Both the position numbers and the translations under genes were made by a program. A DNA stretch of 63,285 bases, counting the filler, from Octopus bimaculoides (taxonomy: Eukaryota), in assembly GCF_001194135.2 (NCBI RefSeq). It is 6 parts of 6 records of this genome, joined end to end, with 100 filler letters (N's around TTAATTAATTAA, not from the genome) between each part and the next. Parts side by side here need not be neighbours in the genome. Positions count along the whole stretch, not along the records: positions 54,879 to 60,960 come from NW_026416016.1; 5 more parts are not named here. One strand, 5' to 3'. The notes under the pieces are model-generated. The model ran no database searches, was not told the origin of the DNA, and saw nothing but the letters and a program-made list of their open reading frames with translations. Below are positions 1-63,285 of the stretch, one piece after another (within the stretch, counting starts at the first letter, position 1; each line of letters begins with the position of its first letter).

Positions 1-12394: not shown

Positions 12395-12603
12395 AAAAAA
12401 AGGAAAAATAATCCAGAATCTTTCTTCAGTAACTGATCGATCCCAAAATCTTATCAGTTCGTGCCAGTCACAAGGCCAAATATCCATGAAAGTTTCATCC
12501 GAATCCATTCAGTGGTACTTGAGATATCTTGTCCACGAACAAACAAAGAAACAAACACGACTGAAAACATTAACTCCGCCTTCGCTAAGGTGGAGATAAT
12601 AAT
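12395..12603. mobile_element. DINE-1/Helentron-associated (HINE)-like non-autonomous element end
   Basis: CATGAAAGTTTCATCCGAATCC..ACAAACAAAGAAACAAAC..GAAAACATTAA followed by terminal hairpin CTCCGCCTT-CGCT-AAGGTGGAG (12574-12595). Family assignment is from memory. Confidence 0.45.
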
Positions 12604-13264
12604 AAATCTGAATTGAAGAACGAATATACAGTGCGTGTATTTATTTGCCAAAAAAAAAAAAATGATCATCCCAAAATATAACATTATTATGCTACCTTTG
12701 AATGGTTACAATACCGCAGCTGTTAAATATACTCAACGAGTAGGCAAATGTTTCATTTGAGTTTTATTAATATTAGCATCATTACTTCAGTTGCCTACAG
12801 AATTGGTTAATTAAAATTATTGCAATGAATTGTACAGAAGACGATAGTTATTACATACATATTTCCTAAATAAATAACTGATAACCAATAACTGATGAAA
12901 TGAAATGAAATTAAGTAGCCAATGCTTTGAGATCTTATAAATTATCCCACGTGTGTGTCTGTGAAAATATGAAATATTTAATTCATAATCGTTAGACCAA
13001 CAAAACATACTTCTTTTCACGTATCACTCTTCGGGAACTATGTATGTATGTATGCATGTATGTATGTATGTGTGTGTGTATGTATGTATATATGTATGTG
13101 TGTGTGTATGTATGCATGTATGTATGTGTGTGTATGTATATATGTACGTGTGTGTGTATGTATGTATGTATGTATGTATGAATATATGTATGTATGCATG
13201 TATGTATGTGTGTGTCTGTGTGTCTGCCTTTGTGTGTGTATGTAACTATGAATGCATGTATGTA

Positions 13265-13307
<43 letters not shown>

Positions 13308-13471
13308 TTTTATGATATATTTATTTTCTGGAGTGTATGAATTAAATTCTTCTTTATTGAATTATTTAATAGTGGTTTTTCTCTAAATTTTATACATATA
13401 TTTTATATTGGGAAATTTGATTTAGTATTGCTAAATAGAATTTTTCCCTGTAAGTTTTGGAAATTATTCCC

Positions 13472-13511
<40 letters not shown>

Positions 13512-13953
13512 TATGTGTGTGTGTATGTGTGTGTATGTATACATGCACTAGCGACGGCAGCAATGTTAATGTCAAATGGCAGTCTTTATATCCTACACAA
13601 CGTGAATGTACTATTAGCATGTACTGCGGTATTCGCCTCGGCCGATGCTCTCACATAGACGTACGTTTCTAAGAGCACAGATATATATCGCTAGCAGATG
13701 AGAATTGGCTGCTTATGTGGCAAGCGGATGCCTGCAACTGAAGAAGCACAGTTCACTGAAATCATGTGTTCTGGCACTTCCAGCACCCATGCCAGACGGA
13801 TCTCGTCTGCTAACGATATATGCCTATACTTTGAGCACCGTACATATATATGAGTGAATACCGAATTTATAATACATCCACATTGAGAAGGATATAAAAA
13901 TTGCCATTTATTTACACACATACACACACACGCATGCACACACACATATACAC

Positions 13954-13996
<43 letters not shown>

Positions 13997-14341
13997 CACG
14001 TATGTATGCATATATGTACGTATGTATGTACAAGTTTGTATATGTGTATGTGTATGCATATAATTGCATGATATATACCTATGTATATATAAATTTGCAT
14101 ACGTTTGTGGGATAATCCGTGGTAGATGATAGTATTAGTCGAGATTCAAAACACGTAACGAGATATACATTAAACAATGTGTAAATCAATTGAGGAATAT
14201 AGCCGACCATGAATTCATAAAGAAGAAAAATATAAGTTCATAATGCATAATGCATGTTCCATTATATTGAATAAAATGGCACTAACGCCAGATTGCGTGG
14301 ACAGCATTCAGCTAAAGATTTACAATACACAATGAACTATA

Positions 14342-14385
<44 letters not shown>

Positions 14386-16112
14386 CTGGCTTACAGTATA
14401 TGGTATGGATTACGTGATTACATGTTAATATTAAGCTGAAGGTCACTTATTGAAGTAAGCATGTTGATGTAAGCATGACAATTGAAGTAACCTCTGTAAA
14501 ATATACTTTATCCTTGCTCAAAAGACCGCTGTCTCTGGATCGAGGAAGTGGTCTTGAATTATATTGTTGTCTATTGGGTATATTCAACCATTATTCTTCA
14601 TTTTTATAATTACGCTTATGTTTCCTGTCCATACCAGCTCCGTTAGCATCCATTCAAAGTGCATTGTGTTTCTTATTAATCGTGATGTTTTAACAATTTT
14701 TATATTTTAAAGAATATATCCTATGATAAAAGCGTTCATGTGTATATATAATATAAATTTAAAGATATGTCTCATATTGCATGAAAAAGAAAATTCATAT
14801 AACTAAATTTGAGATGTCATCAGATTAACTATTAATCATATTTCGCGCACTTGTGCTAGATCAGACAATCGTCTGGTCATTGAATAAATGGCTGTTTTGG
14901 ATTTGATACGTTTCTGTGAAGTATAACCATTAGTTTCGTGCCCTGCAGTTATATGAAGCTACTTTGATAATAATATTCGATATTGCTTGAGGAAAGCAGA
15001 GGTGTAATCCTCTTTGTCTTTGAAATGTATATGTAAGTATTATCTGGTCTTAAACATATTTAAAGTAACACTTACATAGTTTTCAACCAATTTGAGTATA
15101 GCACTTAAAAATGAGGCTTCATATATAACCACTTTCGAGAGGAACAATTCTTTAAACTGATATATTGAGGGGTTTCTGCATTTATAAGTTGGTTCCTAGT
15201 TGTGGAGTGGAAGTAAGGAAACAATACTATCTAAGCGTTTGCTGTATTTATTACATTGGTAAAAGATGTGATATCAAGTATAAGAAATTCATGTTTTTAT
15301 TGGTGGAGAAATTACCTTTAAAATGTGGATTAAATCAGAATATCTATCTCTTTTCGGTTCTTTTGTCTTGTACGAAATAATCCTTTTTCAAAAGTTTTTT
15401 TCCCCCAAAGCAGCGTTTGTTTCTCGGCAGTCGTTATTACTCATGGTGAGTGCAGTTCTGCTGAAAATGCCTTATGATAATAAATTAAGAACTCTCCAAG
15501 ATGTGCCGGTTGCAAAATTCCTAATTATGGCTAGTGGGTGGTTGAAATACTTGTGTATGTAGTTTTGTCATTCGCATTTCTGGTTTAGTAGGGTATGCCT
15601 TCATTTCAATGTTGACCTGTGTCAAGAAGGTTAAATGTTGTTAGTTTGGCTTTAATAGTTATATATCAATTTCACTGAATATTCTTCTCAAGTCGTTTCT
15701 GAGTATCTGATGTATGTGCATATATGTGTACATATGTTTATATTATCGTCAGTCAATTCGAGGATGTTAGATCCACACTAGGGATTATAAAATAAAAAAA
15801 AACATTCCACTGGTTAATCACTTATCATATAATGCGAAAGTCTCTGCGATATGTTAAGGATTATTGTAGTAATACGTATTATTAATACTGAAAGAAAGAA
15901 AATGGAGAAAAAATGGATGTATTAATAATTTATGTGTATGACATAAAGATGTTGAAATTTTTTTTTATCTCCCATTTCGTTTTGAGCTTTACAACTTATA
16001 ATTTATTTGTATTTCTATTTAAAAAAAAAACATTCAGCGTCTTGATATCATACAAATAAATTATTCATATAACCATCTTTCTCCATTTTCTTTCTTTCAA
16101 TACATACATATG

Positions 16113-16212
16113 NNNNNNNNNNNNNNNNNNNNNNNNNNNNNNNNNNNNNNNNNNNNTTAATTAATTAANNNNNNNNNNNNNNNNNNNNNNNNNNNNNNNN
16201 NNNNNNNNNNNN
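16113..16212. other. Assembly spacer: 44 N + TTAATTAATTAA + 44 N (also centred at 34500, 39810, 54823 and 61005)
   Basis: The same palindromic 12-mer, with stops in all six frames, is centred in five 100-bp gaps. Confidence 0.95.
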
Positions 16213-16771
16213 ATATATATATATATATATATACACATACATACATTTATTCTCATGATAAAAGTTTTAAGTAGTTTGCATCTTCGTTGATCTTCATTGG
16301 GACAGTATGGCTGTATTTAAGAAGTTCGTTTCGCAACTATGCAGTTTCAAGTTTGATCTAGCCGTGTAGCAAACGAGGAGATGTCATTTAAAGGACACTG
16401 GGAGTAAACAAGGCTTGGCAGATGGGTTCAATGCGAACCCCGCCCTATACATATATATATCCATATATATTAGTTTAAATCGATTCACTAAACTTTTACA
16501 GAGATATATTTCAAGATTTAGAGAATTTAAGCATTTCATAAATAGAAACCGATAAGGGTGTACTATATAAGGTACTGGGGTTGATATAATGGCATAAAGA
16601 CTCTTGAAAAACTGTCACACCATGAACACAATCTAATAACTAAAACAGATTATGTTTGTGTGTGTGTGTGTGTGTCTGTGTATGTATACACATATACATA
16701 GAACGTATGTACGTTTGTGCGTATCTCTCACTGTGTATATACATATATACACACGCACGCACACGCACACA

Positions 16772-16834
<63 letters not shown>

Positions 16835-18226
16835 GTATATGTATGTATACACTACACACCATATTTAACAAATTTGATGTATTGTAGATGTAACAATATT
16901 GACATTTTGTAGTCTTTTAATTAGCTTTACCGTAATAATAGTTCTTGTGTTCTTAATAGATATTTATACAGTGCAGCGCACTTTGTAGTACAGTAATGCT
17001 ACAAATAACTTGGATTGTCGGATAGTCGTATGTAGAAACATGCAATATTTATTCCGGCTCTGTATTCTCTGAGTTCAAATTTGGTCAATATCTACTTAGT
17101 TTTTCATTATTTAAGGCTTCACAAAACCAAAAAAAAAAAAAAGAATTCCAGTTATCCCTTTTGTCTGTGTAAAACCCATAATTTAAATGTCCAGGTTTCT
17201 CCTTTAGTGGCAAACTGATCTGGTTTGAGAAAGGCATTAAGAGTACGTTTGTATGTGAAACAATCAAGAGTTTACACGCTTATTTCACGACTATGTAGAT
17301 CAGTTGATCGAGCAATTGTATGCTCATTGCCGAAACAACTAGGAATTCCATCAGTAATGTATTTTAAAAATGAAATATTGTAGCATGACCTATAAGTGGG
17401 CGGTGTATTTCGGAATAACGCATTTTGATAATGTAATGTAGTGTTATAATGTTTTGTAGTAATGTAATGCACTTCCACATAATTATAATACATGTATAAT
17501 GTCTTAGTGGGTGTGCTGTAATATTGCATTCTGAAGTGATCTATCGTTGACAGAAAGGTATATAGGTGTGCTGGACTGTTGTGTATTGTAGTAGTATATA
17601 TACTAGAGTACTAATTTAGAAGACTGTTCAGATGTGATGTATCATAGCAACGCAAATATGGGAAACAACAAGCAAGAATAACAGCAAGAAAAATAAGAAA
17701 GCAAGGTAGCAGCAGTAGCAGCAACGATTTCAAGAACCAAACGGGAATGTAGTGTGATTCAGTTTGGCTCTAAGTGTATAGGTGTAGATTATTGCATGGA
17801 ATATTAACGGCAGTAACAGCGCTAGAAATACCACCACCCCCGCCCTAACACCACTATTGAAGTCACCACCGACGAAACTACCACCGCTACCACAATCACT
17901 AACATCCTCCTACTTCCCCCCCTCCTCCTCCTCCTCTTCCTCCTCCTCCTCATCATCAAAAGCAGCAACAACAGCGTCACCACTAGTGGCAATAATATCA
18001 GTTAATAGCAATGGATGTAGAATAGCCGAACCTAGCTTGCAGTGACAACAGCAGCAGCAGCAGCAACAACAACAAATAATCCTAAGTATAATTATGATGA
18101 TGATGATGATGATGATGATGATAGCAAAAACAATAGCAATAAGACAATATGAATGTTTCATAGAAAAGTAGAAAGATAGAGATTAAAATAAATATAGAGA
18201 AAGAAAGAGAGAAAGAGAGAGAAAGT

Positions 18227-18269
<43 letters not shown>

Positions 18270-19820
18270 AGAGAGAAAAAGATGGATAGATAGATAGAAA
18301 AAAAGAGTGTGAGAGAGGTGGGGGTTGATGACTAGCAAACGTTGTCCCGCCATTTGATTCTCCCGAGAGAAGGTGAGCAATAGAACATCTTATGTTAGGT
18401 GTGTGCTAGTCGCCTCAATCATAGCAACGTGTCAATCCTCCACCCGTTGGGAAATCTGCCAACGTACGCTCGGTCCTGGACTGGTGCCAAAATATCGCCT
18501 CCTTGACAACGGTGGGACACAGTATGTGCAAGTCGTTGAAACATTCATATTTTTCTTGTTCCNNNNNNNNNNNNNNNNNNNNNNNNNNNNNNNNNNNNNN
18601 NNNNNNNNNNNNNNNNNNNNNNNNNNNNNNNNNNNNNNNNNNNNNNNNNNNNNNNNNNNNNNNNNNNNNNNNNNNNNNNNNNNNNNNNNNNNNNNNNNNN
18701 NNNNNNNNNNNNNNNNNNNNNNNNNNNNNNNNNNNNNNNNNNNNNNNNNNNNNNNNNNNNNNNNNNNNNNNNNNNNNNNNNNNNNNNNNNNNNNNNNNNN
18801 NNNNNNNNNNNNNNNNNNNNNNNNNNNNNNNNNNNNNNNNNNNNNNNNNNNNNNNNNNNNNNNNNNNNNNNNNNNNNNNNNNNNNNNNNNNNNNNNNNNN
18901 NNNNNNNNNNNNNNNNNNNNNNNNNNNNNNNNNNNNNNNNNNNNNNNNNNNNNNNNNNNNNNNNNNNNNNNNNNNNNNNNNNNNNNNNNNNNNNNNNNNN
19001 NNNNNNNNNNNNNNNNNNNNNNNNNNNNNNNNNNNNNNNNNNNNNNNNNNNNNNNNNNNNNNNNNNNNNNNNNNNNNNNNNNNNNNNNNNNNNNNNNNNN
19101 NNNNNNNNNNNNNNNNNNNNNNNNNNNNNNNNNNNNNNNNNNNNNNNNNNNNNNNNNNNNNNNNNNNNNNNNNNNNNNNNNNNNNNNNNNNNNNNNNNNN
19201 NNNNNNNNNNNNNNNNNNNNNNNNNNNNNNNNNNNNNNNNNNNNNNNNNNNNNNNNNNNNNNNNNNNNNNNNNNNNNNNNNNNNNNNNNNNNNNNNNNNN
19301 NNNNNNNNNNNNNNNNNNNNNNNNNNNNNNNNNNNNNNNNNNNNNNNNNNNNNNNNNNNNNNNNNNNNNNNNNNNNNNNNNNNNNNNNNNNNNNNNNNNN
19401 NNNNNNNNNNNNNNNNNNNNNNNNNNNNNNNNNNNNNNNNNNNNNNNNNNNNNNNNNNNNNNNNNNNNNNNNNNNNNNNNNNNNNNNNNNNNNNNNNNNN
19501 NNNNNNNNNNNNNNNNNNNNNNNNNNNNNNNNNNNNNNNNNNNATATATATATATATATATATATATATACACGCACACATATGTATGTGTGTGTGTATG
19601 TGTATGTATGTACGTGTGTGGATGTGTATATATGTGTGTGTAAATGTATGTGTGTAGGTCTAGTAGAACAAACACGAGAAAAAGAACTCAATATATAAGT
19701 GTATATAAATATTTTCCAGTCAGGTGTAAATTGCATAACTTTTACACTTGATTAATAATATATTGACACACATCCACCCACATGTATATACAGACATATG
19801 TATACACACACGCACACACA

Positions 19821-19861
<41 letters not shown>

Positions 19862-20094
19862 ACACACACACAAACATATGTATATGGAATGCTGTGAGGC
19901 TGATTATGAATATCAACAATATGGCTGTAAAATATACCTCATGGGAGCAAGCGCACGCTAAATACAAATACAGTAGCGTATCATACATGTAATGCAGTGA
20001 GTAGAAAAAATTACCAATTAAGTGAGGTGCCTTGAAATTAGCAGATACTCCACTACCATCAAACACTACAACAAAACCAACCACAAAATCAGTT

Positions 20095-20130
20095 TGTTGT
20101 TGTTGTCGTTGTTGCTGCTGCTGCCGCTGG

Positions 20131-20161
<31 letters not shown>

Positions 20162-20209
20162 CTTCTTCTTCTTCTTCTTCTTCTTCTTCTTCTTCTTCTT
20201 CTTCTTCTT

Positions 20210-20273
<64 letters not shown>

Positions 20274-20280
20274 AACAACA
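20095..20280. repeat. Compound trinucleotide microsatellite (TTG/CTG)-(TTC)-(TAC)-(AAC)
   Basis: Read directly; one example of dozens of (TA), (CA), (TAA), (GATA) and (CAT) arrays. Confidence 0.95.
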
Positions 20281-20465
20281 TTATTGTTGTTCTGATTAGT
20301 AATGATGGACAGGGATAATGATGATAATGATGATGACGAAAATAAAAATGACGATGATTATGATGTTGATGGTAGAGATGATAATGATACCTTAAATGGA
20401 TTGAGGCTCCAATATGAATAAGTGTAATATCACTGGTATTATTGGTATTGTATATATCCACACAT

Positions 20466-20699
20466 TGGCGTGGTTGTGTAGTAAGAAGCTTGCTTCCCAG
20501 CCACATAGTTCCGGGTTCAAGTCCCATTTCCTGGCACTTTGAGCAAGTATCTTCCACTAAAATCTCGGGCCGACCAAAGCCTTGTGAGTAGATTTGTTAG
20601 ATTTATATGTATATGTGTGTGTGTGTGTGTGCGCGTGTGTGCGTGTGTGTGCGTGTGTGCGCGTGCGTGCGTATGTGTATGTGCATGTGCGTGTGTATG

Positions 20700-20754
<55 letters not shown>
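20466..20754 (+). mobile_element. SINE family C, 5' half
   Basis: Head and CORE-like segment, then a (TG)n run into a gap. Confidence 0.8.
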
Positions 20755-22517
20755 NNNNNNNNNNNNNNNNNNNNNNNNNNNNNNNNNNNNNNNNNNNNNN
20801 NNNNNNNNNNNNNNNNNNNNNNNNNNNNNNNNNNNNNNNNNNNNNNNNNNNNNNNNNNNNNNNNNNNNNNNNNNNNNNNNNNNNNNNNNNNNNNNNNNNN
20901 NNNNNNNNNNNNNNNNNNNNNNNNNNNNNNNNNNNNNNNNNNNNNNNNNNNNNNNNNNNNNNNNNNNNNNNNNNNNNNNNNNNNNNNNNNNNNNNNNNNN
21001 NNNNNNNNNNNNNNNNNNNNNNNNNNNNNNNNNNNNNNNNNNNNNNNNNNNNNNNNNNNNNNNNNNNNNNNNNNNNNNNNNNNNNNNNNNNNNNNNNNNN
21101 NNNNNNNNNNNNNNNNNNNNNNNNNNNNNNNNNNNNNNNNNNNNNNNNNNNNNNNNNNNNNNNNNNNNNNNNNNNNNNNNNNNNNNNNNNNNNNNNNNNN
21201 NNNNNNNNNNNNNNNNNNNNNNNNNNNNNNNNNNNNNNNNNNNNNNNNNNNNNNNNNNNNNNNNNNNNNNNNNNNNNNNNNNNNNNNNNNNNNNNNNNNN
21301 NNNNNNNNNNNNNNNNNNNNNNNNNNNNNNNNNNNNNNNNNNNNNNNNNNNNNNNNNNNNNNNNNNNNNNNNNNNNNNNNNNNNNNNNNNNNNNNNNNNN
21401 NNNNNNNNNNNNNNNNNNNNNNNNNNNNNNNNNNNNNNNNNNNNNNNNNNNNNNNNNNNNNNNNNNNNNNNNNNNNNNNNNNNNNNNNNNNNNNNNNNNN
21501 NNNNNNNNAACATTTGCTTCACCACATACCGAAGTTCAGAAATAGCAGCTAAAAAAGCTGAGACTCCAACAAATAGCATTACTTGTAACTCACAAAGGCA
21601 AAAACAAGAAGAAAAAAACAAATGAAAACTAACCGTTCGAAGTTAATCATAGACGCGTTTCTGGATTATGAGCGATAATACTCAATTTCCTTCATCAATA
21701 CGATATTCTAGTAGTAAATTCGACTACGTTAGCAAAACTGTGCATGCATGAACGAGTGAACATTCATGCATCGGCGAACTTCGGTATGTGGTGAAGCAAA
21801 TGTTTGCTGATCCCTTAATTATGTTTATAAATGTATAAGAACTTTTAAATAAGTTATCCGCCGATAATGGTGTTTACATACCGAAGGGCTTGGTAAAAAT
21901 TATTAATTGTTGATTTATTAATAAATTAATAAATTGTAATAATTATTCACTCCCTGATAGTAAACCGCAAATTTTCTACGGTATTGCTTGTGACGCACAT
22001 GGTAATTTCTTGAGGAAGAAATAGTGGACTGGCTGGCCGAGGTAGGTTCGGTTATGCTTTCAGGTTGTGCCGATGCATGAATGTTCACTCGTTCATGCAT
22101 GCACAGTTTTGCTAGCATAGTCGAATTTACTACTAGAATATCATACCGATGAAGGAAATTGAGTATTATCGCTCATAATCCAGAAACGCGTCTATGATTA
22201 ACTTCGAACGGTTAGTTTTCATTTGTTTTTTCTTCTTGTTTTTGCCTTTGTGAGTTACAAGTAATGCTATCTGTTGGAGTCTCAGCTTTTTTAGCTGCTA
22301 TTTCTGAACTTCGGTATGTGGTGAAGCAAATGTTTGCTGATCCCTTAATTATGTTTATAAATGTATAAGAACTTTTAAATAAGTTCTCCACCGATAATGG
22401 TGTTTACATACCGAAGGGCTTGGTAAAAATTATTAATTGTTGATTTATTAATAAATTAATAAATTGATAAACCTTTACCCTTTTAATTATATATTATATA
22501 TATATATATTTATATAA

Positions 22518-22591
<74 letters not shown>

Positions 22592-23718
22592 CATACATAC
22601 ATATATACACATATATATGTTCACTTTTTGTTATATTCAGAGACGAACCACACAAAGTACCTTATTCATCACAATCTCTTGTGCACGTTTTAGCACTTTA
22701 ACCAAGACCATTTAAAGGAATAAGAAAGCTTCTTTGTAGTCGTTTTCAGAAATAACGTTGCCAAATCTCTCCTCTTTAATTTCCTTGAGTTATACAGGTA
22801 TCAGATTCGAGGACAGCTGTGAAGCCTCCTCTCTGTCAGTTCATCCTACTATATCCTCGTCAACCAATATTGGGAAGCAAACTCTGCGAAGAAAACTCTA
22901 TGAATCTTACATAGTTTTTAAATCTTTCTAGATTAGAAATAAAACACTCCCTGAAATACTATCCACCCACTTTAAAATAGATACCACATAAGTCAAGAAA
23001 AATCCTGATCACTCAGGAGATTAGATTTCGTTCAATAAATTTTCTAGCTATCTCAAAATAGGAATAATCTGCAAGAAACAATAGGAAATATTCTACATTA
23101 TCTTTCGAACTTCTTAATTTAGTGGCTAAATATCATTCATCAAATCTAACAAAAACAGAAAAAAAACTCAGAACCCAAAATACAAAAAAGAAAAAAACCC
23201 GAAACAAAAACAAACAACAAAGTGGGGAGAAAGGGAGACAACACATTTATTTATGTTCAAAATATTACAAAAGCATGACCCGAAAACATGGCGGTTGTGC
23301 GTACGAGTAGAATGTCGACTTAATATTCTATTGGATCAGCTACTTCTGTTTGATCAATCAACCAAAGAAGATCTCAACATTAAAAACAACAAAAACAATA
23401 ACAACAACAACTTTGAAATGGCGTTAATGGTCTTGGTTATGGTCTACTGGTTAGATGACTAGACACTGATTTAGAATAGTTTAGTTTATGAAAGTAGATT
23501 AAGGTATTATAACGGTAAGTATCAAAAAGCCAGGAAACCTTTGTTTCGCTATATTTCTTATGTTTGAATTACTTTATCATTTAAGGAACATATTTTGCGG
23601 AAGCAAGTGTTTTCATTACTTACCTTCAAAAAGCACCATTCACTGAAGTAATTTATACAAATTAGAGAAACCGTACGTCAAACACCCCCACCCCACACAC
23701 ACACACAAACGCACGCAT

Positions 23719-23811
<93 letters not shown>

Positions 23812-23919
23812 CATACACATACACACGCGCGCACATGTATACAAATGGGATAAACAACATATAGTTGCAGGAATGGACATGCGGTTAGGTGGTTTGTTTT
23901 ATAAGTTATACTTATTGCA

Positions 23920-25210
23920 CAAACGGAACATTTCATTAAGGGTTTAATATAGAAAACTCTCGATCTTGACAAAAGTAACCAAATCACCGATCAAAATTCG
24001 GGTTTAAGATATAGAAGTGCACCATAACAAATGATTGAAGTTGATCTCGAAATCACCAAAACTGATAAGTTTATATTGATTACTAGTCTTTTCCAGAAAT
24101 ATAATAAATGATAATGATTAAAACCAACACAATCATCTTCGCAAATCAGGAAAAGGAAATTCTAAAACTAGTTTAGAACAAATCCATCTTCTCTGCCATC
24201 ACCAAAATATAACACAATTTACTGTTTTGAATATCAACGCTAACATCATAAAATTGCGACCGAATTATATGTAAAACAAATTCTGGCATTATAATATCTA
24301 CACGTTGCTTTGAAAGACCACAAAAACTTTCGCACACCACCGATTTTTAAAGCCAATTAACCAATCAAAATAGATATTGATGTCATTAGGAAACATATTC
24401 TTGATTGCGTAATTTCCAAACTGAAGTCAGCTTCAACTTACCCCTTGGAACAACACTAATTTAGTCTCTTCCTGCCAAAGAAAATGTAGATCACCCAATT
24501 TGAGATTTATTTTCTTTTGAACGTAATCAATTTTGCAAGGCAATTATCACTAGTTATATTCTCTAAGATTGACATTATATTACTTTCTAGAAATACATTA
24601 AAATCTCTCCGTCAACTAAGGGTTCCCTTGTCAGTGACTAAAATTTTGTGTATTAACCAGCATACATTCTAAATTTCTAAATAACGTAAGAGGGTTTTAC
24701 AGAGAAGACGGCATTATTATCCTCCGTAATGTAAATCAACAACAAAAGTTGATTTCGACAAAAAAAGAATTTACAATGGTCGAGTCTATATTTATGAGTG
24801 TCAGCTCCCAAACTTATTTTCAATCTAAACAGTTTCTAATTTTCCCCAAGGAGAGAAACATACAAAATACTTCATTCTACTCTCAAACTATGAAACTATT
24901 CTCAAAATGTCCAGCCAGAAATATTTCTCAATGCCTTTTCCATCGTTCTTTTAACGGATAAATTTTGACAAAGCCTTGGAAATATAACAGTAACATGAAA
25001 CTAAACCCAATCTCCGAAATGATACGTATATCAATAACAATCTATGAACTCCCATAGAAATAGATTTTTATGTGGTATAAGTTTTAACAACAGCCTTTTT
25101 TATAACTCCTACAAAAACATCATGACAATATGACAAGAATTATGACATATTTGACAGATTTTATAAAAATTTCTTATTTTCGACAACTAACTTTCTGCAA
25201 CTTTATCTGA
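23920..25210 (+). mobile_element. Highly decayed Penelope-like element (RT region)
   Basis: EHFIKGLI, ALKDHKNF..P..KHILD, GFYREDGIIILRNVN (degenerate GLYRDDG) and KISY, in the expected order. Confidence 0.55.
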
Positions 25211-26134
25211 CACTAACCACTGTACACGTATTTTTACTTCACCTATATCAACTCCTTACTTCACAAACGTACAGTTGTATTCACACAAATAAATGTCTAT
25301 TGAACTGCAAATGCACCTCTAATGTTACCGCTTTTGGGTGAAATCCGCTCCTGTTTTTTTTTGTGAATCATTTTTAAAACAAATATATAAACCATTTTAA
25401 GGTTTAAATTAAAATTGCTTCAAATTACAATACAAAAACAAAACAAAGCAAAACAGTACTTTTCTCAAATCCATTAGAAACTATCATTGAATCTTATGAA
25501 ATATCGCGTCTAACTTCTCTTTTCTTAATCGTGCATAAACAATGCGAAACAGTCAAATATTTTAACTTTTCCAAAAGGATGAATTTATCTTTGAGACTCG
25601 TTTCCTCTCAGCAGATATTTTCTCGAGACTATGAGACTAACATTTTTCAAATTTTCATTTTTTATCATTTGTTCATAACACTTCATATTTTCAAATTGAT
25701 TTCTAACATCTATTATCCCAACTGGATAATTTAAATTCATCCGTTTTTTATAAACATTTCTATTTCCTTGCTATTTGGACATTCTTTGTCTCTCACATAA
25801 ACCCCAAACTACTCTCTTTCTTTTTCCTCCTCACATCCTTATGAAATTTTTATGTCCCTTTCTCTCTTTCAGTTCTTAGATATTATATATCTATACTCCA
25901 ATATAAACCACTCTAATATCTTCAACCATTTTCACAGTTTCTTATCTTTCTAATAGCCTCAGCAGTTTTTAACAAATTATATTCAGCATTGCCGACAAAA
26001 TAACTTTTCTCCCATTCAATTTGAAACAACACTACCGACCATAGAAAAGCTACTAAACTAATATTAGTATTCTGACAATTAAATGCTTCATGTAATGCAG
26101 TTTGTTGCCAATAGAGGAATATTTTGGAATAAAA

Positions 26135-26209
26135 TTCATAAAATGTTCTGACTGTGTAATTCATAAAATGTTCTGACTGTGCAGTTCATAAAATGTTCTG
26201 ACTATGTAA
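26135..26209. repeat. 25-bp tandem repeat x3
   Basis: TTCATAAAATGTTCTGACTGTGTAA and two variants. Confidence 0.9.
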
Positions 26210-26399
26210 GTCAGAGGTTCAACAGATTATGTTTCTGTTACGGACGTATTGTGCATGTTTGTTTGTTCATTGCTGTCAAGTCCTTAGATATAAAATTAAT
26301 TATTCCTCTGAAATCATATTTTCTAAAGCCCTCTTATAGTAATTTAAGTGAAGATATATTGCAGAACAAATTTCTATTTGTTCTACATTATATATAACT

Positions 26400-27450
26400 A
26401 TGTTCTTGAAGATGATAGAATAGTAAGAACTTCTTAGATTCCATAAGTTTTCTATTAGGCTTCAGATACGCACACACACACATTTGTACGAAAATATATA
26501 AAAAGTGCAATGAAACATACCACAAGACATCATTTAAGGAAAGAAGCACTTTTCAAATTGTGTTCAAGTGCAATAAGCATTTTTCGTGTAATACCAACAT
26601 CTTGAAGGTATTGTTTTTTAAAGTTTAAGATATTTTAATCTTACTAGCAATCTATTTTTTTGAGTTGTTTATATTCTGAATGTTAACGTTATTGTCATTC
26701 TAACTTCTTCTGAGAGTCCATGACTGTTATATATGTTTGATTTTCGAAGAACGACCAATCTTAGTTCAATTTCGATCTATGCATTCGCTTCGGTATTTTT
26801 TTGAGAAAGGATTTTGTTGTCGCTTAACAACACATTGTTCTCTCTCACCTGCTTACGTTATTTTATGTTGAGTCCTTTTTTTCCCTGCTATTTCCTCACT
26901 TTTCCGTTTGTATTTTCTTCTGTAATTATGAAGATATGGTGCTGTAGGCTGGTTCTGTTAGAAAGTGAAGTATTTGATCACATATTTGTGATACTGGGCC
27001 TAAAGTTATTTCCTTTCCTATCCTCAGAGTTTTTACTGGTGGTGTTCTAGAAATTGGGGTTTGTTGTTCTCTTCGTTGTTACTGTTGATTTTCATAATTT
27101 TCAGTTTTCTTAAATTTGCTTCCAATTTTTCCAGTTCTTTCGTGCATTCACCTCTTAGATGTATTTTGCTCTGACACATATAACAGCTCAGGTTTCTGTC
27201 CTAAATCCTCAATCCCATACACATTACTTTGGCGCGTTTTACTGGGTACAATTCCGGTACTGTTCTTGTGGTAGTTTGGGGATCATTAAGACTTGCAAGT
27301 TTATTTTGACACACTTTACCGGTCATCTTTCATTTGTCTATTTCAGTATTTGAAATATTTTCTTCTATTATTAGTTCACTACACAGAAAATTTTATGTTT
27401 TCGTTTTGTAATTTTTTTGCCATTGTAGTGTTTTGTCGTGTGACCTAATT
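26400..27450 (-). mobile_element. Decayed retroelement gag/ORF1-like relic
   Basis: Exact CX2CX4HX4C knuckle CYMCQSKIHLRGEC at 27185-27144 in an A-rich minus strand. Limits are uncertain. Confidence 0.35.
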
Positions 27451-27496
27451 ATGTGTGGTAGCCACTTTGGATGTGAAACGGTAAATCTTTTACGCT

Positions 27497-27896
27497 TTTA
27501 CTTGTTTCAGTCATTTGACTGCACCATGCTGGAGTACCTCATTTAGTTGAACAAATCGACCCCAGGACTTATTCATCGTAAGCTTAGTACTTATTCCGTC
27601 GGTTTCTTTTGCCGAACCGTTAGGTTATGAGGACGTAAACGTACCAACATCGGTTTTCAAGTGATGGTGGGGGGACAAACACGGACACATAAACACACAG
27701 AGACACAAACAGACAGACAGACGCACATATATACGATGGGCTTCTTTCAGTTTCCGTCTACCAAATCCACTCACAGGGTATTGGTCGGCTCGAGGCTATA
27801 GGAGAAGACACTTGTCCAAGGATCAACGCAGTGGAACTGAACACAAAACCATGTGGTTGAGAAGCAAGCTTCTTACCCCACAGCCACTCCTGTGCC
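27497..27896 (-). mobile_element. tRNA-derived SINE family C, complete
   Basis: Head GGAGTGGCTGTG.GGTAAGAAGCTTGCTT, a CORE-like segment (consensus CCTTGGGCAAGTGTCTT), an internal microsatellite, and a tail of consensus ACTGAAACAAGTAAAAG. Confidence 0.85.
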
Positions 27897-28334
27897 TAAC
27901 ATGTGTAAATAAAATCTTTTTAATCTGTGATTAAAACAATGAGTAGTGTGGGTTACACAACCTGAAGAAAATTCTAACTGGGTGCCACCTGCAAGGTCAT
28001 ACGGTATTTATTTTGATATGAGATCACCATATCGCGCACATATGGCTGTGATACATGTACCATGTGTACCCTTATCAGACGGGTAGTCATGGTGGGTATA
28101 TTGGGCTTCGCATATTTGTACCCCATTGTCCCTTTGGCAAAATGTAAAAACTTTGAGGTGATGGGCAGTTCAATTACTTTGACTTCAGGTTTTGAGTGGT
28201 ACTTAATTTTATCGTTCGCGAAAAGTCATAGTTGACCTCGGTCGGAAAAAAATGCTGCTTAGTGTTTTGTTCGATACGTTAATGTTTCTGCACACTCGCT
28301 GCTCCAATAAGAGCAATCCTTTCTACTGTAAGCG

Positions 28335-28506
28335 CAAGGTCTGAAATTTTCGTGGGGGGATTATTCGTTAACACCTACCCTAGTGTGCAAATGATACTTA
28401 TTTCATCGACCCTCGAAAGGATGACAGGTAAAGTCGACCTCAACGAAATTTGAACTCAGAACGTAAATTCAGGCGAAATGCAGCAAAGCATTTTGCTCGG
28501 TGTGCT
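28335..28506 (-). mobile_element. SINE family A
   Basis: Reverse complement of the family A body and head. Confidence 0.75.
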
Positions 28507-28559
28507 TGATGTCTTAAATAATGATAACAACAACAACAACAACAACAACAATAACACCG

Positions 28560-31500
28560 GGGACTTTTAACACGTGAGAGTGATAAAACTCTGCTCCGAA
28601 ATATATCCAAAAACATCGGGAATATAGACAACAAATGGAGCCTTAAATAACCGACAAAAGTGTTGGACTATATTCGAGTAAGTAATACTAAAATTTATTT
28701 CTATTTTCCAAATGAAATGTTGTATTTTAACTGTGTTTCATTTCCATCAACCGCACAACAAGTGTAAACACGCTCTCCACACTACGATCCAATCAACACC
28801 AGACCACCTCCGTCCCCAACCACCATGCACAAAACAAAATGAAAACTAAATTAAATAACACCCGTATTATCCAAGGATAACAAACAGAAAGTACGTACTT
28901 TAAACTTCACATGCAAAACCATTTAATACCAGAAATGAACGGACCGGCAACCTACGAAAATGATGACCATCAAAATAAAGGGCTTCATGTCCCGCAAATA
29001 AAATCAAAAGCATAAATGGACATGTGAAGAATATATTTCAATCCTACACGCTTATTTTACAGCAGTGCGCTACCCACAGAACCAAACACAACAACATATA
29101 CATATAAAATCTGGAAGAAAAATAACCTTGATAAAGATTTGGATACAGCAATGAACCCTAATAAACTGGCTAACATACAGAGATATATTCTAACCCCCCC
29201 CCCAAAAAAAAATATCAGAAATAGAAATAGAACACTTAAAAGGAAAAATACATCAAGAAAACGTAAATAGCAACCGCACAGCAATGCCAAATAATATCAC
29301 TGGGACTGTGAAAGACGAAAACAGACCTAACATGTCCAACAAAAACGAAGTAGACAACGAAAGACAACTAACTCAGACTGTAAGAGTGTATGATGATAAG
29401 CAAAATGCACCAAACCAGAACACTGGAGACAAAAATATGAACGGGAGGGAATACGAAACAAATCTAAAACCTGGAAACAGCGAAGGTGAAACTAATGATT
29501 ATGATACTCTAAAAATCAAAGAATTGAAAGCCACAGGTCTCAGTATTAAAATTGGTAATAAAACAACATCAATAAGAAATAGCTTGAACTTAGCCGTGAT
29601 AGAACTAACAGTCAAAGAAAAAAAACGTCAGTATGATCAGGATAAATAATATAATATATGCAGTAGCTTCTGTGGCCACAAAAGAAGCTGGATACTCCCT
29701 CAAACCCATCTACATACGAGTATCACCACCCAAACAAACCTTGAGGATAAAATCCAGAAAAAATAGAAAATAAGAGAAAGAATCTGTCAATCCTTAATGA
29801 AATTAGTAGGCAATCAAGAAGAGAAGAAAAATACTACTTAAACGCAAAATTACAGAACAAGGTATACCTGAGGTAAAGAAAGAAAAACAGTTAAAGCAAG
29901 ATATCCTCACCAAAGCACAAAGTATCCGTCAACGTTTCTTTGAACAAAACAAACAGTTCAACCCAAACTCCAAAAGATTCTACCAGGAAATTGGCAAAAA
30001 TAAAATAGAGATCGAAGCAGTACCAACAGCAAAGGAAGTGGAAGAATTTTGGAAGAGAGTATTGTCAGCGAAGGAACAAGTTCAGAAAAGGTCTATCAAA
30101 ACAATGAACACAGCACCTGAACAACTCTGGACCCCTATAACAACTGAAGAGGTCACTCAAGTACTGCAAAAAACAAAGCAACTGGATGGCACCCGGGTAC
30201 GACAAGATCCCCAACTTCTGGTTAAAATACCTAACAAGAACACATAAAAAGCTGGCTGAGAAATTTAATGAAATACTAACAGAGCCAGAGACAATGCCTG
30301 AATGGCACACGGAAGGGAAAACTATCCTAATTCCCAAATCCACTGAAACGGCAAACCAACAAAATTATAGACTGATAACTTGTCACCCTACAATTTGTAA
30401 AGCCTTTACTGCAATAATATCGCAGAGAATGAGCAAGCATCTGGAAGAAAACAACCTGTTTCCAGAAGAACAGAAGGGATGCTGCAAGGGCTCATACAGC
30501 TATAAAGATCAACTAATGATCAATAAAGCCGTAACTGAAGACAGCCACAGTAAGAAGGGTCTAAGTATGGCCTGGATAGATTACCGAAAAGCTTTTGATA
30601 GTATTCTCCAATAATCATAAAATATATAAGACATTCCATGAATAGATGGCAGAGAGTGCTACAGCTTCAAACAAAAGAGGGACTCCTAAAAACCAAAGCC
30701 ATCCCCATTAGAAGAGGAATATTCCAGGGAGACGCGCTCTCTCCACTCCTTTTCTGTTTGATACCTTTATCTGACATGCTAAACAAAACTGGATGTGGAT
30801 ACAACTATTACGGCCAAATAATCAACCATCTTTTGTATATGGATGATGTAAAACTGTACGCTACAAATGATAAACAGCTAGAATCGCTGCTACAGATAGT
30901 ACATGGATTTACCCAAGAAATAAACATGAAATTTGGCTTTAAAAATGTACCAAAGCAACCTTGAAAAGAGGAAAACTAGATAAGATTAGCAACATCGCAC
31001 TAGATAAAGCAAATGAAATAAGAGAATTAGTTCAAAGCCAGACATACAAATACTTAGGAACCAATGAACTAGATACGACACAACAAACACAAATAAAAGT
31101 GTAGATAAGAAAAGAATACTATAGACGAGTTAGATTAATACTGAAAACAAAGCTCAATGCTAAAACAAGATAATAGGTATAAACACTTTAGCCGTCCCAG
31201 TTAAAGTTACAGCTACAATATACTTAACTGAACTCTAAATGAACTAATCAAAATAGACAGGAAAACAAGAAAAATAATTACAGGATTTACGATGCATCAC
31301 CCAAAATCTGATAGAAAGGTTATATAGACAACGTATGGAAGGTGTTAGTAGCCTTATACAGCTAGAAAATTATTACAAAATAACCATCATAGGACTACAG
31401 AAATACTTACATCAGAAGTAAGGAAAATTAATACAAATAGCCACAAAACACGAACAAAACAAAAAAACTTTTTCAGTTTTTAAGGAAGCTGACAAATACA

Positions 31501-32400
31501 AAAGAGAATTCATAATACATAACAACTATGAAGAAATAAAGAAGAAACAACAAAAACTGTAAAACAACGTAAATCCAAACTAAAACCAGAACAACACCGG
31601 ATCATGATAAAATGATGGCAAGAAAAGCCCCTTCGTGGCAAATACCGGATTAAACTAAAAAAATATACAGGCAAAATCCCAACAATGGCTGAGAAGCTCA
31701 GGACTCAAAGCAGAGATTGAAGGACTTTTAATTACAGCACAAGCCTCCCCACCAGAAATTACCAAAAACATGTAATGAAAAGAAATACAACAACAAACTG
31801 CAGAATATGTTGAGATGGAGACGAAACAATAAATCATATTGTCTCTGACATGACAGAGTTGGGATCTATATACACTTGAAGCTGTACCAACACTATGGAA
31901 AAACAGCAGAAAAATGATGGTATAGGCATACGCCAGAAAAGGTCACAGAAAATGAGAAAGCAACCATACTCTGGGATATGCCAATACACACAGATAGAGA
32001 AATTAAGGCCAATAAGCCGGATATAGTTATCAGAGATTATCAAGAAAAAATGTTTTTAGTTGGTGTACTAATACCAACAGATGACGATGTTTCTCTAAAA
32101 TGCAAAGACCTGGAAATGGAGGTAACTCGAAAGTGAAATCTTAAAACAGAAACAACTCCTAACATAGGAGGCACATTAGGTACGATAAAAAGAATATTCA
32201 GACAAATACATAACAAAAACACCAGGACTTACAAGTACATATAACATACAAAAAAATAGCACACATCCTACGTAAAACACTTTGAATATAATTAAAATGA
32301 GAGCATCATAACCAAAGTGCACAGAGCTGCGCTCGGTAGTGGAGTAAAAGCACATGATAAAAATAGATAAAATAAGACTACTGAATAATAACAACTATAA
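28560..32400 (+). mobile_element. Near-full-length decayed R4/Dong-clade non-LTR retrotransposon (RT + C-terminal restriction-like endonuclease)
   Basis: Frameshifted ORF at about 28900-32285 with KWTCEEY, PEWHTEGKTILIPKS, NYRLITC, EEQKGC, LSMAWIDYRKAFDS, RGIFQGDALSPLLFC, INHLLYMDDVKLYA, a CRIC..ETINHIV zinc motif, WD..HTDREIKANKPDIV and AHILRKTL-stop. The 3'UTR ends in a TAA-like tail. The 5' limit is uncertain. Confidence 0.92.
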
Positions 32401-32401
32401 T

Positions 32402-32614
32402 GGTTTCAAATTTTGGCACAAAACCAGCAAATTCTGGGTAGGAGATAAGTCAATTACATCGCCATAATGCCCAACTGTTACTTATTTTATCGACCCCGAA
32501 AGGATGAAAGACAAAGTTGGACCTCGGCGGAATTTGAACTGAAAATGTAAAGACAGACGAACTACTGCTAAGCATTTACCCCGGCGTTCTAACGTTCCTG
32601 CCAGCGCGCAGCCT

Positions 32615-32616
<2 letters not shown>
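32402..32616 (-). mobile_element. SINE family A abutting the Dong 3' tail
   Basis: Reverse complement of family A. Confidence 0.85.
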
Positions 32617-32689
<73 letters not shown>

Positions 32690-32704
32690 GTAATAATAAT
32701 AATG

Positions 32705-32743
<39 letters not shown>

Positions 32744-33127
32744 TCTTTTATTGCCCACAAGGGCTCACATAAAATTACATAAACCAAAATAAAAGACGAA
32801 AACAGGGTGATACAATGGGTTTTACAACGTGTAAACAATATAACAATTAAAAATTAAAAGTCAGTGGTCACAAAAACGACCTTGGAATGTCAAAAAAATG
32901 TGTAAATAGGATGTAGGAAAAGATTAAGTTAAAATTACGGAACATCAATAGCAAAGCGTGATAGCAACATATAAATGCAGAAAACGGGGACGTTGAACAT
33001 TTATAATGTATAGCAACAACAGCCTCAGAGGCGTACGTAGTATTGTCAAAAGGACAAAAATAGCACACACACAGCAAATGTAAGCACTTATACAAACGAC
33101 AGCGATTACTTGTTGGTGGATAGGCAC

Positions 33128-33592
33128 CTACAAAATTTCCTTATAGACTATATGTTGGGTTTTCTCGCGAGTTGCAAAAGCAAATAGGTTATGTCGGCTC
33201 CTCACTTGAGAGCAGCCAACATATAGTTGACCATAGGAAAAGCATAGTTATTCTAAATTAAGCCCTACAACCGTCAGCATCTGACACTGTGATTTGTTAA
33301 TCGACATGGCAAAACTGACCCGGAGAGGGAATTGCAATCTTCTGAATGCGAAAGGAATGTCTTTACCAGGTGGAACGAGAAGTATACTTGGTATGAAGAT
33401 AGTATCCCCCTTACCACATCCTGTAAGTATTGTTGCCCCAATAACATGAGGCATCGCCTTTTGAACGACCAGACGCATGCCGTTGCAAAGCCTGGCGGGG
33501 TTCCAAATTTCTGAGCAGCATGACAGAGGCACCTTTCTTAAGATGCAGTAAGTGTTGTAGCAATCTGTTTTATGAGGTAAGAGGGTCGACCA
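33128..33592 (-). mobile_element. Helitron RepHel PIF1-helicase C-terminal relic
   Basis: HLKKGASVMLLRNLE, RLCNGMRLVV, ATILTG, FRRLQFPLRVSFAMSINKSQ and CFSYGQLYVGCSQV..IVYKEIL-stop. Confidence 0.92.
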
Positions 33593-33629
33593 GCTTCATT
33601 CATCTGAGAACCGTTGATGGAAACTTGGT

Positions 33630-33808
33630 GGAGGGGGATAGTCGATTGCATTGACTCCAGTACTCAACTGGTACTTAATTTATCGACTCCGAAAGGGTGA
33701 AAGGCAAAGTCGAGTTCGGTTGGGTTTGACCTCAGAAAGTAAAGACAGACGAAATACCGCTAAGCATTTCGCCCGGCGTTCTAACGATTCTGCCAGATCG
33801 CTGCATTA
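33630..33808 (-). mobile_element. SINE family A
   Basis: Reverse complement of family A. Confidence 0.85.
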
Positions 33809-33819
33809 AATAATAATAG

Positions 33820-33883
<64 letters not shown>

Positions 33884-33908
33884 AATAATAATAATAATAA
33901 TAATAATA

Positions 33909-33978
<70 letters not shown>

Positions 33979-33986
33979 GTCAACGT

Positions 33987-34455
33987 GCCGTTTAGCTTCC
34001 AGGTAGAATACTTAGCCGGTATCTGAGGGATACAAGGTCGAATCCCGTGACCGCCTGCTGACAATTTACCCTGATGCAGTGACTCCCATGGCTTTTGATC
34101 CTAACTGATTGGAAGTCTTATCATGTACATTGTTTTGTCTTGGTATAAAAAGATGGGCTACGGTAAATATTCTGCTCAATACCACAGATTTGCTTGTCAG
34201 TTGTTTGACCTTAACCAGTTGAGCATGTCCCTTGGTGGCTGACGATATGTGCATCTCTGATTATGAGCAGAAGTAGTGGGGGAGCATCATAGCCAAGTGT
34301 TGAGAGGAATTCTTTGGGGTTTGAATAATCCACCTTTGGAAACATAGGTGTTTTGCTCAACATCCTTAAACAAACCTTATTCAGGGACCTTTTGAGCGGG
34401 ATGGGCTACACGACCTGAACAAAATTCCAACTGGGCCCCACCTGCGAGGTCATGC
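33987..34455 (+). mobile_element. tRNA-derived SINE family B (5' part, cut by gap)
   Basis: A-box-like TAGCTTCCAGGTAG and B-box-like GGTCGAATCC (34036-34045). The body matches 54180-54545. Confidence 0.8.
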
Positions 34456-35469
34456 NNNNNNNNNNNNNNNNNNNNNNNNNNNNNNNNNNNNNNNNNNNNT
34501 TAATTAATTAANNNNNNNNNNNNNNNNNNNNNNNNNNNNNNNNNNNNNNNNNNNNCACACACACACACACACACTGGCAGTACATGTGAAAGCCACGCTG
34601 TTTTTATGTTAGTAAGTCTTTTCGATATTCCTTCTATTTTCCCGACTTCGTCGGAAAACTGTTAGGTTTGTTTTTCGAAGGAGACTGAACACCCGCGGAA
34701 ATACTTGTTTTGGCTTCACGCTTTGAACACGGAATGGGTTATGTGCTCTTTCCAAAATTCTACTTCATAATATCTAGTTTAATTTTGCTACACGGCTAAA
34801 TCATTTTCAATCAAAGAAATAGAGGGTACAGGAAAAAAATGTTCCAAAAATTACTCCTACCCGTCGTCAGCAAATCAACTGACATTCCTGCTTAGAAAGG
34901 CATGTCTCGACTGTTGCTGAAACGAAGTCTAAAGAGATACGTCCCTGGGACTACAAAGTGTCAACATGAATACAACGTTAATGAGAATAACAACAAAAAC
35001 AACCACGACACCAAACTAACTCAATCATGCATGACAAAAAAAAATCCCCCAAAACAAAAACAAAAAAAATGACAATGACGAAAACAGCAGCATCGACTGT
35101 CGTAGCCAGAACGGTAACATTATTAAATCATCGATTATCACAATCTCGAAATCAAGTCCGTCGTTTGCTAATGTAATGCAGACATGGATTGATTTAGAAT
35201 TGGAAGAAAACATGGAGTTCATTCTGAGTCACCAGTATTACTTGGCCAGGCAGAACCTAATCATGCTTCCCCAGAAGACGGAGGCGAACCATCACCTATA
35301 AATGCATTAACAAGAAAACCAGGTGGATTGATAACTCAACACCAGAACAAGAAGTGAAATGCTTAAAGGACAAGTGGGAATCAGTATGGCATGAGAGAAG
35401 AGGAAGACAATATAAAAAGTTAGATATACTTTGCCTCAACGAAGACAAAACTACAAGAATATCCACAAA

Positions 35470-36048
35470 GGCGCAGGAGTGGCTGTGTGGTAAGTAGCTT
35501 GCTTACGAACCACATGGTTCCGGTTCAGTCCCACTGCATGGCACCTTGGGCAAGTGTCTTCTACTATAGCCTCAGGCCGACCAAAACCTTGTGAGTGAAT
35601 TTGGTAGACGGAAACTGAGAGAAGCCCATCGTATATATATATATATATATNNNNNNNNNNNNNNNNNNNNNNNNNNNNNNNNNNNNNNNNNNNNNNNNNN
35701 NNNNNNNNNNNNNNNNNNNNNNNNNNNNNNNNNNNNNNNNNNNNNNNNNNNNNNNNNNNNNNNNNNNNNNNNNNNNNNNNNNNNNNNNNNNNNNNNNNNN
35801 NNNNTGTATGTATGTATGTATGTATGTATGTATGTATATGTTTGTGTGTCTATGTTTATCCCCCCAACATCGCTTGACAACCGATGCTGGTGTGTTTACG
35901 TCCCCGTAACTTAGAGGTTCGGCAAGAGAGACCGATAGAATAAGTACTAGGCTTACAAAGAATAAATCCTGGGGTTGATTTGCTCAACTGAAGGCGGTGC
36001 TCCAGCATGGCCGCAGTCAAATGACTGAAACAAATAAAATAAAATAAA
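35470..36048 (+). mobile_element. SINE family C with a gap in its internal microsatellite
   Basis: Both halves flank the N run at 35651-35804. Confidence 0.85.
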
Positions 36049-36509
36049 AAAATGCTTACTCTTTCGCAGATGATACACACCTGCTCTCGTATTTAGGGAA
36101 ACGTGTAAATAAAGTGACACTAAATATAATTCCACCTAAAATAAATCTTAATTGTCTTAGAATGACTGGAGAAGTGCGGGGAGACTGTTAATTTGAAAAC
36201 GACGCCACATTAAAAGCAGCCCGAAATAAAGCTAAAGATACCGATGCTGTTTGCTCAAGAAAAGTTACTGAAGATTCTTGAACATATTCACCTGAAGAAT
36301 AGGGATCTCGTAAAAGTTGTGGTAGAAAGCAGGAGAGGCAGGCGTTACTTTTGTGAAAGCAATGTCGGCATTCTGTTCTCTGGAAAAAGACTAAAAGTCT
36401 TTTACTGCCTATGTCACAGTCGTAACATAAACAACTTCAACACCATCTTCAAGAACTGCAGAGAAGTAAGATTCAGAAAGCACACATACACAAAAAAACA
36501 TCCTTAATC

Positions 36510-37300
36510 TTTCATACTCTAAATAATCGCCTAATGACGGAGGAGAATCTATCGAGTAGCGATTAGAAAAGGCATCGTGACAACGAGCTAGAGGCAAGAA
36601 TGGCTCTCGACCATTTCTTTTGAAACGCGAAACAAGAAGGCTGCATCGTCAGAATTAGGCCTCGTGAGCCACAACAAGAAGGAACAAAAGCCGTTCGATG
36701 GGTAAGGGAGACGGAGGTGCAACGGAGTAATAAATCAACAGTTCAGTGAAATCACCAGCAGAGCCATCTTACGACAACGTCCACCTCATGCGATACTTCA
36801 CAGAGAGATCGAGCAACAAATCTAACATTCATGGGGCCCTGATCAATTTGGATCAGTCGAAAGCTTTCGATACGGTCGATCATCTCTACCTGGCAGCAGT
36901 TCTAAAAGCAGCCGGTTTCGGATCAGTTTTCAGAGGTTAGGTCGCAGCAATGCACAGTGACTTTTGTTCAGCGATCAAACTGAACGACCACTTCCCAGAA
37001 CTATTTCATATCACGCGCTCGATCCGTCAGGAGTGTTCTCTCTCGTCTCTTTTATACATACTGGCTCACGAGCCATCAGTGCAGCTGCTAGAACTCTTGT
37101 GGGGCATTCCCTTCGAGCTGGTGTTCAGGAGAGCTGTCTCTGTGTATACGGGCGACATCACTGTAATGGTGTCGGACAGCACAGAAGTGCAAGTAACAAC
37201 TCCATTCTAAAGGAATACAAGGCAATGACAAGAGCAAAGATATATCTGGTCAAGTTGAAGGGATTGCGGTTCACCACCTTTGGAAGCAAGCCTATATTAG
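36510..37300 (+). mobile_element. L1/Tx1-clade LINE relic: linker and RT, internally deleted
   Basis: YDNVHLMRY..GALINLDQSKAFDTVDH..VLKAAGFG, SIRQECSLSSLLYILAHEP and VSVYTGDITVMVSD (degenerate YADD). Confidence 0.88.
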
Positions 37301-37459
37301 AAACAATTATCATTATTATAGCTAAAATCGACCTCAAATTCCACCGGCACTGACTTTGTTTTTCAACCTTTCGGGGTCAAAAAAATAAGCACTGGAGTTT
37401 ATGTCATCGATTAACCCCTTTCCCTCAAAACTTTCAGAAATCATCATTATCATCATCAC

Positions 37460-37492
<33 letters not shown>

Positions 37493-37496
37493 TATC

Positions 37497-37534
<38 letters not shown>

Positions 37535-37874
37535 CATAATAATAATAATTATTATTATTATTACCATACCATGAATCCAGATCCCATTAGCGCATTATGG
37601 CAGCATCGAAGGTGATTTTCATCTTGCGATATCATTAATTAACGCAAAAAAAGTGGCGAGCAAAAAAAAAAAAAAAAAAAAAAAAAAATAAATGTTTGGA
37701 CCTACACCATTGACTGGTCGCTACTGAAAGTAGTTCCAGAAAATAATCACGCTTACGAATCAAAAGACTCTGCTGTGGATCAGAAAGGAATACTTCAATA
37801 TGCATTAGAACTGGAAAAAAAAAAAAATCAATGGAACATTTAATTCTATCACCACACGGACTTCGACAATCAAA

Positions 37875-38150
37875 ATGATCCCCAATGATATTGCTGTATA
37901 ATTTAGACTAGCTGAAAGGTTAAGTTTATGGAACATGCCATTAGGACGACAATTTTCACTGGGGGCATGAAAGAACAAGATGCAACTATATACAGAATTT
38001 CAATCATACTCATGTGGATCTTAGGAGACAAGTTGCCATTTCAATTACAAATACCAAGAGTAAACATTGAAATTTGCTGAACTGCACCTTGTGGAGACCT
38101 ACTTTGCACGTGCCTTATTTCATGTAGGAAACTCATGTATTGGCTTTCCT
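37875..38150 (+). mobile_element. Second, older Helitron helicase relic
   Basis: MILLYNLD followed by EHAIRTTIFTGGMKEQDATIYRISII, similar to IMLLRNLD..HVIEATILTG..G.DV.IPRI. Confidence 0.45.
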
Positions 38151-38544
38151 CCTCGTAATCTCTTTTATGCAGTTGAGGATACATAATGTCTAGAATTGCT
38201 CTGGCACCGATGGTTACAAAGGTAATATATACCCTAGGGCTGACTATAAGTCTTAATACAATTTATAGCTGCATATACTGGAGTTCCAATATTTAAATAC
38301 AACGTTTTCTTTTCGCGTTCTAGTTTCCAAACGTTATAAAAATGATTTTATTTCCCTAGACGGTTTTCCAACCAACATTTGAGGTTTTACTGATTTTTCA
38401 AATTATTTAAAAAATTAAAACAATATTTAAGAATAAAAGATAATATGTCACGTTCAGAAATAGTTTTCAATAAAATAAAACTGTTTTCACTTTTACTTGT
38501 TCCTGAGTTTTTCATTAATATATTTGAAATGGATACTCTTTTAC

Positions 38545-38749
38545 TCTTTTACGCTTTTACTTGTTTCAGTCATTTGGCTGTGGCCATGCTGGAGCACCGT
38601 CTTCAGTCGAGCAAATCGACCCCAGGACTTATTCTTTGTAAGCCTAGTACTTATTCTATTGGTCTCTTTTGCCGAACCGCTAATTTACGGGGACGTAAAC
38701 ACACCAGCATCGGTTGTCAAGCGATGTTGGGGAGACAAACACAGACACA

Positions 38750-38838
<89 letters not shown>
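38545..38838 (-). mobile_element. SINE family C, 3' half
   Basis: Reverse complement of the family C tail plus (CA)n. Confidence 0.85.
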
Positions 38839-38840
<2 letters not shown>

Positions 38841-38874
38841 TGGGAATCACAGTTTATTCATCGCTTGCATAGGC

Positions 38875-39335
38875 TAGGAGAATGTCAAACTGAATTTCGA
38901 AAGCGACAGAAGCCTCTAGAAAGTTCCGCTATCGTCTTTGGAATGAAAGAGGAAGATTCCTCAAAACCAAAATCAGAATGTATCTACGTCTGTATTCACA
39001 TTTCTCCAGTTAGGATCATAAATAACATATTGGAACTATGTTAATGAACTTGAAATTTTTCACAAATGCTGTCCGCGTTCGATATGCGGACACACCATGC
39101 AGGACAAAATATATACTTCTGATCTCACTAAACGTTGAATAAAGAGAACTGAATTAATTTTGGTTCAATTACAATTCAGATAAGCTGGTCATGCCACCAG
39201 AATGACAGACAACAGGATACATAAAGTCCTCAGGTATAGCTAGTTTCAAAATGGTGTACTGAATGAGGGTAAGCCATGGTTGCGAACCAAAGACTAATCT
39301 AAGTACAATTTGATAGCTGTCATCCTTCTCCATGA
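38875..39335 (+). mobile_element. RTE-clade (BovB-like) LINE relic, post-RT region
   Basis: FRYRLWNERGRFLKTKIRMY, then QLQFR*AGHATRMTDNRIHK..GKPWLRTKD, resembling RTE RLWN..TKI.VY and LRWAGHV.RM.D.RIPK. Confidence 0.75.
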
Positions 39336-39693
39336 AAAATTTCGAGATAAATCATTTAAGTCATCTGAGAGAATTTAGAACGAATACAAAATGTAGATCT
39401 AATATATCATTCACGTTCACCGGCAAAATCGTCAAATTGCAACTGCGCGTGTGTCTTACAAGTAACACAAAAACTGAATCTTGTTTTTTAACCTATTAAA
39501 CCGTTGGGACATCATGCATAAAAAACGACGAGCATGCATACATGCACACATACATACATACATACATAGTGCGTACATACATACGTATATATACATACAC
39601 GCACACACACAGACATACACATATACACGCATACACACATATACATATATGCATAAACACAGACACACAATAAACATGTGTGCCCATACATAC

Positions 39694-39765
<72 letters not shown>

Positions 39766-40006
39766 NNNNNNNNNNNNNNNNNNNNNNNNNNNNNNNNNNN
39801 NNNNNNNNNTTAATTAATTAANNNNNNNNNNNNNNNNNNNNNNNNNNNNNNNNNNNNNNNNNNNNATATATATATGTATGTATGTGTGTGTGTGTGTGTA
39901 TATATATATATACGTATATATTTATCTATATATGTAATTATATATAATGTATGTATAATGTATGTATAAGCACGTGTCCAATAGTATGCGCGCGCATATA
40001 ATATAC

Positions 40007-40046
<40 letters not shown>

Positions 40047-40397
40047 ATGTATACATGTATATATATGTGTGTGTGTGTTTATGTATGTATGTATGTATGT
40101 ATAGATAAATAGATAGATAGATAGAGACAGAGAGCGGGAGAGAGAGAGAGTGAAAGATGTAATCATATATATGTAAATATATATTTAAGAATTTATATGT
40201 ACATATATATACGTATGGATATAAGTAGTTATTCAAACCTGGGATATAAACATGGTGGTAAGCCGATTGAAGATCTTTCACTGTTTATGGCTACCTGATG
40301 TCATCCACAGTATTGATATAACTGCCACTGGATCTACCTCAGGAATTCCTTAGTGTTTGTCCATTATATAACAAATAAATGAAACAGAAAATGGAAT

Positions 40398-41600
40398 TCA
40401 CAAGTTGTCAGATAAATTCCTTCGATTTTTGCATTTATTTAAATCCATAGTTTTCATCTTCAATTATAACAAATCAGTCATTATATATTTTCCTTTGTTG
40501 TTCGCGACTTCTTACGAACGTTTCATTACCACGTTGGTTGAAATCATCAGGTCTTGGCTCAAAAAAATTCATCATGCTCTGTCTGCAGCTCCATGTTGTT
40601 TCACGAAATGCATCGTAGACAGTTGGAAAGCGATCGAAAACGGTGAGAATCTGATGACGCTAGACCAGGAGAATACAATAGGTATGGTAGAACTTCCTAA
40701 CCTATCTCTTGAACAACATTTTTTGTGAAATTTATGACATGGTTTAAAATATTGTTGTTTTGAAGAAGTATGTCGTGTCGCCGGTTGTGTCGTTTCAACT
40801 GGTTGCTTTACTGAGCCACATTGCTGAACATAAAGTTCTGCATTGACTGTATGGTTGTTTTCAGGCATTTCATTGTGGAGCAGCCCTTTTCAATCCCGCC
40901 GAACACAAATCATTGTCTTAGGTAGGCACAGCTTTGGCTTGGTGCAAAGTATTGTTTGCTTGTTGAGACTCAGTTATACTTTCCTCTACTTCAAATGAAG
41001 TAAAATTATCAACTTTTATGGCCGATGATAATGCGATAAAGAAATCTCTTTTTGTGTTCACGAGAAGCCTGGTGTGGAGCGAGCAAACTGGTGGTGACAG
41101 GGGAACGTTGAAGTTTGCCTCATTCGTTCAGAGTGTGTGAAACCGAGCTTTCGGACTTTATCCGTCGAGTGAAGGTGCCAAACGACAGCATCATGAGGGC
41201 ATCACATTTGCTGGGCTAATTCCCGAGTGGATTGGCGCTGTTCGTCATGAATAAAATCGTTTAATCGATCCTCATTGAACGATCTTATCCACGACGGCCG
41301 AAACGATCTTATCCATGTCGACCGGAACTCAGAAAAGACTGTGAGGTCAAATTCCCTCTCCTTGAAACGTGAAAACCATTTCTGTGCTGTTCTTTCAGTA
41401 TTGACGCCTTCTTTGTACACAGCACGAATGCCTCGAGCGGTTTCGGCAGTATTGGAAAACTTGATTGAAAGTGAAGAGAAGCAGGTGTCGAAAATGTAAA
41501 TTTTTTTTTTTCTACTTGCCACTCCATCGTTATATGTCTGAAAAGAGGTAAAATTTATTCAAATTTCAAAAGTTGTAGAAGAATAGAGCTGCAAAAAAAA
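40398..41600 (-). mobile_element. Decayed mariner transposase element (5' end lost in gap)
   Basis: N-terminal TARGIRAVY..TERTAQKWFSRFKEREFDL and STRELAQ, TVNAELYVQQ, a degenerate HPPYSPDLAP region and a mariner-like C-terminus. Confidence 0.82.
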
Positions 41601-42309
41601 AAAAAAAAAANNNNNNNNNNNNNNNNNNNNNNNNNNNNNNNNNNNNNNNNNNNNNNNNNNNNNNNNNNNNNNNNNNNNNNNNNNNNNNNNNNNNNNNNNN
41701 NNNNNNNNNNNNNNNNNNNNNNNNNNNNNNNNNNNNNNNNNNNNNNNNNNNNNNNNNNNNNNNNNNNNNNNNNNNNNNNNNNNNNNNNNNNNNNNNNNNN
41801 NNNNNNNNNNNNNNNNNNNNNNNNNNNNNNNNNNNNNNNNNNNNNNNNNNNNNNNNNNNNNNNNNNNNNNNNNNNNNNNNNNNNNNNNNNNNNNNNNNNN
41901 NNNNNNNNNNNNNNNNNNNNNNNNNNNNNNNNNNNNNNNNNNNNNNNNNNNNNNNNNNNNNNNNNNNNNNNNNNNNNNNNNNNNNNNNNNNNNNNNNNNN
42001 NNNNNNNNNNNNNNNNNNNNNNNNNNNNNNNNNNNNNNNNNNNNNNNNNNNNNNNNNNNNNNNNNNNNNNNNNNNNNNNNNNNNNNNNNNNNNNNNNNNN
42101 NNNNNNNNNNNNNNNNNNNNNNNNNNNNNNNNNNNNNNNNNNNNNNNNNNNNNNNNNNNNNNNNNNNNNNNNNNNNNNNNNNNNNNNNNNNNNNNNNNNN
42201 NNNNNNNNNNNNNNNNNNNNNNNNNNNNNNNNNNNNNNNNNNNNNNNNNNNNNNNNNNNNNNNNNNNNNNNNNNNNNNNNNNNNNNNNNNNNNNNNNNNN
42301 NNNNNNNNN

Positions 42310-42345
<36 letters not shown>

Positions 42346-42653
42346 GAGAGTGGGAGAGAGAGAGATATTTATGTATGTACGCTCATATATTTATAACATT
42401 CGCAGTTTCTAATATATGTATTATGCAGTTTCATAATGTTAGTATTGACTTGGCTTGCCTTCGGCCCTCAGCTCTTTGGTATGGTTGCAGGTGTATCATC
42501 CCAGTGTACACCCCGTATCTTCAGATTTTCAGACATAGCGAAGCCCATCCCTTTTCAGATCTACCTACAACTGATTCCTTCTAGAATGAAAGACAGAAAG
42601 AAAGGGAGAGAAAACGAAGAATGGTCCCTGTAGAAGACTGATATATTTTTGGC

Positions 42654-42865
42654 TTCAAATTTTGGCACAAGACCAGCAAGTTCGGGAGAGGACGCATGTA
42701 AATTACTTCGACCTCAGTATTTCACTGGTACTTATGTTATCGACCCCGAAAGAATAAAAGGTAAAGTCGACCTCAGCGTAATTTGAGCTTATAACAGAAG
42801 GGCAGACGAAATGCCACTAAGCATCTTGCTCAGTGTGCTAATGAATCTACCAGCTCGTCGCCTTG
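42654..42865 (-). mobile_element. SINE family A
   Basis: Reverse complement of family A. Confidence 0.8.
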
Positions 42866-42972
42866 GACTGGTATATTATTGAAGGATGAAAAGCAGTTTT
42901 GGTCATTCGTGCTATCTTGACAATCTATAAGTCTACGCACACGCGCGCGCGCGCACTCACACACACACACTC

Positions 42973-43031
<59 letters not shown>

Positions 43032-43614
43032 NNNNNNNNNNNNNNNNNNNNNNNTATATATATGTATATATATGTACATGTGTGTGTGTGTGTTTGTGTG
43101 CATAGAAATATATATGGAGCGGAGATTATGGTGGTGTGTATATAGATATATGCGGAGATTATGGTGGTGTGTATATAGATATATGACTACAATAAAAATA
43201 TTTATGTTGACTCAAATACAATAGGCATTCCACTTACTGTAAACACTAAATAACCAAATATAAGCTTTTGATTATTTTATCAGAAGTTAATATCTCATTC
43301 ACATATTGTTGTTGTTGTTGTTGTTGTTGCTGTTGCTGCTGCTGCTGCCGTTGTCGTTGTTGTTGCTTAGCACCAAGTCACCTTTGAGGAACAGACTTTT
43401 GATGAATGATGACATTCCAGTTGAAAACATTCTGTCCTTTTTCCTTCCTCTCTTTATTGTATATTAAGTTCTACCTTATGATGTCATGTATCCAGAACTA
43501 CTTGTATTTTCTTCCTTTTTTTCCCTCAAGGTGTAAACCACATGATTTCAGTAAGCTATTTGGCTGCTATTTCAGTGGTACATCGTAGAGGCTCCCTCGC
43601 TGGATCGTTCATTT

Positions 43615-44075
43615 TCCAATTGATCCCTATAGTTGACCTCTAACTTGTTGATCCTTTATTAGTTGATTACTTATTTACTGGTTCCTTTATTGATCTGTTA
43701 TTGGCTAACTCATTATCAGCTGATCAGTAATAAGTTGATCCCTTTTTTTATCTCTTTGTTGACCCCTAATTGACTTCTCATTGGTTGATCCCTTATTAGT
43801 TAATCCATTGGTCTTTTATTAATTTATTATTAGTTGATCTATAATTAGCTTATCCCTTATTAATTGATCCCTAATTATTTCATACCTAATCCCTTGCTAC
43901 CTAATTCGTTGACCCCTTATTGATTGATTCCTTATTAATTAATCCATTACCTATTAGACCTTTAGTTTATTATTAGCTGATCCCTTATTACGTGACCCCT
44001 ATTTAGTTAATTTGTTAGTTGTTCCCTTATCCTTTTATTTTATACTGAAAACTCATTAGTTTATTAATTATTAGT
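43615..44075. repeat. Degenerate minisatellite, unit about 15-16 bp (AGTTGATCCCTTATT)
   Basis: Many TTGATCC/TTGACCC cores recur at short spacing. Confidence 0.7.
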
Positions 44076-44204
44076 TATCTCTTCTTAGTTGACCACTAAT
44101 CAACAGATCTTTAATTACTTGATCACAGTCACTAATAGATATTCTGGTACACACTTTGAATGTATTATTGATCAGTTCGATCCCTAGCACAGGTACAAAG
44201 ACAG

Positions 44205-44378
44205 AACGGATGCGATTACATCGACCCCAAATACTTAGCTGATATTTTATTTTATCGACCTCTACCGAAAGATATAAAGCAAAGTTAATCTCGGTGGAGT
44301 TTGAACACTGAGCCTGAAGGACTGAAACAAATACCACAAGGCATTTTGTCCGACACTTACCGATTCTGACAATCTGAT
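44205..44378 (-). mobile_element. SINE family A (diverged)
   Basis: Reverse complement of family A. Confidence 0.7.
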
Positions 44379-44403
44379 AGTTTATGATATTGTTTTCTTA
44401 TAT

Positions 44404-44978
44404 AGGCAAGAGTGGCTGTGTGGTAAGTAGCTTGCCTACCAACCACATGGTTCCGGGTTCATTCCCACTGCGTGGCACTTTGGGCAAGTGTCTTCTACTA
44501 TAGCCTCGAGCTGACCAAAGCCTTGTGAGTGGATTTGGTAGACAGAAGCTGAAAGAAGCTTGTCATATATATGTANNNNNNNNNNNNNNNNNNNNNNNNN
44601 NNNNNNNNNNNNNNNNNNNNNNNNNNNNNNNNNNNNNNNNNNNNNNNNNNNNNNNNNNNNNNNNNNNNNNNNNNNNNNNNNNNNNNNNNNNNNNNNNNNN
44701 NNNNNNNNNNNNNNNNNNNNNNNNNNNNNNNNNNNNNNNNNNNNNNNNNNNNTATATATATATATATATGTATGTGTGTCTGTGTTTGTCCCCACAACAT
44801 CGCTTGATAACCGATGGTGGTGTGTTTACGTCCCCGTAACTTAGCGGTTCGGCAAAAAAGACCTATAGAATAAGTACTAGGCTTCCAAAGAATAAGTCCT
44901 GGGGTCGATTTACTCGACTAATGGCGGTGCTCCAGCATGGCCACAGTCAAATGACTGAAACAAGGTAAGAGTAAAAGA
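44404..44978 (+). mobile_element. SINE family C with a gap in its internal microsatellite
   Basis: Both halves flank the N run at 44576-44752. Confidence 0.85.
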
Positions 44979-45770
44979 GGCGCAAAGCCTCATGTTGGGT
45001 TAGGCGGATAGTCGATTATCGACCCCGTTACTGAACCGGTATTGGTTGTCCCTTTAAGATATCAGCTCCACTGAAGAACTATGGTTATCGATATGACCAA
45101 CCTCAGAAAATTAAAACAAATTTGACTTCTGTATTATTTGATCTCAAACTGTAAAAAGCCGTAAATTAATCCAGCAAGGTACTTTGTCCGACGCTCTACC
45201 GATTGTACCTATCCACCGTCACGGGTTCGTGTTTTATTTTATGGATCCTAGAAGAACAAAAAAGGCAAAGTTGACACCGATTCTGCCAAACCCTCGTCTT
45301 CGTGATTAATTTCAACACAAATGTCTTGATTTCTTTGATAAAGGTATTTTAAATTTATAGAGATGACGAAACTGGCTGGTCTAGACATTCACTGCGACAT
45401 TTATCAATTTTCAATATTCATTAAAACTGTTTGGAAAAATGTCAAAACTTTGAAAATGTATTCTACGGAAATAATGACCGGCCAACAGGAGAGAAATCAA
45501 TGAAAATTTACATACACAGATGCATACGTACATACATACATACATACATACATACATACATGCACACGCACACACACATATATGTATGTATTTGTGTGTA
45601 TGTATGTCTGTATATATGTATGCAGGCATGTGTGTGCACGACTATATATAGACACACATACATACACTTACCCATATGTATGTATATATCATATATGTAC
45701 ATACATATATGTAGACATACACGTATCTATTTGTCTATCTACTTATCTATCTATCTATCCATCCATCCAT

Positions 45771-45801
<31 letters not shown>

Positions 45802-47313
45802 GTGTGCATACACACACACATTATATATATANNNNNNNNNNNNNNNNNNNNNNNNNNNNNNNNNNNNNNNNNNNNNNNNNNNNNNNNNNNNNNNNNNNNN
45901 NNNNNNNNNNNNNNNNNNNNNNNNNNNNNNNNNNNNNNNNNNNNNNNNNNNNNNNNNNNNNNNNNNNNNNNNNNNNNNNNNNNNNNNNNNNNNNNNNNNN
46001 NNNNNNNNNNNNNNNNNNNNNNNNNNNNNNNNNNNNNNNNNNNNNNNNNNNNNNNNNNNNNNNNNNNNNNNNNNNNNNNNNNNNNNNNNNNNNNNNNNNN
46101 NNNNNNNNNNNNNNNNNNNNNNNNNNNNNNNNNNNNNNNNNNNNNNNNNNNNNNNNNNNNNNNNNNNNNNNNNNNNNNNNNNNNNNNNNNNNNNNNNNNN
46201 NNNNNNNNNNNNNNNNNNNNNNNNNNNNNNNNNNNNNNNNNNNNNNNNNNNNNNNNNNNNNNNNNNNNNNNNNNNNNNNNNNNNNNNNNNNNNNNNNNNN
46301 NNNNNNNNNNNNNNNNNNNNNNNNNNNNNNNNNNNNNNATATATATATATGCAGAGATAAATAACCAACTCTATCTTAACATTAAATAGCATACGGTGAG
46401 TCAATGAGTCAACCGTTGGACGACAGTATAGTAATCGTCAGGAATAAAAGTCAGGTAACCACATTCTAGCAAGTTATTGTTGATATTGTTGCTGTTGTTG
46501 TTGTTTTTGCGTATGTTAAAGGAATATATACTGGAGAAATCTCTTTGAACTTTTGATTTCTGAAATGAAGCACAAATTAGGAAGTGTTAGTCGATTTAAC
46601 AGGCTCCCAGTACATAACTAAAGCGTCGAAATGGCAGAGTCATTTGAGTAGTGTTACCCAACCGTGATGCTCCCGAATCCTAGCGATACATATGCTAATT
46701 ATATGCAAATGCATTTTCCAGTCATTTTTGTGTTTAATCCTATATTCGTAATTATATTCGTAATTATATTCGTAATTATATTATACACGCACGACAAATT
46801 CCAAATATTGATATTTGTAGGTGGTAATGAGACCCTTCCGGGGGGAAAAATGACCTTTTAATGTAGATTTATAAAATGAATTGAATAGGGAATTGATCTA
46901 AGCAGGGTTTCTGTTAAGAAGGAATTTGTTGAACCTTCTTTGAGTTGTTTGATGGACTTAGCATTATCAAACCCTTCAAAGCCAGCTTTATGAGTTGTTT
47001 AATCTTCTATGTTATTTAACTTTATGAAAGAGAGTATAGAAGATAAAGAAAGGTGTATATAATGTTCATATTGAGGTTCTCTGAAACATAAAATGTATTC
47101 CAAGGAATCCCCAAGAATAAAAATGGCTGAGAGACTCTGCGTTAGAGTATCGGATAGGCTGTCTTGTGATATTAGTTTCAGCGTTCTCCGCTCTGAGTTC
47201 AAAACTCGCTGAGGTCAACTTTTCCTTTCGTCCTTACGAGATCGATGAATAAACTATCAGTCAGTTACTTGGGATGATTATTCTCCTGTCTATTTCATTC
47301 TCTCTCTCTCTTC

Positions 47314-47348
<35 letters not shown>

Positions 47349-47526
47349 NNNNNNNNNNNNNNNNNNNNNNNNNNNNNNNNNNNNNNNNNNNNNNNNNNNN
47401 NNNNNNNNNNNNNNNNNNNNNNNNNNNNNNNNNNNNNNNNNNNNNNNNNNNNNNNNNNNNNNNNNNNNNNNNNNNNNNNNNNNNNNNNNNNNNNNNNNNN
47501 NNNNNNNNNNNNNNNNNNNNNNNNNN

Positions 47527-47577
<51 letters not shown>

Positions 47578-47578
47578 C

Positions 47579-47618
<40 letters not shown>

Positions 47619-47948
47619 TAGAATGGTTAAGTTATACAGTGATGAGGAGAGGTATTGGGGGAACATCCACAACACGTGCTTTTCCCCTAAAAATGGTAAA
47701 GGATTAAACGAGGAACTACCAACGTCTGCTTCTGGAGAAATATAGAAAAAGAAATGTGACATGCCACTGAAAGCTTCCAAGTATGGCCCGATACGTAATA
47801 CATTAGGAAGCGGAAGTGAAGAAGTATTTGATTGTAATTTAATTTCGTCAACCCTGGGAGGATGGAATATTACGTTTAATCAAGATGAGATTTGAACCCA
47901 GAATAAATAACAATAGTCGGAGTCCCCAAAGCCCACGTTATTGCTTAA

Positions 47949-48145
47949 CCGTTTAGTATTTAGTCATTCACATTGTTTGAAATTAATCATGTATTTATTG
48001 TCTTGTAGCTTGGAGATTTCGATGGTGTTTTGTTTTCAGAGTGACATTAAAGGATAGGTGTGAGAGGCGAGATCTGGCCAGTTTGGCATAAATAAAACAG
48101 TTAAGAATATTTTGGTCAGATATGGCCGCTTTGAATTTTAAAGGG
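47949..48145. mobile_element. piggyBac-like MITE
   Basis: TTAA|CCGTTT...AAAGGG|TTAA: TTAA flanks and short TIRs. Confidence 0.6.
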
Positions 48146-49334
48146 TTAAATCGCTCGCAGGATTTAATGTCGCTGAAATATATAAAAGTTAAATTACTGC
48201 AACTTCCTATTCACTAGATATAGCGCTTTCATTTTTAGAAATAGCAGTTTACTTGGTTGATTTTGTCTCAAATTTGGGTATTTGTACACTCATGTTGGAA
48301 ATTAAAGATGGTGGGTTGGTAGAATCGTTTGAGCGTCAGACAAAATGCCTTGCGGTATTTGGTCGAGTCAGGTTACATTCTATGCTCAAATCCCTCAGCT
48401 TCCCATGATCAACGACCAATGACGAATGAAAGCGCTGTTCCCCGTTATTGTTGTTGTTTAACCCCAGGTCAGCTCTGATTAAGCAGCCATGTGATAAAGG
48501 CATAGAAGCAAGCTAACAAGACGACAGCGTCACACAACTTGCTAGAAATAGCAACTAAGTATTCCTTGGCTTTTAATGGATAATTAATGTCACCCATGAA
48601 AACGCTGTTCTCTGTGATGTGATTATTGTTGATGATGACAATGATGATGATGACAATGATGATGATGTTGTCGCTGTTTGGTCCATGTAAATATATGTCT
48701 CGAGCCTAACTGTGTTTATCTCCCTTACTACCATGAAAACAGCTCGGTTTGACTTGTTCTTATAGTAATTTTTTATGTTTACATGGAATGACAAAAGCAT
48801 TCCAGCTCTGTTCATTCTCTCTATTTCTTTCTAATGAATATTGTTTGACATATCTGTCTAACGGTAAAGTTTGATTTGAAGGAATTTGGTTGCTATTTCT
48901 AGGAAGATCAATATTGTGAAGAGACTTCCTCATGTAATATTATACAGTTATCCAGGAGGACTTCTGTCTTCGGGAAAGGGATTTAAAACTGGATCTCTCG
49001 TTGATACAATTCAAGATAAGTAAAGTGAAATGATGTAATCACTCAACAAGAAATCGAACTTGTATTTCTTGTCTCCGCAGACAGTTTACTATCAAACTAG
49101 GGAAGTCAAACAAAATCTCTCGTATTTGGTTGTTAATTTCTCATTCGAAGGTGGTGTGTTGACAGTTATTGATCCAGTCTGATAAAGAACTTAACTTCCC
49201 GGACAATTAACAACGCTTAAAAGTTGCAGATACATTTCGGAAGAGGACATGGAATGTGAATCGAACCTGTGTCGCAGGCTCAACTTGGTGATAACTTACC
49301 ACAACTGTACAGTAATAAAAAGAAAATAAAGAAA

Positions 49335-49636
49335 AAACTGGCACCCCATCGCTTAAGACGGTGGTTGTTCCAGTTGATCCGACCAATGGAAGAGCCTGCT
49401 CGTGAAATTAACGTCCATGTGGCTGAGCACTCCACAGACACGCATACCCTTCACGTAGATCTCAGGGAGAATCAGCGTGACACAGACCGTGACAAGGCTG
49501 GCCCTTTGAAAACAGTTACTACTCATTTTTTCCAGCTGAGTGGACTGGAGCAACGTGAAATAAAGTGTATTGCTCAAGGACACAACGCGTCGCCGAGAAT
49601 CAAACTCTCCACCTGACGATCACGAGCCGAATGCTC
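49335..49636 (-). mobile_element. tRNA-derived SINE family D (CORE-like)
   Basis: Minus-strand head GGCGCATAGCTTAGTGGTTAGAGC and GTGTCCTTGAGCAATACACTTTATTTCACGTTGCTCCAGTCCACTCAGC. A related fragment lies at 10480-10720 (+). Confidence 0.75.
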
Positions 49637-50321
49637 TAACCACTAAGCTATGCGCCTGTATGGTACTGGTATCAACAAGAAATCTCTTTATGGTTACTCA
49701 ACCTGGTATAAATAGCAACTAAATCTCCCTCAAATCATATCCTACCGTCTTAAAAAATAAAAATGTGCACGTTGGATAACATGATACTGAGTTCCTGGTA
49801 CATAGGAAAAACACTGACGATCACGGCTAGAAAGCCTTTTATCATTATAGACTCAGTGAGAGCAAACTTGGGGTTTGCCCCAAAGATCTCGCTTCTCACG
49901 CCTATTCTACAATGTCACTCTGAAAAAAAACAGTCACATCATGAAATCTCGAAGCTAATTTCAAACAACGTGAATAACTGAATGCTAAGCGGTTAAGTAA
50001 TAGCGTCTGCTTTGGCGACTCCGACTATTGTTATTTATTCTGGGTTCAAATCTCACCGGGATTAAACGTAATACTCCATCCTCCCAGGGTTGATGAAATT
50101 AAATTACAATCAAATACTTCTTCACTTCCGCTTCTTAATGTATTGCGTATCGGAGCCATGTTTGGAAGTCTTCAGTGATATGTCACATTTCTTTTCCATA
50201 TTTCTCAAGAAGCAGACGTTGATAGTTCCCTGTTGAATCCTTTACCATTTTAGGGGGAAAGCACGTGTTGTGAACGTTCCTCTAATATCTCTCCTCCTCA
50301 CAGTGTAATTTGGCCATTCTA

Positions 50322-50395
<74 letters not shown>

Positions 50396-50576
50396 TTTAT
50401 CATCGAGAGACTTCGAATAACAGTTAAATTTTCTTCAAAGTACATCATATCGATTACTAACCAACCAGAGACTACCCTTCAGTTCCATGATACATATTCC
50501 CTGTCTTAAAGTGATTTAGATTAAAACCTTTCGTCAAAATATTTCATGATACCCCGTGTCCCGAACACAACACAAG

Positions 50577-51525
50577 GCGGTAAGCTGGCAGAATCATTAG
50601 CACACCGGGTAAAATGCTTAGCAACATTTCGTCCGTCTTTACGTTCTGAGTCCAAATTCCGCCGAGGTCGACTTTGTCTTTCGTTTATGCGGTGTCGATA
50701 AAATAAGTACCAGTTGAGGGATCTCTTCAGTTTCTCTCACAGATTTTTTTTTTTTTTTTAAACTAAACAGGTTGAAACTTAGTATACTGGTGTAATTTCT
50801 CACGCTGAACACGGTTTACTTTCAATATTTTTGACAAAATTTCGTATTTTAGAAGTTATTTCATATTAAAGTTGTCATATTTGGGTAATTTTAACCAATC
50901 AACAACGTGTATCAGCTGAAAAAAGCTATTGTTGTATGCGATAGTAATCGAAGAGCAACAACTTCTGAGTCATCTTTACTAAATGTCACAACTCTGTTCT
51001 CTTATTTTTGTTTACTGCCTGTGTTACATATTACACGCTTTTTTTTCTTCCTTTCAATAGCCTCTTTAAACGAGTAGTGAAAATGAAAATGACAAAGAGA
51101 CGATCGAAAAGCAAAAAAAGAGCGTGTAATATGCATCACAGGCAGTAAAAAAAAAAATAGAACAAAGTGGTGACATTTAGTAGGGATGTCCCGGGAGTTG
51201 TTGCTCTTCGATTACTATCGCATTCAGCAGTAGCTTGCTTCAGCTGAATACACGTCGTTGATTGGTTAAAATTACCCAAATACGACAACTTTAACACGAA
51301 ATAACTTCTAAAATACGAAATTTCGTCAAAAATGTTGAAAGTAAACCGTGTTCAGCGTGAGTAATAACACCAGTATACGAAGTTTCAAATTGTTTACTTA
51401 AACAAAAAAATAATAATAAAATCTGTGAGCGAAACTGAAGAGATCCCCAGTTGAGTAACGTGCGTTGATGTAATCGACTTACTCCCTCACTTGAAATTGT
51501 TGGCCATGTAGCAAAATTTGAAACT
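50577..51525 (+). mobile_element. SINE family A interrupted by the foldback element
   Basis: Head 50577-50717, then the 3' part resumes at 51448 (CAGTTGAGTA..GATGTAATCGACTT). Confidence 0.88.
50718..51447. mobile_element. Non-autonomous foldback DNA transposon with GGG..CCC termini and 7-bp TSD, nested in a SINE
   Basis: Arms at about 50718-51046 and 51113-51447 are imperfect inverted repeats. CAGTTGA occurs at 50711-50717 and 51448-51454, and the host SINE resumes after it. Confidence 0.9.
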
Positions 51526-51609
51526 AACCAATGTTCCAAACCCCAGTTTAAAAATAACAAAGACGTTTTTATAAATTGTTTCCTTATTTTCAAAATTAAT
51601 TGAAGTAAT

Positions 51610-51990
51610 GGGCGCAGGCATGGCTATATGGTTAAGAAGCTCGCTTTGCAGCCACGTGGTTTCGCGTTCATTCCCACTGCGCGGCACCTTGGGCAAGTGT
51701 CTTCTACCATAATTTCTACCAAAGTCTTATGAATGAATTTCGTAGACTGAAACTGTGTGGAATCCCGTCGTTTTATATGTATATGTGTGTGTCTTTGTGT
51801 AAGTCTTTGCCCCCACCACTGCTTAACAATAACCGATGTTCGTTTGTTTACGTACCCCGTAACATAGCTGTCCCACAATAGAGACCGATGGAATAAATAC
51901 CAGACTTACATAATATGTACTGGTGTTCATTTGTTCGACTAAAACGTTTCAAATCGCTGTCGCAGCCCAATGACGAAAACATAAAACATA
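51610..51990 (+). mobile_element. SINE family C (diverged)
   Basis: GGGCGCAGGCATGGCT..GGCACCTTGGGCAAGTGTCTTC..TTTACGTACCCCGTAAC. Confidence 0.75.
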
Positions 51991-53009
51991 AAAGATAAAA
52001 GACAATGCATTTCAACAAAAGGTCTTTATAAAATGGGAACGACACACATGATGGTCATGGGTGGCGCGTATTTGAGATCATGAGTCTGCTCAGTCAGAGC
52101 AGACCAGGACTAAACAACAATGATACTATCAGTTTCTGACTGCTAAACAACGAAGATAGAACGTCAGCTGTTTCAAAGTTTCTGTTTTTAATATTTAAAT
52201 TAAATAATCATTTAATAATTAAGTTTTTTTTCGCTGAACTGTTTAAGTTTATATTAATACTCGTCGAATACGATACTAACGAATTAAATGACTCGGACTC
52301 GATCCAAATATAACCGACAATCATGTCTCCGTAAAGAAAAAAATATTACTAATAATAATAAGAATAAAGCAGGAGATATTTATTACGCCGTTACAATCGG
52401 TGAATAAAAATTAGTATTTTTAGAGTGAAAACTAAAATGGCGTTGTATAGTAGCCAAGTTTTTATCTCATATACTATCTCTCTTGTCACTGACGGAGATG
52501 ATTTATAGCATTACATGATGACTTCTTTATTACGCATCAGCTACCATTTCATTAACCTGACGATAGTCTAGTTGTCGTCATCGTCTGCTGTCTATTGACT
52601 GGCCAATGTTTCAACCGACACAACGAACAAACAACAGCCCTAACAGACAAACAAACAAAAAAATGTAGAAGAAATGTTTGAGTCAGTCAGTACATTGCGT
52701 AAAATGAGAAATAGAAAGAAAAGAAAAACAGTGTGACATGATTCGGTTCTAACATTCTGAAGGACAGTGGTTGTGATGGAAGAGACATTATTGTGAGAAT
52801 ATATCAATTATTTACGATATGATCTTTATGTAAAACATACATAATTTGCCTTTTTAGCTTGTTTTTTATTCTATTTTATTTACACATTCTATATATATAT
52901 ATTTCTGTTATTCAGTGAAGGTTAAAAGAAGGAAAAATTGCTTCTGCACGGTGTTGTTATAGAGAGAATCAGTCAAGAATTCTTTAGCAAAAACGAACTC
53001 ATTTACCGC

Positions 53010-53075
<66 letters not shown>

Positions 53076-53180
53076 CCATAACACCAACACCTACATGAAC
53101 TTCTAACTTGTTGTCTCTTGAGGTCTCTGGGTGAGACTTGGATCCAACTTGTACAAATGCAAAACAAAAGTCAAACATAA

Positions 53181-53226
<46 letters not shown>

Positions 53227-53246
53227 GCAGCAACAACAACAATAAT

Positions 53247-53497
<251 letters not shown>

Positions 53498-53520
53498 AAG
53501 AAGAAGAAGAAGATTTTCAA

Positions 53521-53662
53521 GATGTCCGACACTATCACGTTGACGTCGTCCGCATATGCCGACACAAACCTTCCGCATCCCAGTTCCCGCGGAATACCCC
53601 TCGAAACCTCCAGCTTCCGCAGTAATAGCACGAGTACCAGTACGTAGAGAAGGGGTGAGAGT
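53521..53662 (-). mobile_element. L1/Tx1 RT fragment
   Basis: SPLLYVLVL..LRKLEVSRGIPRELGCGRFVSAYADDVNVIVSD, the same family as 36510-37300. Confidence 0.85.
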
Positions 53663-53667
53663 GGGCA

Positions 53668-53880
53668 TCATGGCTGAAAAAGATCGGTGCAAGTGTGAAG
53701 GTAGAACACCTACAAAAATCAGCATTGCTTGGAACTGCAAGAATTCTTCGCAGAGTTCTTGAAGAATGAGCAGTAAACAAGTGTCACATTAGTCTGCTAG
53801 CTGTGGACGGCTGACACTTTCCATCATACCCAGCAAAAAAAGCTGTGGGTTTTCATATAATATTAATAATAATAATAATG

Positions 53881-53969
<89 letters not shown>
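53668..53969 (+). mobile_element. 5'-truncated R4/Dong family B (C-terminus, distinct 3'UTR, (TAA)n tail)
   Basis: WLKKIGASVKVEHLQKSALLGTARILRRVLEE-stop (TGA 53767-53769), typical of the R4/Dong C-terminus. The 3'UTR differs from family A and is followed by about 110 bp of TAA repeat. Confidence 0.8.
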
Positions 53970-53970
<1 letters not shown>

Positions 53971-54146
53971 TGCCAATACAAAAGCAACCATACTCTGGGA
54001 TATGCCAATACAAAAGCAACCATACTCTGGGATATGCCAATACACACAGATAGAGAAATTNNNNNNNNNNACACAGAGCTGCGCTCGGTAGTGAAGTGAA
54101 AGCACGTTTTAAAAATAAAAGTACTGATCAATAATAATAATAATAA
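53971..54146 (+). mobile_element. 5'-truncated Dong family A copy spanning a small gap
   Basis: AAAGCAACCATACTCTGGGATATGCCAATACACACAGATAGAGAAATT matches 31957-32004. After the 10-N gap come the family A 3'UTR and a TAA tail. Confidence 0.85.
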
Positions 54147-54633
54147 ATGCCCGGATGCAGTACCAGGCAGTAGCTCTCATGGCTTCTGATCTTAATTGAT
54201 TGGAAGTTTTATCATGTACATTGTTTTGTCTTGTTATAAAAGATGGGCTACAGCGAATATTCTGCTTAATACCACAGATTTGCTTGTCAGTTGTTTGACC
54301 TTAACCAGTTGAGCATGTCCCTTGGTGGCTGACGATATGTGCATCTCTGATCATGAGCAGAAGTAGTGGAGGAGCATCATAGCCATGTGTTCAGAGGAAT
54401 TCTTTGGGGTTTGGATAATTTACCACAGGAAACATGGGTGTTTCATTCAACGTCCTTAAACAAACCTTATCCAGGGACCTTTTGAGCGGGATGGGCTACT
54501 CGACCTGAAGAAAATTCTAACTGAGCCCCACCTGCAAGGTCATGCGCTGTTTATCTTGATATGAGATCACCATGTCACGCACATATGGTTGTGATGCATG
54601 TGCCTGGTGTACCCTTATCAGACGGGTAGTCAT
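54147..54633 (+). mobile_element. SINE family B lacking its own 3' tail
   Basis: The body matches 34085-34455 and 27960-28090. It stops at CAGACGGGTAGTCAT and is joined to a Dong 3' end. Confidence 0.85.
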
Positions 54634-54635
54634 AT

Positions 54636-54732
54636 AAACACAGCACATACCCAAGGCGCACAGAGCTGCGCTCGGTAGTGAAGTGAAAGCACGTTATAAA
54701 AATAAAACTACTGAACAATAATAATAATAATG

Positions 54733-54778
<46 letters not shown>
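54636..54778 (+). mobile_element. Dong family A 3' end with (TAA)n tail
   Basis: CACAGCACATACCCAAGGCGCACAGAGCTGCGCTCGGTAGTGAAGTGAAAGC...CTACTGAA followed by TAA repeats. Confidence 0.88.
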
Positions 54779-55467
54779 NNNNNNNNNNNNNNNNNNNNNN
54801 NNNNNNNNNNNNNNNNNNNNNNTTAATTAATTAANNNNNNNNNNNNNNNNNNNNNNNNNNNNNNNNNNNNNNNNNNNNATTGTTTTCTGAATCATAATTT
54901 GAGTTTTTATTTTATCATATTGAATTCGCAAAGTACTGTTCGAAAGATCTAAAAACAAAATAAAACAGAAAACATATCTATTGATGGACGAGGTATGTGA
55001 AAGTTTAAAAAGCTGTTATTTAAGCTGACTCATAAGCTGTTTTCAAAAAATTAAAAATACATATAAAAACAAAATAAAATATAAATCTGTGGAGTCTATA
55101 TCCAACAAATTCGTCCAATTGATCCAAGTTTTCAATTTTTTATAATCACTAATTGACGATACAGAGAAATCAATATTTTGCCTGGATCCTGCACTTTTCA
55201 CTTTATGTGTAAAAACAAACTGTGTAAAACAGTTTGTATGCATATATATGTGTGTATATGTGTGTGTGTACAGTAATGCCATACTTTACGAGGACCTCTT
55301 ACGACACCCAGGTTTTACGAGTGTTATTCTATAATAAATATAAAAAGGATAAGCAACCATTTTGTGGAGAAAATGACGGCATAAAATTTCAATGTCTTAG
55401 CTTGCGCGTACACTTTGTTGAAGGAGACGTTTATAAGCTAATTCTTTATGCTACGTATTTTATGTTA

Positions 55468-56292
55468 CATGAAATAATGCGAGCAAGAGAAATAATATTC
55501 TTAAGATTATAAACCTGGAAAATTACAGGACAAGTTATTACACTTGGAAAAGTTTAGGACAACTTATTACATCTGGTGAAGTGCAGAAAAGAAAACTTTT
55601 ACTTAAGATATTGCAGCTAAGGATAAAATTTCAAATGAAATATTTAGATTTAGAAAATATTAGCTTTTATTAAAACTAAAAATTTTATTACAAGTTATTA
55701 CTTTTATTTGTTATTACTTGTTAAAAATTAAAAAAATAACTCAAAATATTTTTGCACTTTAAAAAAAATTCATTTTTTAATTATCAATAATTAAAAATTT
55801 GAAAATAAGTTATAAAAATAATAGTAGTACATAATTAGTTAGTACAATAAATAGAATAATACCAAAATTAGTTATACATCACAGTAAAATTTACCTAAAA
55901 CAAGAAATTCACAATAAAATGTGCTTGAGTTGGCAAGTCTTCACAATTTTACTCTTGAGCCCATGCCTATCTTTTACATAATTAATTTGCATAAAACTTT
56001 AGCTATATTGATACTTTTGGCTCACATTTTTTAATTATTCAAGTGTGTCAATATTTTAACAAAATGATGGTACCTTTTTAAATTACAATGTTACTTTGTA
56101 AATTAAATTCAAATAATTTTAGATATTCAAATTTTATCCTTAGCTGCAATATTTTAAGCAAATTTTTTTGGTTCTGTACTTTATCAGATGTAATTAGTTT
56201 TCCTGAACTTTTCCAAGTGTCATAACTTGTCCTGTAATTTTCCGGGTTTATAATCTTAAGAATATTATTTCCCTTGCTCGCATTTTCCCATG
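55468..56292. mobile_element. MITE-like element with about 175-bp TIRs, CATG termini and TA flanks
   Basis: CATG..ATGCGAGCAAG.GAAATAATATTCTTAAGATTATAAACC...GCAGCTAAGGATAAAATTT is inverted at about 56120-56292 around an AT-rich interior. Confidence 0.75.
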
Positions 56293-57306
56293 TAATCCAT
56301 GTTTTTTCCAGGTTATGTTATTATACTAATTAATAATGTGTCAAATGTGTCAATTAGCGGTGTCGTTGATAAATTTTCCTTGCCTCAATGACGCCGGTGA
56401 CATATATTAAAAGTCCCCTTTTAAAACTATATTCATAAAAGAATATAGAACTATATTATCACCCTCAAATTTGAGCAACAGACACTCATAACATTTTTCT
56501 TTTAAAACTTCATTGCATGAGATTGATTCCATAAAATTCCTTAAATTGAGTTCTATCATTTCAGCTTAATTAAAGTACGGTTTGTCTTTAAAATAAAAAA
56601 AAAGTTATACTTAAATCCAGTTTTTTTGCCTTACTTATATTTTTTCATGATATTTTACCTCACAACTATTTTGATACGATTTTTTGTTGCATGCGACCAA
56701 ACTATGAAATTCTTCATGCTTTCCTCTATCATTGAAGCTATGATAAATATATTTTGCTTTTAAAATAAAAAAGTTATTTAGATCTAAACTTGACTGGTGG
56801 CGTTACTTACTCCCCTATAATGTTGCTACAAATTTTGATATAAACTTTTTTCCACAGGATCAAATCTCAATTTTTTATGCCAAAATGTAGCTAAGTACCA
56901 GTCCTCTTCAAAAATGTTAACAGTTTTCTATTTGGTTAAGAACTGAATTATCGACAAGCTCTGAAAGATGCTGCATGTGAGTAAATTGCGGCCTTAAGAA
57001 TATTATTCAACTACTACCGTAGTTTAATGATTGTGTGGTGGAAGGGTAATTGACCGGAAGAGAGAAAGAGAGACGTCGCTAGAGGACCGGTAGTGGACGA
57101 GATGACATCACGTCGGCGAGCAACAGGGCACCTGTCTCTCTCCTTTTAGGATGTCTGTGGAAGAGGCAAGTCGTGCTGCTATCAGTATTGCGAAGTGATC
57201 CAATCTAGCGAGTGATCGGTAGAGTCAACACGTGGTAACAACTGAATGATATGGCCACGGTTTTCGTACTTTTAAACTACTCGGAATTTTTTAAACTCAC
57301 CCAATA

Positions 57307-58235
57307 TATCTAAACGAAAGTGTACAACGAACACTGACGGGAACAAAACGAAGCGATAAGCCATCACTTTAGAAACGAAGTATGAAATTGTGAAAGTGCG
57401 TTATGGTGGTACAACTGTGAAAAACATTTGTGACAAAATTTCACTTAACTCGTCAACTGTCTGCACAATTCTCAAAGAAAAACAAAAATATTTATTTCAA
57501 GTGTGAAATATGCAGCCTTTGAAATCAACCCGGGCTCGTAAAAAGGAAGTTGGAAGCATTATTCCTGAAATGGAATAAACTTTTCAATGCATTGGTAAGT
57601 GACAAAACACAACGCATGCATATGAATGTTAAGCAAGCGTCGATTTGTAGCAAAGCAGTGTCTCTTTTCAGTATGCTTAAAGAAATGAAAGGTAACACAA
57701 ACGAACCTTTTGTTGCAAGCAGATGATAGTTTGATCAATTTAAAAATCGACGTGGGTGGCATTCCGTCAAAGTACAAGAAGAAGCATCAAGAGCCGATGT
57801 CGATGCAGCAAAAACAAAAAAAAAATCCAGAAACATTGGCAGAAATAATTGNNNNNNNNNNNNNNNNNNNNNNNNNNNNNNNNNNNNNNNNNNNNNNNNN
57901 NNNNNNNNNNNNNNNNNNNNNNNNNNNNNNNNNNNNNNNNNNNNNNNNNNNNNNNNNNNNNNNNNNNNNNNNNNNNNNNNNNNNNNNNNNNNNNNNNNNN
58001 NNNNNNNNNNNNNNNNNNNNNNNNNNNNNNNNNNNNNAAAAAAAAAAAAAATAAAAAAATGCGCTGCCTAGTTTTAAGGTTGCAAAAGATCAACTGACAT
58101 TATTATTCGGAGGAAATGAATCTGGGGATTTAAAAATAAAACCGATGCTAGTTTATCGAGTGGAAAATCCAAGGTCACTTAAAGACATCTTTAAAAAGTA
58201 CTTTTCTAGTCATATGGAAATCTAATGAAAAAAGC
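57307..58235 (+). mobile_element. Tigger/pogo transposase relic (CENP-B-type HTH + DDE start) spanning a gap
   Basis: KR*AITLETKYEIV..LNSSTVCTILKEK, FDQFKNR and AKDQLTLLFGGNESGDLKIKPMLVYRVENPRSLK. Confidence 0.9.
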
Positions 58236-59164
58236 TTCCGTTGTATAATATGTTACATTTTGGAGATCTCAACATCCTAATAAAGGGTAAGACATGTCAA
58301 TAACATGATACTGAGGATATACTAAGCTAATGGAGTGGTGGGTAGAGATTTCTGTTGCAACATTGTGAGAGGTATTTCGGTTGTGGCTGATTGACGAAGT
58401 CACAGTGAATCGAGGCATTCCACACACAAGCTAGGATTAAACTGATATACTAAAGGCCAATGCTTCTCCCCAGTTTTACTTCTAGCCTCACAATTACATA
58501 TTTGTTATGGGATCATTTAGTCACGTCAATTTTGCCACTCTAACCAACATACACGTTTTATAAAATTTGAGGGTACTTTTTAAGAAGTTAGTGTGGATCT
58601 GGCTTGAGTGGAAGGTTTCCTCAGAATTTTGATCTACATCTCCCATACAACGTATTCAGCGTAAGCTGATTACTGGCCACTACCAGCACTTATGTGGCAA
58701 AATAAAATGCTGACGTGATGTTCAAATATGCTCGGGTGATACTCTCATCTACGCGGCCATGACAAAGCTGTTCAATACAAACGTACAAGTCAGAAACTTA
58801 CGGAAGGTGAAAGAATATGTGTTAGATGGTTGTGTCATCCTGCAGGTATCTGTGAGCAGTGGTTCCTACACGACCGTAACACTGTAGAGTTTAAACAATA
58901 TAATCGGTAGAGTTTAAACGGTCAGCCTGAACATTCAGGAACTCTTTTGTCTCAGACCATTTCTAAATAATACTGATCACCGTGCACAACATTTCTTAGT
59001 TTATGTCCATATAGATGTCCGTTCAAAATCATACATAGACCCCTTCAGAATACGCGTGTTGAATTATGCCGACCGCATTGTTCAAATGGTGAAACTCAGT
59101 GAATGCTCGGCAGTATTCTAGGTGCCAAATGTTTGACATTAGTTAAAAGCTGTACTTAACAGTA

Positions 59165-59372
59165 ATGGTTTCTAATATAGGCACTGGCTCCGAAATTTGC
59201 AGGGAGGAGAACCGTAGGTTATATCGACACCAGTATTCTGACGGGTACTTTATTTTTTCAACACTGAAAGAATGAAATACAAAGTTAACTTCGGTGAGAT
59301 TTGAACTCAAAACATAAAGAGCCGAAACAAATACACAACGATTTTCTCGGACCCGTCAACGATTCCGTCAAT
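59165..59372 (-). mobile_element. SINE family A (diverged)
   Basis: Reverse complement of family A. Confidence 0.7.
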
Positions 59373-59980
59373 TAAAACAACATATGAATATACTGCCTTG
59401 TATGGTTATATTGAAAAAAAAAGAGAGTATTGAAGCTCTATGTAAATGTTATTTCTACATAGATGCTACGTTAGCGTATGCACGCGTGAATTGTGTAACC
59501 TGATTATACATACAACAATATAATGAAGTGTTGTACTTGGAGATGGTCATATTTTGCCAATTAAACACACACTATATATTTGGACTTCACTTCTGCTTTA
59601 TTATTGTTTTAGTTTCTTTGTCGTCAAAGTTCTTTCGTCACACACCCTGGGACATTTTCGACGACTCTCTGTCCAACGTGTCTCCTCTTGTTCTGCTTAT
59701 TCCATCAATAAAGCTGAAGTGAAGACCGAATATATAGTACCTGCTCTTAAATGGCAAAATATACCCACCCCCAAGTATAACTGTATCTCTTTCAACACAG
59801 GATTTTGCATATAAAATTTTGCAAAACAAATACATAACCTATAATTTAGATTTTTAAGGAAACTTTTTAACGTATAGAATAGTTTATATATAACGAGATT
59901 ATATGCTAATTATTCTTAACTACTTCAGATAATTGTGATACGATACTAATTTAACTGTTGTTTCTTTTTTTGTTTTCTAG

Positions 59981-60073
59981 GTAAGGCCATCTTTCTTGTC
60001 TGAAATGATATACAGCGCAATTATGTTTTAGCTGAAAGAACGTACAAAGCATATGATGCCACACGCAGAGTCA
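59981..60073 (+). other. Candidate host-gene exon (93 nt): RS-exon or 5' leader/first coding exon
   Basis: Branch-point-like TACTAAT at 59944-59950, a long U-rich tract, TAG acceptor at 59978-59980, and CA|GTAAGT donor at 60074. Stops occur in all three frames. ATGATG at 60053 gives MMPHAES in phase 0. Confidence 0.6.
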
Positions 60074-60807
60074 GTAAGTGCTTTGACAGTTAATTGCATT
60101 TTTATCGTAAAATGAGTATCCTGTTCTTCTTGCAGCTTTTGAAAACCCTATGATAGTGAAGAATTTCTTGTTTACATATGCACACACATACACATACGCA
60201 CGCACGGACACAAATACTAACGTAACACAACGTAACGTAACATAACATAATGCTAATTACATGCGATTCAAGAAGGCTTTGGAAAACTTGTATTATTGCG
60301 AAAATATAAATGACATACATCAACACTGAATAGTTTGCAGCACATAGTAGAAAAGTTCTAAATTCAAAAGGACTGATGTTGTTTTTCCTCAGTTAGTGTT
60401 ATCCAAAACTGTGATTCCAACAAAATATATAAATTCATCACGGACAAGAAGTACCCTCAGTCAAGTCAGAATATACAATTTGTTAAACTCACAGTTATGT
60501 GTATGCAGGATTAAAAAAAAAAATTACCCGTCAGAACTTACAAAGTGTCTTAAGAGCCGAGAGTTTCGTATATGCCACTTGATAAGTAGCATATACAAAA
60601 CACTCGGACCCTGAGTAATTCTATGACTTCAGCTGATTAATATGTAAGTATGTATATATATACGTATGTGTGTATGTATGTATGTATGTATGTATGTATG
60701 TATGTATGAATGTATGTATATATGTATATATATATATGTACATATATATGTATATACATACATATATATGCATACACTCACACACATATATATACATACA
60801 TGCATAC

Positions 60808-60842
<35 letters not shown>

Positions 60843-60929
60843 CATACATATGCATATATATGTTTGTATATATATATATGTACATATGTATATATATGTG
60901 TATATATCTATATGTATATATATGTATAT

Positions 60930-60960
<31 letters not shown>

Positions 60961-61060
60961 NNNNNNNNNNNNNNNNNNNNNNNNNNNNNNNNNNNNNNNN
61001 NNNNTTAATTAATTAANNNNNNNNNNNNNNNNNNNNNNNNNNNNNNNNNNNNNNNNNNNN

Positions 61061-61121
<61 letters not shown>

Positions 61122-61548
61122 ATATATGTATGTATATATATGTATATGTATATATATATGTATGTATATATATGTATATGTATATATATATGCGTGAGTA
61201 AATATATATATATATATATATACATATACACATACATGTATATGTATACATATATATACACATACATATGGGTATATATATATATATATATATGTGCACA
61301 CATATATATATATACACACGTATATATATGTATATAAATGTGTATATATATATTTGTGTGTGTGTGTGCGTGCATATGTGTGAATGCGTGAGTGCGTGCA
61401 CATACACACATAAGTGCACACGCAACCCTCCTCCAACTGAAACACATATATGTGTATTTACAGAGAAGGAGAATGACAATAAAGATGAATAGATTGATAA
61501 AAAAAAGCAATTGATAAATATATGGAATAGACAGAGAGATAGGTAGGT

Positions 61549-61603
<55 letters not shown>

Positions 61604-62116
61604 GAGACAGAGATAGTTAAAGAACAAGAAAGAGATAGAAAGCTAGAGAAAGAGAGCGCTCTACATGTACACACACATACAAACAAACAAACACATTCAA
61701 ACAAATACGTACGTATCAGAATTCCTCAGTTGAAATCAATAGATTCATATGGATTCAAGAGTGCTTCATAAAAGCTGAATGCAATGTCTCTTGAGAACCA
61801 GAATCAAGTAACTCCGAGTAGCATCTCTTACGGAGTCAACTTTGAATTATTCATATTGCTGTACATTCCCCAGCATCACGTTTCCTTTTTTTCTGCAATT
61901 TCAACTTCCACCAGTGAGAATCCAACGCGTTCTCTATGTTGGACAAAATAATAGAAAAACCTAGCGTCAAAGCTTCATAATTTTGAAATATCTATAAAAC
62001 CGTCAAAAGCTTGCTCATTTTTATGTTTATTGATTTATTAAGTGTTGCTTAATATGTTTTGCTAAAATTGCTGTTTCTTTTGAGATATCAGAAAAAGGTA
62101 ATTAAAATTCATTAAA

Positions 62117-62282
62117 ACGACAGATCTATCGGACTTTCAAAGAAGTCAAATTGTTGGTGCTCGATGGCAGGCGCTAGCGTAACGAAAGCAGCTGAAATGC
62201 TTGGTGTATCAAGAAGTACTGTGTATCGAAAGTAATGACAGTCTTTGAGAAAGAGGCAAAAACCTCCTCATCGAAACAAAAC

Positions 62283-62283
<1 letters not shown>
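62117..62283 (+). mobile_element. Tc1 transposase N-terminal (paired-like HTH) fragment
   Basis: TDLSDFQRSQIVGARMAGASVTKAAEMLGVSRSTVSKVM (small frameshifts), truncated by a microsatellite. Confidence 0.85.
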
Positions 62284-62331
<48 letters not shown>

Positions 62332-62869
62332 TCCTCATTTATATATCTTTTCATTCCTACAAAACTACAATAATCTTATACTAGATTGATTATTTAAATT
62401 CCACTATTATTTCTCTTTTGATAATTTTCTTTTTCTCCTGTTTATACTTTATATAATAAGAATAATATAATGCACCTATTAATAATAATAATTGATTCCG
62501 TTGTATGCATATACCTATATGTATAATTGCAAGTACCTTAATTTTATCTACCAAATACTTCAGTTCACTGAAGGGATGGAAATAAAGTGGGGTACTATGA
62601 CCTCTTGGCTGAAACAGCTGTAAGAAACTATTCTAGTTTCTATGTTCTACGTTATATATTTTGATAATTACTGGTATTTTTATATATGTAAAGCATAATC
62701 TTATACATGTATGTATATTGTTATAATTGTTTTTTTTTTAAATAAATAAATAGACATAATATAATGTCTAAAAGTTGATGACTACCACCTCTTGATCCCC
62801 TCCATTTTCTNNNNNNNNNNNNNNNNNNNNNNNNNNNNNNNNNNNNNNNNNNNNNNNNNNNNNNNNNNN

Positions 62870-62911
<42 letters not shown>

Positions 62912-63248
62912 GGCGTGTATGTGTGATTTTTATATATACATATAACATTATATAATTTACATAGATATTATATACATATACGTATATCTTATGTATTATA
63001 TGTATACGTATGCATTACATATACAAGCATATATATATACATATATGCATGTATGTTTGAGTAAGTATGTGTACACACACTCTCTCCCTATCTCTCACAC
63101 ACACAAACACACAGAGAAATAGTTAATTGGATAAATATCTAGATATGTACGAAGAGAGGGTAATAAGAGAGAAAGGGAGAAGGAATGAGCATGTGATAGA
63201 GAAAGACAGACAGAGAAGAGAGAGAGATACAGAGAGAGAGATCGAGAC

Positions 63249-63285
<37 letters not shown>

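What the first reader, a model, noticed from the sequence alone, without database searches (positions are those of the whole stretch)
59944..60079. Candidate recursive splice site (AG|GTAAG ratchet point) with a stop-containing RS-exon
Seen: TACTAAT branch-like motif about 30 nt upstream, then TGTTGTTTCTTTTTTTGTTTTCTAG, immediately followed by GTAAGG, so splicing to this acceptor would regenerate a 5' splice site. A second strong donor CA|GTAAGT lies 93 nt downstream, and the exon has stops in all three frames (TAA 59982, TGA 60001, TAG 60029). It was the only such strong + strand site I found in an otherwise exon-free 63 kb. Established: recursive splicing in long Drosophila and vertebrate introns uses this 3'ss-5'ss fusion, typically with a downstream cryptic RS-exon that often carries premature stops. 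Inference: this may be stepwise splicing of a giant cephalopod intron, which I have not seen described in this group. GTAAGG is an imperfect donor, so chance coincidence in an ordinary exon is a real possibility.
Basis: partly seen in the sequence, partly recalled or inferred. Interest (0 to 1): 0.7.

Follow-up and report, generated by a model that had tools for sequence, protein, structure and literature searches.

The report
Unverified recursive-splice-like motif in repeat-rich DNA
The sequence does contain a textbook "acceptor fused to donor" splice motif followed by a short stop-filled pseudo-exon, which is what a recursive splice site looks like. No available data show that this DNA is transcribed, lies in a long intron or is conserved, so it stays a good-looking motif hit and not a demonstrated case.

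Summary
The described motif is present at the stated coordinates. TACTAAT sits at 59944-59950, with its branch A 31 nt from the AG. The tract before the AG has 18 of 20 pyrimidines, TT at -5/-6 and no intervening AG. AG|GTAAGG lies at 59980|59981. A 93-nt unit follows with stops in all three frames, then TCA|GTAAGT at 60074.

It is the only AGGTAAG on either strand of the 6-kb piece. It is by far the best AG|GT junction there: 22.9 bits against 13.3 for the next. Markov simulation gives 0.02-0.05 sites of this quality per Mb per strand. That is rare in one window, but means hundreds per Gb-sized genome.

The claimed context fails. The "exon-free 63 kb" is an artefact of joined pieces. The real piece is 6,082 bases, rich in transposon remains, has an assembly gap and shows no recognisable host exon.

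The downstream donor adds little, because six pseudo-exon pairs of similar quality occur in the same 6 kb.

Strand of transcription, intron length, junction or lariat reads and conservation could not be tested; no related sequence was retrievable.

My estimates are: functional ratchet point about 0.4, unused chance motif about 0.35, ordinary non-coding or poison exon about 0.2. If real, it would be a new member of a known kind. Interest is low to moderate.

The parts
59944..59950 (+). Branch-point-like motif TACTAAT (branch A at 59949, 31 nt upstream of the G of the acceptor AG)
   Evidence: Read directly. TACTAAY occurs 4 times in 11.8 kb of both strands, and CTRAY occurs at 3.6 per kb.
59956..59980 (+). 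Polypyrimidine tract plus acceptor: TGTTGTTTCTTTTTTTGTTTTCTAG, with 18 of 20 pyrimidines before the AG, TT at -5/-6 and no AG since the branch motif
   Evidence: The acceptor weight-matrix score is 12.6 bits, rank 3 of 575 AGs on both strands.
59981..59986 (+). GTAAGG directly after the acceptor AG. This is the putative ratchet point, a 5' splice site that would be regenerated once an upstream exon is joined at 59981.
   Evidence: It is the only AGGTAAG in the piece on either strand. The donor ranks 1 of 695 (10.2 bits in genomic context, 11.7-12.9 bits with an AAG or CAG exon end). Seven of 11 positions are complementary to the U1 5' end.
59981..60073 (+). 93-nt putative cryptic RS-exon, non-coding, with stops in all three frames (59982, 60001, 60029)
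   Evidence: It has no similarity to anything else in the piece and no protein relatives for overlapping ORFs.
60074..60079 (+). Downstream donor TCA|GTAAGT, the putative RS-exon 5' splice site
   Evidence: The intronic hexamer is perfect, but the exonic side is poor. The weight-matrix score is 5.0 bits, rank 44 of 695, and 6 of 11 positions pair with U1.

Best explanation
The stretch 59944-60079 on the + strand is a complete exon-definition unit whose first bases are themselves a 5' splice site. It consists of a branch motif, pyrimidine tract, AG|GTAAGG, 93 non-coding nucleotides and GTAAGT.

If the + strand is transcribed as part of an intron, the expected behaviour is that of a ratchet point with a cryptic RS-exon:
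1. U2AF/U2 at the acceptor and U1 at 60074 define the 93-nt exon.
2. The upstream exon is ligated to 59981.
3. This rebuilds a strong donor (exon end|GTAAGG) at the junction.
4. That donor out-competes the weaker TCA|GTAAGT donor.
5. The 93-nt unit is removed with the downstream intron segment and leaves no trace in mRNA. If it were retained, its stops would make the transcript a nonsense-mediated-decay target.

Shown: the sequence anatomy and its rarity. Inferred: transcription, strand, intron context and every splicing step.
For: - All motif elements are present and correctly spaced.
- The fused junction is an outlier within the piece: 22.9 bits against 13.3 for the next of 23 AG|GT junctions. 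The donor ranks 1/695 and the acceptor 3/575.
- The simulated chance rate is 0.02-0.05 per Mb per strand.
- TT at -5/-6 is present, as in 99.5% of Drosophila ratchet points (10.1101/006163).
- Cryptic RS-exons are described as short, poorly conserved, generally out of frame or stop-containing, and skipped when the ratchet donor is the stronger one (PMC8605326, PMC6224609). Here the reconstituted donor scores 11.7-12.9 bits against 5.0 for the downstream donor.
- Ratchet-type motifs are enriched 4- to 22-fold on the sense strand of large introns in all five invertebrates tested, including a sea urchin (PMC2773006). A mollusc using them is therefore plausible.
Against: - There is no evidence that the + strand is transcribed, that the site lies in an intron at all, or that the intron is long. 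The piece is 6 kb with no host exon.
- No orthologue could be retrieved, so conservation is untested.
- The published real-genome background for ratchet-like motifs is about 0.1 per 100 kb per strand. A Gb-sized genome therefore holds hundreds to thousands by chance.
- The downstream donor is ordinary by weight matrix, and six comparable pseudo-exon pairs occur in the same 6 kb.
- GTAAGG departs from consensus at +6, and T instead of C stands at -3.
- The exon length of 93 is a multiple of 3, whereas cryptic RS-exons tend to be out of frame.
- No mollusc has been examined for this mechanism.
Confidence: 0.4

Rival explanations
1. The motif is a chance co-occurrence, an unused pseudo-exon. A T-rich tract happens to precede AGGTAAG in non-transcribed, antisense or simply ignored DNA and has no role in splicing. 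The T-rich tract may be the reverse complement of an A-rich retroposon tail.
For: - The real-genome background of ratchet-like motifs is about 0.07-0.12 per 100 kb on antisense strands in 13 animals. My simulations imply roughly 100-270 sites of this quality per 2.7 Gb, and more in a real genome with T-rich tracts.
- The site was picked after the fact from a scan of many windows.
- The surroundings are repeat debris: a SINE-like element, two foldback elements, a transposase remnant and microsatellites.
- Pseudo-exon pairs are common in the piece.
- The reverse complement of the tract is A-rich (AGAAAACAAAAAAAGAAACAACA).
Against: - The junction is far better than any other in the piece and is expected only 0.001-0.003 times per 61 kb strand.
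- A near-consensus branch motif at the right distance, an AG-free zone and TT at -5/-6 all coincide.
- The 410 nt around the site match nothing else in the piece, so no repeat origin is shown.
Confidence: 0.35
2. The unit 59981-60073 is an ordinary internal exon that is included in mature RNA: a UTR exon, a long non-coding RNA exon or a regulated poison exon. It merely happens to begin with GTAAG. Any recursive use of that start would be minor or repressed, as for the 'annotated RS-exons' of vertebrates.
For: - It has a strong acceptor, a branch motif and a downstream GTAAGT at an ordinary exon length.
- Hundreds of annotated exons in deuterostomes begin with a 5'ss-like motif and are nevertheless included (PMC6224609).
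- The length of 93 is a multiple of three.
Against: - Stops in all three frames exclude a coding cassette exon.
- The donor at 60074 is much weaker than the donor that would be reconstituted at 59981. Under the competition model this predicts skipping.
- No transcript or protein evidence exists.
Confidence: 0.2
3. TAG|GTAAGG is an ordinary 5' splice site that ends a non-coding exon lying upstream of 59980, and the pyrimidine tract is exonic by accident.
For: In its genomic context the donor at 59981 is the best-scoring donor of the piece (10.2 bits).
Against: - All three frames ending at 59978-59980 close within 0-30 nt, so it is not a coding exon.
- The 60 nt upstream look like a branch site and pyrimidine tract, not exon sequence.
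- No acceptor of any quality stands upstream within an exon's reach: the nearest + strand AG in the 15 best-scoring (>= 7.2 bits) is at 58845, more than 1.1 kb away.
Confidence: 0.05

Closest known systems
Drosophila intronic ratchet points with cryptic RS-exons (Ubx, kuz, Bx; Hatton 1998, Burnette 2005, Duff 2015, Joseph 2018, Joseph & Lai 2021)
   Same: - It has juxtaposed (Y)nAG|GTAAG with a pronounced pyrimidine tract and TT at -5/-6.
- A short non-coding downstream exon ends in a second donor.
- The ratchet donor is predicted to be stronger than the RS-exon donor, which would lead to skipping.
   Different: - Fly RS-exons average about 50 nt and tend to be out of frame; this one is 93 nt, a multiple of 3.
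- +6 is G instead of T and -3 is T instead of C.
- Fly sites are defined by junction and lariat reads, deep conservation and residence in long introns, none of which is available here.
Vertebrate recursive splicing via RS-exons in long neuronal genes (Sibley 2015; Blazquez 2018)
   Same: The exon-definition logic is the same: the outcome is set by competition between the reconstituted RS-5'ss and the downstream 5'ss, and a stop-containing RS-exon would trigger decay if included.
   Different: - Vertebrate sites show no sequence-level enrichment in large introns.
- They were found through saw-tooth RNA-seq in introns of more than 100 kb.
- EJC-dependent repression is unknown in molluscs.
- No expression data exist for this site.
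Intronic pseudo-exons or decoy exons
   Same: It is an acceptor/donor pair at exon-like spacing in non-coding, repeat-rich sequence. Six such pairs occur in this 6-kb piece.
   Different: Ordinary pseudo-exons do not begin with a near-consensus donor directly fused to the acceptor. This junction scores about 10 bits above any other AG|GT in the piece.

Membership tests
Recursive splice site (ratchet point) with RS-exon | Juxtaposed 3' and 5' splice-site consensus, (Y)nNYAG|GTRAGT | tested here: met
   The sequence is TTTTTTTGTTTTCTAG|GTAAGG at 59980|59981. The acceptor scores 12.6 bits (rank 3/575) and the donor 10.2 bits (rank 1/695). It is the best of 23 AG|GT junctions by 9.6 bits.
Recursive splice site (ratchet point) with RS-exon | Prominent pyrimidine tract with TT at -5/-6 (99.5% of fly ratchet points), and a branch site with an AG-free zone | tested here: met
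   There are 18 of 20 pyrimidines, TT at -6/-5, TACTAAT with its branch A 31 nt upstream, and no AG in between.
Recursive splice site (ratchet point) with RS-exon | Downstream 5' splice site that defines a short cryptic exon | tested here: inconclusive
   GTAAGT lies 93 nt downstream. Its weight-matrix score is only 5.0 bits (rank 44/695), and donors at least that strong occur about 3.7 per kb. Comparable acceptor/donor pairs occur six times in the piece.
Recursive splice site (ratchet point) with RS-exon | Reconstituted RS-5'ss stronger than the RS-exon donor (for a cryptic, always-skipped RS-exon) | tested here: inconclusive
   The score is 11.7-12.9 bits if the upstream exon ends in AAG or CAG, against 5.0 bits for the donor at 60074.
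Recursive splice site (ratchet point) with RS-exon | RS-exon is non-coding, out of frame or stop-containing | tested here: met
   Stops stand in all three frames at 59982, 60001 and 60029. However, the length of 93 is divisible by 3.
Recursive splice site (ratchet point) with RS-exon | Lies on the sense strand inside a long intron of an expressed gene | not testable with these tools
The piece is 6,082 bases with no host exon. No gene model or longer contig was retrievable.
Recursive splice site (ratchet point) with RS-exon | Splicing intermediates: upstream-exon-to-59981 junction reads, lariats with a 5' end at 59981, saw-tooth nascent RNA | not testable with these tools
Recursive splice site (ratchet point) with RS-exon | AG|GT core conserved above its flanks in related species | not testable with these tools
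   All attempts found nothing: exact ORF look-ups, a protein search with ORFs around the site, two metagenome scans and one viral-contig scan.
Ordinary cassette, poison or UTR exon | Presence of 59981-60073 in mature transcripts | not testable with these tools
   No transcript data are available. A coding cassette exon is excluded by stops in all frames.

The most novel reading that the evidence does not exclude
This is a working zero-nucleotide ratchet point with a cryptic RS-exon in a cephalopod intron. It would be the first recursive splice site in a mollusc, or in any lophotrochozoan. Together with the motif enrichment reported in insects and a sea urchin, it would imply that motif-driven recursive splicing of long introns is ancestral to bilaterians and was kept as cephalopod introns expanded.
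Probability: 0.35. Interest if true: 0.45.

Novelty: new member of a known kind. Interest (0 to 1): 0.25.

Why it matters
Recursive splicing has been demonstrated experimentally in Drosophila and vertebrates. Motif enrichment has been reported in a few other invertebrates, but no mollusc has been examined; the paper library holds nothing on it.

Cephalopods have large, repeat-rich genomes and unusual RNA biology. Knowing whether they remove long introns stepwise would help decide whether ratchet points are an ancestral bilaterian device or a lineage-specific one.

One motif hit cannot settle that. Its value is as a concrete, cheap-to-test candidate and as a prompt for the genome-wide sense/antisense enrichment test, which would answer the question directly.

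Tried and rejected
1. I looked up ten ORFs around the site by exact sequence, hoping to reach orthologous or transcript contigs. None is in the collection.
2. I ran a protein search with a concatenation of the ORFs flanking and overlapping the site. Of 231 word-sharing candidates, none was significant.
3. I ran exact DNA scans for the junction and for the downstream donor in JGI metagenome contigs and for the junction in viral contigs. All found nothing. These collections are not expected to hold animal DNA.
4. I tried to identify the organism through the transposase remnant. The only hit was a lizard Tigger1-like protein at 32% identity, which is uninformative.
5. I searched the literature for a remembered SINE fragment. 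It gave no hits, so the octopus attribution rests only on my memory of that repeat plus an alignment.
6. Rfam gave only sub-threshold 'miRNA' matches in the TA/TG microsatellite at 60640-60960, which I rejected as low-complexity artefacts. Nothing matched at the site.
7. ARAGORN found no tRNA.
8. A self-comparison of 59750-60160 against the piece found no repeat copy of the site. The idea that the pyrimidine tract is an antisense retroposon tail could therefore be neither supported nor excluded.
9. A six-frame Pfam scan of the GC-richer block 58260-59420 gave no family, so no host exon was found there.
10. The CG-rich first-intron feature of a 2026 preprint cannot be applied without the upstream 5' splice site.

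Full report
**What was checked.** Only positions 54879-60960 of the window are real sequence: 6,082 bases, including a 186-N assembly gap at 57852-58037.

**The observation.** Direct reading and a script confirm each element at the stated place.
- TACTAAT lies at 59944-59950. Its branch adenosine at 59949 is 31 nt from the G of the acceptor AG.
- The interval between them (TTTAACTGTTGTTTCTTTTTTTGTTTTCT) contains no AG.
- Eighteen of the 20 bases before the AG are pyrimidines, with TT at -6/-5 and T at -3.
- AG at 59979-59980 is followed at once by GTAAGG at 59981-59986.
- Ninety-three nucleotides later stands TCA|GTAAGT, with its GT at 60074.
- The 93-nt unit has stops in all three + strand frames: 59982 TAA, 60001 TGA and 60029 TAG.

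**Is it more than chance?**

Within the piece, yes.
- AGGTAAG occurs once on the two strands together.
- I used a simple log-odds matrix built from textbook metazoan splice-site frequencies. These are my own knowledge and approximate, not MaxEntScan.
- With it, the donor at 59981 is the best of 695 GTs and the acceptor at 59980 the third best of 575 AGs.
- The fused junction scores 22.9 bits against 13.3 for the next best of 23 AG|GT junctions.
- I simulated 100 Mb from first- and third-order Markov models trained on the piece. AGGTAAG with an acceptor at least as good as observed occurs 0.02-0.05 times per Mb per strand. That is about 0.001-0.003 per 61-kb strand, but of the order of 100-270 per 2.7-Gb genome.

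Real genomes are richer in T tracts than a Markov chain.
- Shepard et al. measured 0.07-0.12 ratchet-like motifs per 100 kb on the antisense strand of large introns in thirteen animals (PMC2773006).
- So the motif is rare locally and unremarkable genome-wide. It was also selected after the fact from a large scan.

The supporting features differ in weight.
- The branch motif is worth something. CTRAY occurs 3.6 times per kb, about 0.12 per 35-nt window, and TACTAAY is ten times rarer.
- The downstream donor is worth little. The GTAAGT hexamer is expected about 0.1 times in 220 nt. By weight matrix the site ranks only 44th because its exonic side is TCA.
- Six acceptor/donor pairs of equal or better thresholds occur in these 6 kb. 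That is the familiar abundance of pseudo-exons.

**Surroundings.** The piece is mostly repeat debris and shows no host exon.
- A foldback element has 170-nt arms at 88% complementarity (55465-55634 and 56126-56295).
- A decayed pogo/Tigger-type transposase lies on the + strand at about 57290-58230, broken by stops and by the N gap. Its Pfam matches are CENP-B_N (E 0.033) and DDE_1 (22.2 bits against a cut-off of 22). Its only database relative is a lizard Tigger1-like protein at 32% identity.
- About 100 nt on the minus strand (59214-59313) align to what I remember as the abundant octopus tRNA-derived SINE, with score 44 against a shuffle maximum of 16. This is memory, not a database result.
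- A second palindromic element has 75-nt arms (59530-59602 and 59707-59781).
- Microsatellites lie at 60160-60260 and 60640-60960.
- The 410 nt around the candidate (59750-60160) match nothing else in the piece.
- No ORF of 40 codons or more looks coding, and Rfam finds nothing at the site.
- The cephalopod origin is therefore plausible but unverified.

**Attempts to bring in related sequence.** All failed.
- Exact look-ups of ten ORFs found nothing.
- A protein search with the ORFs flanking and overlapping the site found nothing significant.
- Exact DNA scans of metagenome and viral contigs found nothing.
- Strand of transcription, intron length, splicing intermediates and conservation are the features that define recursive splicing. 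None could be examined.

**How it would work.** On sequence alone the unit matches the current model of recursive splicing (PMC8605326, PMC6224609).
- The RS-exon is defined by its acceptor and downstream donor.
- The upstream exon is joined to its first base.
- This rebuilds a 5' splice site at the junction.
- Competition between that site and the RS-exon donor decides whether the RS-exon is skipped or included.

Here the rebuilt donor would score 11.7-12.9 bits with a typical AAG or CAG exon end. It would pair with U1 at up to eight contiguous positions. The donor at 60074 scores 5.0 bits with six paired positions. The prediction is therefore a cryptic, always-skipped RS-exon of the Drosophila type. 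If it were included, its stops would make the transcript a decay target.

TT at -5/-6 is found in 99.5% of fly ratchet points and is present here. Departures from the fly consensus are G at +6, T at -3 and a length (93) that is a multiple of three.

**Weighing.**
- Ratchet-type motifs are enriched 4- to 22-fold on the sense strand of large introns in fly, mosquito, bee, beetle and sea urchin, but not in vertebrates. No mollusc was studied.
- If cephalopods resemble the other invertebrates, a junction of this quality with a good branch site is more likely real than not, provided it lies on the sense strand of a long intron.
- If it lies elsewhere, it is noise.
- These rough priors are inference, not measurement. 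Combining them, I put a functional ratchet point at about 0.4, an unused chance motif at about 0.35, an ordinary included non-coding or poison exon at about 0.2, and an ordinary donor ending an upstream non-coding exon at about 0.05.

**Comparison and novelty.** The closest known systems are Drosophila intronic ratchet points with cryptic RS-exons and vertebrate RS-exons. The candidate meets the sequence criteria of that family, but the functional and evolutionary criteria are untested, so membership is not established.

The paper library holds no report of recursive splicing in cephalopods or molluscs. There were no hits for octopus or mollusc, and the single cephalopod co-occurrence is in a reference list.

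If confirmed, this would be a new member of a known kind and a modest taxonomic extension. The mechanism itself would not be new.

**Verdict.**
- Observation: partly confirmed. The motif is exact and locally exceptional, but the claimed context is invalid.
- Interpretation: cannot tell.
- Interest: 0.25.

Noticed in passing
window 55465-56295: This is a foldback or MITE-like element: two 170-nt arms at 88% complementarity, separated by 491 nt of AT-rich sequence. If transcribed, it would form a long double-stranded RNA.
   Followed up: partly
window 57290-58230 (+ strand), with the N gap at 57852-58037: This is a decayed pogo/Tigger-type DNA transposon remnant. CENP-B_N-like, HTH-like and DDE_1-like segments lie in different frames and contain stops. 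The only database relative is a lizard Tigger1-like protein at 32% identity. The 186-N run flanked by poly-A marks a short-read scaffold gap.
   Followed up: partly
window 59214-59313 (minus strand): A SINE-like segment aligns to a fragment I remember as the abundant octopus tRNA-derived SINE, at about 75% identity with CpG-decay-type differences. ARAGORN calls no tRNA. This is the only hint of an octopus origin, and it rests on memory.
   Followed up: partly
window 59530-59781: A second palindromic MITE-like element has 75-nt arms at 80% identity (59530-59602 and 59707-59781). It lies 200 nt upstream of the candidate splice site.
   Followed up: no
window 60640-60960 and 60160-60260: TATG/TA and CA/AACGT microsatellites lie here. 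The first gives many sub-threshold Rfam matches to mir-297, mir-466, mir-3149 and similar families on both strands. These are low-complexity artefacts, not miRNA genes.
   Followed up: yes
window 58290-59130: This block has higher G+C (0.41 against about 0.30 elsewhere). It has no long ORF and no Pfam match in any of six frames. It is unidentified and may be the non-coding part of another mobile element.
   Followed up: partly
window 57149 (+), 57334 (-), 58485 (+): Other exon-like acceptor/donor pairs of similar weight-matrix quality lie inside the transposon remnants. None has an open frame, apart from a 33-nt unit on the minus strand. They illustrate how common pseudo-exons are in this sequence.
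   Followed up: no
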